Shown here piece after piece: positions 1-64,000 of a stretch of DNA of 64,000 nt (its first letter is position 1; each line of letters opens with the position of its first letter). This DNA comes from Ignavibacteriota bacterium (GTDB lineage Bacteria > Bacteroidota > Ignavibacteria > Palsa-1295). A program made the position numbers and the translations under genes. The notes beneath the pieces are model-generated. The model saw nothing but the letters and a program-made list of their open reading frames with translations. It ran no database searches and was not told the origin of the DNA. The stretch spans positions 64,001 through 128,000 of the forward strand of contig CAWBEI010000004.1 in assembly GCA_963787835.1 (NCBI GenBank), given 5' to 3'.

Positions 1-813
1 TTCCGTGAATGCGCTGATGCCCTCCGTTACTTCTGGCGAAAGATTGTGGATCGAAAGCCAGTCGCGTGCGTGGCCGATCGTCATGTGCCAGGAAAAATCC
101 TTCCAGAAGTTGAGATTTTGCTTGGTATAACGCAGGCATTCCGGTAACTTATTGTAAAGTTTTTCGCACAGCCGTGCAACAGCACGGTCGAGGTCTTCTT
201 TCGGCACCACTTCGTTGACAAGTCCCCATTGCAGCGCTTTTTCGGCGGGAATATCCTCGCAAAGGAAAAGAATTTCCCGCGCGCGGCGTTCGCCGACCAT
301 GAGCGGCAGCCATTGAGTTGCGCCTGCAGCCGCTACGCTGCCGCGCGCGGCGCCCACTTGTTTGATAATAATGTGATCTGCTGCAATGGCGAGATCGCAG
401 GACAAATTAATTTCATTCCCGCCGCCAACGACCATGCCATTCAGCCTTGCAACGGTCGGTTTGCCCATATTTCGCAAGCGCTCGTGCAACTCGATGAACA
501 CACGCATCCATTTATAGTAATCGTCCGGATTGCCCAGGAAGAATTCCTCCTGCTCACCGAGATCGGCTCCTGTTGAGAATGCAACGTCGCCTGCACCCGT
601 GATGACGAGGACGGCAATATCATCATCCCATGCGGCATCTTCGATCGCGATCAGCATCTCGCGCATCGTGGTGAGATTCAGGCAATTCAATACTTCGGGG
701 CGATTGATCGTCAGCGTGGCAACGTAATCGTTCTTCTCATAAAGAATATGAGAGAACTCCAGCGTTCGCTTTTCCTGATAGGGACTAAGTTCCGGTGATG
801 ATTTTTTTGCCAT
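1..813 (-). CDS. Enoyl-CoA hydratase/isomerase (crotonase) family protein, MenB/BadI/Oah-like; 3' end runs off the window
   Basis: Not in the ORF track. Manual translation from ATG 813: MAKKSSPELSPY...VATLTINRPEVLNCL...VITGAGDVAFSTGADL...GKPTVARLNGMVVGGGNEINLSCDLAIAA...AEKALQWGLVNEVVP, which are classic crotonase motifs. Confidence 0.9.
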   Translation of the reverse strand, partial: MAKKSSPELSPYQEKRTLEFSHILYEKNDYVATLTINRPEVLNCLNLTTMREMLIAIEDAAWDDDIAVLVITGAGDVAFSTGADLGEQEEFFLGNPDDYYKWMRVFIELHERLRNMGKPTVARLNGMVVGGGNEINLSCDLAIAADHIIIKQVGAARGSVAAAGATQWLPLMVGERRAREILFLCEDIPAEKALQWGLVNEVVPKEDLDRAVARLCEKLYNKLPECLRYTKQNLNFWKDFSWHMTIGHARDWLSIHNLSPEVTEGISAFTE

Positions 814-815
814 GA

Positions 816-1175
816 TCAGTCCTTTGATTCTTTAGATGTCCAGCCGTTGCCGATCCAGGGTGTTTCTACTTTCGCGGTTACCATTGAAACAAGCGGGCCT
901 GCGAAAGACATTAGATCCTTGGCCCCTGCCACGCCTCCCGGCGATTTCATCCCAGCCTTCAATGCATCGGCATCAAGGAAATACATGGTGCATATAATAT
1001 GCGGTGCCGCAGAAAGCGTCTCGTTTGCAGGCGTCAGCATCTTTTCGACCCACGCTACTTCCATCTTCAGCAAACCATCCATTTGTTGAATGAGCGGTGT
1101 GTGAACCTCGCGATAGTGTTTATCGAATTCTTCTTTATTTTCCGGAGCTCGAAAGATTGCGGTCAGAGTATACAT
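816..1175 (-). CDS. EthD family protein (dimeric alpha-beta barrel)
   Basis: PENKEEFDKHYREVHTPLI...G motif. The start is more plausibly ATG 1175 (MYTLTAIF) than the ORF-track start at 1229. Confidence 0.8.
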   Translation of the reverse strand: MYTLTAIFRAPENKEEFDKHYREVHTPLIQQMDGLLKMEVAWVEKMLTPANETLSAAPHIICTMYFLDADALKAGMKSPGGVAGAKDLMSFAGPLVSMVTAKVETPWIGNGWTSKESKD

Positions 1176-1245
1176 TGTATTCTTGATCATTAAGTCTGCA
1201 AAATTACGTAAAGAATTTAGAAAAGACAATAAACACGATCAATCC

Positions 1246-1827
1246 TCAAATCATCGAAAGAAAATATTTATGCACACGGGCATCATTCACGACCTCTGGA
1301 TGAAAAACTGTTGCGAGCAAATTCTTCTCCCTTGCCATTACAATGCCTTGCTCTAATTTCCCAAGAACCTCGACCTCACTACCAACTTGTGTGATGAGAG
1401 GGGCACGTATAAACACTCCGGGAAAAGTTGATTCTCCTAATACCGGGATTGGAATGGGAATTTCCGAACTGAAGCGTTGCGGGCCAAAGGCATTGCGTAG
1501 AACGGTAATATCCATCAATCCCAATCGGCCTTGCGTAGAGCCTTCGATATTTTTTGCAAGCAGGATCGATCCCATGCACGTGCCCCAGATAGGAAGGCCA
1601 TTGTTGGAAAGCTCTCGAATCTTTTCGAAGATGCCGTGAGCTGCAACAGATTTTTCTACGATAGCAACCGCTGTTGATTCGCCGCCGGGAATGATAAGCG
1701 CATCAATGCTATCCAGATCGGAAACATGGCGAACATCTGTCGTGCTCGCGCCGATCGATCGAAGTTTTTCGATGTGCTCGCGAAAATCTCCCTGCAATCC
1801 GAGAACGCCAATTGTCTTAGAGGCCAC
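1246..1827 (-). CDS. pdxT: Pyridoxal 5'-phosphate synthase glutaminase subunit
   Basis: [30 protein letters not shown] and FHPE motifs; adjacent to pdxS. Probable GTG start at 1827. Confidence 0.96.
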
Positions 1828-2749
1828 GGACCGCAAGTAATTCCTTTTCTGCAAGCGAGGATACCGTTCTTCCTACCATTGGTTCGCCAAGCCCGCGGCT
1901 TACTTCAGCAAGGACATCGGGATCATTGAAATAAGTGGTAGCTTTTACGATCGCGGCAGCGCGTTTTGCAGGGTCGCCGGATTTAAAAATGCCGGAACCT
2001 ACGAACACCCCGTCAACACCAAGCTGCATGAGCAGTGCAGCATCGGCGGGGGTTGCAAGTCCACCGGCTGCGAAATTCACAACGGGAAGTTTTCCGGTAT
2101 CCGCAACTTCATTGACAAGATCGAGTGGCGCGGCGAGATTTTTCGCGTAGGAATATCGCTCTTCTGTGGAAAGTGAAGTAAGTCTGCGAATTTCTCCGAA
2201 GATAGAACGTGCGTGTCGCACGGCTTCGACCACATCACCGGTTCCCGCTTCGCCTTTGGTGCGGATCATTGCGGCGCCTTCGGCAATTCGGCGTAATGCT
2301 TCGCCAAGATTGCGCGCACCGCATACGAAGGGAATCTCAAATTTTGTTTTGTCGATGTGATTTTCTTCATCGGCCATTGTGAGCACTTCACTTTCGTCAA
2401 TGCAATCGACTCCGAGCGATTGCAATATTTGCGCTTCTACGAAATGACCAATGCGCGCTTTTGCCATCACGGGGATGGAAACGGCCTCGATGATCTGCAG
2501 AATAAGTTCTGGATCGGACATGCGCGCAACGCCGCCATCTGCGCGGATGTCAGCAGGAACGCGCTCTAAAGCCATTACGGCAACAGCGCCGGCATCTTCC
2601 GCGATCTTTGCTTGCTCGGCGTTTACGACGTCCATAATAACGCCGCCTTTCAGCATTTGCGGGAATGCGCGCTTGACAAGCTCGGTGCCTCGTTTTGGTT
2701 CTGTGCCATTCTTGGAATGGCCGTTTGTTGATGGAGTATTTTTCGACAT
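1817..2749 (-). CDS. pdxS: Pyridoxal 5'-phosphate synthase lyase subunit
   Basis: [43 protein letters not shown] and [11 protein letters not shown] motifs. Confidence 0.98.
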
Positions 2750-2810
2750 GGAAAGTGGCTAACAAAAACACACTGCTTTAAGTGCAGTAAACCCGCCTGC
2801 ACGGACATTC

Positions 2811-3797
2811 TCAGCGAATGTTTCGGTTGGCAACCCCTGCGAGAAATCCCGCGACCATTCTTGCGGCTAACCGTGCGGTGCGGCCATCGACATCATGGGG
2901 CGGACTAACTTCCACAATATCGAACATGCGAACATTTTTCGAAAGCCCGGCGGCTACGGAAAGTTCGTACGCCTCTTCGGCAAGGAATCCAATTGGAGCA
3001 GGTGCGCTTACACCGGGCGCATCGGAGGCGCGTACACAGTCCATATCGAAGGAAAGATAGGTCGGGAAATCCGAGTCGCCATGCGTGATGGCAAACTCGC
3101 ATTCTTCGAATGCATTGGGAAGATGGGCAGTGGTGGCATCTTCGAACGTGAGTATGCGTGCGCCTTGCTGAATCACCCAATCGAAATGTTTTTCCGATGC
3201 GGCAAAAGATTGAATCCCGATCTCGGCAAAATGCTGACCCTTAATAATTCCCTCTTCAAGCAACAACCGAAAACTGCTGCCAGAATGATGCTTCCCATCT
3301 TTTTTCTTGCGCACATCGAGATGCGCATCTATATTGATGAGCCCGATCTCCGTAGGGGCGTGCTGCGCACGTCCGAACCCTTGCACTAAAGGATAGGTCA
3401 CGTCATGTCCGCCGCCGAGCGCGATGACAATTTTTCCCGCCGCGATCAGTTCTTGTGTCACTTGTGAAGCGGATTCATGCATGTCGTCGAGGTAGCCCTG
3501 GTTAATATCTCCAAGATCGACAATGTGCAGATCATTCAAATGTTTATTGAAATGAGGCCCGGCGTAAGGAGTCAGTTTGCCAAACCATTGCCGAATGGCA
3601 TTAGGCGCTTCGCTTGCGCCGAGGCGTCCTCCGTTGCGACGAATACCTTCGTTCGTAGGTACGCCGAAAAGAACAACGTCCGCTTCTGCGATGGTAGATT
3701 CCGTTGGAGCTTGAATAATAGACGCCAGACGCGGATCGTCCGAAGCAGAATTAACGGCAGGATATTGGGGTGGGGTAAAGAGGGTAGTATCGATCAC
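2811..3797 (-). CDS. hutG: Formimidoylglutamase (arginase family)
   Basis: EGIRRNGGRLGA, GGGHD, DAHLD, SGSSF, SFDMDC and APGVSAP motifs. Confidence 0.88.
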   Translation of the reverse strand: MIDTTLFTPPQYPAVNSASDDPRLASIIQAPTESTIAEADVVLFGVPTNEGIRRNGGRLGASEAPNAIRQWFGKLTPYAGPHFNKHLNDLHIVDLGDINQGYLDDMHESASQVTQELIAAGKIVIALGGGHDVTYPLVQGFGRAQHAPTEIGLINIDAHLDVRKKKDGKHHSGSSFRLLLEEGIIKGQHFAEIGIQSFAASEKHFDWVIQQGARILTFEDATTAHLPNAFEECEFAITHGDSDFPTYLSFDMDCVRASDAPGVSAPAPIGFLAEEAYELSVAAGLSKNVRMFDIVEVSPPHDVDGRTARLAARMVAGFLAGVANRNIR

Positions 3798-3872
3798 GAA
3801 CCCATAACAGTAGGCGCGAGCATTAGGTCACGGGAAATTTACACAACTTGACGTGAGAGTCACGGCAACAGG

Positions 3873-5114
3873 TTATCGGGCAAGAACCATCGGTACCTGC
3901 TGCATACTGCCATTCATGTGAATAACGCAGTAATACGTCCCCGGCGGCATATCCATCGCATCCCAAACGAACGAATGCTCGCCTGAATCCAACTCGCCAT
4001 CGAGAAGCTTTGCTATTTGGTGGCCGAGGAGGTTTAAAATGGTGATTTGCGATGTGCCGTTCCCTGTGGATGAGAAATTGATTGTTGTGGATTGAGAGAA
4101 GGGGTTTGGGAACGACTTTGGTAGGCTTTCCATGGTCTGATTATTTTCGGACACGGTTGATTGGTTGAGATCAGAAAGTGGGCGGCGCCAAACACCGCTG
4201 CCGTTCGTCCCTGCAACCATATATCCACCACTTATGGTAAGAGCTAGGACACCTAAATTCGTAAGTCCAGAATTATACGGAATCCAGTTTGCTCCGTTAT
4301 CTTTGGAAAGAAAGATGCCGTAGCTAGTTACAGCAAAAAGATTCGTTCCATATAGTGTGATCGCGAGGATGCCAGTGTCAACCAGACCCCTTGCAGTCCA
4401 GTTTAAGCCGCCGTTGGTTGACATGAAAACACCACACGGGGCTGTTCTGCCATCGCCAACACTTCCTGCATAGAGAATTGTATCTTCTACAGCGAGCGCA
4501 TCAAATTTATCACCACCTAAACCCGCACTTATGCTTTGCCAGCTTGCACCGGTATCGTAAGAGAGATAAACTACTCCAGTGCCAGCAGAGCTGCCTGCAT
4601 AGATAACACCGCCAAGTGTTGTAAATGAGTAAACGGTATTTCCGTCTATGCCACTATTAGCAGAAATCCAACTTGATCCATTATTGGTTGAACGCAGAAC
4701 GCCGCCATCACTGGAACAAAATATTATTGTATCTATCGTTGCAAAAGCATAGACATAGGGGTTTCCCACGCCGCTGTCTGCCGGAGACCAGTTCTTTCCA
4801 GCGTCCATGGATCGAAAAACACCATATTCACCCCCGCCAGCAAAAAGAGTTGTATCAAATTGCGCAAGGCAGGTTATCCCAAAATCTGAGGGTAACCCAG
4901 TATTTGCCGGAGTCCAATGGATACCATTCTCTTTTGAGAAGATTATTCCGCCGGGAAAGCCGCAAAACAGGCCCGTTGGTGTGTTCAAAAAACAGTCGTA
5001 TTCGCCATCAACAAGTGCGCTATCTTGCACCCATTGCCCAAAAGCACACGATGCGGCACACGATACAGCGAAGATTGCTATAACTGCAGAAGTGATGAAA
5101 TTTGATTTGGTCAT
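3873..5114 (-). CDS. Secreted BNR/Asp-box beta-propeller protein with T9SS type A sorting domain
   Basis: Signal peptide, repeated S-x-[DN]-x-G-x-x-W boxes, and C-terminal FPNPF...ILNLLG...PGTYY. Confidence 0.85.
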   Translation of the reverse strand: MTKSNFITSAVIAIFAVSCAASCAFGQWVQDSALVDGEYDCFLNTPTGLFCGFPGGIIFSKENGIHWTPANTGLPSDFGITCLAQFDTTLFAGGGEYGVFRSMDAGKNWSPADSGVGNPYVYAFATIDTIIFCSSDGGVLRSTNNGSSWISANSGIDGNTVYSFTTLGGVIYAGSSAGTGVVYLSYDTGASWQSISAGLGGDKFDALAVEDTILYAGSVGDGRTAPCGVFMSTNGGLNWTARGLVDTGILAITLYGTNLFAVTSYGIFLSKDNGANWIPYNSGLTNLGVLALTISGGYMVAGTNGSGVWRRPLSDLNQSTVSENNQTMESLPKSFPNPFSQSTTINFSSTGNGTSQITILNLLGHQIAKLLDGELDSGEHSFVWDAMDMPPGTYYCVIHMNGSMQQVPMVLAR

Positions 5115-5171
5115 GAGATTAGCGAAATAGCTTCGCTAAGAAATATCTCTCCTCTCTCAATTTGTTACACC

Positions 5172-6428
5172 CTATTCATACCTCAACGCCTCGATGGGGT
5201 TGAGCCGGGCGGCTTTGCGGGCGGGGTACCAGCCGAAGAAAATTCCGACCATGGACGCGGCAGCAAAGGATATTCCGACTGCGCTGGGAGAGATCAACAG
5301 GATCCAGCCATTCGCCTTTGATACGAAGGATGAAGCGATGTAGCCAAGGATCACTCCGATGATTCCGCCGACCAAGCTTAATGTGATGGCTTCGGTCAGG
5401 AATTGGAACATGATATTGGTTTGCTTGGCGCCGATGGACTTGCGAATGCCGATCTCACGCGTGCGTTCGTTTACACTAACAAGCATGATGTTCATGATCC
5501 CGATTCCACCGACCAAAAGCGAAATGACGGCAGCCGCCTGGAGAAGGTTGGTCATCGTTGCCGTGCTTTGCTCGGCCGCTTGCGCGATCTCGACCTGGGA
5601 ACGGATCTGAAAATCATTGTCGTCGGAAGGCACCAGTTTGTGCTGTTGGCGGAGAATATCGGTCACGTCTTGCGTGGCCGGATTCGTTGCTTCAGGTGAT
5701 ATCGCACTTGCCAGAATAAAATTGATCCATGTGATCCCCATCAACTTTTTTTGGACGGTGGCGAGTGGAGCAATAATAATATCGTCAAGATCCTGGCCGT
5801 ACGAATTTGAGCCTTGCTCCTGCAAGAGGCCGATCACATTGAATGGTTCTTGCTTGATACGCACGCTTTGGCCTACCGGATCGACTCCCTCGCCAAACAA
5901 ATTGGTAGCAACGGTCTTTCCGAGGATACAAACCTTCGTTCCTATTTGCGCATCTGCATCAGTAAAGTTACTGCCGCTTACAATGGACCAGTTGCGAACA
6001 AGAAGATATTCGGGGTATGAGCCAGTGATGCGCGTCGCCCAGTTCTGATTTCCTGCGATAGCCTGCACACCAGTTGCAACTCCGGGTGCTACATACATCA
6101 GCCAGGTTGATTTTCGGAGGGCATTCGCATCATTTTCGGTCAGATGGACACTCCCCCCCGTTCCCGAGGAGATGCCTCCTAAGTTCGTTGCTCCGGGAGA
6201 AATGAGCAAGACGTTCGTTCCCATCGCATTGATCTGACTGGCGACAGCTTGTGCGGCACCCTGACCGATTGCCGTCATGGTAATGACGGCTCCCACGCCG
6301 ATGATAATTCCCAGCATCGTCAATATGGCCCGCACCTTGTTGCTGGCGAGAGACTGAAGCGCCATTATGACGCTATTAGTAAATTGAGTGACCAACGATG
6401 CGTCTGTTCTTTGAATCCGGAAAATCAT
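5172..6428 (-). CDS. MacB/FtsX-family ABC transporter permease (copy A)
   Basis: LTMLGIIIGV, VGGIGIMNIMLVSV.ERTREIGIRKSIGA and PARKAARLNPIEALRYE. The start may instead be a TTG near 6395. Confidence 0.93.
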   Translation of the reverse strand: MIFRIQRTDASLVTQFTNSVIMALQSLASNKVRAILTMLGIIIGVGAVITMTAIGQGAAQAVASQINAMGTNVLLISPGATNLGGISSGTGGSVHLTENDANALRKSTWLMYVAPGVATGVQAIAGNQNWATRITGSYPEYLLVRNWSIVSGSNFTDADAQIGTKVCILGKTVATNLFGEGVDPVGQSVRIKQEPFNVIGLLQEQGSNSYGQDLDDIIIAPLATVQKKLMGITWINFILASAISPEATNPATQDVTDILRQQHKLVPSDDNDFQIRSQVEIAQAAEQSTATMTNLLQAAAVISLLVGGIGIMNIMLVSVNERTREIGIRKSIGAKQTNIMFQFLTEAITLSLVGGIIGVILGYIASSFVSKANGWILLISPSAVGISFAAASMVGIFFGWYPARKAARLNPIEALRYE

Positions 6429-6484
6429 TCATACCTCAACGCCTCGATCGGGTTTAGCCGGGTGGCATTGTGGGCTGGGTACCC
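6425..6484 (-). repeat. Degenerate third copy of the permease 3' end (encodes GYPAHNATRLNPIEALRYE*)
   Basis: Matches 6935-6994 and 5172-5231 (TTCATACCTCAACGCCTCGAT.GGGTT.AGCCGGG). Confidence 0.9.
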
Positions 6485-6487
6485 GCT

Positions 6488-6703
6488 TTATGCTGCGATG
6501 CGAGCGTACCGTGCAAACGTATGCGGCCTCGGAATATCATAGCCCTCGGCAGACATCACTTCAAGATGCGATGAAAGTGCTTCTTTCATCAGCGATTCCG
6601 TTTCTTCGAGCGTTTCTGCGGCAGCGGCGCAACCATCTACATCCGGCGAGTAGGCGGAAAATCCCGTTTCCGTTTTTTCAATGACGATTAGATATTCACT
6701 CAT
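6488..6703 (-). CDS. hicB: HicB family antitoxin
   Basis: YLIVIEKTETGFSAYSPDVDGC...ETLEE...IP.P; overlaps the hicA stop (ATGA). Confidence 0.9.
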   Translation of the reverse strand: MSEYLIVIEKTETGFSAYSPDVDGCAAAAETLEETESLMKEALSSHLEVMSAEGYDIPRPHTFARYARIAA

Positions 6704-6888
6704 TTATTAAGTCCTGCTTGTTTGAAAATACTTCGTAGTGTTCCTTCTGCCATATCGACGGATGGTTTACCAGCGATGGTCACGATGCCTTTCTTAACAG
6801 GATGTTTGAAGTGCATGTGGCTTCCGCGTGTTCGAATATGGATCCAACCATCGGCTTCTACCATGCGTATCACATCGCGAACTTTCAT
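6700..6888 (-). CDS. hicA: HicA family toxin
   Basis: DGW...RGSHMHFKHP...GTLRSIFKQAGL. Confidence 0.93.
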   Translation of the reverse strand: MKVRDVIRMVEADGWIHIRTRGSHMHFKHPVKKGIVTIAGKPSVDMAEGTLRSIFKQAGLNK

Positions 6889-6934
6889 TTATTACGAACC
6901 ATAAAAGCATCAGAATCATCACAGGTTCCGAATG

Positions 6935-8158
6935 CTATTCATACCTCAACGCCTCGATGGGGTTGAGCCGGGCGGCTTTGCGGGCTGGATACCAGCCGAA
7001 GAAAATTCCGACCATAGATGCGGCAGCAAAGGATATTCCCACCGCGCTGGGAGAGATCAAAAGTATCCAGCCATTAGCACTCGATACGAAGGAGGAAGCA
7101 ATGTAGCCAAGAATAACCCCGATAATGCCGCCGACTAAACTTAACGTGATGGCTTCGGTCAGGAATTGGAACATGATATTTGCTTGCTTTGCACCGATAG
7201 ACTTACGAATGCCGATCTCTCGCGTGCGCTCCGTTACACTAACAAGCATGATGTTCATGATCCCGATCCCGCCGACAAGCAGGGAGATGACCGCAGCAGC
7301 CTGGAGAAGATTGGTCATTGTTGCAGTGCTTTGCTCGGCCGCTTGCGCGATCTCGACCTGGGAACGGATCTGAAAATCATTGTCGTCGGAGGGCACCAAC
7401 TTATGCTGCTGGCGCAGAATGTCGGTTATATCTTGCGTGGCTGGATTCGTTGCTTCCGCAGTGATGGAACTTGCCATGATATTTTGGACCCATGTAATAC
7501 CCATGAGCTTATGCTGCACGGTGGCAAACGGAGCGACGATAAGATCGTCCTGATCCTGACCGTAGGAGTTCGATCCTTTCTCCTGCAATAGGCCGATCAC
7601 GTTAAACGGCTCTTGCTTGATGCGCACACTTTGACCCACCGGATCGACACCCTCGCCAAAGAGATTCGTAGCAACAGTCTTGCCAAGCAAGCACACTTTC
7701 GTTCCGCTTCTCGCGTCTGCATCGGTGAAATTGCTACCACTGACGATCGGCCAATTCCGAACCAGCAGATAATCCGGTGTGGATCCATAGATGCGCGTGG
7801 CCCAGTTCGCATTGCCGGAAATAGCCTGTGCGCCCGTTGAGACTACGGGTGCAACATAACTTAACCATGTCGATTTTTTGAGGGCATTTGCATCGCTTTC
7901 TGTTAAGTGTACGCTTCCACCCGCACCGGATGAAATTCCTCCCAAATTCGTAGCGCCCGGAAAAATGAGGAGCACGTTGGTTCCCATCGCGTTGATCTGG
8001 CTGGCAACCGCTTGCGAAGCGCCCTGGCCGATAGCCGTCATCGTAATGACGGCCCCCACGCCAATGATGATGCCGAGCATGGTCAATACTGCCCGTACCT
8101 TGTTGCTGGCGAGCGATTGAAACGCCATAATGACGCTATTCGAGAGTTGAGTAAGCAT
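6935..8158 (-). CDS. MacB/FtsX-family ABC transporter permease (copy B)
   Basis: Near-identical paralogue of 5172-6428, with the same motifs. Confidence 0.93.
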   Translation of the reverse strand: MLTQLSNSVIMAFQSLASNKVRAVLTMLGIIIGVGAVITMTAIGQGASQAVASQINAMGTNVLLIFPGATNLGGISSGAGGSVHLTESDANALKKSTWLSYVAPVVSTGAQAISGNANWATRIYGSTPDYLLVRNWPIVSGSNFTDADARSGTKVCLLGKTVATNLFGEGVDPVGQSVRIKQEPFNVIGLLQEKGSNSYGQDQDDLIVAPFATVQHKLMGITWVQNIMASSITAEATNPATQDITDILRQQHKLVPSDDNDFQIRSQVEIAQAAEQSTATMTNLLQAAAVISLLVGGIGIMNIMLVSVTERTREIGIRKSIGAKQANIMFQFLTEAITLSLVGGIIGVILGYIASSFVSSANGWILLISPSAVGISFAAASMVGIFFGWYPARKAARLNPIEALRYE

Positions 8159-8182
8159 ACAAATTTGGATCTTTCTAAGAAA

Positions 8183-9580
8183 TTACCTGCCGCCAGGACG
8201 GCCACCACCACCTGGCCGTGGCTGACTAAGCGGCGACGACGAAGAAGATGTTGGAGCTAAAGAAAATGCTGCGACAATGACGCTATCTCCCGCAATGAGT
8301 TGGGGATTGCTACGCAATACTTCCGCATAATTCGCATCCTGGAGTCCCGTTACCACATGTACGGGCTTGATCTCCGGGCCATTCGGCGAATTAGTCTTAA
8401 CATAGATCGTAGCGAATGACGGCGTGACAGAATCGCGAGGCAGTTCGCTCATAGTGCCAGCGTTATCCGACATATTGCGATGATGGTGCGTGGTATCGCC
8501 GCCAGCTCCCGAATGCTGCCCACGATGCGCTCGGGCAGAATCTCTCACGGCCTGTGGAAGCTGGGCGATAAGATCTGCCGGCGGAACGAAGCGTGTTGCG
8601 CTGACGGGAACACGAAGCACATTCGATCGGCTGGCATTGATAATGTTAACTGTTGCGGTCATGCCAGGTAGCAGCTTCCCTTGGGGGTTATCGGTCCTGA
8701 TGATCACATTGTAGGTAACTACATTAGTGGTTACGGTAGGATTGATCTGAACCTGCCACACTTTACCTTTGAATTTTTCTCCGGGATAACTTTCAACGGT
8801 AAATACCACTTCTTGTGAATCAGCAACCTGACCGATGTCTGCTTCATCCACATCAGCGGCCACCTGCATCTTCGTCAGATCCTGAGCGATCACGTAACAT
8901 ACCGTGACGTTTAGTCCCGCGGCAACGGTCTGCCCGCTATCGACATCGCGCGCCTGCACGACTCCATCGACTGGAGAGCGAATGAAGCAATACCCAAGAT
9001 TCACTTTTGCCTGCTGATATTGTGCGGAATCCACATCGAGTGTAGCTTTCGCATCTTTCAGTGCATTAATGGATGCGTCATAATCGGATTGGGCGACAAG
9101 GTGTTGCGCTAAAAGCTCCCGTTCTCGTGCCTCATTTTGGACGGCCAACAGTAGATCGGATCTGGCTTTGATTACTGTTGCGGCCGCTTGCGTAAGGGAG
9201 GCAACGTAAGGTGCGGTATCCAGCGCGGCAAGGAGCTGTCCCGCTTTTACTTTGGCATTGAAATCCACATAGATCTTTTTAACGAGCCCTGAAACCTGGC
9301 TGCCCACGGATACTGTGGTGGTAGCTTGCAACGTGCCGGTCGCGGTGACGCTGCGTGTAACGCTGCCGGTATCAATGGCTGCGTAGCGAATGATAAGGGG
9401 CGGTGGGGGTGGGGTGCGGATGAAGAAATACCAAAATCCGAAGCCGAGAGCCACCAGGCCGATTACCCAGAATACTGGACCAAGCTTTCGCTTTTTGCGG
9501 CCAAGCGTTACTTTCTTCAACGCTTCCTTCGGCGGAGCGGGTGGTGTTTGAGATGATGAAACAAGATTCGATTCTGCCAT
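8183..9580 (-). CDS. Efflux periplasmic adaptor subunit (MacA-like)
   Basis: N-terminal TM helix, VGSQVSG...V..GQLLA.LD, IRSPVDGVV and LLPGMTA. Confidence 0.92.
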   Translation of the reverse strand: MAESNLVSSSQTPPAPPKEALKKVTLGRKKRKLGPVFWVIGLVALGFGFWYFFIRTPPPPPLIIRYAAIDTGSVTRSVTATGTLQATTTVSVGSQVSGLVKKIYVDFNAKVKAGQLLAALDTAPYVASLTQAAATVIKARSDLLLAVQNEARERELLAQHLVAQSDYDASINALKDAKATLDVDSAQYQQAKVNLGYCFIRSPVDGVVQARDVDSGQTVAAGLNVTVCYVIAQDLTKMQVAADVDEADIGQVADSQEVVFTVESYPGEKFKGKVWQVQINPTVTTNVVTYNVIIRTDNPQGKLLPGMTATVNIINASRSNVLRVPVSATRFVPPADLIAQLPQAVRDSARAHRGQHSGAGGDTTHHHRNMSDNAGTMSELPRDSVTPSFATIYVKTNSPNGPEIKPVHVVTGLQDANYAEVLRSNPQLIAGDSVIVAAFSLAPTSSSSSPLSQPRPGGGGRPGGR

Positions 9581-9660
9581 AATAATGATTACGTGGTACT
9601 ATCGAAGACGATTTACGCAGCACATTGCCAAAAGCAACAATTAAGTTTGATAAAAAATAT

Positions 9661-10968
9661 TCACGGACTTCCTGCCGCTGCTCCGAGGTCATCTGCGGCG
9701 GCGTATCCATTACGAACAGCACCTTCGATAGTTGCAGGAAGTCCGTTCTGCACGATATCGCCTGCGAGGAAGAGATTCGGAAGGATTGTCGTTGTTCCCG
9801 GACGCGCTTTCTGTAATGACGGAGTGATAAGCAGTGTAGCCCGCTTTTCCCGAATGATCTGAAAATGCAGAAGCCGAGTCAGCCTTGCAGCAGGAACGGC
9901 GGCACAGAGATCGGTCCAGAGAATATGCTGAATCTCGTCGTTCGAGTGCTCGACAATTCCATACGCTGCACTCACCGTCAGAGCAAGGCGCTGGGCAAAA
10001 CGCAGGGATGGCTTAGGAAATGCCCATTGTAGGGTCGTGCCGAGAAAAGAATGAACTGGAGTAGAAAAAATCTCTCGGTCGAGCCAAAAATACGCATTGA
10101 CGATGGGGGAGTATTCGAATTCCGGAATGGATAACTGAACTTCTGGCGGTAATGGCTCGGAGGATTGACCGCTGTAGATCACTGAATCGAACGCCTCGTC
10201 ACCATGATCGGTCACGATCTTAAAATTATGACCATCCTTTTCAATAGTACGAACTGGAGTAGAGAGTAATATTCTCACCCCATTCTTTTCCAACAATTGA
10301 ATTGCCGGGTCGATCAACAATTCCGAAAGACCAACGGAGGGTATCACAAGATCGCTTGCTTCTTTGCCGGATAAGAATGCTTCCCGCAGTACATTCACAA
10401 AAAGCACGGCGCTTGCTTTCTCGATAGGTGCATTGATCGTTGCCAGCACGACGGGTTCCCAAAACTTCTTTATTAGCCCCGCGGGTTGGTGGAGTTTTTG
10501 TAATAGTGCTTCGCACGCCATGCCTTCCGCATTTTTAGCGGAGGATGCATCGATGGCAAGACCGAGCCACGAAGCGGCGAGTTTTTCGCGCTTGGTTAAC
10601 AACTTCGAACTCCAGAGGCCGCCGAGCAGGTTAACAGGTGGCTTCGATTGCGGCGGTAACTGCAAAATGGCCGGAGATTTTCGGCCTGCCTGATGGTAAT
10701 GAATAAGAAGAGGAGTTCGATACAGATGGTGATGGGAACCAATAGATTTCAGATACTTCAGCGTCGCACGGTAGCAACCCAAGAGCAAATGCTGACCGTT
10801 ATCGAGCATGTCGCCGGTGGTGGGGTCAACATACGAGCGTGTTCTGCCGCCAGCCTCTTTGCGGGCTTCGAAGATCGTGATATTGCGGAACCCGCGTTCC
10901 ACCAGCGCGACCGCTGCCGAGAGTCCACTGACCCCGGCGCCGACAATAGCTATTTTTGTATCTTTCAA
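9661..10968 (-). CDS. hpnE: Squalene-associated FAD-dependent oxidoreductase (hydroxysqualene dehydroxylase HpnE-like)
   Basis: GAGVSG Rossmann motif, GGRTRS, DNGQHLLLGCY, EKRAT and GLPATIEGAVRNG. Confidence 0.82.
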   Translation of the reverse strand: MKDTKIAIVGAGVSGLSAAVALVERGFRNITIFEARKEAGGRTRSYVDPTTGDMLDNGQHLLLGCYRATLKYLKSIGSHHHLYRTPLLIHYHQAGRKSPAILQLPPQSKPPVNLLGGLWSSKLLTKREKLAASWLGLAIDASSAKNAEGMACEALLQKLHQPAGLIKKFWEPVVLATINAPIEKASAVLFVNVLREAFLSGKEASDLVIPSVGLSELLIDPAIQLLEKNGVRILLSTPVRTIEKDGHNFKIVTDHGDEAFDSVIYSGQSSEPLPPEVQLSIPEFEYSPIVNAYFWLDREIFSTPVHSFLGTTLQWAFPKPSLRFAQRLALTVSAAYGIVEHSNDEIQHILWTDLCAAVPAARLTRLLHFQIIREKRATLLITPSLQKARPGTTTILPNLFLAGDIVQNGLPATIEGAVRNGYAAADDLGAAAGSP

Positions 10969-10985
10969 TTTCGGTGGAAATTTGT

Positions 10986-11071
10986 ATTGTCATTCCCGCG
11001 AAAGCGGGAATCCAGATCTTGAAAATCTACTAATTCCGAACCTGGATTCCCGCTTTCGCGGGAATGACAAT
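10986..11071. repeat. REP/RPE-like palindromic element with 30-bp perfect inverted arms
   Basis: ATTGTCATTCCCGCGAAAGCGGGAATCCAG ... CTGGATTCCCGCTTTCGCGGGAATGACAAT. Confidence 0.92.
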
Positions 11072-11087
11072 TTAGCTTTTTTTTGAA

Positions 11088-11444
11088 ATGAATCTTCTTA
11101 AGACTAAAAGAATAAAAAAGAAGCCGAGCTTTTACGCGCGCGTTTATGAGATCGTAGAACAAATCCCCGAAGGAAAGGTCACGACCTACGGCGCGATAGC
11201 TGAAGTGCTTGGCATGAAAGGCTCGTCAAGGATGATCGGCCAAGCGCTCAGTGCGCTGCCGGAGGGTTCGGATGTTCCAGCGCAACGCGTAATAAATAGA
11301 ATTGGCGCACTTTCGGCTGCCCACCATTTTGGCGGATACGACAAGCTGCGAGGAATCCTCAAACGCGAGGGCATTACCTTCAAAGGCGAGTTGGTGGATC
11401 TGAAGAAGCATTTCTGGGATCCGAAGAGTTTAGCAGACGCATGA
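11088..11444 (+). CDS. MGMT/alkyltransferase-like (Atl/YbaZ) protein
   Basis: IPEGKVTTYGAIA...VPAQRVIN. It lacks the PCHR cysteine, so it is ATL-type. Confidence 0.88.
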   Translation: MNLLKTKRIKKKPSFYARVYEIVEQIPEGKVTTYGAIAEVLGMKGSSRMIGQALSALPEGSDVPAQRVINRIGALSAAHHFGGYDKLRGILKREGITFKGELVDLKKHFWDPKSLADA

Positions 11445-11986
11445 AACCCGGTACTATCTTTGAGAAGCAATATTTTCGGCGATCGATCGAAGGATATCGT
11501 TCGCCCTATAACGATCCTTTCGAATATCGAACGGTGCAAGAACTCGGTGAAGAAAGAGTGATCGCAATGATGGTTCCATTTATTGATGATATTTCTAATC
11601 CTGATCGAATTGCTCAATCCAGGATAGAATGGAACTCGATGACATGGGACGATGGAGCAAAGTATCGGCCTGAGAACTGGTTAGTAGCATATATAGATGG
11701 TGTGCCAATCGGCGTTGTGTTCCCAACGCGATATGTGGATATGCCGAGTGGAGGTAGTCTTTCAACGATCGGCATCTTTCCGGAACATCAGGGAAAGGGT
11801 TACTCCAAAATTCTCCATGCGAAAGGACTCGAATCGCTTGCGGCAATGGGTTTGAAAGATTATGTTGGCTCTACCGAAGTAACGAATACACGTATGATCG
11901 CTACGGCACTCCTCAATGGTTGCGAACTTACAAAAGTGTATAAAATACAGGTAGATGAATTAGGACGGCATATACCAGTCCTATGA
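11441..11986 (+). CDS. GNAT family N-acetyltransferase
   Basis: IGIFPEHQGKGYS acetyl-CoA-binding motif. Confidence 0.8.
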   Translation: MKPGTIFEKQYFRRSIEGYRSPYNDPFEYRTVQELGEERVIAMMVPFIDDISNPDRIAQSRIEWNSMTWDDGAKYRPENWLVAYIDGVPIGVVFPTRYVDMPSGGSLSTIGIFPEHQGKGYSKILHAKGLESLAAMGLKDYVGSTEVTNTRMIATALLNGCELTKVYKIQVDELGRHIPVL

Positions 11987-12045
11987 TTGTCGGAAGCCTT
12001 TATGCCTAAAATGTGTTAACGCGGCTCAAACCCAAATTTTATTAC

Positions 12046-13802
12046 ATGGCGACGAACGTAGTAATGCCCAAAATGGGCGAATCTATAACGGAAGGCACAA
12101 TTCTCCGCTGGCTGAAGAAGGAAGGCGATACCATCCAGAAGGATGAACCCATCCTCGAAATTTCGACCGATAAGGTCGATACCGAAGTACCCTCGCCGGT
12201 GGCTGGCACGCTGCTGAAAATTTTAGCGCAGGAAAAGCAGACAGTGCTCGTCGGCGAACCGATCGCGTCCATTGGCGCGAATGGGGAAGCCGTTGCGGCT
12301 GCTCCAGCAAAGGCTGTCATTGCGAGCGAAGCGAAGCAATCTCAGTCTGCACCACCACAGATTGCTTCGTCGCCTGCTCCGCAGGCTCCTCGCAATGACG
12401 CTAAAAATGCGGCGCCTTTGAATGGACAGGCAGGACAAGGTCTGAAGCTGTTGTGATGCCGAAGATGGGAGAATCCATCGCGGAAGGCACGGTGCTTCGC
12501 TGGCTGAAAAAAGAGGGAGATAAGGTTGAGAAGGATGAGCCAATGCTCGAAATCTCCACAGATAAAGTGGATACCGAAGTTCCGGCGCCTTTTGCCGGTA
12601 CGCTTCTGAAAATTGTTGCTCAGGAAAAAGAAACGGTAGCTGTGGGCGCGACGATTGCTTTTATTTCTGGTGGATCCGGTTTTTCGGCACCGGCAGCTTC
12701 CGCTCCGGTTACTGCAAGTGCTCCACAACAACAGATTGCTTCGTCGCCCTCTTCCGCTCCGCTCCAGAGTGCTCCTCGCAATGACGTTGTTTATCAAAGT
12801 GCACCTGCTGCCAAAGACGATCGTTTCTACTCGCCGCTTGTAAAGAATATTGCGAAGACGGAAGGCATCTCTGTTCAGGAACTTTCGACAATACCAGGCA
12901 GTGGTTTAGGTGGGCGCGTCAATAAGAATGACATGCTGGCGTATGTCGCAGCGCGGAAATCGGGCAAAGTACAGTTCTATCAGCAGCAGGCGGCTCCGTT
13001 GCTGCAATCAACGCCAGCTTTTGCACCATCTGCGCCTCAGCCGATGGCTCCGTCCATCTTTGCGGGGAGTGGTCAGGCGACTACCATTATCCCGATGGAT
13101 AATATCCGGCAGAAGATCGCGGAGCACATGGTGCGTTCCGTGCAAACAAGCCCGCACGTGACAAGCATCAGCGAAGTGGATGTGACGAACATCGTCAATT
13201 ATCAGAAGAAGTATAAAGACACGTTCCAGCAGCAGTATGGCGTAAAGCTTACGCTGACGCCGATCTTTGTCGAGTGCATGATCAAGGCGTTGCGCGAGTT
13301 CCCTTTCATCAATGCTTCGATCGAAGGAACGAATATCGTCGTGCGTAACGACATCAATTTTGGTATAGCTGTCGCGATGCCACAGCAGGAGAATTCACCT
13401 TTGCCTCCTGCGCTTATCGTGCCGGTCATCAAACATGCGGATAGGCTGAGCCTTGCGGGCATTGCTTCTGCCGTTGGCGATCTCGCCAACAAAGCACGAA
13501 CCAAAAAGCTAACACCGGACGATATTTCCGGTGGAACATTCACGCTTACCAACCCCGGCATGTTCGGTAATATACTTTCCACGCCGATCATCAATCAGCC
13601 GAATCTTGCTATCATGTCCACCGGCGCCATTGTTAAGCGCGCCGTCGTAAAAACGGATGGGGAAGGTAACGATTACATCGCGATCCGCTCGATGATGTTC
13701 TTGGGGCTTACTCACGACCATCGCCTGATCGACGGCCTCTATGCCGTTCAGTTTACCGAGCGTGTGAAGCAATACATGGAATCATTCCGAGGGGAGCTTT
13801 AA
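12046..13802 (+). CDS. 2-oxoacid dehydrogenase E2 (dihydrolipoamide acyltransferase) with two lipoyl domains, split by a frameshift near 12442 into ORFs 12046-12456 and 12453-13802
   Basis: Two MPKMGES.TEG...[12 protein letters not shown] lipoyl domains, an E3-binding domain (SPLVKNIA...[10 protein letters not shown]) and the catalytic DHRLIDG. Confidence 0.92.
12316..12399. repeat. GTCATTGCGAG...CTCGCAATGAC palindromic element inserted in frame in the E2 linker; half copy at 12732-12785
   Basis: 84 nt = 28 codons (VIASEAKQS...APRND). Same family as 48111-48214 and 52997-53116. Confidence 0.88.
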
Positions 13803-13821
13803 TTCTGTTGATAGCAAGGGG

Positions 13822-14334
13822 CTAGATATTCAACACGAATAGATTCGTGAGAATATCAAGGTTCTTCGCGTTGAAGAACGTGGTTTCCAGTTTCGCACCC
13901 AAATGCTCGGCAACGCGCCGGGAAGCAGTGTGGTCGTGGGCCATTTGAATGATCACTCTGGTGAACCACGATTCCTCTTTAGCCATTTCAACACAACCTT
14001 GTGCAGCTTCTGTCGCATAGCCTTTATTCCAATGGGCTCTGTCGAAAATATAGCCTAAGTCGTTTTCGAGCTTATCATTCACGGAGGTGCGAGCATACCC
14101 GGTGAGCCCAACGAACTCGCCGGTCTCTTTAAGCCGCACCCCGTATCGTCCGAATCCATGCTCCTCGTAACTTTGGATGCTGCGGGCGATCCAATCAGCG
14201 GTTTTTTCCGGCGTAAAAGGAGCATGGTAGAAGCTCATCGTTAGTGCGTCGGATGTTATGAGGTGAAGCAGTCCCACATCATCCGACGTGAACTTAGTCA
14301 GCAAGAGCCTCGGTGTCTCGCGAATGACGTGCAT
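13822..14334 (-). CDS. RimJ/RimL-type GNAT N-acetyltransferase
   Basis: ETPRLLL, DLGY...HWNKGYATEAA and ASRRVAE.LG. Confidence 0.88.
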   Translation of the reverse strand: MHVIRETPRLLLTKFTSDDVGLLHLITSDALTMSFYHAPFTPEKTADWIARSIQSYEEHGFGRYGVRLKETGEFVGLTGYARTSVNDKLENDLGYIFDRAHWNKGYATEAAQGCVEMAKEESWFTRVIIQMAHDHTASRRVAEHLGAKLETTFFNAKNLDILTNLFVLNI

Positions 14335-14338
14335 TCGT

Positions 14339-15577
14339 TCAATTCACATTTTCCAGATACGCGACTTCGCCATGCAGGATCATGTTGAGGCCCACGATCT
14401 CGTGTTGTTCTGTCACCTTCACGGGCGTGATCTTATCAATAAGCCAGAGCATTCCATAGGTGAACGCGAACGCCCACACTGAGGATATTAAGATAGCAGC
14501 AAGCTGCTTCCCGAAGAATGATGCATTGCCCAAAAGCAATCCATTGGTGTGGACGCCGGGATTATAGTTTGCATCCGCCAGCACTCCAAGCAGAACGATT
14601 CCCAGCGCTCCACCGACACCGTGAACGCCCCAGACATCGAGTGCGTCATCCCATTTGAGTTTATTCTTGAGCATCACGGCCCAATAGCAGACAAGTCCTG
14701 CGGCGATTCCAATAACACAGGCGGACATTGGTGAAACATACCCAGCAGCAGGTGTGATCGTCGCTAATCCTGCTACCGCACCCGTCAGCAAGCCCAAGAA
14801 TTTCGGTTTGCGAGACGACATCCATTCCATGAACAGCCACGCGATAGCCGCGAAGCTTGCGGCGAGATCGGTATTCAGGAATGCGCTGGCTGTTACGCCA
14901 TCCACGCGGAACTCACTGCCGGCATTGAAGCCATACCATCCGAACCAGAGCAACCCGGTTCCCAACGCGACGAGTGGGATCGAATGCGGCCCGGCATCCG
15001 CTACCCGCCGCTTGCCAACATAGAGCACAGATGCCAATGCTGCCATTCCTGCAATGTTATGCACGACAATGCCGCCGGCGAAATCCAGCACGCCCCATTG
15101 CGCTAATAAGCCACCGCCCCAGACCATGTGAACAAATGGAAAATATACAAAGATGAGCCAAGCCGTCAGGAAAAGAAAATACGCTTTGAACGTCACCCGA
15201 TTTGCGAATGCGCCGGTAATAAGCGCCGGCGTAATGATCGCGAACATCATCTGGTACGCGATGAATACGAGCATCGGGATGGAAGGATTGAGAGGGGATG
15301 GACTCATTAGGTCCACGCCATGCAGGAACGCCATGTCGAGGTTCCCGATGATGCCGCCAACATCGCCGGAAAAGCAGAGCGAGTAGCCGAATGCGAACCA
15401 TAGTACCGTCGTCCAGCCCATGCTGACGAAGGACTGCATCATGATCGCCAGCACATTTTTTCTGCCAACGAGGCCGCCGTAAAAGAACGCAAGCCCGGGC
15501 GTCATGAGCATCACAAGGCTCGAACAAAGAATCATAAATCCGGTATTTCCGGTATCGATCGTCATGGTAGGGTGCAT
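14339..15577 (-). CDS. amt: Ammonium transporter
   Basis: LMTPGLAFFYGG, DFAGGIVVH, LWFGWYGFNAGS and DDALDVWGVHG. Confidence 0.97.
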   Translation of the reverse strand: MHPTMTIDTGNTGFMILCSSLVMLMTPGLAFFYGGLVGRKNVLAIMMQSFVSMGWTTVLWFAFGYSLCFSGDVGGIIGNLDMAFLHGVDLMSPSPLNPSIPMLVFIAYQMMFAIITPALITGAFANRVTFKAYFLFLTAWLIFVYFPFVHMVWGGGLLAQWGVLDFAGGIVVHNIAGMAALASVLYVGKRRVADAGPHSIPLVALGTGLLWFGWYGFNAGSEFRVDGVTASAFLNTDLAASFAAIAWLFMEWMSSRKPKFLGLLTGAVAGLATITPAAGYVSPMSACVIGIAAGLVCYWAVMLKNKLKWDDALDVWGVHGVGGALGIVLLGVLADANYNPGVHTNGLLLGNASFFGKQLAAILISSVWAFAFTYGMLWLIDKITPVKVTEQHEIVGLNMILHGEVAYLENVN

Positions 15578-15692
15578 ATCAATCTCCTTTTTTATTGGGA
15601 TGAGGACTTAACCTTACAAAAATACTATCTTTTTGGGGTGAATCCACAAATATTATACTTTAATCTGCCAACCCCTTCAATAGCAAGTATTC

Positions 15693-16061
15693 TTACTTTG
15701 GCTTATTATATCCCCGCTCTCCGAACGGCTGCATATCATCAATAACGAATTGTTCCAGAGCAAGGAGCTCGCTTCTCTCATTCGTAGCGGGGTCGTCGGA
15801 GGGTTTTAGCTCGTGCAGGATTTCGAACGTGAAATTCTCTGCGCCGGATTCATTCCAATCTTGTTGGAGCGACTTGTTCGCATGACCGTTCGCATTGAGT
15901 TTGAATTGCTCGCCATTCCAGATAAGGTCGAGATTCGCGGCACGGGCAATGTAACGTTTGCCATTGGTAAGATTGCGAATCGCAAAGATTCCCATTCGTG
16001 GTTTTAATTGCTTATACTCATTCTTCAGTTCTTTGCGTGTTTTCATATTCGGCGTGGTCAC
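15693..16061 (-). CDS. GIY-YIG nuclease family small protein
   Basis: MGIFAIRN...GKRYI...LQQDWN..G.ENF.FEIL...GYN. The start may be ATG 16046. Confidence 0.75.
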   Translation of the reverse strand: MTTPNMKTRKELKNEYKQLKPRMGIFAIRNLTNGKRYIARAANLDLIWNGEQFKLNANGHANKSLQQDWNESGAENFTFEILHELKPSDDPATNERSELLALEQFVIDDMQPFGERGYNKPK

Positions 16062-16837
16062 GCAGAAAGCGGGTCTCGTTTCACACGATGTGTGATCGCT
16101 ATAAGTGCGATCATGGCTACTGCTATAACGAGCGAGGAGGCAATCCGGCTCAGATCCAGTCCGCCGATCGCTGCGGGCTTGGTAAGAGTATCGCCAAGCG
16201 TGGCACCGAGCGGACGCGAGAGCACATACGCCGCCCAGAACAAAACCGTCTTGGGGATGCGCGTTGTGAAATGGAGCACTGCAACAACTGCAAGCAATCC
16301 GGCAAAAATTAGTGCGCCATTCTCAAAGCCAATACCGGCAGAGTCCGCAGTGAAATCGCCCAGTGCGGTTCCCAGCGTATTGGAGACGAGGATGGTGATC
16401 CAATAGAAGAACTCATTCTTACGATCGGTCACGTGATCGACCTGTAACTTGCCCGTCGCAAAATGCCAGATGGCAAGGATGATAAGCACGAGTGTGAAGA
16501 GCAGGATGGAGGATAGAATGTAGCCAAGCCCGAGCGTGCGGTCTATGTAATCCGAGGTTGTGGTTCCGACCGTGGTCGTTGCAACCACGACCATCCAGTA
16601 AAAGAACGGATGATAATGCTTCGCTTTGAGCTGGGCTGTTAGCGTAACAGCAAAAAAAGCCAGAAAAATAAGGGTGCTGACGGCATAACCGAGATTCAGC
16701 TCCATCGAAAGCGCATCGCCGCCTGTTTCGCCAAGTGTGGTGGCAAAGATCTTGACGATCCAGAATGCAAGGGTAACTTGTGGAACCTTATTGAGAAGTT
16801 TTCGGGCGGTTGTATTCGTAGGTTGCGAATTCGTCAT
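16058..16837 (-). CDS. COG4705/DUF347-repeat membrane protein
   Basis: KVPQVTLAFWIVKIFATTLGETGGD...SNTLGTALGD...RPLGATLGD. Confidence 0.88.
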   Translation of the reverse strand: MTNSQPTNTTARKLLNKVPQVTLAFWIVKIFATTLGETGGDALSMELNLGYAVSTLIFLAFFAVTLTAQLKAKHYHPFFYWMVVVATTTVGTTTSDYIDRTLGLGYILSSILLFTLVLIILAIWHFATGKLQVDHVTDRKNEFFYWITILVSNTLGTALGDFTADSAGIGFENGALIFAGLLAVVAVLHFTTRIPKTVLFWAAYVLSRPLGATLGDTLTKPAAIGGLDLSRIASSLVIAVAMIALIAITHRVKRDPLSA

Positions 16838-16922
16838 TAAACCAAATCAAATTGTGATAATAGTATTATAAAACCGATAGGCCGATAACGATAGTGCCAA
16901 AAGTATCGCTTTTCGAATATTA

Positions 16923-17672
16923 TCACTCTATTAACAACTGCACTCCGGCATACGCAATGTATTCATTGTAGCCTGCCGGAGTAAGGTTTCTTCCGGCGGA
17001 GCCGATGAAATAAAGTGCATCCGTGATCTTCGCTCGAGACCCGATATTTGCAAGGATTTCGGTTGCGATGCCAGTTTCCGAGATGGAGTGAAGTTCTGCC
17101 ATCAGTTCAAATGCGGGTGAAAAATTATATCCAGCAACTATGCCATATTGCCACTGACCCCGGGAGTCTTCGATAAAATCGAATCCGCAATCCACATCGA
17201 GATCAAGATTACCAAAGGAGCGGGATGCCTCGACGGGAAGAAAGAACTGATTACCAACCAAGATCGAGGAAATATTGGTGTAATTAAAACGGTACGAAGG
17301 ATACGTTGATAGATTAAATCCCGAAGAATCTTCATCCAAGAAACGAATTTTTACTCCGGGGCTGATATTCCCCAAGCCTGTTACGGTCGATCTGTTGGGA
17401 GCGCCCACCACAACCCAGGGAATATCCAGCCGGAGTTGAATATGCTCTCCCCAGCCATAATTGATATCCGCGTCCGGTGTTTCGAGGAGATGTTCGGTGG
17501 GAGTATGATCGAGCGTAAAGGCGAAATTATTCTCCCAATGTCCGGGGCCGGGAGTGCCGGGATCATCGGTGATCATTGGCGGGCCGCCTTGCGCGAATAC
17601 GTTAGCGGGATGAATGACAACCCCTGTTTCAAGAATAGCGAATATAAATATCGAGAGATTAATTACCCTCAC
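16923..17672 (-). CDS. Putative outer-membrane beta-barrel protein
   Basis: Signal-like segment, then QGGPPMITDDPGTPG.GHWE; alternating aromatic strands; C-terminal AYAGVQLL. The ORF-track extension to 17780 is REP-derived, and the start is uncertain. Confidence 0.65.
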   Translation of the reverse strand: MRVINLSIFIFAILETGVVIHPANVFAQGGPPMITDDPGTPGPGHWENNFAFTLDHTPTEHLLETPDADINYGWGEHIQLRLDIPWVVVGAPNRSTVTGLGNISPGVKIRFLDEDSSGFNLSTYPSYRFNYTNISSILVGNQFFLPVEASRSFGNLDLDVDCGFDFIEDSRGQWQYGIVAGYNFSPAFELMAELHSISETGIATEILANIGSRAKITDALYFIGSAGRNLTPAGYNEYIAYAGVQLLIE

Positions 17673-17704
17673 TATCTGGTGCTTTAAAAAAAGATGCCCC
17701 TTAA

Positions 17705-17842
17705 TAATGTCATCCTGAGCGAAGCAAGACGCAGCGATAGCGGAGTCTTGCGAAGTCGAAGGATCTTTGTCAAACCGCATAAGATCCTTCGACTCCGTTT
17801 ATTCCTCCTTCGTCGGAATAAACTCCGCTCAGGATGACATTA
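17705..17842. repeat. TGTCATCCTGAGCG...CGCTCAGGATGACA palindromic REP-like element
   Basis: Inverted termini plus an inner GTCGAAGGATCT/AGATCCTTCGAC pair. Confidence 0.88.
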
Positions 17843-17852
17843 GTATTACATT

Positions 17853-18809
17853 TCAAATTAAACTCTTTCCATCAATCAGTTGAGAACCATTTGCATTCGT
17901 AAGCGCATATTGAAATCCCTTCGCGATCGCGAAGGCTCCCGATTCGCCATTTTTATTCAGCGCAAGAAACGCGACTTGAAAATCATGATAATCCGGCTGT
18001 TTTTTCGCGATGCGGCGAACGGCTTCTTCACATGCCTCGGTTGGCGTAGCACCGTGGCGCATTGCTTCGACTACCGTATGTGCGCCTGCAATTTTTATGT
18101 TCGATTCTCCTTTGCCGGTCGATGTTGCTGCGCCGATATCGTTATCCACAAAAAGTCCGGCGCCGATGATGGGAGAGTCCCCAACGCGGCCATGATATTT
18201 CCATGCAAGACCGCTCGTGGTGCAGGCTCCGGATAGATTCCCAGCCGCATCGAGCGCCAGAATGCCAATGGTATCGTGATACTCTTTGGGAATGTAGTGG
18301 TTATCGGCTTTCCATTTTTCCCAGGCTTTGCGGGAATCCTCGGTGAGGAGTTCCTCTTTTGGGAATCCTTGTGAGATCGCAAAATCAAGCGCGCCTTGTC
18401 CCACAAGAAAAACATGCGGCGTTTTTTCCATCACTTTGCGTGCTACGGAAACCGCGTGGACGATATGCTCCAGCGCGGCCACCGAGCCGCAGTTCCCAAG
18501 CTCATCCATCACGCAGGCGTCCAGCGTTACCTTGCCATCGCGGTCGGGGTAGCCGCCTCTGCCAACGCTGTGGTTCGTAGGATCGGCCTCCGGTACGCGC
18601 GCGCCAGCCTCGACTGCATCGAGTGCGCGGCCATTAGCGGCCAGAATTTTCCATGCTTCTTTGTTGGCTTCCAAGCCAAAATTCCACGTCGATACGACGA
18701 CCGGTTTTTGAACCGCCGGTGCTGTTGCTCGCGAAATTCGTGGCAGCGCCGCGCCTGCCGCACTGAGGGAAATGCCTTTTAGTAGATCGCGCCGAGTAAT
18801 CATACTCAA
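17853..18809 (-). CDS. N(4)-(beta-N-acetylglucosaminyl)-L-asparaginase (Ntn hydrolase), Tat-exported
   Basis: TRRDLLK Tat motif, HD|TIG autocleavage site and TSG...GRVGDSPIIGAG. Confidence 0.93.
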   Translation of the reverse strand: MSMITRRDLLKGISLSAAGAALPRISRATAPAVQKPVVVSTWNFGLEANKEAWKILAANGRALDAVEAGARVPEADPTNHSVGRGGYPDRDGKVTLDACVMDELGNCGSVAALEHIVHAVSVARKVMEKTPHVFLVGQGALDFAISQGFPKEELLTEDSRKAWEKWKADNHYIPKEYHDTIGILALDAAGNLSGACTTSGLAWKYHGRVGDSPIIGAGLFVDNDIGAATSTGKGESNIKIAGAHTVVEAMRHGATPTEACEEAVRRIAKKQPDYHDFQVAFLALNKNGESGAFAIAKGFQYALTNANGSQLIDGKSLI

Positions 18810-18905
18810 AAATACGAAATTATCGGAGTATTCAGTGATGTAATCATTTAGGCTGGATTTGGTTTAGTTATTAGGTGTCACGTCATTTGACGAAAGGGTA
18901 ATGTT

Positions 18906-20681
18906 ATGAGGTCGATCATTTCAAGGTCTCTTTTACTTCCGGTGCTTGCGGCGGCTATCGTGCTTGGATTTTCGACGTGCGCGCATTGCCAGAGTTCGTG
19001 CCTAACGTTTGCAAGTACGAATACCATTATCCATTATTCCGTGGTCGATAATGCTGAGTATGATTTTACCATTGGTATTACAAACACCTCAAGCTCGCCA
19101 CTTGTTTTGACAGTTCCAGTTGTTCCTCTATCCGGTGATTCTGGTATTCTCATTTTGCCATCTTGGGATGGCGATCAAAGTGTAACATTGCTTCCTGGTC
19201 AGACTTGGGATCTCAGGATTGGCATATACTTCCAGTGTCCTCCGATTCGAGATGTTTACACGACGACGATTGCAATCCCTTCGGAAAGTGGGGCTCCTTG
19301 CAGTATTGATACGATCACTGTTTACATCGAGTTCCCAATCACCGATTCGATCACGGTGAGTGTACCTCCGGGCGCAAATACGATTACCATAGCACCTGAT
19401 ATGGCACGATCCAGACAAATCGTGAGTCTTCAAAATACCAGTTCGAATAGCATCTTCCTCGATTCAATTTCCATCGCGAATGCCTCGAACATTGCGTATT
19501 TTGGACAGCCAAGTGTGAAAACATTAGTTTACAACGACTCTCTTTTCGCGGGTCAGACGAACGACTTTGCGATTCTCACACTCATTCCCACCGATACCGG
19601 AGTGCAGAACGTGGAGCTTCGTCTGTTCTATAATGATACGGTGCAGACATTCACTATTCAGGATGATGTGTCGCACAATTCCTTGAATCAGTCACTCTTG
19701 TCTTCGCGCTCTACTACAATTATCAATATCTACCCACAGCAGAAACGAGATACTTCGTTATTTGTCATTAATACCTCCCCGGACACGATTACCGTTATTA
19801 AATTTATAATCTTCGGTGATTCCGAGCCAGGAGTGCCGTGGTCGATCGATACGAACAGCGGTCTCCCCTTGAGGCTTCCGGTCATACTTCCTCCAGCGCA
19901 GCACTTCGCTATCGAGATCAGTGCGGTGGATTCGGGTTGCGATCCGATCACGGGTACTCTGGGTATGGTTTATTCCTATCGGTGTGGCACGGATACGTTG
20001 ATGTACGCTTTGAGCGGGAGATTAAGTCCTGGAACCATCTGTACGCCGGCTGCGTGCATCTCCACCGTCCCAAGTTTAGATTTTGGGCAGTTTGCTGCGG
20101 GGGATTCTGTTACGCAGGTACTTACGCTTACTAATCAGACGAATGATACTGTTGGGGTGGGTCTGGTATTGAGAGGAAACGACGCTAATCGGTTTTCGAA
20201 TCCAACTCAAGTAAGAAATCCAGTTATCATTCCAGCGCATGGCAGCGTAGATATTAGTTTTACATTTACGATGCCAAGCGGTTCTTCTCAAAAGAATTAT
20301 TCTGCTGAACTAATCGGACTGGAATTATCCTCCAATCCATATTTCGTTTGCGATACTCTGATAGTGCCGTTTTCCGCCAGTCTGCTCATCCCTGCCGGAG
20401 TTTCAAACACAGCTACACCACCGTCCGTGGATTTTTCGCTCATTCCAAATCCGGCAAGTGGGGAAGTGACAGTCTTGTTACCAGAGAATGAAAACGCAAC
20501 GGTAGAGATCTACGATGTGCTTGGGAATGTGGTCTTGCAAAAAGTAATGTCGGGGCAATTCGTGTGGTCCGGAGAAACTTCGGAGGGCAAAGTGCCTTAT
20601 GGTATCTATTTTGTGCGAGTATCGGAGCGCACACTAAACGGTGTGGAAATTGTTTCAACGCAGCGGCTTGTGTTCCAGTGA
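18906..20681 (+). CDS. Secreted multi-Ig/ASH-like domain protein with T9SS sorting domain
   Basis: Signal peptide, LDFG...LTLTN Ig-like segments, and C-terminal PNPASGEV...IYDVLG...GIYFVRV. Confidence 0.8.
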   Translation: MRSIISRSLLLPVLAAAIVLGFSTCAHCQSSCLTFASTNTIIHYSVVDNAEYDFTIGITNTSSSPLVLTVPVVPLSGDSGILILPSWDGDQSVTLLPGQTWDLRIGIYFQCPPIRDVYTTTIAIPSESGAPCSIDTITVYIEFPITDSITVSVPPGANTITIAPDMARSRQIVSLQNTSSNSIFLDSISIANASNIAYFGQPSVKTLVYNDSLFAGQTNDFAILTLIPTDTGVQNVELRLFYNDTVQTFTIQDDVSHNSLNQSLLSSRSTTIINIYPQQKRDTSLFVINTSPDTITVIKFIIFGDSEPGVPWSIDTNSGLPLRLPVILPPAQHFAIEISAVDSGCDPITGTLGMVYSYRCGTDTLMYALSGRLSPGTICTPAACISTVPSLDFGQFAAGDSVTQVLTLTNQTNDTVGVGLVLRGNDANRFSNPTQVRNPVIIPAHGSVDISFTFTMPSGSSQKNYSAELIGLELSSNPYFVCDTLIVPFSASLLIPAGVSNTATPPSVDFSLIPNPASGEVTVLLPENENATVEIYDVLGNVVLQKVMSGQFVWSGETSEGKVPYGIYFVRVSERTLNGVEIVSTQRLVFQ

Positions 20682-20807
20682 TAAAAATGTGATATTGTAT
20701 ATTCTCCAGAAGCTGGCAACTATTTTCCACGTTACTCGTTAGACAATATCTGTAAGGAATTTCTGTGAAAAACCTGTCATCTTGAACCGAGTCTAAGGGT
20801 CTGAACA

Positions 20808-21749
20808 ATGCGTATGAAGCACCTACTTTTTCTTATTGTTGCCATTCTTATCGTTGCAGCACGTCCGGCGCTGGCGCAGGAACTCGATGCCCGCGTCGAT
20901 CTCAACCTGAGCGCACTCAGCGATCAGGACCGCCAGGCGTTCGCGAACTTCAAGCACGATGTTGAGCAATATCTCAACAGCAACAACTGGACCACCGATT
21001 TTACCGGCGACCGCATCAAGTGTTCCTTCCAGTTCAATATCGGAACCAATAACGGCGGCGATTATACCGGCCAGCTTTTCATCAACAGCACACGCCCGCT
21101 CTATAAAAGCTCCGAGCGCACCACGATGCTAAACCTGCTCGATGCGAATGTAGAGTTTACCTATTATCTCGGACAGGCGCTTCAGCACGGCAATACGTTC
21201 CGTCCGCTCGAAAGTTTGCTCGATTTTTACGCCTATCTGATCATCGCGCAGGATTACGATTCCTACAAGGATCAGGCGGGAACCATCTATTACCAGCAGG
21301 CGCAGACTACGGCCGTGGTCGCGAACTCCGCGCAGGGAACCGGATGGCAGGAAGATATGACGAGCATCGGAACGTTCTCTCGCGTGGGCTACATCAACGA
21401 TGCCATGAACGCCAATAACCGAGCCTTCCGAGACCTCATCTTTATGTACCACTACGACGGCCTCGATCTCCTCTCGACCAGCCCCGACACCGCCCGCATG
21501 GCCATTGGCGATGCCATCGACTCCTTGGTCACGCTGAAACACGAGTCCACAGCCGCGAGCCGCAGTGTGTTCCTCCGCGCATTCTTCGAGGCAAAATATC
21601 CCGAGCTTACCGATCTCTCCCGCCTGTTCCCCGATAATATGTCCATGTATTTCCAGAAATTGGAATACTTAGATCCCACCCACTCCCAATATTATCAGGA
21701 TGCCTATACCAAGATTCAGAATGCAGCGGCGAGCGGGGGAGGAAATTAG
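20808..21749 (+). CDS. DUF4835 family protein (T9SS-associated, PorD-like)
   Basis: AQELDARV...I.CS...S.RP.Y.S...L.DFYAY.I...DYDS...Y.YH..GLD. Confidence 0.82.
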   Translation: MRMKHLLFLIVAILIVAARPALAQELDARVDLNLSALSDQDRQAFANFKHDVEQYLNSNNWTTDFTGDRIKCSFQFNIGTNNGGDYTGQLFINSTRPLYKSSERTTMLNLLDANVEFTYYLGQALQHGNTFRPLESLLDFYAYLIIAQDYDSYKDQAGTIYYQQAQTTAVVANSAQGTGWQEDMTSIGTFSRVGYINDAMNANNRAFRDLIFMYHYDGLDLLSTSPDTARMAIGDAIDSLVTLKHESTAASRSVFLRAFFEAKYPELTDLSRLFPDNMSMYFQKLEYLDPTHSQYYQDAYTKIQNAAASGGGN

Positions 21750-22050
21750 ATTTCTTATCGAAATAGGTGCCATTTTTCTTTCTTGTGAGTTCCCGATATT
21801 TTATGGCTGACCCGCGAATTTGGGCTAATTTCGCCACTTGTTGCAACGAGTATTCATAAAAGTCCCTTCATACAGAACACGTTCATAACGAAAGCTACCG
21901 ACATGATTTTCAATGAGCCACTGAGCACCCATTCTTAATTATTACTTCTTACTTCGTAATTGATATAGGTGCCCATCAAAGTAAGTACTAATATACGCAC
22001 TAAAATTGGGGAAGTCAAGCGTTTCAAAAAGATTTGTCAAGATTTATTTT

Positions 22051-23135
22051 TCAAGAACTCTTCCATTGCCTTTCGGATGTTCGCCAAGGTTCGAGGCTGG
22101 AGCCCTGCTCGATAAGATTTGCAGCTTCAATTAAGCGTAACGAATGTAAGTCTTCATTTTCTATCGTGATACTTGTACCGTCTCTACGATTGACTCCAAA
22201 ACCATCCTCAATTGCTTTGGGCCTGTCGAGGCAACCAAAGAGCCATGCGAATTTCTCGGCCTCAGCGCCGAAGGCTTCCTGTACTCTTGGGCGGTAAACT
22301 TCAGATAAAGTTTCAATTGTGTACTTATTGGTGCCATAGATAGAATGAAGACCACCCCCAAGGCAAATGGACTCCTCACAACCCCACTGTTTAAGAAGGT
22401 CGTAGGTTCCGAGTAGGTGATCGATGAGATGGCGTCTGGAATGAACTTGATTATGAGCCCCAGCTTCTAATAGTGCTTGTTGCAATGATGATCTAGGTTT
22501 GTCTTCAACTACTTCGCCTTCTGCACGGGCTTTGAAAACGATAACAGTTCTGAGTTGAGGGCAGATACGAGAAACTGCACGGCCGACATGATACGAGTTT
22601 GAGGGAAATATTAGCAGACGCCCCCACTTTGGAAGAATCGCTCGAATGATCTCGCCAGATGGATTGAAAATGGTTGTCTCACCAGCCCAATTAGGATTCC
22701 AGCCCCTATTTATATAAATTATCGCCGTCATCTCATTAGGGTCATCAGAGTCCTGATGGATATAGCCATCATTGCCGTATGTATATGCATTGGAGTATGC
22801 GCGGATGGAACAGGATGATCCGGAAGAGCATGCGGTTGGAAGGATTCCCATAGCTTTAATACTGCTTCTGGTAGTTCGCTTCGAATGTCTTTGCGGTTAC
22901 GAGAATCCGCGCCAGTTTGAGAAAAGCCAAGATTCCAATGACTAAAAATTACTTGCTTATTCGATTTCCAACCGTAACGAAAGCCACTTTGACGGATGAC
23001 GCCAACAACTTCATCAATTAGGATCTCATTGATAAAATCATCGTAAACAGCAATTCCATTCTCGTCAGCCTTGATTGCAACTGAAGCATTCTCTGGTTGC
23101 CAATCGAGAGAAATTTCGTTAGTGTATTCGGGCAT
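22051..23135 (-). CDS. 2OG-Fe(II) oxygenase (prolyl-hydroxylase-like) fused to a DUF6817 HD-like domain; one-base frameshift near 22807
   Basis: Joining ORFs 22728-23135 and 22051-22851 gives GWKS..HWN...IRAYSNAYTYGNDGYIHQD (HxD)...WAGET...YHVGR...LRT, followed by HSRRHLIDHLLGTYDLL..WG...LHSIYGT. Confidence 0.82.
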
Positions 23136-24097
23136 TATTTTGTTAGCAAATGTTCCAATTCCTTACATTTTTGCTTTTTAGCCATGTCGAGTGGTGTTTG
23201 TCCGTCTCTTGTCTTAGCATTTCGATCCGCTCCATTTTGGAGTAAAATTCTGGCCATATCTAAATCGCAATATCTCGCCGCAAGCCAGAGGCCCCCCCCC
23301 CTATCGACTTCGAAGTTCGGCAAAGCTCCAGCATGAAGTAGGGTATTCATTATTTCGACATATCTTTCATGGCGTGATTTCTCTGTTGAATCACCAAACA
23401 TTCTAAGCTCTTCCAATTCCCCACCACGCTTAGATAGTTCATCTCCGTCTTTCCAAATTACCTCGCACAATATTGAGAAATTTGCTCTTCCAATAGAATT
23501 TGGATTGTCACCGTCTGTGAGAAGATTTGGATCAGCACCGTTCGAGAGAAGTAACGAGACCATCGCTGGGCTCCCAATATCTACAGCAATACAAAGTGGC
23601 GTCTGCTTGGCTATTGAGTCAGGAGTATTGGGATTAAGACCATGTTGTAGTAAAAATGCAGCTATTTCCAAATTGTTTCCTCGAACTGCTACATGAAGCA
23701 TTGTCTGCCCCTCATTATCTCTTTTTTGGATTGAAAAACCATGTTTATACAGAATAGCAAGCGATTGCCAGGAATTGTTAAAAGCTGCGATCTCCCCAAC
23801 AGATTCCATAGAGTTTCTGCCCGAGGTATCAAGAATATCGGCATGATGATCAAGAAGAAGATTAACCATTATCGTGTCGTCATGATCCACGGCAATCCAA
23901 AGCGGAGTGACACCGTTGTGATTGCGCTCATTAGGATCTGCTCCACTCGCTAAAAGCTCCTTTGCGCGTGGAAGATCATGTGTTCCGATAGCAAGTGCAA
24001 GGCTCGTGTCTTTATCGAGGTTTTGTTGCGAACGTGTGCAGCCGGACACAAAGGTTAAAAGGAATACAAGATACGCAAGTAATGTCAAACGAGACAT
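23135..24097 (-). CDS. Ankyrin-repeat lipoprotein
   Basis: Lipobox VSGC and multiple G.TPL..A...LL..GADPN repeats. Confidence 0.9.
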   Translation of the reverse strand: MSRLTLLAYLVFLLTFVSGCTRSQQNLDKDTSLALAIGTHDLPRAKELLASGADPNERNHNGVTPLWIAVDHDDTIMVNLLLDHHADILDTSGRNSMESVGEIAAFNNSWQSLAILYKHGFSIQKRDNEGQTMLHVAVRGNNLEIAAFLLQHGLNPNTPDSIAKQTPLCIAVDIGSPAMVSLLLSNGADPNLLTDGDNPNSIGRANFSILCEVIWKDGDELSKRGGELEELRMFGDSTEKSRHERYVEIMNTLLHAGALPNFEVDRGGGLWLAARYCDLDMARILLQNGADRNAKTRDGQTPLDMAKKQKCKELEHLLTK

Positions 24098-24132
24098 TGA
24101 ATAAGTTATAATGTTAGATAATAATGCAATAA

Positions 24133-25563
24133 TCAGTGTATTTTTAATGATTTAAGATAGTAAATCCACCCCTGTGCTTGACTTATTACATTTAGAACAT
24201 CAGCCACGCTGGGAGGCGGCAATAAAGTCCCATCATTCAACTCATCCTTAAGAGTTTTCATGTCATGTATAACAGTATTTAGCGAATTTATCCAAGCACT
24301 TATTTGTGCGTTATAATCTGATACTCCTTGAGGTGTGTTTGTATTGAAGTCATTCAGATCATTTTCAACTTCAGTATGTGTTAATAGTACAAGGATTGCA
24401 AGGATTGCATTAAATGCATCCATTAAAGTGTCATAAGTTGTATCTTGGGCACCAGCGAGTTTCGCAAAACTTGATAGAGTTTTGAATGCACCATTCATCA
24501 AATTCGTGGCTGCTTTGGCATTAGCAGCTTGAAGAAGTGCCAACTTCTGTTGCAAAGTTAGCAACCCTGGCGTACTGGTCGTGCCACTGCCTCCGCCTGT
24601 TGCAGTCCCAGGAAGTTGCGGAAGTTGAAAAGGTGTACCATCTATCGGAAAAATAGTTCTCCAATCTTTGTATGGGGTCTGATCTTGAGGACTTGGCGTC
24701 TGATCTTGATAACCTGCGTTTGGGCCGACAAGAATAGGAAGAGGATAGTCCCTAACAGGCAACGTTGGAGGTACGATATTTATATCTGTACCTTGATGGA
24801 GTGCACCAGTTGGGTCTAAATTGGGATCTCCTACTTGGCCTCCAATGCCACCGAAAGGATCACCACTTTGTCCTGTGATACCCCCCGATGGGTCCATGAA
24901 TTGACCTGTGATGCCTATCGGATCTCCACTTGATGGCGTAATAGTTCCGAATGGATCTCCCCATTGACCGGAAGTGAGGCCACTAAACGGATCGCCCCAC
25001 TGACCAGTGTTGATGCTGCTCAATGGATCGCTAAACTGGATTATCCCAATCGGATCCGTTCCAATGCTAGGACCTCCCCCAGCTGGATCCGCATTACCTC
25101 CTCCGGGATCGCCTCCTCCGGGGTCGCCTCCTACGGGGTCACCTCCTCCGGGGTCACCTCCTCCGGGGTCGCCTCCTCCGGGGCCACCTCCTCCGGGGCC
25201 ACCTCCTCCGGGGCCACCTCCTCCGGGGTTACCTCCTCCGGGGCCACCTCCTCCGGGGTTACCTCCTCCGGGGCCACCTCCTCCGGGGCCACCTCCTCCG
25301 GGGTTACCTCCTCCGGGGCCACCTCCTCCGGGGTTACCTCCTCCGGGGCCACCTCCTCCGGGGTTACCTCCTCCGGGGCCACCTCCTCCGGGGCCACCTC
25401 CTCCGGGGCCACCTCCTCCGGGGCCACCTCCTCCGGGGCCACCTCCTCCGGGGCCAATCAGTCCGCCTCTTACGTCACCGAAAAACCCATCACCCAACCC
25501 ATCGCCTACCCCATCAAAGCCGGGGAGCGTTCGACTATGTTGTAATTGTTTTGCGCTAGACAT
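24133..25563 (-). CDS. Gly/Pro-rich repeat protein: (PGGGX)24, GDPF-type repeats and a helical C-terminal domain
   Basis: 476-aa ORF co-oriented with its neighbours and preceded by a purine-rich GAAGGGA; no signal peptide. Confidence 0.75.
   Translation of the reverse strand: MSSAKQLQHSRTLPGFDGVGDGLGDGFFGDVRGGLIGPGGGGPGGGGPGGGGPGGGGPGGGGPGGGNPGGGGPGGGNPGGGGPGGGNPGGGGPGGGGPGGGNPGGGGPGGGNPGGGGPGGGGPGGGGPGGGDPGGGDPGGGDPVGGDPGGGDPGGGNADPAGGGPSIGTDPIGIIQFSDPLSSINTGQWGDPFSGLTSGQWGDPFGTITPSSGDPIGITGQFMDPSGGITGQSGDPFGGIGGQVGDPNLDPTGALHQGTDINIVPPTLPVRDYPLPILVGPNAGYQDQTPSPQDQTPYKDWRTIFPIDGTPFQLPQLPGTATGGGSGTTSTPGLLTLQQKLALLQAANAKAATNLMNGAFKTLSSFAKLAGAQDTTYDTLMDAFNAILAILVLLTHTEVENDLNDFNTNTPQGVSDYNAQISAWINSLNTVIHDMKTLKDELNDGTLLPPPSVADVLNVISQAQGWIYYLKSLKIH
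25093..25452. repeat. Tandem array of 24 x 15-bp units (NNNACCTCCTCCGGG)
   Basis: Counted directly. The variable codon encodes G, N or D on the minus strand. Confidence 0.95.
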
Positions 25564-25588
25564 GGTCAGTATCCCTTCACTGAATCAA

Positions 25589-26230
25589 TCACGGAAGCAC
25601 GATCCAATCCATTTCGAACATGCTATAATTACCGCTGCTATCAATTAAGCGCATAGCCATTGGGAAGCGGCCAGTTCGGAGCAAAGAAAGTGTCAACGCA
25701 CGTCCTGTGCCGCCATAGGATGATGCGCCGAAGGAGAAAACAGGCATTGTTCCCGTTCCGGCATTCTGGAAAATGCCGCTCGTGGTTGAATTGTCCCTGA
25801 AGCTGATCTCGACATCAGAGGATGATGTTGTCCCTCCGGTCCAATCTAAAAAGATGGTGTTAACAAATTGGGTTCCCGCTTTGAGGAAGATGATCTTCGA
25901 GACCGATAACGGCAGCAGCGCGTTCGGTACGGTCATCTGATGCAATCCGTTCCATGTCAACGCCTGCTCGATGGCATCGAAATCGTAACTATTGGTTGCT
26001 CCAACGGTGGCAACTAACGACGTGTTAACGATCATTGGTGGGTTCACCCACGTAGCGGCATGAAGAAAGGTACTGCTGCGCAGGAACACACCCGGTTGCG
26101 CAGCTCCTGCCGAATTTTGAAAAGTCGTGGAAGAAATGACCGCTCGTGGATCCATCGGCGTCATCACGACTAAATCGTTCCACGATTGCGGGCCTTGCGG
26201 CGTGTTATTTTTGGAATTATTACCGTTCAT
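25589..26230 (-). CDS. Hypothetical protein, probably beta-rich, no signal peptide
   Basis: 213-aa ORF, first gene of the island; family not recognised. Confidence 0.72.
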   Translation of the reverse strand: MNGNNSKNNTPQGPQSWNDLVVMTPMDPRAVISSTTFQNSAGAAQPGVFLRSSTFLHAATWVNPPMIVNTSLVATVGATNSYDFDAIEQALTWNGLHQMTVPNALLPLSVSKIIFLKAGTQFVNTIFLDWTGGTTSSSDVEISFRDNSTTSGIFQNAGTGTMPVFSFGASSYGGTGRALTLSLLRTGRFPMAMRLIDSSGNYSMFEMDWIVLP

Positions 26231-26376
26231 GGTTTTAAGACATTAAAAGTTCAAGAAAGTGACGAATTATCCTTCTTCAAACTAACGCCCCCCCCAGAGT
26301 TCCGATCTTAGTGTCGTAAGCATTAATATTTCTTTAACTAATCATTACGGCATTAGTTCTTAGCTTCTAAGGAAGC

Positions 26377-26453
26377 TTAATTCGGCATCAATCTCACCAG
26401 CAGCATTTCCATCAACAGTTCATCGCTGGCGTGTTTGCGGCGGGTGAGGGCTT
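26377..26453 (-). repeat. 77-bp direct repeat of the holA 3' end (26975-27051)
   Basis: Manual alignment gives 72/77 identical positions, including the stop codon. Confidence 0.95.
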
Positions 26454-26459
26454 TTTTTC

Positions 26460-26681
26460 TCAGGCCGCGCGTGCCATCGTGCCTACACCTTCGAGAGTAA
26501 TTCGCCCGAGTGTGCTCATGTCTCCGAATCGTTCGATCACATCCAGCACCTCGATGCCTGCAACCAGGCCGTCGGCGTCATAGTCAATAGCAATTCCTTC
26601 CGCGACGTGTTTTGTGGTAACCGTCGTTTCCTTAAAGATAATACTTAGGGCATCCACCGATGGATCGTATGCGATTCTCAT
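26460..26681 (-). CDS. DUF2283 family protein (putative antitoxin)
   Basis: MRIAYDPSVDALSI...IDYDADG.VAGIEVLD. Confidence 0.88.
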   Translation of the reverse strand: MRIAYDPSVDALSIIFKETTVTTKHVAEGIAIDYDADGLVAGIEVLDVIERFGDMSTLGRITLEGVGTMARAA

Positions 26682-26683
26682 AA

Positions 26684-26942
26684 TTAGAAATAATAAGTGT
26701 ACACGGTTACAACCGTAATAATGTCACCTTCTACAACAAAGATGGGCCGGACTTGTTTCGTTCCATAAAATGTGCCATTCCAGATTCTGTTGAACGGAAA
26801 ATCCTTGCGTACGTCGAGCCGGCTGCCACTCTGCATTCATAATGGCCTGTTCAACTTCTTCGGGCTCATAACCGCGAATGGGAAGGTAACTGCGCGCGTG
26901 ATCCGAGAGGATGATCTGTTCCCCGGCATAACTCTTATTCAT
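26684..26942 (-). pseudogene. DUF4258-like (RelE/BrnT-fold) putative toxin, frameshifted near 26810
   Basis: The N-terminus (LSDHA...RG...EEVEQAI) continues in another frame as RKDFPFNRIWNGTFYGTKQVRPIFVVEGDIITVVTVYTYYF*, which ends just before the DUF2283 start. Confidence 0.75.
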
Positions 26943-26974
26943 TCTATCCTTGATCTATCTTGATGATATTGCAC

Positions 26975-28036
26975 TTAACCCGGCATTAATCTCACCAGCA
27001 TCATTTCCATCAACAGTTCATCGCTGGCATGTTTGCGGCGGGTGAGGGCTTCGGTTTCGAGAATGGCGGCAATGGCGGCATCTAATCGGGCGCGTGAGTA
27101 TTTCCGTGCCTGCGCGATAATTTCTTTTGCAAAATAGGCTGCGCCGCCGCGAAGTTCCAGGGCATCGGCAATGGCGCGTTCGTTCTCGCCTTTTGCAGAA
27201 AGTTCTCGCGCAATAATAAGCTGTTCGATGAACCGCGAGAGCATGACGAACATAAATTGCTTTTGGTCGCTGCCCTGGTCGAGCATTTTCAGCGCAATAG
27301 TTACAGCCAGCGGCTTATTCGCTGCGCCGATCGCCTTGGTTAACTCGAACACATTATTCTCACGCGAGGCCCCAACCACTTGCTCTACATCTTTATCGGT
27401 CATATTTTTCCGTTCGGCGCCACAATAAATAATGAGCTTTTCCAGTTCGTTCGCAAGCCCACGAAGCGAAACACCAAGATAGTTCGTCATCAGCCTCGCA
27501 GCATCGGAGGAAAGCGATCGCCCGAGGGATTTCGCTCGCGCTGTTACCCAGGCAGAAGCCTCGCCCTCTTTCATCTCTGGAAATTCGATGACATAAGCTT
27601 TCTCCGCAAGTTCTTTAAATGGCGATTGATTGCGGGCTCCGAATTTATCGAGATCGAAGATCAAGATACAATCGGGATTAGGTTTTTCGAGATATTGAAG
27701 CAGGGGGTCTTCGCTCTGTCCGCCTTTTTTCTTACTTTTTGCAGCAACACCGGCAGGCTTCGCTCGTAGAATTCTTTCCGCCTCTCGGATGATAACAAGC
27801 CTGCGTTCGGCCATCATCGGGTAGGATCGGGCAAGTGCGATCACCTGATCCATGCTTGTTTCCGGCCCGTAAAGCACATCGCAATTGAAGGAGCGGATGG
27901 ATTCATCGGGCACGAAGATGTCCGGCGCGGCGTGCAAAAGCTCGCTGCGCAGGAAATCTTCCTCGCCGTGCAGCACCGTAACTGGTTTGGCGTTACCAGT
28001 TTTCCATTGTTTTAGGAGGTCATCCGAAGCAGCCAT
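26975..28036 (-). CDS. holA: DNA polymerase III subunit delta
   Basis: PVTVLHGEEDFL, FN.DVLYG, A.SYPMMAERRLVII, L.NELEKL and NVFEL. Confidence 0.93.
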   Translation of the reverse strand: MAASDDLLKQWKTGNAKPVTVLHGEEDFLRSELLHAAPDIFVPDESIRSFNCDVLYGPETSMDQVIALARSYPMMAERRLVIIREAERILRAKPAGVAAKSKKKGGQSEDPLLQYLEKPNPDCILIFDLDKFGARNQSPFKELAEKAYVIEFPEMKEGEASAWVTARAKSLGRSLSSDAARLMTNYLGVSLRGLANELEKLIIYCGAERKNMTDKDVEQVVGASRENNVFELTKAIGAANKPLAVTIALKMLDQGSDQKQFMFVMLSRFIEQLIIARELSAKGENERAIADALELRGGAAYFAKEIIAQARKYSRARLDAAIAAILETEALTRRKHASDELLMEMMLVRLMPG

Positions 28037-28352
28037 TGAATTTTATTCGTATTTTTGTAGGCACTCTGAAATGGAATCGGACCTCATAGAGTTCTCCCAT
28101 CGGTTCGCCGAATGGCATTGCCCGTGAGACATCCTCCCTCAAGGATTAATCTCGTTTTCATGCAGGAGCGCCAAAGTTTTATTAATTTCGCATTCGAATA
28201 CTGCGCGCTCGCTGTGGAAGAGTGAAAATTATGTAAAAATAATGGTAATTTTCAAGAAACATGGGGGCACAGGATCCGCTCGAAGAGAGTTTGATCATTT
28301 AAGATCCTAATGCTATTTCGAGAGAGGCACGCAGGCTTCCCAGGAGATAACA

Positions 28353-29159
28353 ATGCATTTTAGCACCGATCAACAAGACGATATTACGATCTTCCGTTTG
28401 CGAGAGGAACGGCTCGATTCCCGGAACGCCGGGCAACTCAAGGCCGAATTCCTTATCCTCGCACAGCCGGATATTCAAACGCTGATCGTCGATCTGAGCG
28501 AAGTCCGCCACGTCGATAGTGCCGGCCTTTCGGCGCTCTTGCTGGCGCAGCGCCAGATGGCCGTGCATGAAGGTGAACTTCGGCTTGCCGGCGTAACCGA
28601 GGAAGTGCTTTCACTGCTGAGAATGACACAATTAGACAGAGTTTTTCGTATTTTTAATACCGTGGAGGATGCCCGCGCGGCGGCTCCGAACTTCCGCGAC
28701 GCATGGGAACGTAAAGCGTGGGAAGAAGAGCATGGTCGCGAAGCACCCTCGACGGATCAGAATTTCAATGGCGGGATCGGCGCCGCGCTTTCACGAGGTT
28801 CGGAGGCGCCCGGCGCCCGGGCTCTGCGAGCAGGCGCTCTTGCCGCCGGTGGTTCCTTAGGAGCCGTAGCTTTAGAACATATTATTATGACAACACCTTT
28901 GGACGACGAATTAGAACTACCCACCTTCCTCGCCCTTGGCGACGAAGAGGATGATGACGACGATGATATCGACGATTTCGATGAGGATTTCGATGACGAT
29001 CTCGATGAAGAGGACGACATCGAAGAGGATGAGGAAGTCGCCGATAAAGATAAGCCAGAAGCCGAAGAAGAAGTGGTGCCCGATGATCTCGACGAGGATT
29101 TCGAAGACGATGATTGGGACGACGAAGAATTAGACGAAGACGAAGAAGACGATTATTAA
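28353..29159 (+). CDS. STAS-domain anti-sigma factor antagonist with a long Asp/Glu-rich C-terminal tail
   Basis: IVDLSEVRHVDSAGLSALL...L..TQLDRVF; the last ~75 aa are mostly D/E. Confidence 0.88.
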   Translation: MHFSTDQQDDITIFRLREERLDSRNAGQLKAEFLILAQPDIQTLIVDLSEVRHVDSAGLSALLLAQRQMAVHEGELRLAGVTEEVLSLLRMTQLDRVFRIFNTVEDARAAAPNFRDAWERKAWEEEHGREAPSTDQNFNGGIGAALSRGSEAPGARALRAGALAAGGSLGAVALEHIIMTTPLDDELELPTFLALGDEEDDDDDDIDDFDEDFDDDLDEEDDIEEDEEVADKDKPEAEEEVVPDDLDEDFEDDDWDDEELDEDEEDDY

Positions 29160-29273
29160 TTCAACGAAGAGTTAGTAATTTAAAATTAAGAGTTGGGGGA
29201 ATTCCGATGCGTTTGAAAAACGAGTCGGTTTTTCCCTCTTTTTGCTTCCGTAACTTTTGCAGGGAATAATGCT

Positions 29274-29642
29274 ATGGAAATCGAACAAGTGTACCGCGTT
29301 GCTTACGATGCATTCACCCATGCGCTCGATCAAAAACTGACGACGCCGGAAACGGATGTATCCATCGCGCCGAAATTCTATCATGGCACGATGGTGCTGA
29401 AGCCGCGCGATCCTTCCATGCAATCGAAGGAAGTGGATCTTGAAGTATTTTTTAAAAAGATCATCTCGCTTCGCAATAATTTGCGCGTTTTGGAGCAGAA
29501 GATCAACAGCAGCGCCCTTGAAGAAGCGGAAAAAATTGAGTTACAAGGTTACATCACCCGTTGCTATGGCAGCCTGACGACCTTTAATGTTCTTTTTCAG
29601 GAACCGGAAGACCGGTTTGTGGGAGCGTCGAAAGAAATGTAA
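29274..29642 (+). CDS. Hypothetical protein
   Basis: 122-aa ORF with typical coding composition (FFKKII.LR.NLRVLEQKIN...YITRCYGSLTTFNVLF). Confidence 0.78.
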   Translation: MEIEQVYRVAYDAFTHALDQKLTTPETDVSIAPKFYHGTMVLKPRDPSMQSKEVDLEVFFKKIISLRNNLRVLEQKINSSALEEAEKIELQGYITRCYGSLTTFNVLFQEPEDRFVGASKEM

Positions 29643-29645
29643 CCT

Positions 29646-30047
29646 TTAATTCACTCCCCAAAGTATATCATGGAGTTGGCGGGGTGATAGAATTTTTATC
29701 GGAGGCTTGACAAGAACAAGTAAGTCTTTATCCCCGGACACAAGTAGATCGGCTTTAGATGCGACAGCGGCAGAAAGAATCGGAACGTCGGTAAGATCCC
29801 GAATGGGGAAATCAAGAGCTTCATAAGTAGTTATAATTTCACAACCGGCTATCAACTGTTCCCTTATCTCGATAAGTTCACGTTTTGTTGCTCCAAGCTT
29901 CGCTTCGAGATTACGTTCAAGCTCTTCGATCACATAGGTTGAAATAACAATGGTGTGGTGAAGGCTGCACTCGCTAAAAATTTTGAGACACAATCCAGGA
30001 TAACCGAATGCGCTGAACAATACATTCGTATCGAAAAAGATCCTCAC
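29646..30047 (-). CDS. PIN-domain putative TA toxin
   Basis: FFDTNVLFSA...E...RD.TD..IL.AA...AD.LVSGDKDLL. Confidence 0.9.
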   Translation of the reverse strand: MRIFFDTNVLFSAFGYPGLCLKIFSECSLHHTIVISTYVIEELERNLEAKLGATKRELIEIREQLIAGCEIITTYEALDFPIRDLTDVPILSAAVASKADLLVSGDKDLLVLVKPPIKILSPRQLHDILWGVN

Positions 30048-30259
30048 GAAACCGCATTGAGGAAATCATCCTCACTCAGGAAGCCTCGTTCTGCTGCTCG
30101 TTTGCTGAGTGAATTGTTCATATCTTCCAGCCAGTCTATAAACAATCGCCGCCGTACCGCATCAGCAGCGATGGCTTCGGGTTGCTGGTGCTCGCGTTGA
30201 GAAAGCTCCAAAAGTCGGCTACTGGTGCGATCATCGAGCTGAATTGTGAGAGTTGTCAT
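30044..30259 (-). CDS. Ribbon-helix-helix/CopG-type putative antitoxin
   Basis: MTTLTIQLDD...GFLSEDDFL; overlaps the PIN gene start (GTGA). Confidence 0.78.
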   Translation of the reverse strand: MTTLTIQLDDRTSSRLLELSQREHQQPEAIAADAVRRRLFIDWLEDMNNSLSKRAAERGFLSEDDFLNAVS

Positions 30260-30295
30260 GATAAAACAACCATTATGATCGTAAAAAAGGTTGCG

Positions 30296-33200
30296 TTACC
30301 GTAATCCTTCCAGCACAACTTCCAACTCCGCTTCGCTCTCGCACAACACTTGTCTCCCTTTCGAGCCATCGAAAGCACCAACGATCGCGGCGGCTTCCAA
30401 TTCATCCATCACGCGCGCCGCGCGGGAATAACCGATCTTTAATCGGCGCTGTAACAAAGAAACGCTCCCTTGCTGGTGGCGCACGACGGTCTTCGCTGCT
30501 TCCTCGAACAATTCATCGCGGTCATCGCCATCATCGATCTCTACTTCATCATCGTCGTCATCACGTCGGAGGGAAGGAAGCGTCCACGGGCGAGAGTAAC
30601 TTAATTTATCTCCATCCTGCATAGCAACGGCGTCGATCATGGCTTCGACTTCATCGGTCGAAATATACGGCGATTGCAAACGTATTGGCTTTGGCGTACC
30701 GCTCGGCTGATAGAGCATGTCTCCATTGCCCATGAGCTGTTCCGCGCCCATAACATCTAGAATAGTTCTCGAATCCACGCGCGTTGCAACCTGATACGCC
30801 ATGCGCGCAGGGAAATTTGCTTTGATAACGCCGGTAATGACATCCACTGAAGGCCGCTGCGTCGCAAGGATCATGTGGATGCCGACGGCGCGGGCCATTT
30901 GCGCAATGCGGCAAATGGGTTCCTCGATCTCACGCGCTGCCGTTATCATCAGATCCGCAAGTTCATCGATGATGACGACAATATACGGCAAATGATAATG
31001 CTGCTCCTCTTGCGTAGAGCGCAGCTTGCCTTGCGCGACTTTGATGTTGTAATCGGCAAGCGACCGCACCGCCGCCTTCGCAAGTTTATCATAGCGCCGT
31101 TCCATTTCAAGTTCGACGGCTTTTAGCGCAAGTACCGCGTAAGCAGGGGTGGTCACGATGTCCTCACCGGCTTCCGGAGAGACGATAAGATAATGCTTGC
31201 GTAACTTTTTGTACAGTGAAAGCTCGATCTTTTTCGGATCGACGATCACGAACTTTACATCCCGTGGCGATTTCGCATAGAGCAAGCTCGCCAGAATGCC
31301 GTTCACTCCGACGGATTTTCCGGAGCCCGTCGCGCCCGCAATAAGCAAATGCGGCATCTTGTTCAGATCATCGACATACACATCGCCGGAGATCGTCATC
31401 CCGAGCGCGAGCGGAAGGTTCATCTTCGTATTGCGGAAGCTATCGCTTTCGAGCAAGGAACGAATACGGACGATCTTGGCCGTGTCGTTCGGGATCTCCA
31501 CGCCAATGGTTCCGCGCCCTGGGATGGGAGCAATGATGCGGATGCCGCGGGCTTTCATGGCAAGCGCGATATCATCCGTGAGATTTTCCACTCGCGAAAC
31601 CTTTACGCCCTCCGCCGGGGTGAATTCATACAGCGTCACGACCGGCCCCGGCGTAACAGTAATGTTTTCGATCTCAACGCCAAAGGTGGCAAGCTTATCT
31701 CGAAGTAAGCGTCCTTTTTTGGCAAGCTCTTCATCGTTGGCATCGAGGGCATCTTTGGGATCCGCAGGCGTGAGAATCTCCAAACTTGGATTGCGATACT
31801 TCGAGAGTATTTCCAAATAGGGATTTTCTGGCACGACGGGTTTCATACCCTCCTCATAGAACAGATCTTCGGCAACTTTCGGGGTTCCCCAATCGGTGGA
31901 TAGCACCACGGGCGGAGGAACCGGAATTTCAGAGGCTACCGAGTGTGGCAGTGCCTCATTAGATAGAACTTTCTCATTACCGAGCAATACCGGCGCAGAT
32001 GAACCGGTTGGTTTTGGCTCGCGCACCATGCGCTTCAATGGCTCGATCACTGCTTCGGAAGTGTCGATATTCTGAATATCTGTCGGTAACGATTCATCTA
32101 CAGTAGGGACGTGCTGTGCATGTCCGTCCCCTGGTGTTTCGTCCTCTGCCGGTCCTACGGAACCAACCTGTGCCACAGGCTCGGCAACAACGGCAGGTTG
32201 CTCCGCTTTCTCCTCATCGGGATCGACCGCCCCATTCGTGAGCCGGCTGAAATGCCGTGAATTAGATCCAAGCTTGTCCTGCCCGTTGCGTGTCAGCCGA
32301 GGAATGCCGGTGCCTTCGTGAAGTTTGGCTGGGCGTACCTTTAAAAGGGGTTGATGCTCAATGCGAGGAGCGGGAACTTCATCAGCAGAAGCAACGGCAA
32401 CGATTGCTGGTTCGGCGATCGGCGTTGGACCTGTGGCAGGGGGCGGTGCTTCGGCGATGAGTGTTGCTTTGGGTTGTACGGGAGCAATCGGCCGAACGCG
32501 ACCCATGTCTGGAACTTGCACGATCGGGGCTACAGCTTCGGCAACTGTCTCAGCTACCGGCGCGGCCATTGGCGTCACTTCTGTTGTATTCGCTATCTCT
32601 GCCGCTTTAGATTCTTCTTCGAGCCGTTCTGCTTCTCGCCGTTCTTCCTTCGCGGCCTCGCGGACGGATTGACGTACTTCACGTTTTTCCCAGAATTCAA
32701 TGATCTTGCGGCGCGACCATGTCACTAACAATTCCCACCATCCTCGGAGACGGGTGAACGTTTTCTCGATATCGAGATCGATCGAGAAGATGAGCATGAC
32801 GATGAACGCTGCCGCATAAATAATGAACGCGCCGGCGCTACCGATAGCGCGGGCGAATGCAAGGCCAAGGAACTGACCTACCGAGCCGGACCATTCGCGC
32901 GGAAGATTCAGGAAATTCGATGCGGTTCCCATCGTCGCGCTGAAGAGGATCGCCGTCAGCAGGAAGAACGTTGTGGCAAGCGTAAGCCGCCGGCGTTGCT
33001 TATAGGTGAAGCGAAAGAACGCAAGCGACCATGCGCCGAAAAAGATCGGGTACAGCACCGCTGCATAGCCGATGGTTTTATTGATGAGGAAATTAGCGAG
33101 CATCGCGCCGATAAGCCCAAGCCGGTTTTTCACCAGATCGGCATTTGCGCGGACGGCATCGCGTACGGGGTCGGGCGCGTCGCCGTGGGGAAGGAAAAGC

Positions 33201-33721
33201 GAGGGTAGGTCACTGATGCGCGTTTCGGAGCGGGAAGCATCGTCCGGAGAATACGTTACAATGGCGATCAGGATGAGTAATGCCGCAACGATACACGCAA
33301 CTCCAAGCATTTGCCGCTGTTTGACCAGCGAATCCGTTTTTTGCTTGGGAGCTTTTAGCGGAAGCGCCATTTGCTCAACTTCTTCTTCCTGAGGAGCCTG
33401 GGATTTCTTTGTTCTTCGCGCCCGCGGTTTGGGAGGTTCATCCACCGGCTGCGTGATGCGTGCCTGACGTTCTGCGGCGGCGGTCTCGCGCGCTTCTTCC
33501 GATAGACGTTTCGGCATCGGACGTGCACGCGGAGTCAGGGTACCGGCTGCATTGGTTTCGAGCGGCTCATCATCTTCTAAAAATGCGACGGAGGGAGATG
33601 CCTGCCGTATAGCTGACCTATCATCCCTCGCTGAACCGTCTTCCTCGGCAAAGCGCGTGACGGAGCCATTCCGCGAAATGCGGATCGGCGGCGTAGGCTC
33701 TCGATCGAAATCTTCCAGCAC
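30296..33721 (-). CDS. ftsK: DNA translocase FtsK
   Basis: 4TM domain, long P/A/E-rich linker, PHLLIAGATGSGKS, DELADLM, ATQRPSVD and gamma domain SLLQRRLKIGYSRAAR. Confidence 0.97.
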   Translation of the reverse strand: MLEDFDREPTPPIRISRNGSVTRFAEEDGSARDDRSAIRQASPSVAFLEDDEPLETNAAGTLTPRARPMPKRLSEEARETAAAERQARITQPVDEPPKPRARRTKKSQAPQEEEVEQMALPLKAPKQKTDSLVKQRQMLGVACIVAALLILIAIVTYSPDDASRSETRISDLPSLFLPHGDAPDPVRDAVRANADLVKNRLGLIGAMLANFLINKTIGYAAVLYPIFFGAWSLAFFRFTYKQRRRLTLATTFFLLTAILFSATMGTASNFLNLPREWSGSVGQFLGLAFARAIGSAGAFIIYAAAFIVMLIFSIDLDIEKTFTRLRGWWELLVTWSRRKIIEFWEKREVRQSVREAAKEERREAERLEEESKAAEIANTTEVTPMAAPVAETVAEAVAPIVQVPDMGRVRPIAPVQPKATLIAEAPPPATGPTPIAEPAIVAVASADEVPAPRIEHQPLLKVRPAKLHEGTGIPRLTRNGQDKLGSNSRHFSRLTNGAVDPDEEKAEQPAVVAEPVAQVGSVGPAEDETPGDGHAQHVPTVDESLPTDIQNIDTSEAVIEPLKRMVREPKPTGSSAPVLLGNEKVLSNEALPHSVASEIPVPPPVVLSTDWGTPKVAEDLFYEEGMKPVVPENPYLEILSKYRNPSLEILTPADPKDALDANDEELAKKGRLLRDKLATFGVEIENITVTPGPVVTLYEFTPAEGVKVSRVENLTDDIALAMKARGIRIIAPIPGRGTIGVEIPNDTAKIVRIRSLLESDSFRNTKMNLPLALGMTISGDVYVDDLNKMPHLLIAGATGSGKSVGVNGILASLLYAKSPRDVKFVIVDPKKIELSLYKKLRKHYLIVSPEAGEDIVTTPAYAVLALKAVELEMERRYDKLAKAAVRSLADYNIKVAQGKLRSTQEEQHYHLPYIVVIIDELADLMITAAREIEEPICRIAQMARAVGIHMILATQRPSVDVITGVIKANFPARMAYQVATRVDSRTILDVMGAEQLMGNGDMLYQPSGTPKPIRLQSPYISTDEVEAMIDAVAMQDGDKLSYSRPWTLPSLRRDDDDDEVEIDDGDDRDELFEEAAKTVVRHQQGSVSLLQRRLKIGYSRAARVMDELEAAAIVGAFDGSKGRQVLCESEAELEVVLEGLR

Positions 33722-33807
33722 GAATAGAATTACGAATTACGAATTTCAAATTACGAATGAGGGCTCCTTGCCCCAATTCTTCATTCTTATTTCTTAATTC
33801 TAAATTG
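33722..33807. repeat. Inverted heptamer-repeat (GAATTAC/AATTCTT) STRR-like hairpin
   Basis: Tandem 7-mers on each side of a GC-rich core; similar to 43017-43090 and 43186-43279. Confidence 0.7.
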
Positions 33808-33850
33808 AACTGTGGGTATAAAGGGAGAAAAGTGGGAAATGGTTTCAGGC

Positions 33851-34075
33851 TTATTCGCTTTTATAGCTCTCAGGAACAAGTAGCAAATAGGGCTGGATTT
33901 TTAGGACTTTACAAATCGCAGCCCATCGTTCTAATGTCAATCCGTCTTCGGCTCTTTCGATTCTCGCTAAGTGATTTGCACCGATTCCGGCCTTGCCTGC
34001 AAGTGCCTCCTGGGTAAGACCCATTTTAAGGCGATAGCCTTTGATATTCTTTGCAATAATGTGCTTTAAATTCAC
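33851..34075 (-). CDS. XRE-family helix-turn-helix regulator
   Basis: NIKGYRLKMGLTQEALA..AGI....LARIER. Confidence 0.9.
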   Translation of the reverse strand: MNLKHIIAKNIKGYRLKMGLTQEALAGKAGIGANHLARIERAEDGLTLERWAAICKVLKIQPYLLLVPESYKSE

Positions 34076-34109
34076 ATCTGCAAATTATCACTGTATTAAA
34101 AAAGACCGT

Positions 34110-34155
34110 TATCAAAAAAATTGATAGTAATACTGATTTTTTCGTCGTATCTTTG
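34110..34155 (+). promoter_or_regulatory. Palindrome TATCAA-N5-TTGATA (34110-34126; candidate XRE operator) and Bacteroidota-type -7 promoter element TATCTTTG (34148-34155)
   Basis: Seen between the divergent XRE and fibre genes; matches TAnnTTTG. Confidence 0.5.
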
Positions 34156-34199
34156 TATTCAGAGCTTCGGTTGAAACTCTTCAAAATGGAAAAATCAAT

Positions 34200-37100
34200 A
34201 TGAAAAAACTCATTTCTTTCGCTTTCTTGTTCTTCGTGCCATATTCACTTCAAGCGCAGCAGATGCCTAACGTGATTTCATATCAAGGAGTAATTCAGAG
34301 CGTTAATGGAGTTCCTGTCCAGGATAGCACTTACCCAGTCACCGTCATAATATGGACGGATGCGGATGCGGGTACACCGATCTGGCAGGACGTTTTCAAC
34401 GCCGAGGTAAGAGGTGGAGTGTTCAATATTCTACTCGGTTCCCATATCCCTCTACCTGCATCATCGGCCATGGATCATCCTCTTTGGATTAGTGTCAGCG
34501 TAGGTGAGTTCTCGGAATCTTCGAGGAGGACGATGCTCTCATCCGTGCCAATGGCAATGAACGTGACCGATAGTGCTATCACCACGAAGAAGCTTGCGGA
34601 TGGAGCCGTTACCTGGAATAAAATGGGAACCGACTATGTACCTTATATTCGGGTGAATGGAGCCAAAGTCAATACAGGCCAGAGCTCGATTAATTTCACC
34701 GGAGGTGATGGCTTGAAAATTGATTATGACTCTACAACGATGAGCGTAATCGTTCGCCCCGATGTGGCCTCCACAGCAGATAATCCCGGTACGGGTAATC
34801 TTGGTAATGGAATGAAGACGCTGACTATTGGCAATTCCTGGGTCGAAGGTGGCAATAGCGACATAGATAGTCCCTCGCCAAGCAAAGATTATCTTGGAAC
34901 CAAAACGAATGATCCAGTCTGGTTCAAAGTCAATACTGCCGGATCATCCGATACTACTGCGGGAACGGTAATGCGATATGTCCCAACATCAGGCGAGCCA
35001 AACATTATCGGTGGGAATGCTTCCAATACAAATACTGGGCATGGGTCTGTCATTGCCGGAGGTGGGTATTCGGGAGCACCGAATACCATTTCCAACGACA
35101 ATGCAACCATTAGTGGTGGATCAAATAATAATGTTATTGGCGAATGGGGTACAATAGGTGGTGGGCAGAATGGGAATGTATACAGCATATATGCTACTGT
35201 TGGAGGGGGAGTTGGAAATACCGCTGGCCATCTTGGTACCGGTCATAGTATGGATCAGCATCAAACAGTTGGCGGAGGTAACACGAATCTTGCACAAGGA
35301 GACGACGCTGTCGTTGCGGGAGGCGAGAATAACTCTGCAACCGGTGGGCACACCGCAATTGGCGGAGGATTCGGCAACACCGACACGGCAACTGGAGGGG
35401 TTGTTTCCGGAGGTGAGAGTAACACTTCTTTTGGAGATCATGCCTCAGTTGTTGGCGGGGATTCTAACACAACTTTGGGAAGCCATTCTGCAGTTTTGGG
35501 TGGCATACACAACTATGTCTCCGGAAAATACTCTTCGGTGTTAGGAGGGCAGTGGCTGGATTTGGGTGATAGCAGCATTGGTTTTAATGCAGCAATTATG
35601 GGGACCTCCCTCCTTAACCTTACGGCTTTTCAAAATGTTGGGTACTTCGGAAACATCGATTTATGGATTGGGAACATGAATGATGCCGCGAGAGAACTCC
35701 GGTTCTATGGGCCTAACCACGATCTTCATTACGCTACTTCTATGTACAGTGCCTTCAAGGCGGGTGTTCAAACCGATAGTATCGTGTACACACTCCCAAC
35801 GACAGCTCCGACAGCGGGCCAGCTGCTTGAAGCTTATTCCGTAAGTAGTGGTACAAACGTAGCGCTAAGTTGGGTGACTGGGGGTGGCGGATCGGCAGGA
35901 TGGCTCTTGACTGGCAATGCTGGAACAAATTCAGGAACGAACTATCTCGGCACGAACGATACGGCGGCATTCGAAATTCACTTAGATAATTTGGATCCAG
36001 CGACAGGCGGCAACCACCGTGTAATGAAATACTCTCAAGGCATCATCTCTCCGAATTTACTCGGAGGGTCACGTTACAATTCTATTGCACCTGGGCTAAG
36101 TGGAAATGCAATCATGGGAGGCGGGGATAGCGCCATGCCGAATATGATCATGCAAGCCACAAGCACTTTTGGATACCCGCTCCCTGCTAATCTGAATTTC
36201 ATCGGAGGAGGCGAAGGGAACGTTACATGGTCGGAGCATGATGTAATTGGCGGGGGCCGTGGTAATATGATGATGGCAGATACTTTTAGGTCAGGTTATA
36301 ATTTTATCGGAGGCGGGGACTCCAACTTCGTAGGTTGGGGATGCTATGATAATGTCATAGGGGGCGGCAGGTTTGATACCCTCGCCTCCTCCTACGGCGT
36401 CATTAGCGGAGGAGAGCTGAACCTCATCAACGGCCCTTCTACACTGGATTTCATCGGAGGCGGCATAGGGAATGACATCGGCGGAGTCATTTCGGTAAAT
36501 GGAAACGCGAACTATTCTGCGATAGTTGGTGGGGATTCGAACACCATTATGCAGTACGCTTCATATTCGTCAATTGTTGGAGGGTCACATAACGTGATTG
36601 ATTCGGCTGCATCATATAATTTCCTCGGTTCTGGCTTCAGAAATCACATTGACGTTGGTTCCGACACCTCGGCGCTTGTCGGCGGAGCCAACAACTATAT
36701 TGGTAGTGGCATGTATAGTTTCCTCGGCGCAGGTGCAAATGATACGATCAAATCATCCAATGCCTTCCTTGGTGGCGGACAGAACAACGCAGTCGAATCT
36801 TCATCAGATCATTCTGTGCTTTCAGGCGGGCAGAGCAATACCATCAAATCCGATCATGGAACCATCTCTGGTGGATCGCTAAACAACATCGGTTCGTCTG
36901 CTTCTTTCTCGACCGTCTCGGGTGGTGACAGTAACAGGGTTCTGGCCAACTTCAGCAATGTCAGTGGTGGGTATGGTAATACGATAGCCAATAATCTATA
37001 CGGCCTATCGTCGATCGGCGGAGGTCAGAATAATTACGTGGACACGTCCGCCTATCTGTCAACTATTGGCGGTGGGGCATTCAACTTCGTACTTTCTTAT

Positions 37101-38114
37101 TGGTCAACGATTGGTGGCGGAGAGCTGAACCTGATCGACCGGCTGGCACCCGCATCCACTATAGGTGGAGGTCAGATCAATAAAGCGTTCGCTAACTACA
37201 GCACCATTGGCGGTGGTTTTTACAACCTGATAGAACGCCAAACTTTAAGTTGGTGCGACTTGACTTGGAAAGAACCGACCGGGACGATTGCAGGGGGCGC
37301 ACAGGACACCATCGGTCCACTTGACACTCGATGGGTTACAAATGACTCATTATTGCTTCCCCCGAACTATTCTTCCCCTGTCATGGCTTCAATTGGAGGC
37401 GGCTATAAAAATACCGTTAACGGATCGTATGGATCAGTAGGCGGAGGCTACATCAATCATGCGCTTGGTATGGGCGCTACGGTTCCAGGGGGAATCGGAC
37501 TCGAAGCGACCGATTTGCAAACTGCCGTGGGGCGATATAATAAAAACACCGTATATAATCTTGGATACCTGCTGGGAGCACATCCAGATACAATACCCAG
37601 CCTCGGAAATGCTATTACTTTTATGGTTGGTAATGGCACGGATACGGGGCATCGTTCCAACGCCTTTACCGTCTCCGATGTTGGGTACTCTACCGCTTAC
37701 GATACCCTCAGTTCCGGCGGTGCGCAAACTCCACCTCCTCTTAGTACAGGACCAACCGTGATGGGCTCCACATATTTGCATAACACCATCATCGCATGGG
37801 GGAATGCAATTCCGGGCGCTCCTGCTGATAAAGACTCAGCGGACATGGGAGTTGCCAGTATCCAGTGGGTTCCGGCAGACACTCAATACGTGGTTACACT
37901 CAATGTTAACGACCCGAATGGATTGCCTCATCACTTTACACAAGGCCATTCTTCCGTGGTTGCTTCAATCAATCAGGGATTGTCGGGAACACCCGGGATT
38001 ATTGCAGTGACTTCTGTCGATGCCTCCAGTACGTTTCGTGTGACAACATGGCCAGCGGGCAGCACACATCCAACTGATACGTTTGGTTTTATGTTTCAAG
38101 TTGTGGCAAGATGA
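34200..38114 (+). CDS. Large secreted fibre/adhesin-like protein with many [ST]-[IV]-[GS]-G-G-x-x-N beta-roll repeats
   Basis: Signal peptide, ISYQG N-terminal domain, W.L.GN.GT...YLGT motifs and dozens of ~14-aa GG repeats. Confidence 0.8.
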   Translation: MKKLISFAFLFFVPYSLQAQQMPNVISYQGVIQSVNGVPVQDSTYPVTVIIWTDADAGTPIWQDVFNAEVRGGVFNILLGSHIPLPASSAMDHPLWISVSVGEFSESSRRTMLSSVPMAMNVTDSAITTKKLADGAVTWNKMGTDYVPYIRVNGAKVNTGQSSINFTGGDGLKIDYDSTTMSVIVRPDVASTADNPGTGNLGNGMKTLTIGNSWVEGGNSDIDSPSPSKDYLGTKTNDPVWFKVNTAGSSDTTAGTVMRYVPTSGEPNIIGGNASNTNTGHGSVIAGGGYSGAPNTISNDNATISGGSNNNVIGEWGTIGGGQNGNVYSIYATVGGGVGNTAGHLGTGHSMDQHQTVGGGNTNLAQGDDAVVAGGENNSATGGHTAIGGGFGNTDTATGGVVSGGESNTSFGDHASVVGGDSNTTLGSHSAVLGGIHNYVSGKYSSVLGGQWLDLGDSSIGFNAAIMGTSLLNLTAFQNVGYFGNIDLWIGNMNDAARELRFYGPNHDLHYATSMYSAFKAGVQTDSIVYTLPTTAPTAGQLLEAYSVSSGTNVALSWVTGGGGSAGWLLTGNAGTNSGTNYLGTNDTAAFEIHLDNLDPATGGNHRVMKYSQGIISPNLLGGSRYNSIAPGLSGNAIMGGGDSAMPNMIMQATSTFGYPLPANLNFIGGGEGNVTWSEHDVIGGGRGNMMMADTFRSGYNFIGGGDSNFVGWGCYDNVIGGGRFDTLASSYGVISGGELNLINGPSTLDFIGGGIGNDIGGVISVNGNANYSAIVGGDSNTIMQYASYSSIVGGSHNVIDSAASYNFLGSGFRNHIDVGSDTSALVGGANNYIGSGMYSFLGAGANDTIKSSNAFLGGGQNNAVESSSDHSVLSGGQSNTIKSDHGTISGGSLNNIGSSASFSTVSGGDSNRVLANFSNVSGGYGNTIANNLYGLSSIGGGQNNYVDTSAYLSTIGGGAFNFVLSYWSTIGGGELNLIDRLAPASTIGGGQINKAFANYSTIGGGFYNLIERQTLSWCDLTWKEPTGTIAGGAQDTIGPLDTRWVTNDSLLLPPNYSSPVMASIGGGYKNTVNGSYGSVGGGYINHALGMGATVPGGIGLEATDLQTAVGRYNKNTVYNLGYLLGAHPDTIPSLGNAITFMVGNGTDTGHRSNAFTVSDVGYSTAYDTLSSGGAQTPPPLSTGPTVMGSTYLHNTIIAWGNAIPGAPADKDSADMGVASIQWVPADTQYVVTLNVNDPNGLPHHFTQGHSSVVASINQGLSGTPGIIAVTSVDASSTFRVTTWPAGSTHPTDTFGFMFQVVAR

Positions 38115-38159
38115 TCATTGCGTGAGACCCGGTGAATTTCCGGGCCTCATAAATTCGAC

Positions 38160-39923
38160 ATGAAAAAAATTATTATGTTCGCCATTCTGATGCTCCTGCC
38201 GCTCTGCGGCAGGGCGCAATGGCATTTGCTGCGTGATTTCGATAGTTACCTGCCTGCTGATATCCGGTCGAATGTTCAGCTAACTTCAATTTATTTCCTC
38301 GATCTCCCAGGGCCGCCCCGCATTGGATTCGTAGGCATGGATCACAACAATGTCGATAGTAATCAAGTATGGAAAACTACCGATGGCGGATGGACGTGGT
38401 ATTCGGTGAAAGCGCCGTATCACCCGGATCCTGTTTTTATAGGTTTGAATGCCGATGATTTTGCCTTCAAAGATAGCTCCACTGGCTGGCTCGCTAACTT
38501 TTGGGCGTGGGGAGGATGCGATGTGACGACGGACGCGGGAGAAACATGGACGACAGTTCCTATGCCGAATCCATCGAACCCCTGTTATCTCCTCTATTAT
38601 CATCATGCAACCAACCGCCTTTTTGCGGCCTTAGAAGCTGATAACTGGAGCCTCGTTTCGACTGACGAAGGAACTACCTGGCAAAGCATGAATTTATACT
38701 TTGTTGGGATTTCCTTCTCTGACGATTCAACAGGGATACTTCTGGGCGGGGCTTATTCTCTTGCTCCCCCAACAATTTACTATACAACTAATGGGGGAGT
38801 AACCTGGACACTCTCAAGCAGTTCTGTTCCCCCCGGCTGCGTTCATCCCCTTGCAATCAAAGGAACGAAAACATTCTTTATTGAAGATGTTGGCTGTGCT
38901 GTTTCCCGAAGTGACGACGGCGGACAGACGTGGCGCGAATTATCGATTGTTCCGTCACTCCATATTACTCTTGGAGAGGGAACAGGCGTGCTATTTGGGA
39001 ATTTACAAAACATTTACACCCAAACAGACGCTGGAATTTTTGTTTCGAAGGATTCAGGAATAACGTGGCAGAGTCTGTGCGGTCCCGGTAACAGTTTGGA
39101 CGGAGGCGAATTCACCAAATCTTTTTATGAACGGGATGGGCGCATATATGCTGGGGAATTTAATGATATTACACAAGGAAGGCTTTGGTATTTAAATACC
39201 GACTCTCTCAATATCTTTTCCTCCTCGCTTCACCTTACGCAAAGCACGTCGAGCGTAAGCAGTCTAAGCGTTCTCTTCCATCCACAAATAGATTCCACGG
39301 TTAGAGTCGATACGGCGCATTTTGCTATTCGGTATGATACCTCGCTTCTACTCAAATCGCTTCAGCTCCCAGCGGGTTGGAATATTCTCGATTCGAGTTT
39401 GAGTGGCAATACTATAAACATCACCATTTTTGATACCTTGAGCGAAGTCACTACACCATCTGTCACGTTGAATTTTGAACCGATCATAACGCCAACGAAA
39501 ACCTCCGGCATGATCTGGCTCGATTCAGCCAACCTTTCAGGCAAATGGATGAGCTGTGATATTTTGGCTCAATCCACATCTGCGCCAGATTCCGTTCAAA
39601 TCAATTTTAACGCCTGCGGGGATTCTCTTCTCCTTGCAGCGATGAGTGGCAAGCCGCTGTTCACGATCGAGAGCATTCAGCCGAATCCGGCGCAGGATGA
39701 GATCACGGTTCAGCTATCGGGGAATGTTCAGCCGGTTATCGAGATGTATGATGCGTTGGGCAGGGGGATGGATCCTTCGACAAGCTCAGGACAGGCTCCG
39801 CGCAGCACGTCCCTACGGAGTGGTATTTCGCTCGATGTTTCGGGTGTGCCATCGGGCATCTATTTTGTTCGGGTGTCGGCGGGAGGGTATGTGGAATCGC
39901 GGAGTGTAGTGGTGGAGCATTAA
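38160..39923 (+). CDS. BNR/Asp-box beta-propeller protein with a cohesin-like segment and T9SS sorting domain
   Basis: TTDGGWTW and SDDGGQTW boxes; C-terminal PNPAQDEI...YDALG...PSGIYFVRV. Confidence 0.85.
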
Positions 39924-40017
39924 TTGTCAGAAGCGGGATGACGCGGATTTCGATCTTGGATATTTGAGGATCAGAATGAGCGGATTATCGGCTGGGAACG
40001 GAAGTTCCCGCGTTGCT

Positions 40018-40193
40018 TCCGAACACAAAGTATATAAAATGTGGCGCTGCCTTTGGGAAAGCTTCGAAAATGGCATGTAATCGAGGGTACGGCAATGAAA
40101 AAGTGCAGCGGAACTCAGCTCCGGACACAAAGTATATAAAATTGAGAATGCTTTTCACGGAGAATTAAAATTTGTGGAGAAAAGTGTTGATAA
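40018..40193. promoter_or_regulatory. 23-bp direct repeat pair (40018-40040, 40120-40142) plus two DnaA-box-like 9-mers (40173-40181, 40185-40193)
   Basis: TCCG[A/G]ACACAAAGTATATAAAAT occurs twice. TGTGGAGAA and TGTTGATAA each differ at one position from TGTGGATAA. Confidence 0.45.
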
Positions 40194-40417
40194 GTGGAAT
40201 TTTTTCCAGATGAATGGGTTTCCATGAGGGATGCTAAGCGCGGCCTGCCCTTCCGCGTTGTGCTTTTTAAGCCGGAGTGTGCCAATCTCCGGCTGCTCTA
40301 TCACCAAATCATTATGTATTCCGGTTCATTCGGAAACAAAATGGAGCTTTTCCATCGTATTAAGGATTGTAGATTTTCTCACTCCTTAATCCATTCAAAA
40401 ATGAGAAAAAACACAGC

Positions 40418-42829
40418 ATGACTAAACTCAAAACACCCAATCACCCTCTGCCGGAACGTGTCGATAAGCGCAGGACGCTTTGGGTATTTGCGCTAATGCT
40501 AACGTTTGCATTTATTGCAGGCTGTGGCAGCACGCCAAATACCACTCGTGAAACCCCCACAGCACAGGCTCCGGCCCCCGTAAAAGCAGATCCGTTTGCA
40601 GTGCTCGACGAACAAGCCAAGACCGGCAACATCGACCCTCACGTATTTCAGGAGAGAGTCGATGCCGCCCGTCAGGAATGGCTTCGCGCGTTGGTAGCCC
40701 AGCAAAAAAATGAGAAAACGGAAGTCGTGAAGCACTTTGAAAGCGCGATCGATATTCTGAACCGGCTGATCACCTATCCGGGCATCGATTCGAATACGGA
40801 TTTTAAAGATGTATCGAAGAGCGTGATCGGCGATTACGAGAAATATATTGCTCGGATCGACTCGCTTCCGTCGAATGCTTCGATCTTCGCATTTCGTGAG
40901 AAATTCAATCAGGAAATGACGAAAATGGACATCAAGAATGTCCCGCTGCCACGGATCGATCTTTCGAAAACGCAGATCCCGCTTACGATCAATACGGATG
41001 TCGAGCAATCCATCGCGTATTTTACCGAGGGCAACGGCCGCCCGTTTATGGAAAAATGGCTCGCTCGGACCGGAAGATATTTTCCGATGATGAAGGAGAT
41101 CATGAAGGAAGAGAAAGTGCCGGAAGAGATCATCCATCTCGCGATGATGGAAAGCGGGCTGAATCCTGCGGCGGTCAGTTGGGCAAAGGCAGTCGGTATG
41201 TGGCAGTTTATCGACGAGACGGGGTCGATCTATGGATTGCACAGCAATTGGTGGTTCGATATGCGCCGCGATCCCGTTGCGGCTACTCGCGCTGCCGCTC
41301 GTTTCCTGCGCGATCTCGATAACCAGCTCGGCGATTGGCACTTAGCCTTGGCCGCCTACGATTGTGGCGCGAACCGAATCCTTCAGGCGGAGGCGCAGGC
41401 GAATTCCAAGAGCTATTGGGACATTCGTCCTTTCCTGCCCAAGGAAACTCAGCGATATGTACCGCTTTTTATCGCCACGACGCTCATTTCGATGGACCCC
41501 GTGCGATATGGCTTCAACAATATCGTCTATGAGCAGCCCTTAAAATTTGACACCGTTCATTTGAAGGAAGCCATCGATCTGAAAGCCGTTGCGAAAGCGG
41601 CAGGCGTCAGTGATCTTGAAGTGAAGGAGCTAAATCCGGAATTGCTTCAACCCTCAACTCCGCCACTTGAGCTTTGTTCTCCAGATGGATATTGTTTGCG
41701 GCTGCCGGCTGGTGCAAGCCCGAGTTTTTATGAGCGGCTTGCTGCGATCCCACCCTCAGAGCGCCGACCCTGGCTGGTGCATACCGTTGCCAGAGGCGAG
41801 ACGATGCGCTCGATCGCGAAGCTATATGGCATTGGTACAGACCAACTCGCCGAGTACAATGATATGAGCGCAGGCGAGCACGTCAAGCGTGGAGAGCATC
41901 TGCGCGTACCCATGACCGTCATGGCGCCACAAACCGGTTCTTCTGAAGAAACAGCTTCTGCGCAGCAGGCCGGTTCTGACGATAGCGCACAACCCGGCGT
42001 TACACCCAAGCGTGTACCCATTGAGCAGGCCGCAACTGCCGGTGACTCCAAGCTTCGCCTTATTAAGCATAGAGTGCGCCATGGCGAAACACTCAACAGT
42101 ATCGCGATGGCGAACAGAGTCTCTGTATCGTCGCTCCGAAAATGGAACGACCTTTCGCGCCATGCAAACCTCCACAAGGGCGAAATGCTGAAAATTTACG
42201 AGACGAATATAGCTTCCGCAGTCAAACCAGGTTCGAAAAATGCTCAACTAGCTGCATCGAATAAAAAGTCAAAGCAAACGACGAAATGGGTGACGTATCA
42301 TGTCCGCCGCGGCGATACAATGGGCAAGATCGCAGATAATTTTGGAGTATCACTTAGCGAACTTCGAGCATGGAATCCCGGTGTCCGCAGAACGGTGCGT
42401 CAGGGACAAGCACTACGGGTCCATACGACGATAGATAATGCTGTTGACAATGCCAATATGGCTCAGTCGAACAAGCCAGCCGGTTCACCGACCTACCATA
42501 CTGTCCTTCCCGGTGAAACCCTGACTGCCATAGCGCACAAATTCGGCACAACACCAAACGATCTTTCCGACTGGAATGACGGACTTCAGGCCGACAATCT
42601 CCAGGCTGGCACAAAGATCAAGGTCTATGTACCAAATATTACCCCATCCCAGGGGGATCGCGTGCTTTCTCAGCATACGGCTAATCATCCGCTGACCTAT
42701 CGCGTGAAGCCTGGCGATACGCTTACGACCATTGCAGATGAATTTGGTGTGGGTGTCCGGGAGATCAAGCGCGTGAATCATCTCCACAGCTCACTGCTGA
42801 TCGCGGGTTTACGGCTGCGAATTCCCTGA
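40418..42829 (+). CDS. MltD-like lytic transglycosylase lipoprotein with five LysM domains
   Basis: Lipobox IAGC, SLT motifs (MESGLNP, GMWQFI, LAAYD.G, ETQRYVP) and repeated H.V..GETL..IA. Confidence 0.93.
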   Translation: MTKLKTPNHPLPERVDKRRTLWVFALMLTFAFIAGCGSTPNTTRETPTAQAPAPVKADPFAVLDEQAKTGNIDPHVFQERVDAARQEWLRALVAQQKNEKTEVVKHFESAIDILNRLITYPGIDSNTDFKDVSKSVIGDYEKYIARIDSLPSNASIFAFREKFNQEMTKMDIKNVPLPRIDLSKTQIPLTINTDVEQSIAYFTEGNGRPFMEKWLARTGRYFPMMKEIMKEEKVPEEIIHLAMMESGLNPAAVSWAKAVGMWQFIDETGSIYGLHSNWWFDMRRDPVAATRAAARFLRDLDNQLGDWHLALAAYDCGANRILQAEAQANSKSYWDIRPFLPKETQRYVPLFIATTLISMDPVRYGFNNIVYEQPLKFDTVHLKEAIDLKAVAKAAGVSDLEVKELNPELLQPSTPPLELCSPDGYCLRLPAGASPSFYERLAAIPPSERRPWLVHTVARGETMRSIAKLYGIGTDQLAEYNDMSAGEHVKRGEHLRVPMTVMAPQTGSSEETASAQQAGSDDSAQPGVTPKRVPIEQAATAGDSKLRLIKHRVRHGETLNSIAMANRVSVSSLRKWNDLSRHANLHKGEMLKIYETNIASAVKPGSKNAQLAASNKKSKQTTKWVTYHVRRGDTMGKIADNFGVSLSELRAWNPGVRRTVRQGQALRVHTTIDNAVDNANMAQSNKPAGSPTYHTVLPGETLTAIAHKFGTTPNDLSDWNDGLQADNLQAGTKIKVYVPNITPSQGDRVLSQHTANHPLTYRVKPGDTLTTIADEFGVGVREIKRVNHLHSSLLIAGLRLRIP

Positions 42830-42875
42830 TAGTAACCCCTATTTACAAGGCCGACCGAAAATGATGAGACAGGAG

Positions 42876-42904
42876 GGGAACCAGACGAGCTGGTTTCCCA
42901 TTTT
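42876..42904 (+). terminator. Possible intrinsic terminator after the transglycosylase gene
   Basis: GGGAACCAG-acgag-CTGGTTTCCC followed by ATTTT. Confidence 0.35.
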
Positions 42905-42936
42905 CCCGTCGCATTTTCAATACGCATCTAGAGCAG

Positions 42937-43009
42937 GCCGGCGTAGCTCAGTTGGTAGAGCAGCTGATTTGTAATCAGCAGGTCGTCGGTTCAAGTCCGT
43001 CCGCCGGCT
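42937..43009 (+). tRNA. tRNA-Thr(TGT)
   Basis: GCCGGCG acceptor stem, GCTGA-TTTGTAA-TCAGC anticodon arm and GTTCAA T-loop; CCA not encoded. Confidence 0.96.
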
Positions 43010-43016
43010 CTTTTGA

Positions 43017-43090
43017 CAATTAAGAATTAAGAATTAAGAATTAAAAGTGACGAATTCAACTTTTAATTCTTAATTCTTAATTCTTAATTG
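43017..43090. repeat. Inverted heptamer-repeat hairpin (AAGAATT)n...(AATTCTT)n; second copy at 43186-43279
   Basis: Near-perfect long inverted repeats in both tRNA spacers. Confidence 0.88.
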
Positions 43091-43095
43091 TCCTC

Positions 43096-43178
43096 GGGCA
43101 GATACTCAAGTGGCCAACGAGGACAGACTGTAAATCTGTTGACGATAGTCTACGAAGGTTCGAATCCTTCTCTGCCCA
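43096..43178 (+). tRNA. tRNA-Tyr(GTA)
   Basis: GGGCAGA acceptor stem, ACAGA-CTGTAAA-TCTGT anticodon arm, long variable arm and GGTTCGAATCC. Confidence 0.96.
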
Positions 43179-43286
43179 CTTATTCAATTAATAATGAAGA
43201 ATTGAGAATTAAGAATTACGGAATCGGGTTTTGGGCCCTGAGTTCAATTCTTAATTCTTAACTATTAATTCTTAATTGAACCGCCG

Positions 43287-43359
43287 GCTCACGTAGCTCA
43301 GTTGGTAGAGCACATCCTTGGTAAGGATGAGGTCACCGGTTCAATCCCGGTCGTGAGCT
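43287..43359 (+). tRNA. tRNA-Thr(GGT)
   Basis: GCTCACG acceptor stem, CATCC-TTGGTAA-GGATG anticodon arm and GGTTCAATCC. Confidence 0.96.
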
Positions 43360-43493
43360 CAGCAGACGGATATTAACGGACTGGTGTTCTATTATTGTCC
43401 AGAGCTTCTCGGCATTTTTGAGTTGACACATTGTTCTTAATGGATACTCTTTTTCCCAAATCCTGTAAATCCATTATAATCCGATAAATCCGA

Positions 43494-45602
43494 GTGATAT
43501 TTCTCGGCCTCCACATTCTCGATTGGGCGATCATCGCACTCTACCTCGTTGCGCTGATCCTGATCGGCCGGTGGACGCAGCGGCGCGCCAGCCGATCGAC
43601 GAAGGATTTTTTTCAGGCCAATCGCAGCTTCGGCCGAGGAATTATGGGATTCCTGAATTTCGGCAATATGGTCTCAGCCGATCAGGCTGCTGGTGTAACA
43701 CGCGAGATCTACCGTCAGGGGTTGCAAGGAGTATGGTTCCAGAATCTCGTTCTGTTCATCACTCCATTTTATTGGTTCACATCGGTGCTGCAACGCCGTG
43801 CGCGTTACATCGGCCCTGGTGATATTTATGAACATCGATTCGAATCGAAATTTCTCGGAGGGCTTTTTGCTGTTTATCTTCTGCTTGCCTCGATCTATGG
43901 TTCCTCGATCGGGTATCTCATTACCGGTAAAACATTACAAGCTGTGATGTTAAAGCCGCCAGCAGCTTACACGATGCAAGAAAAACAAAGCGTAGCCCAG
44001 TTTCAGGAAATGCGCGCGATGGATATTGCTGCACAAAATGGAACACTCTCTGATTCTCTCAAACCGCGACTTTCGCTTTTGCATGAGAAAGAGCACACAG
44101 GACAAATTTCTGGGACGATCTCCTATCTCGACCTCGTAACGTTTTATTTGATCTATGGATGCGTGACGGCTGCGTATGTCATCATGGGAGGACTGTTCGC
44201 CGCTGCGTTTACCGATGTGATGCAGGGAATTATGATCATTTTCCTTTCTACAATTTTGATTCCAGTCGGTCTGACGAAGCTTGGCGGATTTTCCGGCCTT
44301 CATGCGCGCGTTGCAGACGATATGTTCCATTTGTTCGGTAGCGGCGCTGGTAGTGAATACACGTGGTGGTTCGTCGCGACAATGGTGCTGGTAAATCTGA
44401 TCGGTCTAGCACCTCGAAGCTTTACGCTGGGTGGTGCTGCAAAGGACGATAATTCTGCTCGCGTGGGAATGATAACAGGAGCATTCGTCAAGCGACTGGT
44501 GATGGTTGGGTGGGCACTCACGGGACTCATTGCCGTCGCACTGTATTCTGGCAAGCTTTCGGATGCTACCTATATCTGGGGAACGATGACACAGGATCTT
44601 CTCGGAGTTGGGTTTGTAGGTCTAATGATCGCAAGTGTGCTTGCGGCGAATATGGCATCGAAAGCATCTTCAAGTCTTGAATGGTCTGCGGCGTTCACTA
44701 AGAATATACTGGTGCCATTGCGTCCAAACACATCTGAAAAAACGCAGATTTTGGTCGGGCGCATTGTGATATTCATTGTCCTTATTGCAGGTATAGGATT
44801 TGCCTACATGGTCGATGATATTTTCGTCGTCTTTAAGTATGTGCTTTCGATTGGAACCATCATTGGCCCGTCGATCTGGCTGGTGTATTTCTGGCGACGG
44901 CTCACGACAAAAGCAGTGATCGTTCAAATGCTGCTTTCAATAATGGTTACGGTGGTCGTCCCGAACATCATCCCGCTTATCCCGTCGATTACGTCCACGC
45001 CGTCCATGACCATTATGACGCATGCCCGGGAACAGCATGAAACAACGAAAGCGAAACAAGACGATGTAAAAAGTGGAGCTGCACTTTACATTGGTGAATC
45101 AATTACGAAAGTTGAGCGAGAAGAACCCGTCGGAGTTTATTTTGAGAACATCGTTCATACCGATCCGTCCGACCCACATTCACAATTGCGGGGAAGTGGC
45201 ATGTTCCGATTTCAACTATGGCTCGTTGGGCTGACTGGAATTGATCTAACCGCCTTTTCTAAGGCAGGTCTTTCAGCACTTTCCTTTCTTTTCGATATTA
45301 TTTTTCCATTCCTGGTTCTATTTGTTGTAAGTTTATTCACAAAGCCCAATAGCGAACTGGTTTTGAGAGAATTTTATGCTCGAGTGCATACTCCGGCTGT
45401 TGCAGATCAAGAGAAAGATGCTATCGAAGTGAAAAAGCGCGTTGAAGATCCTTCGCTTGTCGAACAGGATAAGATGTTTCCTGGCACCAATTGGGAATTT
45501 TGGAAGCTTACGAAGAAAGATATGATGGGCTTCGGGCTATGCTGGCTTGGCGTAGGAGCGATAGTCTTACTATATATCGTTCTTACACAATTAGGATCAT
45601 AA
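43494..45602 (+). CDS. Sodium:solute symporter family protein
   Basis: LDWAIIALY...DFF.A.R, multiple TM helices, GGL.A...TDV.QG and GLM.A..LAA.M. Confidence 0.9.
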   Translation: MIFLGLHILDWAIIALYLVALILIGRWTQRRASRSTKDFFQANRSFGRGIMGFLNFGNMVSADQAAGVTREIYRQGLQGVWFQNLVLFITPFYWFTSVLQRRARYIGPGDIYEHRFESKFLGGLFAVYLLLASIYGSSIGYLITGKTLQAVMLKPPAAYTMQEKQSVAQFQEMRAMDIAAQNGTLSDSLKPRLSLLHEKEHTGQISGTISYLDLVTFYLIYGCVTAAYVIMGGLFAAAFTDVMQGIMIIFLSTILIPVGLTKLGGFSGLHARVADDMFHLFGSGAGSEYTWWFVATMVLVNLIGLAPRSFTLGGAAKDDNSARVGMITGAFVKRLVMVGWALTGLIAVALYSGKLSDATYIWGTMTQDLLGVGFVGLMIASVLAANMASKASSSLEWSAAFTKNILVPLRPNTSEKTQILVGRIVIFIVLIAGIGFAYMVDDIFVVFKYVLSIGTIIGPSIWLVYFWRRLTTKAVIVQMLLSIMVTVVVPNIIPLIPSITSTPSMTIMTHAREQHETTKAKQDDVKSGAALYIGESITKVEREEPVGVYFENIVHTDPSDPHSQLRGSGMFRFQLWLVGLTGIDLTAFSKAGLSALSFLFDIIFPFLVLFVVSLFTKPNSELVLREFYARVHTPAVADQEKDAIEVKKRVEDPSLVEQDKMFPGTNWEFWKLTKKDMMGFGLCWLGVGAIVLLYIVLTQLGS

Positions 45603-45603
45603 C

Positions 45604-47571
45604 ATGCCGCAATCACTTCATCCTGACTTCAAAACGACGCTTCCCGATACCGATTATTTTTTCCTCGGCTCTGGGCAAATTCAGGCGGCAATCCAATGGA
45701 GCCGCCATCCGGGAGCAACTCCACTTGGGTTAGTCCTTTCCGATCCTACTCATTTCGCGCGCAAGTGGTCTTCTCATCTGTTCCATCCAGAGTATGGTCT
45801 TGGTAAAACAATGCTTACACTTATTCTCGACGGTGAGCGGTATCAACCGGACGAGAATACCAAGGTTGTTTGGTTCCCGGGCGAGATTCCCGGTGTAACC
45901 GCACTGTGGCAAGCAAAAAATTCTTTCGTGATCGAGCGGTTCTGGACTTCCATCGACGAGCCGGTGTTGGTGCGAGAAATTACATTTGAATCCGAACGGC
46001 AACTTACCTCCGCCGAGGTGGAAATAGCGCTGTTTGGGAACCCCGCATTATGTTCAGAGTTTCTTGGGAGTAGTTATGGGCTTTCGGCAAGGGGGTATGA
46101 TGCTGTGCTTGTCAGCACACACGCTCCTGGCAAGTTCCACGAGCGGACGCTAACGGTGCCGCTCTATCAGGAAGGTAATGTGTATCGCATGGCCATCATG
46201 TACTCACTTGGGCCAGATATGCCAAGCGTAAGTCTCGGACAGCTCACGGAGAATGAAACGGACTATTGGCGAACCACTTGTTTGAGATGGACCGAGCCGC
46301 ATCCTCATCAACTACATCACGAGATCGAGCGATTGTTTACTTCTTCTGCGATGGGATTGCGCGCTGCTGTGGCCGATGATGGGCGCTTCGATGCAAGTAT
46401 CTGGCAATATGGCTATGAATGGTCCGGCGATGCCTCGAATGTCGCTGAGGCGCTGGTCTATTCCGGGCAATTCGAAGTAGCGCGGTGCGTGCTGGAAAAT
46501 ATTTTGACGAGGATGACAATTCCCGAAGGAATGGCGATGGAATCGAGCAGGTTCCGTGGTGGTCAGGATGCAGAGCTAAACAATAATGGCGAAATTTTGA
46601 AAGCCTGCAGAACCTATCTTGATTGGACAGGAGATCGGGAATTTATCGAAGTACATTATGATCGAATTGCCGCCATAGCAGATTATTTATTGAGACCGGA
46701 ATTTTTGCACGAGGAAACCGGAATGCTCGTAGCCTCTCGCGATATTTGGGAGCGAAATGCCGAGGTAGGTATTCTTCTTGGCTTCGATATTGCGCATCAA
46801 ACATTTGGCATCCTCGGGCTTCGTGATGCCGCCAATATCGCAAAAGCATTTTCCAGAATGGATGATGTGGAACGCTGGACTACCGCAGGAAAGAAAATGC
46901 GCCAATCGTTTCTCGAACATCCAACCCACTCGATGATCGAAAATAATCGCATTATCAAACGGCGATTGCTGGATGGTTCTATTCAAACTGAACTTTCCAT
47001 TGCAAATATCGACAAAGATTTTCAAAAGCAGTTCGTTCCAAATGGAATGCCGCTTGCAACGAGTGGGCCAAAGTCATGGGAACCTGACATCTCCGAATGT
47101 TTTCCTATTGCGCTCGGGGTTATCGATCCACGATCGGATGTTGCAAAAAATACGATCGAAGCAATGGATTTGCTTTGGTCGCAAGGGTGGGAGGATGGCG
47201 GATATGGAAGATACAATGTTCTATCCGAGCCCGATTCCCCAGGCCCGTGGCCGCTTGCGACCATGTATGTTGCTGCAGCATGTCTGGAAGCGGGAGACGT
47301 AGAGCGTGGGCAGCGTGCAATTAGTTGGCTCATCGAGAAGGCGGGAGCAGGTGGCAGTTGGTTCGAATTTTACGGCGATCGGCCAACACCGCCGCTGCCG
47401 CCGACGGGAATTCTTGTCTGGGCGTGGGCGCAGTGGATAACGCTTGTCGTAAAACATCTCTTGGGTGCTCAAGTCAAGGACGATCAATTAATTATTCGTC
47501 CTCGACTCGGCGGTTTTTCAGGCGAGCTTCGTTTTAGAGATTCGAGTGTTCCTCTACCGAACGGAATGTAA
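45604..47571 (+). CDS. Six-hairpin glycosidase-like protein (GH15/amylo-alpha-1,6-glucosidase-like)
   Basis: Y..EW.GD, E.NNNG, D.WE, GYGRY...GPWPLAT and W.E patterns of (alpha/alpha)6 glycoside hydrolases. Confidence 0.62.
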   Translation: MPQSLHPDFKTTLPDTDYFFLGSGQIQAAIQWSRHPGATPLGLVLSDPTHFARKWSSHLFHPEYGLGKTMLTLILDGERYQPDENTKVVWFPGEIPGVTALWQAKNSFVIERFWTSIDEPVLVREITFESERQLTSAEVEIALFGNPALCSEFLGSSYGLSARGYDAVLVSTHAPGKFHERTLTVPLYQEGNVYRMAIMYSLGPDMPSVSLGQLTENETDYWRTTCLRWTEPHPHQLHHEIERLFTSSAMGLRAAVADDGRFDASIWQYGYEWSGDASNVAEALVYSGQFEVARCVLENILTRMTIPEGMAMESSRFRGGQDAELNNNGEILKACRTYLDWTGDREFIEVHYDRIAAIADYLLRPEFLHEETGMLVASRDIWERNAEVGILLGFDIAHQTFGILGLRDAANIAKAFSRMDDVERWTTAGKKMRQSFLEHPTHSMIENNRIIKRRLLDGSIQTELSIANIDKDFQKQFVPNGMPLATSGPKSWEPDISECFPIALGVIDPRSDVAKNTIEAMDLLWSQGWEDGGYGRYNVLSEPDSPGPWPLATMYVAAACLEAGDVERGQRAISWLIEKAGAGGSWFEFYGDRPTPPLPPTGILVWAWAQWITLVVKHLLGAQVKDDQLIIRPRLGGFSGELRFRDSSVPLPNGM

Positions 47572-47576
47572 GTAAT

Positions 47577-48098
47577 ATGAAGGTCATCGTTATTTTTGTC
47601 ACAACGCTCGATGGAAAGATCACGAAGTGGGGCGATCTTCACGTGATGCGATGGTCCTCGCCCGAAGACCAGAAATACTTCCGAGCGATCTGGAACGATA
47701 GTCCGCTCATTATCATGGGAAGCAGCACGTTCGATTTCGATCCGATAAAACCCTCGCGGAAAAGTCTTCTTCATATCATGACGCGGAATCCCGAAAAATA
47801 TAAAATATACGAGGTTCCGGGAGAATTGGAGTTTTCGAGCGAAACGCCTAGGGAATTAGTGAAACGATTTGGATCGCAGTTCGAACAAATGCTCGTCGTT
47901 GGAGGGCCGCACGTTGCGACATCTTTTTTTAAGGATGGTCAGGTTGATGAGTTGTGGCTGACACTCGAACCTAAGATTTTCGGCGAGGGAGGGAATTTTG
48001 CGGTCGGAGCAGATCTTGACGTTGAGCTTTCCCTCATCAGTATGGAAAGAATGAACGACCGCGGGACATTGATTTTGAGATATCAAGTCATAAAATGA
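47577..48098 (+). CDS. Dihydrofolate reductase/RibD C-terminal domain protein
   Basis: TLDGKI, IMGSSTF and VVGG...F...VDELWLT.EP.IFG.G. Confidence 0.88.
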   Translation: MKVIVIFVTTLDGKITKWGDLHVMRWSSPEDQKYFRAIWNDSPLIIMGSSTFDFDPIKPSRKSLLHIMTRNPEKYKIYEVPGELEFSSETPRELVKRFGSQFEQMLVVGGPHVATSFFKDGQVDELWLTLEPKIFGEGGNFAVGADLDVELSLISMERMNDRGTLILRYQVIK

Positions 48099-49225
48099 AA
48101 TTTCAATTCTCGTCATTGCGAGGACAAGCAAGGTGGCGACGAAGCGATCCCTCGTGGATTTGGTTGACCCGTGCAGATTGCTTCGTCGTCCCTTCGGGAC
48201 TCCTCGCAATGACGGTATTATTATTATTTGCTTTTCCGATCTATGCTCAGCATCTGCGCATCTTCGCCTGTGCCATAGCCAACGATAGCACTGGTGCATC
48301 CATGGGTGGAAGCTCCAATGGTTCCGGACTCTACCAATCCGACGATACCGGCAAAACTTGGAAGCATTTGGGATGGGATAATATCAAATGCTACTCGATG
48401 GACATGGTGCAGTCCTCGAATGGCCGCATTCTCTACGAGGCCACCGGCCTCGGCATTCTGCACTCCACCGATTATGGCGAGCACTGGAAGCAGATCACCG
48501 ATTGGCGCATCTCCGAAGCAATGGATGTTGCTGTCAATCAAAAAAATCCGAATGAGATATACATTGCCACAGCGCATGGGCCGTGGAGGAGTGAGGATGG
48601 GGGGAAGACCTGGGAGGCATTACTGGAGGGATTGCCTGTTCCATACACATGCAGAATTGTCATTGATTCAGTAATACCGAATCATGTGCTTGTTGCTTCG
48701 GAAGCAGGTATTTTCGCTTTGTGGAACGATACTTGGATAATAATTCCATGCGAGCAAAAGAATATTCGAAATGAGAAGGAAAAAACTCCAACCGAAATTC
48801 GATTCATCGATCAACTATCTCAGGATATCTGGCTTGCAGCAAGCGAGAACTCTCGGGAGTTGATTTCGTCGGACTCTGCGAAATCATTCGGCACTCCCAG
48901 CTTCGGTGACGAGGGTTTATGGACAATTTCTTCAATTTCACTCGGGCGAGACCATGACGTGACTGCGATGGGAGGAGGTTGGGGACATGCCATTTCTGAT
49001 AGGAACGATGATGAGGTTCGACAGTTCCGGGATGACAAAATAAAAAATGTCAGCAGCATTCTTCAAATTCCTATTCCGTATGATATGGGAAGTAGCTCTC
49101 ATGCCATGGGATTGTATAGTAGCCCGATGTTCGGCACACTTGGGGATGGAATTCCATGGAATGGTAAATCAAAGCTTTTTGACCGTCAAATCTGGACGCT
49201 CAAATCCTTCCTCGTCACGCCATGA
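48095..49225 (+). CDS. Secreted BNR/Asp-box beta-propeller protein
   Basis: SDDTGKTW, STDYGEHW and SEDGGKTW boxes. The N-terminal region contains a palindromic repeat. Confidence 0.75.
   Translation: MKFQFSSLRGQARWRRSDPSWIWLTRADCFVVPSGLLAMTVLLLFAFPIYAQHLRIFACAIANDSTGASMGGSSNGSGLYQSDDTGKTWKHLGWDNIKCYSMDMVQSSNGRILYEATGLGILHSTDYGEHWKQITDWRISEAMDVAVNQKNPNEIYIATAHGPWRSEDGGKTWEALLEGLPVPYTCRIVIDSVIPNHVLVASEAGIFALWNDTWIIIPCEQKNIRNEKEKTPTEIRFIDQLSQDIWLAASENSRELISSDSAKSFGTPSFGDEGLWTISSISLGRDHDVTAMGGGWGHAISDRNDDEVRQFRDDKIKNVSSILQIPIPYDMGSSSHAMGLYSSPMFGTLGDGIPWNGKSKLFDRQIWTLKSFLVTP
48111..48214. repeat. GTCATTGCGAG...CTCGCAATGAC palindromic element in the 5' end of the 48095 ORF
   Basis: Inverted termini identical to the 12316 and 52997 copies. 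Confidence 0.9.
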
Positions 49226-51042
49226 AAAACGCATCGTGTAGAACCGAACCTTTATGTTCGGTCGGCAAATCCGCCCGACCTAAAGGTCGGGCGCTACACG
49301 TTTTTCTTTTTCTCCTGCTGCCACTGCAACTTCAGGCACAATCCACACAAACAAAAACCCGCGTCCTCGAGCACATTGCATCCATCCCACTCCGGAATGA
49401 TTTTGCAATGGTTGCGGCGAGAATTCATCAGAATATCGGTGTAGAAAGGGCTTACAAACAGCTCGATACGCTTCTCTCACGCGCGTATGGCGATATGTTC
49501 TGGATGTATGGCTGCGCGGGGCTTTATTATGCAACGGCGGATGTGCTGCGTCCGCAATACAAAGCGCGCATTCGAGAGTGCTGGAAGCATTGCACGCCCT
49601 ATCGCGGCGATACGGAGAATCATTTTCTGATGTATTACGGCTCGCTCTTCCTGATGGCGCAGGCGTGGCCCGATCTGCCGGATACAGCATGGTTTATGGG
49701 CAAATCGTCGAAGGAAATCTATGATGAATCGAAAGAATATCTCGATCACTGGATCGACGAGACTGTCCGTAATGGGCAGGAAGAATGGGATTCGCCACGC
49801 TATGGCTATTATTATATCACGCCGCTTGCGCTGCTTGCTGAACACACCAAAGATAAGCGCATGAAGCACCGCTTTTCGATGATGCTCGAATACGAGCTTG
49901 CATCTTACGCCGCCGATTACCTGAATGGGAGCTATTGCGGTGCACACTCCCGCGTCAGCGATGAATGCGCCATTGATCCGCACTCTGCCGAGATCGAAAC
50001 GTATGGTAATTATTTCTTCGGTGAAGATGGCGGCGAGGCGCGATTGGATACGCTCGCCGCAATGCATCCCGACATTGCGTTCGCTGCAATGACAAGTTTC
50101 AAATGCCCCGACATCATCTGTCATATTGCGACCGATCGTTCAGAGAGCTATGAGCAATTCTCGCTAAAGCGAGGACGGCAAATGCTGCGTTACTTAGGTG
50201 AGTGGAGCAGCACAGATTCCAGCCATGATTCCACCTTCCATGCGCCGGTCTATAAATACGATTACATGACGAAGGATTACTGCCTTGGCTCGATGCAAGG
50301 AGGAATTGTGCAGCCGATACAGCAGCAATCCTGGTCGCTTGTCTTTAATTCGGATAAGCACCATAATATTATTACGGGACTCAATCCTTACGTGAGCGCA
50401 GATGAATTGGGAATGTTCTTTCCTGAATATCCCAGCTTTATGCTCGAACGCATCGGCTCGACAAAAGCCAGCTACACAAGCGAGAACAAATGGGAAGGCG
50501 GCTCGCCGTACGAGCATATTTATCAGGATAAGAATGTGCTCGTCGCGTTGTATGATTTGCCGGATAGCGAGAAGTATCACCACATTGACCTTTATATTCC
50601 CGATTGTTTGACTCCCATTGGCCCTAATCCTGACTCAAATAAGCGAACGTGGCATTGCCCTCCCGGATGGAGACTCTATCAATCCGATTCCGTGTTGGTT
50701 GGAATCTATATGTTCAAAGGGTACACCACCGATTCTACATTATTCGGTACCCGATTCACTTCCGACGACAGTAATTCTGGGTACATCATATTATGCGATG
50801 ATCGTAGAGATTTGTCTGTGAATGAATTTGTCAATAGAGTAGGTAATCTCGCAATTGTTAGAACGCCAGAACGAATATATTCAAAAGGTGATGATCTACA
50901 TACAATAAACATAGAATTGAAGGAAGGAAAGCGGGATGCCGATCGGCTCTTCCATTCCCCTTATCTCGAATCGAACAAAGGCAGCGGTATTCTAACCATG
51001 CGCTATAAGGGTGCGTTGCGGGTGCTGGATTTCAGGAATTAG
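49222..51042 (+). CDS. Secreted hypothetical protein, possibly lyase/heparinase-like alpha-toroid plus beta domain
   Basis: 606 aa; TENH, EWDSPRY and GAHSR motifs; signal-like segment. Confidence 0.6.
   Translation: MKNASCRTEPLCSVGKSARPKGRALHVFLFLLLPLQLQAQSTQTKTRVLEHIASIPLRNDFAMVAARIHQNIGVERAYKQLDTLLSRAYGDMFWMYGCAGLYYATADVLRPQYKARIRECWKHCTPYRGDTENHFLMYYGSLFLMAQAWPDLPDTAWFMGKSSKEIYDESKEYLDHWIDETVRNGQEEWDSPRYGYYYITPLALLAEHTKDKRMKHRFSMMLEYELASYAADYLNGSYCGAHSRVSDECAIDPHSAEIETYGNYFFGEDGGEARLDTLAAMHPDIAFAAMTSFKCPDIICHIATDRSESYEQFSLKRGRQMLRYLGEWSSTDSSHDSTFHAPVYKYDYMTKDYCLGSMQGGIVQPIQQQSWSLVFNSDKHHNIITGLNPYVSADELGMFFPEYPSFMLERIGSTKASYTSENKWEGGSPYEHIYQDKNVLVALYDLPDSEKYHHIDLYIPDCLTPIGPNPDSNKRTWHCPPGWRLYQSDSVLVGIYMFKGYTTDSTLFGTRFTSDDSNSGYIILCDDRRDLSVNEFVNRVGNLAIVRTPERIYSKGDDLHTINIELKEGKRDADRLFHSPYLESNKGSGILTMRYKGALRVLDFRN
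49235..49300. repeat. GTAG-type REP doublet in the 5' end of the 49222 ORF
   Basis: CGTGTAG-AACCGAACCTTTATGTTCGG...CCGACCTAAAGGTCGG-GCG-CTACACG; 66 nt. Confidence 0.75.
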
Positions 51043-51412
51043 CGCCAGGTAAATAGCTTAATAGGTCAGGGAACTCTGCTCGGAAAATATGAGTACAATA
51101 GCTCCGTAAGGAAGGAGCATCAACCGTTGCAGAATCCCAGACGCGGGGTAATGTGGTGCCCCAATACTCATGGACAATATAATTTCGGAAGTCTTTAATT
51201 CGTACCCAATCGACATTGTGGTATTTCTGTTTCAACTCATTTGAGATGTGAGCCGACGCTTCGCCGATGATTACCAGTTTGTACAAAACGCCACTATGCA
51301 ATAGCTCATTATTCACAAACTCTTCGAAGGACTTCGGACCTTCAAGAAATCCGGCGATCGCATCTGCTGCCTCGATAATATCGATCAAACGGGGTGCATT
51401 AGGTCGCTTCAT
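51032..51412 (-). CDS. HepT-like (DUF86) HEPN ribonuclease toxin
   Basis: IIGEA...W..IKDFRNYIVHEY (Rx4H motif). Confidence 0.9.
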   Translation of the reverse strand: MKRPNAPRLIDIIEAADAIAGFLEGPKSFEEFVNNELLHSGVLYKLVIIGEASAHISNELKQKYHNVDWVRIKDFRNYIVHEYWGTTLPRVWDSATVDAPSLRSYCTHIFRAEFPDLLSYLPGANS

Positions 51413-51725
51413 ATAACGGTTTTATATCGGGGATCGCATAGTCTCGAATAATAGGTTTCAGACCGTGGCGAGGTGCGAGGTCAACTGGCACTCCAAACAA
51501 CTGCGAGAGTTCATCGCGAAAGCGGCCATATCCGATAAGACCCAGAACGGTATCCGGTAAAAATTCCACGAGGAGATCGACATCGCTGTCGGGACGGTTA
51601 TCTCCGCGCGCGCGCGAGCCAAAGACCGATAGTTCTTTCACCCGGTATTTTTGGCAAATAAGCTGAAGTTCCGCTTCGGGAACCTGTATTCCTGGAATGT
51701 GCTGCATATCACTAAAACGAATCAA
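51399..51725 (-). CDS. MntA-like minimal nucleotidyltransferase antitoxin
   Basis: VFGSRARGDNRPDSDVDLLV. Confidence 0.92.
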   Translation of the reverse strand: MIRFSDMQHIPGIQVPEAELQLICQKYRVKELSVFGSRARGDNRPDSDVDLLVEFLPDTVLGLIGYGRFRDELSQLFGVPVDLAPRHGLKPIIRDYAIPDIKPLYEAT

Positions 51726-51738
51726 AATGCAAGCCGGT

Positions 51739-52911
51739 TCACCGCTTCAGCTTCGGATCGAACGCATCGCGCAGGCCATCGCCAAACAGATTGAAGGCGA
51801 ACACGGCAAGCATGATGGCGAGAGCGGGGAAAAGCGTCAGACCCCAGTTCGATCCGGCAGCGATGTAGCCATAGCCATCGTGGATCATTTGTCCCCAGGT
51901 GGAAGTGGGTGGTTGAACACCTAATCCAAGGAACGAAAGCGAAGCTTCATAAATAATTGCATTCGCAAAACCGGCAGTTGCAATAACGATGATCGGCCCA
52001 AGCGAATTGGGAAGGATATGCCGAAAGATGGTCCGTTTGTTCGAAAGTCCGAGCGCTTTGGTGGCTTCAACGTATTCGGTTTCGCGCAGTGCAAAGAACT
52101 GCCCACGCACGATACGTGCCATATCGACCCACTCGGTAATGCCGATAGCAATGATCGTCTGCCACATGCCCAAACCAAGTGCGATCGAAAGAGCTATGAT
52201 GAGAAGCAGCGATGGAATCGACCACACCACATTCGTAAACCACATCAGCCCATCATCGACCGGGCCGCGATAAAATCCCGCAAGCGAGCCAAGTATTACT
52301 CCGATGAATAGACTGCACATTTCTGCAAAAAATGCCACCGTCAGCGAAACGCGAGCCCCATACATCAGGCGGGAGAGCACATCGCGACCGTAGCGATCGG
52401 TACCGAAATAATAGGTGGGTGTTTTGTGCCAATCTTTTTCTGAAGTTCCGGCAAGGCGAGAAATGGGAATTGATTTATCGCGACCCTCATCGGTGGTGTA
52501 GATGACTCGGTCACCTTGAATGCGATATTCACCAATAGGAATGGGGATGGTCTGGGTTGGATCGACCTCGCTTTTTGTCAGCAGCACATTCCCCTGAAAT
52601 CCGATGGGCTTTGTGGAATACTCGAGCACTTGCATATTAGGATCGAACGGCGCGAGTGCGCTGGCAAATACGGCCACAATAATTAGAATTGCAGTGATGA
52701 CAAGACCAGCCATTGCAAGCCGGTTACGCCGTAATCGCCGCCAGGAATAATACGAAAGGGAATGCGGCTGCTGCTGAAGAACGTGCTCATTCTCCAATTT
52801 CCGCCGCTCAGCCTCTTCTCTGGTAATGCGCGGAGGAGCAGTGCCCAGCTCGATCAATTCCTCGCTTACATCCTCGGCAGCCAATAATTCGGGTGTCTCT
52901 TCCAATTGCAT
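51739..52911 (-). CDS. Oligopeptide ABC transporter permease (DppC/OppC-like)
   Basis: FGTDRYGRDVLSRL.YGARVSL, EYVEA.KALG, LSFLGLG and FNLFGDGLRDAFDP. Confidence 0.94.
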   Translation of the reverse strand: MQLEETPELLAAEDVSEELIELGTAPPRITREEAERRKLENEHVLQQQPHSLSYYSWRRLRRNRLAMAGLVITAILIIVAVFASALAPFDPNMQVLEYSTKPIGFQGNVLLTKSEVDPTQTIPIPIGEYRIQGDRVIYTTDEGRDKSIPISRLAGTSEKDWHKTPTYYFGTDRYGRDVLSRLMYGARVSLTVAFFAEMCSLFIGVILGSLAGFYRGPVDDGLMWFTNVVWSIPSLLLIIALSIALGLGMWQTIIAIGITEWVDMARIVRGQFFALRETEYVEATKALGLSNKRTIFRHILPNSLGPIIVIATAGFANAIIYEASLSFLGLGVQPPTSTWGQMIHDGYGYIAAGSNWGLTLFPALAIMLAVFAFNLFGDGLRDAFDPKLKR

Positions 52912-52996
52912 TTTGTCTATTCGATACAGAATGACAAATATGCGGTGATAGAGATTCCCGCAGAAATTTCACTTTATCACAACCACTGTGTCGTAA

Positions 52997-53116
52997 CGTC
53001 ATTGCGAGGAAGAATCACGAAGCGTAGCGGAGTGATTCTGACGAAGCAATCTCACCCTTGAGGTTGCTTCGTCGCATGATTTTCCCTCCGGTCGAATCAT
53101 GCTCCTCGCAATGACG
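52997..53116. repeat. Intergenic GTCATTGCGAG...CTCGCAATGAC palindromic element
   Basis: Inverted termini plus an inner GACGAAGCAA/TTGCTTCGTC pair. Confidence 0.9.
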
Positions 53117-53136
53117 ATCACATAATTGCAGGAATT

Positions 53137-54681
53137 TTAATACGCGTTCTTATCGCCCCGAAGAATGCAGACGATGGTACGCGCAACGATGGTCAGATCG
53201 AACAAGAACGACCAGTTCTCGATGTAATACAGATCGTGCTCGATGCGACGTTGCATCGCCTCGGGATTTTGGGTTGCTCCACGATAGCCATTCACTTGTG
53301 CCCATCCGGTGAGGCCAGGTTTCACGAAATGCCGAACCATGTATTGCGAAATGATCTTGCGATAGTCTTCGGTATGCTTCAGCATGTGTGGGCGCGGCCC
53401 AATCACGGACATCTCGCCTCGGAGCACATTCCAGAATTGTGGCAGTTCGTCGAAACTGGTGCGGCGCAGTATCCGACCGAATCCTGTCAGGCGTGGATCG
53501 TTCTTTGTGGCCTGTACGCGGTGTGCGGCTTCGGCATCCTCTCGCATGGTCCGAAATTTATAACAGGTAAATGTTTGGCCGTCCTCACCGGTTCGCGCCT
53601 GCCGAAAGAAGATAGGGCCACGCGAGCCAAGTTTGATAAAGAGTGCGCTAACAAGAAAGACGATCGGGAAAATGGTTACAAGCACCACAAAACTAAAGAG
53701 GACATCGAAGGTGCGCTTTACCGTTCTGTGTGCCCATTGGTCAAGGGGAGCTTCGCGCATGCGAACCAGGGAGAAATCGCCGACGCGCTCGATGGTGCGC
53801 GAAGTCAGCGGTCCATAGGAGAGTTCTTCACTGGGTAATAAGGCGACCCGAATACAGCGATCGTCACATGCCGCAACAAGTTGCGAAATGGTGTTCTCAT
53901 CCGCCTTTGGAAGAGCGATCACTACTTCGTCGATCGTTTGGTTGGTGGCAATACGTTCGAGGTCGCTGAGTTTTCCGAGGATCATCGGGCGAACGTGGCT
54001 ATCTACGCCGTTATCGTCCAGGAACCCGAGTACCTTGTAGCCATACGCCGGATTAGTGCGGACGGTATCGTAGAAACGCTCGCCGTAACTTCCAGCGCCT
54101 ATCACGACGATATTTTTTCGCGGAGATTTCTGCTGGCGTACCGTCGTAGCTGCCGATAATGTGACAATACGAAGGCCAACAAGCACCAACGGGATCGACG
54201 TTAAAAAATAAGCCAGGAAAAGCCGAGAATAATAGTTATATCCTCCCTGCGCTACGATAAAAAGAAGCAGTGCGCCAGCAAGCAGAAGACCTGCTCGCGC
54301 GACCGAACGAATCTGATCGAGATTTCCAGAAGACTGTCCTGACTCCATCTCCGGCTGCTTTCGCGGGCGCCGATAGATCGGAAGCAGGATGGCGATGGCC
54401 GCCCAAAACACATTGAGAAAGATTTCCAGCTCGGGATAAATCGACCACGGTGCGCCGCCCAAGCGTTCAGGACTGCCGGCGAAGAATGCTCCAAAACGAA
54501 CGAGCAACATTAAATGGTACGTTACATTCAACACCAAAAGGTCCATCACGAACTGCAAGAGGCGAAGAAGGACGCTATTATACGTTCTCCGAGCAGTTGG
54601 TACAGCATTAGCCGAGATAAGGTGTGTGCCGGAGTCAGCAGATTCCGGTTTTTTCAAAGCGATCGAAGGTGCGTTTGTCAT
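53137..54681 (-). CDS. wcaJ: Undecaprenyl-phosphate glucose phosphotransferase (WcaJ-type)
   Basis: KRTFD, KFRTM, DELPQ..NVL.GEMS.IGPRP and KPGLTGWAQV. ATG 54681 overlaps the upstream stop. Confidence 0.88.
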   Translation of the reverse strand: MTNAPSIALKKPESADSGTHLISANAVPTARRTYNSVLLRLLQFVMDLLVLNVTYHLMLLVRFGAFFAGSPERLGGAPWSIYPELEIFLNVFWAAIAILLPIYRRPRKQPEMESGQSSGNLDQIRSVARAGLLLAGALLLFIVAQGGYNYYSRLFLAYFLTSIPLVLVGLRIVTLSAATTVRQQKSPRKNIVVIGAGSYGERFYDTVRTNPAYGYKVLGFLDDNGVDSHVRPMILGKLSDLERIATNQTIDEVVIALPKADENTISQLVAACDDRCIRVALLPSEELSYGPLTSRTIERVGDFSLVRMREAPLDQWAHRTVKRTFDVLFSFVVLVTIFPIVFLVSALFIKLGSRGPIFFRQARTGEDGQTFTCYKFRTMREDAEAAHRVQATKNDPRLTGFGRILRRTSFDELPQFWNVLRGEMSVIGPRPHMLKHTEDYRKIISQYMVRHFVKPGLTGWAQVNGYRGATQNPEAMQRRIEHDLYYIENWSFLFDLTIVARTIVCILRGDKNAY

Positions 54682-56087
54682 GAGTTCACGCTCCTTACTC
54701 GTTCGCGGATCGTTTCCGGATTTTGTTTGGCAGGTGGCTCCCCGATACCGGCGCCATCGAAAAATTCCGGGACGCACATTCGGATCACGGAATTGAACGT
54801 GCGAAAGACATGCTCCCAGGTATAACGGTCCTGAACCAGTTCACGCGCGTTGCGAGCAAGCCGAAGCGCTTTGTCATCATTTTTGAGCAGGGAAAGCGTG
54901 GCTTCGATAATTTCCTGATCGCTCGATCGGATAAGCGCATGGACGTTATCTTCCAATCCCTCGATCCCGCTTGCGCCCACCGGCGTTGTTACGATGGGTG
55001 TACCGACCGCCATGGCCTCCAGTAGCTTGTTCTGTATGCCTGCGCCGACGGTCTGGGCATGTACGAGCACTTTGGCGCTATGCAGGTATGGCCGAACATC
55101 CTCTACGTCCGCATGAAGTTCTGCACCCGGCGTATGCTCGATCAGTGCTCGCAATTGCTTCCCGGGCGATTTCCCGATCATCATCAGCTTCGTGCGCGGA
55201 GAAACTTCCCGAATTTTCGGATAGATGTTTTTCAGCAACCGCCGGGCCATCTGGATATTATGATACGTTCCAAGATGACCGAAGAAGATCAGTTTATCTT
55301 CACGCTCACCGGCATAAAAATCGAACTCGTTCAGATCAACGCCGTTGGAAAGGATAGCGGTTGGCAGTGATGGATCTGCGGTGAGAATTCTTCGTTCATC
55401 GACCTTTGAAACGAAGGTGATCCGTTCGAATCCCTCGGCCATAGCGCGCGGCTCATACTCGCGCAACCGGTTAGCATCTATTTTCCGGATAAGATATTGC
55501 AATTGATCTCCGATGCCTCGGAATGGCGAGAACCTTCCCGACGCGCGTTCTTCCAGAATAACGCGGGCGTCTTCTGCCACCAGCAGTTTTGGGGTTCGAG
55601 TATGATTCCGAACGAATTTCGCGGTGCGGAGGAAAAAGCAGACGATCAGATCGTATTCGTTCGTGGCAAGTGCGCGATCAACCGCCTCCTGCATGGCAAC
55701 ATCGTCATAATAGGCAAACTCGATAGGGCGGCGGCTGACAAAGGCTTTCGCTACACGGATCATTGCGCGCTGTTTGTCGAATGGCAGTAACTCCAGATTT
55801 GCGAATGCTTCAAGTTCCGGGATATTTTCGGGGGTGGCGCTCTTGGCTTCATCGAGCGCGATCAGATCGACATCGGCGATTGTGGAGAGATGTTGGACGA
55901 GATAATATGACTTTATCCGGTCGCCACCTATCAAAGGATAGGGGAAGCGATAGGAAAGAAAAAGAACGCGCGGCTTGCGCGCACCTTCGCGGTGTGCGTT
56001 GCCGATTCGTGCGTAGTCATTCGTGTGGCTGTTGGTGCTGTGACCGCTCATACGATCATGGCTTCTCATGCGGGTACCTTGTGACAT
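54678..56087 (-). CDS. Glycosyltransferase family 4 protein
   Basis: RFPYP..GGD.I and GAGIQNKLLEAMA.G.P. Confidence 0.9.
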   Translation of the reverse strand: MSQGTRMRSHDRMSGHSTNSHTNDYARIGNAHREGARKPRVLFLSYRFPYPLIGGDRIKSYYLVQHLSTIADVDLIALDEAKSATPENIPELEAFANLELLPFDKQRAMIRVAKAFVSRRPIEFAYYDDVAMQEAVDRALATNEYDLIVCFFLRTAKFVRNHTRTPKLLVAEDARVILEERASGRFSPFRGIGDQLQYLIRKIDANRLREYEPRAMAEGFERITFVSKVDERRILTADPSLPTAILSNGVDLNEFDFYAGEREDKLIFFGHLGTYHNIQMARRLLKNIYPKIREVSPRTKLMMIGKSPGKQLRALIEHTPGAELHADVEDVRPYLHSAKVLVHAQTVGAGIQNKLLEAMAVGTPIVTTPVGASGIEGLEDNVHALIRSSDQEIIEATLSLLKNDDKALRLARNARELVQDRYTWEHVFRTFNSVIRMCVPEFFDGAGIGEPPAKQNPETIRERVRSVNS

Positions 56088-56699
56088 TGCTTACGTTTTG
56101 CTCTGACAATGATTCGAAATCCTGACTCTTCCGACAACAGCCGTGTTAGCGAACGTTGTCTTAGCGCCCTCCGCAACTGCAGAGATCGCCCTTCTTAAAG
56201 AAGACCTGTGAGTCAGGAAATGGTAACCGTATCAATGGCCATACTTATGGGTAAAATTTTGTGACCTATTGCGGGGGGAGGGGAACAATCGAGTTCCACA
56301 ATCGAGCAGGCGAACGCTCGGTTGCAGCCGGAGAACCGAAAGCGCAAGGAGCAAGCGATGCGGGGAAGCGCTTGCCCGGAATGCAGAGGTTTCAATAAAT
56401 CGCAACAGGTCAGCAGGATAAAAATACGTAAAGCACACAGCCGCCGGAAGTACCGGTTTTGGCTGCTGAAGGGGTCTAAACCACAAAATACTCAAGAATC
56501 TTCCCTAAATCCTATAGAAATCAAAGAAAAATGAGGCACATTCGTGAACATGCTTTAGCCCCCAAATACAACCAGTCTCAAGGGACAAAAGCTCGATGCG
56601 CTTCTAATTTCTACAAAATTAGCTATCTTTTCTTTGAAAAGCAATAGGGGGAAAAATTTGTGACCTAAATTCCAGGAGGAAAACGGTACCCATCCTCCG

Positions 56700-56846
56700 T
56701 CAAACAGGTCGTCTGCCCTGGATGATCCGAACCAGCACTGAGATGATCGCAAGAATGAACAGGACGTGAATGATCGCGCCAATATTCCAAACCGTGAAGC
56801 CAAGCAGCCATCCGATAAGGAGAAGAATAAGTATGGTCCAAAGCAT
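56700..56846 (-). CDS. lmo0937/DUF5670 family small membrane protein
   Basis: Manual translation: MLWTILILLLIGWLLGFTVWNIGAIIHVLFILAIISVLVRIIQGRRPV* (48 aa, below the ORF-track cutoff). Confidence 0.88.
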   Translation of the reverse strand: MLWTILILLLIGWLLGFTVWNIGAIIHVLFILAIISVLVRIIQGRRPV

Positions 56847-56872
56847 GGTCGTCTTTTATTTTGGTGAATTGA

Positions 56873-57022
56873 TTAAAAGTCGGGGATCCATTCATGGAGC
56901 GCGAGCGCCAGAATGGTGAGGATTGTGAGCACGATCAACGGTTGGAGGATCGCTCGTGCAACCAGTATCGTCGCTCCCGGCTCCCGCAGTGCAGAAAGTA
57001 TGTTGATGATGATACCAAACAT
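56873..57022 (-). CDS. Small hydrophobic hypothetical protein
   Basis: Manual translation: MFGIIINILSALREPGATILVARAILQPLIVLTILTILALALHEWIPDF* (49 aa). Confidence 0.4.
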   Translation of the reverse strand: MFGIIINILSALREPGATILVARAILQPLIVLTILTILALALHEWIPDF

Positions 57023-57148
57023 AATGGGATGGAGGGCACAATTATCATACCAAAGAGAGAGATTGGGAATTCAAGCGAATTATCGCAATTCGTAACTTTC
57101 AGGTGACCACTTCGTCATTCAATACGGATCTCTTACCATATTAATGAA

Positions 57149-58531
57149 ATGAAAAAAATCTGTTTTGTTCTCATCTCCATTCTTTCTTCATCGCTTCAAG
57201 CTTCATCGCTCCTGGCGCAACAGAAGTCGAACAATGCAACCGATGATGGGCGCTCCATTGCCATCACAGTCTATAATGACGATCTTGGCGTCGTTCGCGA
57301 CGTTCGTAAATTCAGTATTAAAGATGGCACAAGCGAAGTCCGAATGGTGGATGTGCCTTCTCGCATCGATCCGACGACGGTGAAGATCACCGATCTCGAT
57401 CATCCGAAAGACATCGATGTGCTCGAACAGAATTATGAGTACGATCTTATCAGCCAGGATAAACTACTTCAGAAGTATATTGATAAATCTATTACTCTTG
57501 TTTCGAATGCTGGAAAACGCATCACTGGAACTGTTCTTGCCGTCGAGGCAGGGAAATTAATGCTGATGACCGATTCCGGGATCGTATCGGTTTCGGGTCT
57601 TACCGGCTATACGCTGAGTATGTCTTCAGTCGCCGAGGGGCTTTACACAAAACCAACATTGATATGGCAATTGCAATCTGATAGAACGTTGACGAACGAG
57701 CCGCTCGAAGTGCTCTATCAAACGGGTGGAATGAAGTGGCATGCCGAATATATCGCGGCGCTTAGTGACGATGAAAAATCGCTGGATCTCAGCGGATGGG
57801 TCAGCATTGAAAACAACAGTGGAGCATCGTTCCCGGATGCGAAACTGAAACTGGTTGCGGGATCGATCAATCGAGTGTCGCCTACACCACGAAATAAGTC
57901 TGATCTTATGTTCAGTGGTGCTGCCCGAGCTTCTGCGCCCCAATTCGAAGAACACGGCATGTTCGAATACCACGTCTATGATCTTGACCGAAAAACGACG
58001 ATCAATAACGATGAAGTAAAACAAATCTCGCTCCTAACCGCAAATGGCGTTGGTTCTGAAAAGCATTACACGTACGAAGGCGGGAAGGATGTTGCGGTAA
58101 CCATAAGTTTTCAAAATTCCGAGGCAAATCATCTTGGGATACCATTGCCGATGGGCGTTATCCGCGTGATGAAGCGCGATAACGATGGTACGCTCGAATT
58201 CATCGGCGAGGATCGAATCGAGCACACCCCGCGCGATGAAAAACTTACACTTCATGTCGGAAATGCGTTCGATCTGGTTGGCGACAGGCAGGTTACCGCA
58301 AGCCGCACCCTCGGCGAGCATGAAAGCGAAGAAACTGTAGAGATCACGTTGAAAAATCATAAGGACGAAGACGTTACAATTGATGCCTTAGAAAATCTTG
58401 GAACTGACTGGGAGATCATTCAGAAATCCATGGACTACGAAAAGAAGAATGCAAACTCCATCGTCTTTCGCGTTCCCGTCAAAGCTCGTAGTGAGCAAAA
58501 GGTGACTTACACGGTGCAGCACCGGTGGTAA
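57149..58531 (+). CDS. DUF4139/DUF4140 domain secreted protein
   Basis: ITVYNDDLGVVRD.R, LEQNYEYDL, W.AEY, F.DA.L.LVAG and FIGED.I.HTP. Confidence 0.88.
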   Translation: MKKICFVLISILSSSLQASSLLAQQKSNNATDDGRSIAITVYNDDLGVVRDVRKFSIKDGTSEVRMVDVPSRIDPTTVKITDLDHPKDIDVLEQNYEYDLISQDKLLQKYIDKSITLVSNAGKRITGTVLAVEAGKLMLMTDSGIVSVSGLTGYTLSMSSVAEGLYTKPTLIWQLQSDRTLTNEPLEVLYQTGGMKWHAEYIAALSDDEKSLDLSGWVSIENNSGASFPDAKLKLVAGSINRVSPTPRNKSDLMFSGAARASAPQFEEHGMFEYHVYDLDRKTTINNDEVKQISLLTANGVGSEKHYTYEGGKDVAVTISFQNSEANHLGIPLPMGVIRVMKRDNDGTLEFIGEDRIEHTPRDEKLTLHVGNAFDLVGDRQVTASRTLGEHESEETVEITLKNHKDEDVTIDALENLGTDWEIIQKSMDYEKKNANSIVFRVPVKARSEQKVTYTVQHRW

Positions 58532-58540
58532 ATGTAGCTC

Positions 58541-60985
58541 TCAAAAACTGATTGCCAGCGTTCCCGTTACATAGAAATTGTTCGCGGTTTTGAAGTCGAG
58601 CCGCCAGGCAGCGTCGAAGCGTAGGACGTTTAGGATATTACCAATACCAAATCCTGCTTCGGTGAAAGGCGTGCTGCCAAGCGTTTGTACCGGTGCAGGA
58701 AGCAAAGCTTGCGTCGCGCTTGAAAGCGATGCTTCCGCCATATTGGCAAAACCAAACCAATGAAGATCGATCGGCATGTGAATGCCCAATGCGCGTGTGG
58801 GAAGATCGTAGAAATTCTGCTCGAACTGAACGGTCAGCGCTTTATCGCCTTGGAACTCGAACGGCGCAAGTGTGCGGAATACATCGCGTGGCGCGATGAT
58901 GGCATCTCGTGCATCGAAAAAGAAAAGGTTTTGAGCGGGTAATGCCCCATTTAGAAGGAACTGATATTTTCCAGAGATCCACGTTTTTCCCCATCCACCT
59001 AACTTGCCTTCGAGCGAAAGCCGAAGATCCGACGTGAAATAATTAAACTGGCTTCCAATAGCCGAATTAGAATAGGCAAAATTCGCTATTGCAGAACCTT
59101 CCCAAAAACCGAGCGGGAAATCCTCATTCAGATCGAGAGCTATTTGATGTAATTGGCCGGCGTTAATATACGGATTAGCTTGGAAGGTGTCCTTGCGGAA
59201 GAAGAAACTATAATTCGTTACATTGCCGAGACTGTGTTCCGATTGGTCTTTAAAATCGAGCATAGCCGAAAAACGTCGGTTCGGCGTCAACGAATAATTG
59301 ATGTCGAATCCATGCGCCTCGTAATAGTTGGGATAATCTTTGTGCAAGAAAAGTGAAGTGAGCGTGTTCACGAATTGGTCGTACTCGCCGCTACGGGCAA
59401 CACGTTCATCATAATATCGAGCATCGATAGAAGAGGTTACTTGCACATCATTTCTTCCGCCCGTCATTTCCACATCTCCGTCGAATGAGATATTGGCCGT
59501 GATCGCAGCTTGTTTTTTTGTAGTTAGCGCCTGCCGGAGTTCCATAGAATATTCCCAGTCTCCATCGCCGAGGTCAAGATCGGCGTCGCCACCAAAGGTT
59601 GTCGGAAGCTGATCGTTCACCGTCCAGAGGTGTCCGAGTTCCAGGCTCACGCCATCGATACGATTGAATTGAAAGAAATCCGTTCCCGGGAAAAGCTGCC
59701 ACAGCAATCCCAACGGGGTGAATGGTGTTTGCGTTGATTTGAAGTTTTGTACAACACTGTCGATTCTACGATAGGCTGTGTCTTCATCTCGTTCGAGAGG
59801 AATGGTTCGCAGTGCGGTCCAGTGCACGGAATCGACACTATCGGCGGTCGGCGCGACCACATGTTGTGCGGTAAAGATAGAATCTGGAATTACTCCATTG
59901 ATAACATAATTCTGTAGCGTGGCGGACTGGCTGATATCGAACTCCGGCACGATGGGTAGCTCAAGCTTGATGGCGCAATCGAAATTGAGTTCGGATGGCA
60001 TCCAAAACTTGTTATCTACGAACGTGAACGTTTGCCGAATATCGATTCCCTGCACCGGCCCGATCTTGATTGCATCGTCCGGCTGAAGATCGAGATACGC
60101 TATCGTGTAATCCACTTTATCGATCCAAAGCGTACCTTTGAATGCTGGAGTAAGATCTCCAAGCGGCTCGACCGAAATTTTATAGACCTGCTCACCATTC
60201 ATTTCGCCCTCGCCAAGCAGATCGTAGTCGTACCGGTCGAATGCATCGTGCGCCACGGGGCTCACGACATTATAATCGACAAAATCCATGCGATCGTTGT
60301 AGAAATTCTGGATGCCAACGAGCGCCACACGATTGACATCCGCCGGAATATCGGCCGTTTGCTTGCGGGCGTTAATTCGCTCGGCGTAACCGTGGTCGCG
60401 TTTCCAATATCCATCGGCAGAAGATTCTACAATGGCAAGTATGTTGCTATTAGTAGCATTGGTATCTTTTTTATCATCGTCATCAGTATCCTTTTTATTC
60501 TTTTTTGTTCGCAAACTGGTCTTCGAATAGACATCGAATGAATAATTAGTTATTTGCGATTGCCAGGTATCTTTCGAATCGATCACTTTGTGCATGATGC
60601 GCCGCGCCTCGGTGCGGCTTGCATCTGCTGAGATCGTGATCTGTGGGCCCAGGATCGGGGCGGAAACCAGTTGAATGGTCTGAGATTTGTTCTGAAACAG
60701 TTGCACACGGATCGTATCCGGGCGGTACCCGAGTGCTGTTACTCGAATGGCATATTTCACTCCACTATCAAGAACCAGATGAAAATGACCCGCTGAATTC
60801 GTACGTGCGCCCCGCGAGGTACCTAAAATATGAAGCGATGCACCGGGAATGGGATCGTTATCTTCATGCTCGGTGATGGTTCCAGAAAGTTGGAACGTTT
60901 GGGAAAATGCAGGATGGACTTGTGAAAAAACAAGCAGGCCGATCAGCAATAAGTAGGAACCGTGCAGTGTGAAATGTTTGCCCAT
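58541..60985 (-). CDS. Carboxypeptidase-regulatory-like domain plus DUF5686 outer-membrane protein
   Basis: G.ITE....PIPGAS.....T..G..T...G.F, V.ALGY and C-terminal E.GFGI.NI...R.D...F. The start is probably ATG 60985 rather than 61240. Confidence 0.8.
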   Translation of the reverse strand: MGKHFTLHGSYLLLIGLLVFSQVHPAFSQTFQLSGTITEHEDNDPIPGASLHILGTSRGARTNSAGHFHLVLDSGVKYAIRVTALGYRPDTIRVQLFQNKSQTIQLVSAPILGPQITISADASRTEARRIMHKVIDSKDTWQSQITNYSFDVYSKTSLRTKKNKKDTDDDDKKDTNATNSNILAIVESSADGYWKRDHGYAERINARKQTADIPADVNRVALVGIQNFYNDRMDFVDYNVVSPVAHDAFDRYDYDLLGEGEMNGEQVYKISVEPLGDLTPAFKGTLWIDKVDYTIAYLDLQPDDAIKIGPVQGIDIRQTFTFVDNKFWMPSELNFDCAIKLELPIVPEFDISQSATLQNYVINGVIPDSIFTAQHVVAPTADSVDSVHWTALRTIPLERDEDTAYRRIDSVVQNFKSTQTPFTPLGLLWQLFPGTDFFQFNRIDGVSLELGHLWTVNDQLPTTFGGDADLDLGDGDWEYSMELRQALTTKKQAAITANISFDGDVEMTGGRNDVQVTSSIDARYYDERVARSGEYDQFVNTLTSLFLHKDYPNYYEAHGFDINYSLTPNRRFSAMLDFKDQSEHSLGNVTNYSFFFRKDTFQANPYINAGQLHQIALDLNEDFPLGFWEGSAIANFAYSNSAIGSQFNYFTSDLRLSLEGKLGGWGKTWISGKYQFLLNGALPAQNLFFFDARDAIIAPRDVFRTLAPFEFQGDKALTVQFEQNFYDLPTRALGIHMPIDLHWFGFANMAEASLSSATQALLPAPVQTLGSTPFTEAGFGIGNILNVLRFDAAWRLDFKTANNFYVTGTLAISF

Positions 60986-60986
60986 G

Positions 60987-61568
60987 TCAATGTTGCTCCG
61001 CCAGCCATTTCTGGTAATGGGCAAGCAGCGACTTTTTCGGTTCCTGGGGAGTAGAAAGCGACATGGTATAAGAAAGATCGCGTTGCGTTGAATCCCAAAA
61101 AATAACGGGAAGTTTGTCGCCGAGATAGGTTCCATTGCTCGACTCATATTGGCCGCTGGTGAAGAATCCATCGGCAACCGTGTAGAGCATCCAGGGGCCG
61201 GTTCCTTTGTAGCGGAAGAATGAGAGATCGGAGATGTCATCGAAATTGAAATCGATCTCGGCCATCAGCTTGCCACTTTCCTGATACAGCTTTTTATGGA
61301 CATTCTTCCACCCCTTATTTTCAAGTTCGATCTTGCGGCCCTGATAATACTCCGCGATCAGAGAGTTGAAATCCTCGTTAACGACGTCAAGCGAATCTCC
61401 CGGACTACTGGAAATGCCGGTAAAGATGATTTTTCCGGTGCCGCTGACGCCATCGTCATTAATAGAGATGCGGACCTCCTTTTTTTCTGCCGTGAGACAT
61501 CCGCTCACACCGGTTAGAATGACAAAAGCAGCGAGGATAACCGATAGGGGATAGCGTTTAATGTTCAC
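60987..61568 (-). CDS. Hypothetical lipoprotein
   Basis: Hydrophobic segment ending in VSGC; probable GTG start at 61568. Confidence 0.7.
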   Translation of the reverse strand: MNIKRYPLSVILAAFVILTGVSGCLTAEKKEVRISINDDGVSGTGKIIFTGISSSPGDSLDVVNEDFNSLIAEYYQGRKIELENKGWKNVHKKLYQESGKLMAEIDFNFDDISDLSFFRYKGTGPWMLYTVADGFFTSGQYESSNGTYLGDKLPVIFWDSTQRDLSYTMSLSTPQEPKKSLLAHYQKWLAEQH

Positions 61569-61679
61569 GAATAACGGGTTATGATCGAGGGTAAATGTTG
61601 TCCGCGCACCATGCGAGGAACTTCGGTAAACGGTATCCAACGAAATTTTCGTGCCCATTACGTGTTACCATGGGACGAA

Positions 61680-62711
61680 ATGACAGAGATAGCCACAAAC
61701 GAGCATACTGAACAAGCGGTCTGTGCCGTCCGTTACGAGCCTTCGGAGCATGCCGCACTATGGGATGCCTTCATCGAGCGCTCGATGAACGGTACGGTGT
61801 TTCACAGCCAGCAATTCCTTTCCTACCATCCCGAAGGCCGTTTCGATCTGCACCATCTTTTATTCTTTCAGGGTAAAAGACTGATCGCGGTGCTGCCTGG
61901 CGGATTGCGCGATGGAGGACGCACGTTTGAATCTCCGCTCGGAGCGAGCTATGGTTCATTCGTGACCGAGGACATTAGCACGCAGACGGCTCTTGATATT
62001 GTCGCCGCGTTCGAGCGATACATTCTTTCTATAGGGGTAAAGGATGTCTATCTCACTCCAGCGCCGGTTATCTATCAGCCATTGCTAACGCAAAATCTGG
62101 ATTTTGCATTGCTCTATCGAGGGTATGCATACCAGAGGCATTATATTTCTCACGCCATCGATCTTCGTCATCCCGGTGTGCCATTCGACCGGTTTCAATC
62201 GGTGGCGCGTAAGCATATTCGGCGGGTCACCCGAGAGAATCCAACGGTATGGATCGACGAATCGCAGCCGGAATCGCTGAAAGAAATGCTGGCGGAATTC
62301 TACCCAATCCTGCTCGAAAATAAAGCAAAGTACAACGCCAAGCCGACGCACACGCTGGAAGAACTTCTTCGCCTGCATGACCTTCTGCCGGATTTTATGA
62401 AGCTATTCCTCGTCCGTGTTGGAGAGGAGCCGGTTGCAGGTTCGCTGCTCTTTCTTGCGAACGATCGAGTGGCTTTGATCTTCTATCACATGCTTCGTTA
62501 TGCTTTTGATGACTATAAGCCGATCTATTTGCTCATGGATCGTGTGACGCGCTGGTCCAAAGAGGAAGGCTATCACTTTGTCGATATCGGCGTTTCGCAG
62601 GACACGAGCGATGAAAACCCAATGACGCCCGCGCTCAGCCTAATCAATTTTAAAGAGAAGTTCGATTCGCGGGGTATCCTGCGTTCGACACTTCACAAAA
62701 GATATCCTTAA
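61680..62711 (+). CDS. FemAB-like GNAT family protein
   Basis: WDAFIE.S.NGT.FH...FL.YH, SYG and LI.FKE.F. Probable ATG start at 61680. Confidence 0.8.
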   Translation: MTEIATNEHTEQAVCAVRYEPSEHAALWDAFIERSMNGTVFHSQQFLSYHPEGRFDLHHLLFFQGKRLIAVLPGGLRDGGRTFESPLGASYGSFVTEDISTQTALDIVAAFERYILSIGVKDVYLTPAPVIYQPLLTQNLDFALLYRGYAYQRHYISHAIDLRHPGVPFDRFQSVARKHIRRVTRENPTVWIDESQPESLKEMLAEFYPILLENKAKYNAKPTHTLEELLRLHDLLPDFMKLFLVRVGEEPVAGSLLFLANDRVALIFYHMLRYAFDDYKPIYLLMDRVTRWSKEEGYHFVDIGVSQDTSDENPMTPALSLINFKEKFDSRGILRSTLHKRYP

Positions 62712-62714
62712 GAG

Positions 62715-63794
62715 TTGGCTGAACGCTCGATTCTCTTTCTTTTTCTAGGCGATGCGACACGCGATCGCCGCGTGCAAAATTTCGCGCGATATTTTAAAGA
62801 ACAAGGTTGGAATGCGGAGGTTATTGCTATCCAACCGTCTATTTCCCGTGGTCCGCGAAAGTTCTTAGAATACCATCGGCGTATTCGAAAAGCAGTTCGC
62901 GAAAAGAAGGCCGATGTTGTTATGGCCTGCGATCTTTACTCCCTTTCCGCCGCTGCATGGATGAAGCGAACCGGTCGCTCGAAGCAGCTCTTGTATGATG
63001 CGCGGGAGCTTTACACGGAATTGCCTTCAGTCACGCATAAACCTCTTGCTAAATTTGTCTGGAGAACTCTGGAACGGCGGGGGTTGATCCAGACTAATTT
63101 GATTATAGTTACCGCTCCGAATGATGCCAATGCCATCCTGCGCGTTCACAACTTTTTGCCACGACCCGTGCTTGTTCGAAATCTTCCGTGGCTGGAACCC
63201 GAGATCGTATCAGATCGGAGGCTGCTTGATTCGTTCGGCATTCCCGAGGGTGCTAAGACCCTGGTGTATCTCGGAGGTTTGCAGCACGGCAGAGGTTTGA
63301 ATACATTGATCGAGAGCATGAAGGCATTGCCGTATCATCTCTTGTTGATCGGGGACGGAGATATGCGTTATCGGCTTGAAGCGCTTAGTAAGCAACAGAG
63401 TTTATCTTCGAAGGTTCATTTTGCGGGTCCACTTCCATCCGATGAAGCCTTGCGACTTGTTGCGGCCTGTGATGCGGGCATTTCACTTGTCGAACCATTA
63501 TCGCCGAGCTATGAACTTGCGTTGCCCAGTAAGTTTTTTGAGTACATGATGTGCGGCATTCCCATTGTATCCAGCCGCGTATCGCAGGTGCTCGATCTTT
63601 TTCGGAATGAGGAATGGGTTACGTACGTCGATGAAGGCGATACAAATTCGATTGCTGCTGGAATCCCAAAAGCACTTATCACTTCTGAAAAACCAGATGT
63701 TCGAGAGCGAGAGAGGTCGCTTGCACAATCTGAATATCATTTCGAACACGATGCAAAGACACTTTTTGCTTCAGTAGAAACATTGCTTCCCTAA
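62715..63794 (+). CDS. Glycosyltransferase family 4 protein
   Basis: D.RV, YDARELY, Y.GGL..GRGL and LPSKFFEYM.CGIP. Confidence 0.9.
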   Translation: MAERSILFLFLGDATRDRRVQNFARYFKEQGWNAEVIAIQPSISRGPRKFLEYHRRIRKAVREKKADVVMACDLYSLSAAAWMKRTGRSKQLLYDARELYTELPSVTHKPLAKFVWRTLERRGLIQTNLIIVTAPNDANAILRVHNFLPRPVLVRNLPWLEPEIVSDRRLLDSFGIPEGAKTLVYLGGLQHGRGLNTLIESMKALPYHLLLIGDGDMRYRLEALSKQQSLSSKVHFAGPLPSDEALRLVAACDAGISLVEPLSPSYELALPSKFFEYMMCGIPIVSSRVSQVLDLFRNEEWVTYVDEGDTNSIAAGIPKALITSEKPDVRERERSLAQSEYHFEHDAKTLFASVETLLP

Positions 63795-63805
63795 GATCGT
63801 GAGAG

Positions 63806-64000
63806 CTACCGCTTCCCTGCGTCTCTTCGATCGGCGCTCCAAAATAATTTCGTTCTCAGGAGATCGAAATAGGATCGTTCCTTTCTGCGAAGCAAATGCA
63901 GCCGATTTGGAGCAGCGCTGATGACCACTTCCGCCGGCGTTGTAACGACGATCTGTTCCTGACCATCGGCCACAACGAGTACCTGATGTGTTTCTTCGGT
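63806..64000 (-). CDS. nadK: NAD(+) kinase, C-terminal fragment (5' part outside the window)
   Basis: Manual translation: ...VLVVADGQEQ...SYFDLLRTKLFWSADRR. Confidence 0.78.
   Translation of the reverse strand, partial: TEETHQVLVVADGQEQIVVTTPAEVVISAAPNRLHLLRRKERSYFDLLRTKLFWSADRRDAGKR

What the first reader, a model, noticed from the sequence alone, without database searches (positions are those of the whole stretch)
22051..26230. Candidate undescribed four-gene system: unknown protein, (PGGGX)24 protein, ankyrin lipoprotein and 2OG-Fe(II) hydroxylase-DUF6817
Seen: four co-oriented, tightly packed genes (gaps of 25 and 35 nt and a TAATG overlap) in visibly AT-richer DNA, lying between the convergent DUF4835 and holA genes. 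Known: HxD...H...R 2OG-Fe(II) enzymes of this type include prolyl hydroxylases, and GPGGX is the elastic motif of flagelliform silk. Inference: the oxygenase may hydroxylate Pro (or the variable Asn/Asp) in the neighbouring repeat protein. That would make a dedicated post-translational modification cassette, with the 213-aa protein as a structural or export partner and the ankyrin lipoprotein as a binding or immunity partner. I do not recognise this gene combination.
Basis: partly seen in the sequence, partly recalled or inferred. Interest (0 to 1): 0.78.

Follow-up and report, generated by a model that had tools for sequence, protein, structure and literature searches.

The report
Swappable toxin cassette with aspartate modifier
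In a class of uncultured soil and water bacteria, one conserved unknown gene heads dozens of swappable gene pairs that likely encode an antibacterial protein and its antidote, and some copies, including this one, carry an enzyme predicted to chemically rewrite aspartates of that protein, a reaction we found described only for small peptides.

Summary
The four genes are real, but they are not a silk-like prolyl-hydroxylation cassette. The 213-aa gene (A) is a Pfam-less Ig-like family found in 57 of 401 Kapabacteria-class genomes, four copies here. It usually heads the same layout: A, a signal-less variable protein B, a signal-peptide partner C. B tips are swapped (SLT muramidase, HExxH, PLA2-like, propeller, helical) and C follows the tip, as in polymorphic toxin-immunity loci; no sheath or GPD/VgrG gene was found in this genome. 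The PGGGX array is a private expansion of B's disordered linker (23 units; at most 2 in 58 relatives). The oxygenase (D) is an optional fourth gene (8 of 48 scorable cassettes). Its DUF6817 half keeps all seven residues needed by SmaX, which with SmaO turns Asp in Asp-Gly motifs into hydroxy-Asp and aminomalonate (PMC12186529). D tracks an N-terminal DGxF motif in B (7/8 versus 1/40; motif chosen post hoc, only 4 independent pairs), not proline. Here D carries two one-base slips, one absent from a short-read contig. Toxicity, immunity, export and the substrate are inferred, not shown. The scan's earlier notes held nothing on this system.

The parts
25589..26230 (-). Gene A, 213 aa: conserved family of unknown function, no signal peptide, predicted Ig-like beta-sandwich with an N-terminal hairpin arm; always the head of the cassette
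24133..25563 (-). Gene B, 476 aa: variable cargo, likely effector; no signal peptide, disordered Gly/Pro/Asp-rich N-terminal two thirds, helical C-terminal tip without homologues
25480..25515 (-). B residues 17-28, three Asp-Gly pairs ending in a DGxF motif: predicted substrate of D
   Evidence: SmaO specificity in PMC12186529
25096..25456 (-). 15-bp tandem array coding (PGGGX)24, a lineage-private expansion of B's linker
24136..24600 (-). B C-terminal tip, residues 322-476: predicted four-helix bundle (pLDDT 62, single sequence) with one moderately hydrophobic helix; weakly similar to tips of other D-bearing B proteins
23135..24097 (-). Gene C, 320 aa: ankyrin-repeat lipoprotein, likely cognate immunity or binding partner of the B tip
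22037..23135 (-). Gene D: fused Fe(II)/2OG oxygenase and SmaX-like DUF6817 HD domain, broken in this assembly by one-base slips near 22809 and 22082 (pieces 22728-23135 and 22051-22851)
26376..26453 (-). 78-bp copy (94%) of the holA 3' end, a scar of insertion at this site
26460..26942 (-). DUF2283 gene and an upstream 72-aa ORF without Pfam match (a small toxin-antitoxin-like pair, by recalled DUF2283 context) between the two holA ends; not part of the cassette in relatives
21760..22000 (.). Dispersed intergenic repeat, at least 59 further matches in the genome, no Rfam family; flanks the cassette

Best explanation
The locus is one copy of a class-wide swappable cassette in which conserved gene A precedes a variable signal-less protein B and a matching exported partner C, likely a bacteriocin-like toxin and its immunity protein, and the optional enzyme D is predicted to modify Asp-Gly motifs near B's N-terminus. 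Shown by sequence comparison: the A-B-C layout, the swapping of B tips together with C, D's position only behind C, and D's SmaX-type residues. Inferred: (1) A and B are made in the cytoplasm and A binds, stabilises or carries B on a route that uses no contractile injection system (release by lysis or vesicles are guesses); (2) B's disordered N-terminus threads the tip into a related cell's envelope, where SLT, peptidase, phospholipase-like or helical membrane-active tips act; (3) lipoprotein C, facing the periplasm, binds and neutralises the cognate tip; (4) before export D's 2OG domain makes beta-hydroxy-Asp at Asp-Gly sites and its HD domain cleaves this to aminomalonate, while one D clade with a dead HD domain stops at hydroxy-Asp. 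The PGGGX array only lengthens the linker. In this assembly D is frameshifted, so the window's B may currently be unmodified. Sub-odds: A-B-C is an antagonism cassette 0.6; D modifies Asp in B where intact 0.6.
For: A family: 38 proteins, 22 of 35 family genomes with up to 11 matches, 57 of 401 class genomes in 11 families, 3 of 300 other genomes of the phylum, all same class. Layout: B starts close behind A in most of 59 cassettes and none has an N-terminal hydrophobic stretch above 1.4; 51 of 54 automatically picked C ORFs have one (a few picks were wrong ORFs). Tip swapping: L028 shares residues 1-266 with L032 (40% over 276 aa) but its SLT tip with L010 (42% over 132 aa); L049 shares only the tip with L009 (43% over 104 aa). 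C clusters mirror tip clusters: {L009,L032,L049,L051}, {L011,L013,L027}, {L010,L028}, propellers. Near-identical A genes carry unrelated B: L008/L015, L006/L007, L064/L065/L067. Tips: Pfam SLT over cut-off in L010 and L028; invariant HExxH plus Glu in 7; invariant CCxxHD in 14, like Tox-PLA2 CxxHxxxY; ankyrins are known immunity proteins. D: all 10 family loci with E<1e-30 lie directly behind a C-type gene; these D form one clade, support 100. SmaX H31/H39/H63/T68/R104/N143/Q147 match window H137/H145/H169/T174/R210/N245/Q249, offsets +8,+32,+37,+73 exact; SmaO-SmaX fusions are known. DGxF in B's first 100 aa: 7 of 8 with D, 1 of 40 without; Asp content median 10.3% versus 4.2%. L005 and L050 share tip (z 11.6) and ankyrin C, but only L050 has the DGDF N-terminus and D.
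Against: No toxicity, binding, export or modification was measured. The window's own tip has no homologue and only generic helical-bundle matches (best Z 13.2 to syntaxin, within the range expected for helical bundles). 38 of 41 B proteins had no Pfam family over cut-off; the PLA2-like profile found nothing in PDB and the HExxH profile only E 0.21. In about a fifth of cassettes B is a propeller and C a T9SS-tailed propeller, which fits surface display better than periplasmic immunity. B N-termini are not conserved across the family; an ILP motif is enriched (17 of 59, shuffles 3.1) but absent from most, including the window. Some class-level loci lack B (L119, one copy in L124). The DGxF motif was chosen after seeing the D loci; only 4 independent pairs exist (same direction 3.2, opposite 0, sign test p 0.25); L035 has D without it, L013 and L122 have it without D. 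D survives behind orphan C genes without B (L083, L088), so it may travel with C. D is broken in 5 of the 10 strong family loci. A plasmid 2OG-DUF6817 pair in Polaromonas sits beside a Pro-rich ORF, and neither plasmid locus has a DG-rich neighbour. SmaO itself could not be aligned.
Confidence: 0.45

Rival explanations
1. A-B-C is the antagonism cassette, but D is a passenger: it travels with C, acts on C, a host protein or a small molecule, or is decaying, and in this strain it is a recent pseudogene.
For: D remains behind C where A and B are lost or ruined (L082, L083, L088), C-D is duplicated as a unit in L048, and D is broken in 5 of 10 strong family loci. Two slips in 1.1 kb contrast with 0 indels in 115 short contigs laid on a 19.9-kb control stretch. 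The D-motif link has only 4 independent pairs.
Against: C leaves the cytoplasm and is of two unrelated families in D loci (ankyrin and another lipoprotein), while B N-termini share DG motifs; L005 versus L050 separates D from C and tip. A contig of run X2 lacks the second slip. The dead-HD clade keeps an intact 2OG site.
Confidence: 0.27
2. The cassette builds a variable, non-toxic extracellular or surface structure: A is a self-assembling Ig-like subunit, B a variable tip or enzyme, C an anchor or receptor, and D adds metal-binding hydroxy-Asp or aminomalonate.
For: A is Ig-like, occurs in tandem pairs and tolerates a large insertion (L043, L061, L072, L073); conserved residues 147-157 are disordered in the monomer model. 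Propeller B with T9SS-tailed C and outer-membrane-like C proteins fit the cell surface.
Against: A and B have no export signal; muramidase, peptidase-like and phospholipase-like tips with strictly cognate downstream partners are the signature of toxin-immunity loci.
Confidence: 0.2
3. One reading: D is a prolyl hydroxylase dedicated to the silk-like (PGGGX)24 array of a structural protein.
For: D's 2OG domain is in the Pfam families that include PHD-type enzymes and has weak PDB hits to EGLN1 (E 0.34-0.9); a plasmid 2OG-DUF6817 pair lies beside a Pro-rich ORF.
Against: No other of 58 B proteins has more than 2 PGGG units; L019 and L035 B have 1 and 3 Pro in 120 residues; PGG goes against D in independent pairs (0.4 same, 2.2 opposite); the fused HD domain needs an alpha-hydroxy acid such as hydroxy-Asp.
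Confidence: 0.05

Closest known systems
Polymorphic toxin systems (Zhang et al. 2012, PMC3482391; Jamet and Nassif 2015, PMC4436062; passages read)
   Same: Variable C-terminal domains exchanged between N-termini, a cognate partner gene directly downstream, an upstream conserved gene, ankyrin partners, PLA2-like, peptidase-like and muramidase tips.
   Different: The conserved element is a separate gene of a new family, not the toxin's N-terminus; B has no signal peptide or known trafficking domain; no sheath or GPD gene in this genome; an RiPP-type tailoring enzyme rides along in a subset.
SmaO-SmaX Asp to hydroxy-Asp to aminomalonate cascade (Kim et al. 2025, PMC12186529; abstract, results, and parts of both supplements read)
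   Same: Fe(II)/2OG oxygenase plus DUF6817 HD domain, here fused as in some listed clusters; seven SmaX residues kept; Gly-rich neighbour with Asp-Gly motifs.
   Different: The neighbour is a 300-560-aa protein, not a short double-glycine precursor; no PCAT, HlyD or class-defining RiPP enzyme nearby; one clade has lost the HD residues; direct homology to SmaO not tested.
Colicins and S-type pyocins (PMC4436062 passage; the disordered Gly-rich translocation N-terminus is recalled)
   Same: No signal peptide, disordered Gly-rich N-terminus, C-terminal active domain, immunity gene downstream.
   Different: No recognisable receptor-binding domain or lysis gene; a conserved partner gene upstream; partner C is a lipoprotein or secreted protein.
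Microcins with siderophore modification, such as MccE492 (recalled, no call)
   Same: A post-translational metal-chelating decoration on an antibacterial polypeptide, if D's product aids uptake.
   Different: Those are small peptides carrying a C-terminal catechol; here a large protein with side-chain Asp oxidation near the N-terminus; uptake role is speculation.
PHD/EGLN-type prolyl hydroxylases and flagelliform silk GPGGX
   Same: HxD...H...R oxygenase fold; GPGGG units.
   Different: Only non-significant similarity to EGLN1; repeat is private to this genome; fused HD domain implies other chemistry.

Membership tests
Polymorphic toxin system | One N-terminal region joined to different C-terminal domains, and one C-terminal domain joined to different N-termini | tested here: met
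   (L028/L032/L010; L009/L049)
Polymorphic toxin system | Cognate partner gene directly downstream that co-varies with the tip | tested here: met
   position and co-variation only
Polymorphic toxin system | C-terminal domain is toxic | tested here: inconclusive
   SLT in 2 of 41; HExxH and CCxxHD motifs only; window tip unmatched
Polymorphic toxin system | Partner protects against the toxin | not testable with these tools
Polymorphic toxin system | Conserved N-terminal trafficking region that defines the family | tested here: not met
   B N-termini fall in several unrelated types; the conserved part is gene A
T6SS or eCIS effector locus | Contractile sheath and VgrG/GPD genes in the genome | tested here: not met
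   PF04984 0 in own genome, 4 of 35 in family, control rang in 3 of 14; PF05954 0 in own, control rang in 2; genome 97.9% complete
T6SS or eCIS effector locus | Bacteroidota-type TssC (PF17541) | tested here: inconclusive
   no match, but no control genome rang either
SmaO-SmaX cascade | Fe(II)/2OG oxygenase next to or fused with DUF6817 | tested here: met
SmaO-SmaX cascade | Seven SmaX residues H31, H39, H63, T68, R104, N143, Q147 | tested here: met
   window, L019, L035 match by spacing; lost in the clade P0044-P0052; matched by spacing, not by alignment to SmaX
SmaO-SmaX cascade | Asp-Gly motif in a Gly-rich neighbour | tested here: met
   B Asp17, 21, 25; DG in first 100 aa of 8 of 8 D-bearing B, but also 16 of 40 others
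SmaO-SmaX cascade | Short RiPP precursor with double-glycine leader and PCAT, or a class-defining RiPP or NRPS enzyme | tested here: not met
   none in the locus; the only C39 match in the genome is a stand-alone gene on another contig
SmaO-SmaX cascade | Sequence homology of the 2OG domain to SmaO | not tested
   only accession numbers were in the supplement; best NCBIfam match FlmC family, 84 bits against cut-off 240
SmaO-SmaX cascade | Measured Asp to Hya to Ama activity | not testable with these tools
   bench assay
PHD-type prolyl 4-hydroxylase cassette | Significant similarity to known prolyl hydroxylases | tested here: inconclusive
   EGLN1 hits E 0.34-0.9; shared Pfam families
PHD-type prolyl 4-hydroxylase cassette | Pro-rich repeat substrate conserved beside the enzyme | tested here: not met
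Colicin-like bacteriocin | Signal-less protein with disordered N-terminus, C-terminal domain and downstream immunity gene | tested here: met
   architecture only
Colicin-like bacteriocin | Receptor-binding domain and dedicated lysis or release gene | tested here: inconclusive
   no Pfam match in B, no such gene recognised in the locus; A could fill either role

The most novel reading that the evidence does not exclude
A defines an undescribed protein-delivery route of Kapabacteria: a self-assembling or cargo-capping Ig-like carrier that exports signal-less polymorphic effectors without T6SS, eCIS or a signal peptide, and in one lineage the effectors are matured by an RiPP-type enzyme that installs hydroxy-Asp or aminomalonate as a metal-binding entry tag, making them post-translationally armed protein toxins.
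Probability: 0.2. Interest if true: 0.9.

Novelty: new variant of a known kind. Interest (0 to 1): 0.68.

Why it matters
If right, it adds a polymorphic conflict system with a new conserved component and no known export route, spread over 11 families of a class with almost no cultured members, and supplies dozens of new candidate toxin-immunity pairs, most without Pfam matches. It would also give the aminomalonate-forming SmaO-SmaX chemistry a large-protein substrate; aminomalonate is reported in protein hydrolysates with little known about its origin (PMC12186529). Intact D-B pairs (L019, L035) and hydroxylase-only pairs (L033, L050) make this directly testable in E. coli.

Tried and rejected
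Fold searches of A (Foldseek PDB, VIA wide, BFVD) gave only generic Ig-like matches (best Z 5.1); PHROGs matched none of 89 A sequences convincingly; the ESM Atlas gave no usable hit for A or the B tip. None of this shows a new fold. No RNA holder was listed, so co-transcription is untested; the sigma-70 scan gave chance-level promoters and no terminator. Short-read contigs did not cover the slip near 22809 (a piece stops at 22795). D in viral contigs: none; phage records matched single domains only. Two plasmid 2OG-DUF6817 loci gave no DG-rich neighbour. Paper searches: DUF6817 gave one paper; polymorphic toxin/Kapabacteria/immunity, Kapabacteria/toxin/secretion/Palsa-1295, aminomalonic acid/hydroxyaspartate/HD domain/protein toxin and two FlmC searches showed no description of this cassette or of FlmC; subscription journals are mostly missing. 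Earlier scan notes: nothing by sequence or words. Rows dropped before counts: duplicate or short loci were left out of the 59 cassettes, and 11 of 59 were unscorable for D because the contig ended or B was broken; L018 has a very Asp-Gly-rich B but is among them. Rejected: flagelliform-silk analogue, prolyl hydroxylation, T6SS/eCIS effector pair, classical RiPP cluster.


Full report
Observation. The four minus-strand genes, their gaps (25 nt, 35 nt, TAATG) and the 15-bp array (24.1 copies) are as described. A and B have no Pfam family, C is an ankyrin-repeat protein with a lipobox, D carries 2OG-FeII_Oxy_3/4 and DUF6817. D lies in two frames. Orthologues read LPxHPVLIRAYSN across the first slip, and a 231-nt contig of run X2 has one extra base at 22082, which gives the C-terminus seen in orthologues. 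The first slip is not covered by any contig. In a 19.9-kb control stretch 115 contigs showed 4 substitutions and no indel, so the assembly is generally accurate and D may be a recent pseudogene; this is not settled. The block is 45.5% GC without the repeat against 50.1% for the genome. It is an insertion: holA and DUF4835 are adjacent in G028, and a 78-bp copy of the holA 3' end flanks a small DUF2283 module upstream of A.

Gene A defines a family. It has 38 relatives in the large protein set, four copies in this genome, matches in 22 of 35 genomes of the family and 57 of 401 genomes of the class, in 11 families; in a phylum-wide sample only 3 of 300 other genomes matched, all of the same class. 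Record titles of related loci name Candidatus Kapaibacterium and palsa_1295; a few are titled Alphaproteobacteria or Sediminibacterium, and L021 equals a locus of family member G011, so such titles are unreliable. The AlphaFold model (pLDDT 82) is an Ig-like beta-sandwich with an N-terminal hairpin and a conserved but disordered loop at 147-157; no specific structural relative was found.

The recurring unit is A-B-C. I examined 59 non-redundant cassettes, mostly from the family, and 16 further class-level regions. B follows A closely, starts with a low-complexity Gly/Pro/Asp-rich region and has no signal peptide. C follows B and has an N-terminal hydrophobic stretch in 51 of 54 automatic picks. 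B tips fall into classes: SLT transglycosylase (2, Pfam over cut-off), HExxH plus Glu (7), Cys-rich CCxxHD resembling the Tox-PLA2 signature (14), beta-propeller (9), kelch/glyoxal-oxidase-like (L060) and several helical types. Tips are exchanged between N-termini, C clusters mirror tip clusters, and almost identical A genes carry unrelated B proteins, even within one genome. G191 has three tandem A-B-C units with different B and C. This is the signature of polymorphic toxin loci as defined in PMC4436062, except that the conserved part is a separate gene. No sheath or GPD gene was found in this 97.9% complete genome; the TssC search was uninformative. Against a pure toxin reading: propeller B proteins pair with T9SS-tailed propeller C proteins, most tips have no known match, and a few loci lack B.

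The window's B. The PGGGX array is private: 23 units here, at most 2 in any other B. It sits where relatives have other low-complexity linkers, such as GDDTT repeats in L019. The tip (322-476) is predicted as a four-helix bundle at modest confidence, has no homologue in the large set and generic fold matches. Among the other tips its three best scores are L033, L035 and L019 (z 4.1-5.4), all D-bearing, and an alignment shows a weak shared pattern. Ankyrin C proteins also follow helical tips in L005, L021 and L050; ankyrins are listed as immunity proteins in PMC3482391.

Gene D. It is present in 8 of 48 scorable cassettes and none of the 16 class-level regions. All 10 family loci with E<1e-30 lie right behind a C-type gene, some with A and B ruined or absent; three more protein pairs share contig lengths with A homologues (inference only). 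These D proteins form one clade within a wide family of 2OG-DUF6817 fusions. The only paper in the library that names DUF6817 is PMC12186529: SmaO hydroxylates Asp in a DGDG motif, needs the following Gly and ignores Asn; SmaX (DUF6817) cleaves hydroxy-Asp to aminomalonate using H31, H39, H63, T68, R104, N143 and Q147; fusions occur. The window's D has H137, H145, H169, T174, R210, N245 and Q249, the first five at exactly SmaX's spacing; so do L019 and L035. A nine-member clade has lost these residues but keeps the 2OG site, which would leave a plain Asp hydroxylase. B proteins with D are richer in Asp, not Pro, and 7 of 8 have DGxF in the first 100 residues against 1 of 40. The window's B has Asp-Gly at 17, 21 and 25, while the repeat's Asp and Asn are followed by Pro. 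L005 and L050 share tip and ankyrin partner, yet only L050 has the DGDF N-terminus and D. Limits: the motif is post hoc, D needs 5 changes on the careful A tree, and only 4 independent pairs exist (p 0.25); exceptions are L035, L013 and L122; plasmid 2OG-DUF6817 pairs show no DG-rich neighbour and one has a Pro-rich one; similarity to EGLN1 is weak but present.

Mechanism. Most likely A escorts B out of the cell by a non-injection route, B's disordered N-terminus delivers an envelope-active tip to related cells, C neutralises the cognate tip, and D, where intact, oxidises N-terminal Asp-Gly sites of B. Hydroxy-Asp is a known iron ligand in siderophores and aminomalonate is a dicarboxylate (established knowledge, no call), so a metal-binding or uptake role is conceivable but speculative. 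Layout, swapping, co-variation and catalytic residues are shown; binding, export, toxicity, immunity and substrate are inferred.

Verdict. New variant of a known kind; interest 0.68.

Noticed in passing
window 21760-22000: Dispersed intergenic repeat with at least 59 further matches at 67-94% identity across contigs C2-C5 (list cut at 60 lines); no Rfam family.
   Followed up: partly
window 26376-26453 and 26974-27051; G029:C39 near 9198-9320: The holA 3' end is duplicated around a DUF2283 module here, and holA is separated from DUF4835 by a different T9SS-tailed gene in G029: an insertion hot spot.
   Followed up: partly
L089 4899-14423 (G191): Three tandem A-B-C units with near-identical A and the first 20 residues of B shared, but different Cys-rich B bodies and T9SS-tailed C propellers.
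   Followed up: partly
L072 2637-3704, L071 8025-9095, L079 2780-3457: A variants of about 355 aa with a roughly 145-residue insertion after the N-terminal hairpin, beside a normal A; in L072 no B follows. Tandem A pairs also in L043, L061, L073, L117.
   Followed up: no
L006 7641-7961, L007 8329-8691, L020 5006-5380, L036 6283-6930, L063 7298-7642, L072 1176-1784: A stand-alone LuxR-type HTH or sigma-70 region 4 gene often lies just upstream of A; absent in the window.
   Followed up: partly
L007, L015, L017, L022, L036, L052, L055, L057, L064, L065, L067 (B N-terminal part): A short Cys motif of the form HPCxxGGxCxCGGxC recurs in the linkers of unrelated B classes; many A proteins also begin with Cys-rich stretches. 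Possibly metal binding.
   Followed up: no
L048 4341-7016: C-D duplicated as C, truncated D, second C, full D, like an orphan immunity module.
   Followed up: partly
L083 3718-5526; L088 1262-2973; L082 3744-5755: Decayed cassettes in which C stays intact while A, B and D are lost or broken.
   Followed up: partly
L096 7553-8059 (Polaromonas plasmid CP087967.1): Unannotated ORF with VAPPP-rich, extensin-like repeats just downstream of a split 2OG plus DUF6817 pair.
   Followed up: no
G029:C39 11559-14643 (L113): A second, broken, inverted copy of DUF4835 and a holA fragment near the intact genes.
   Followed up: no
window 33727-33758, 43018-43089, 43246-43277: Short 7-bp tandem arrays, some as inverted pairs.
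   Followed up: no
window 28353-29159: Anti-sigma-antagonist-like (STAS, recalled) protein with a long Asp/Glu-rich tail.
   Followed up: no
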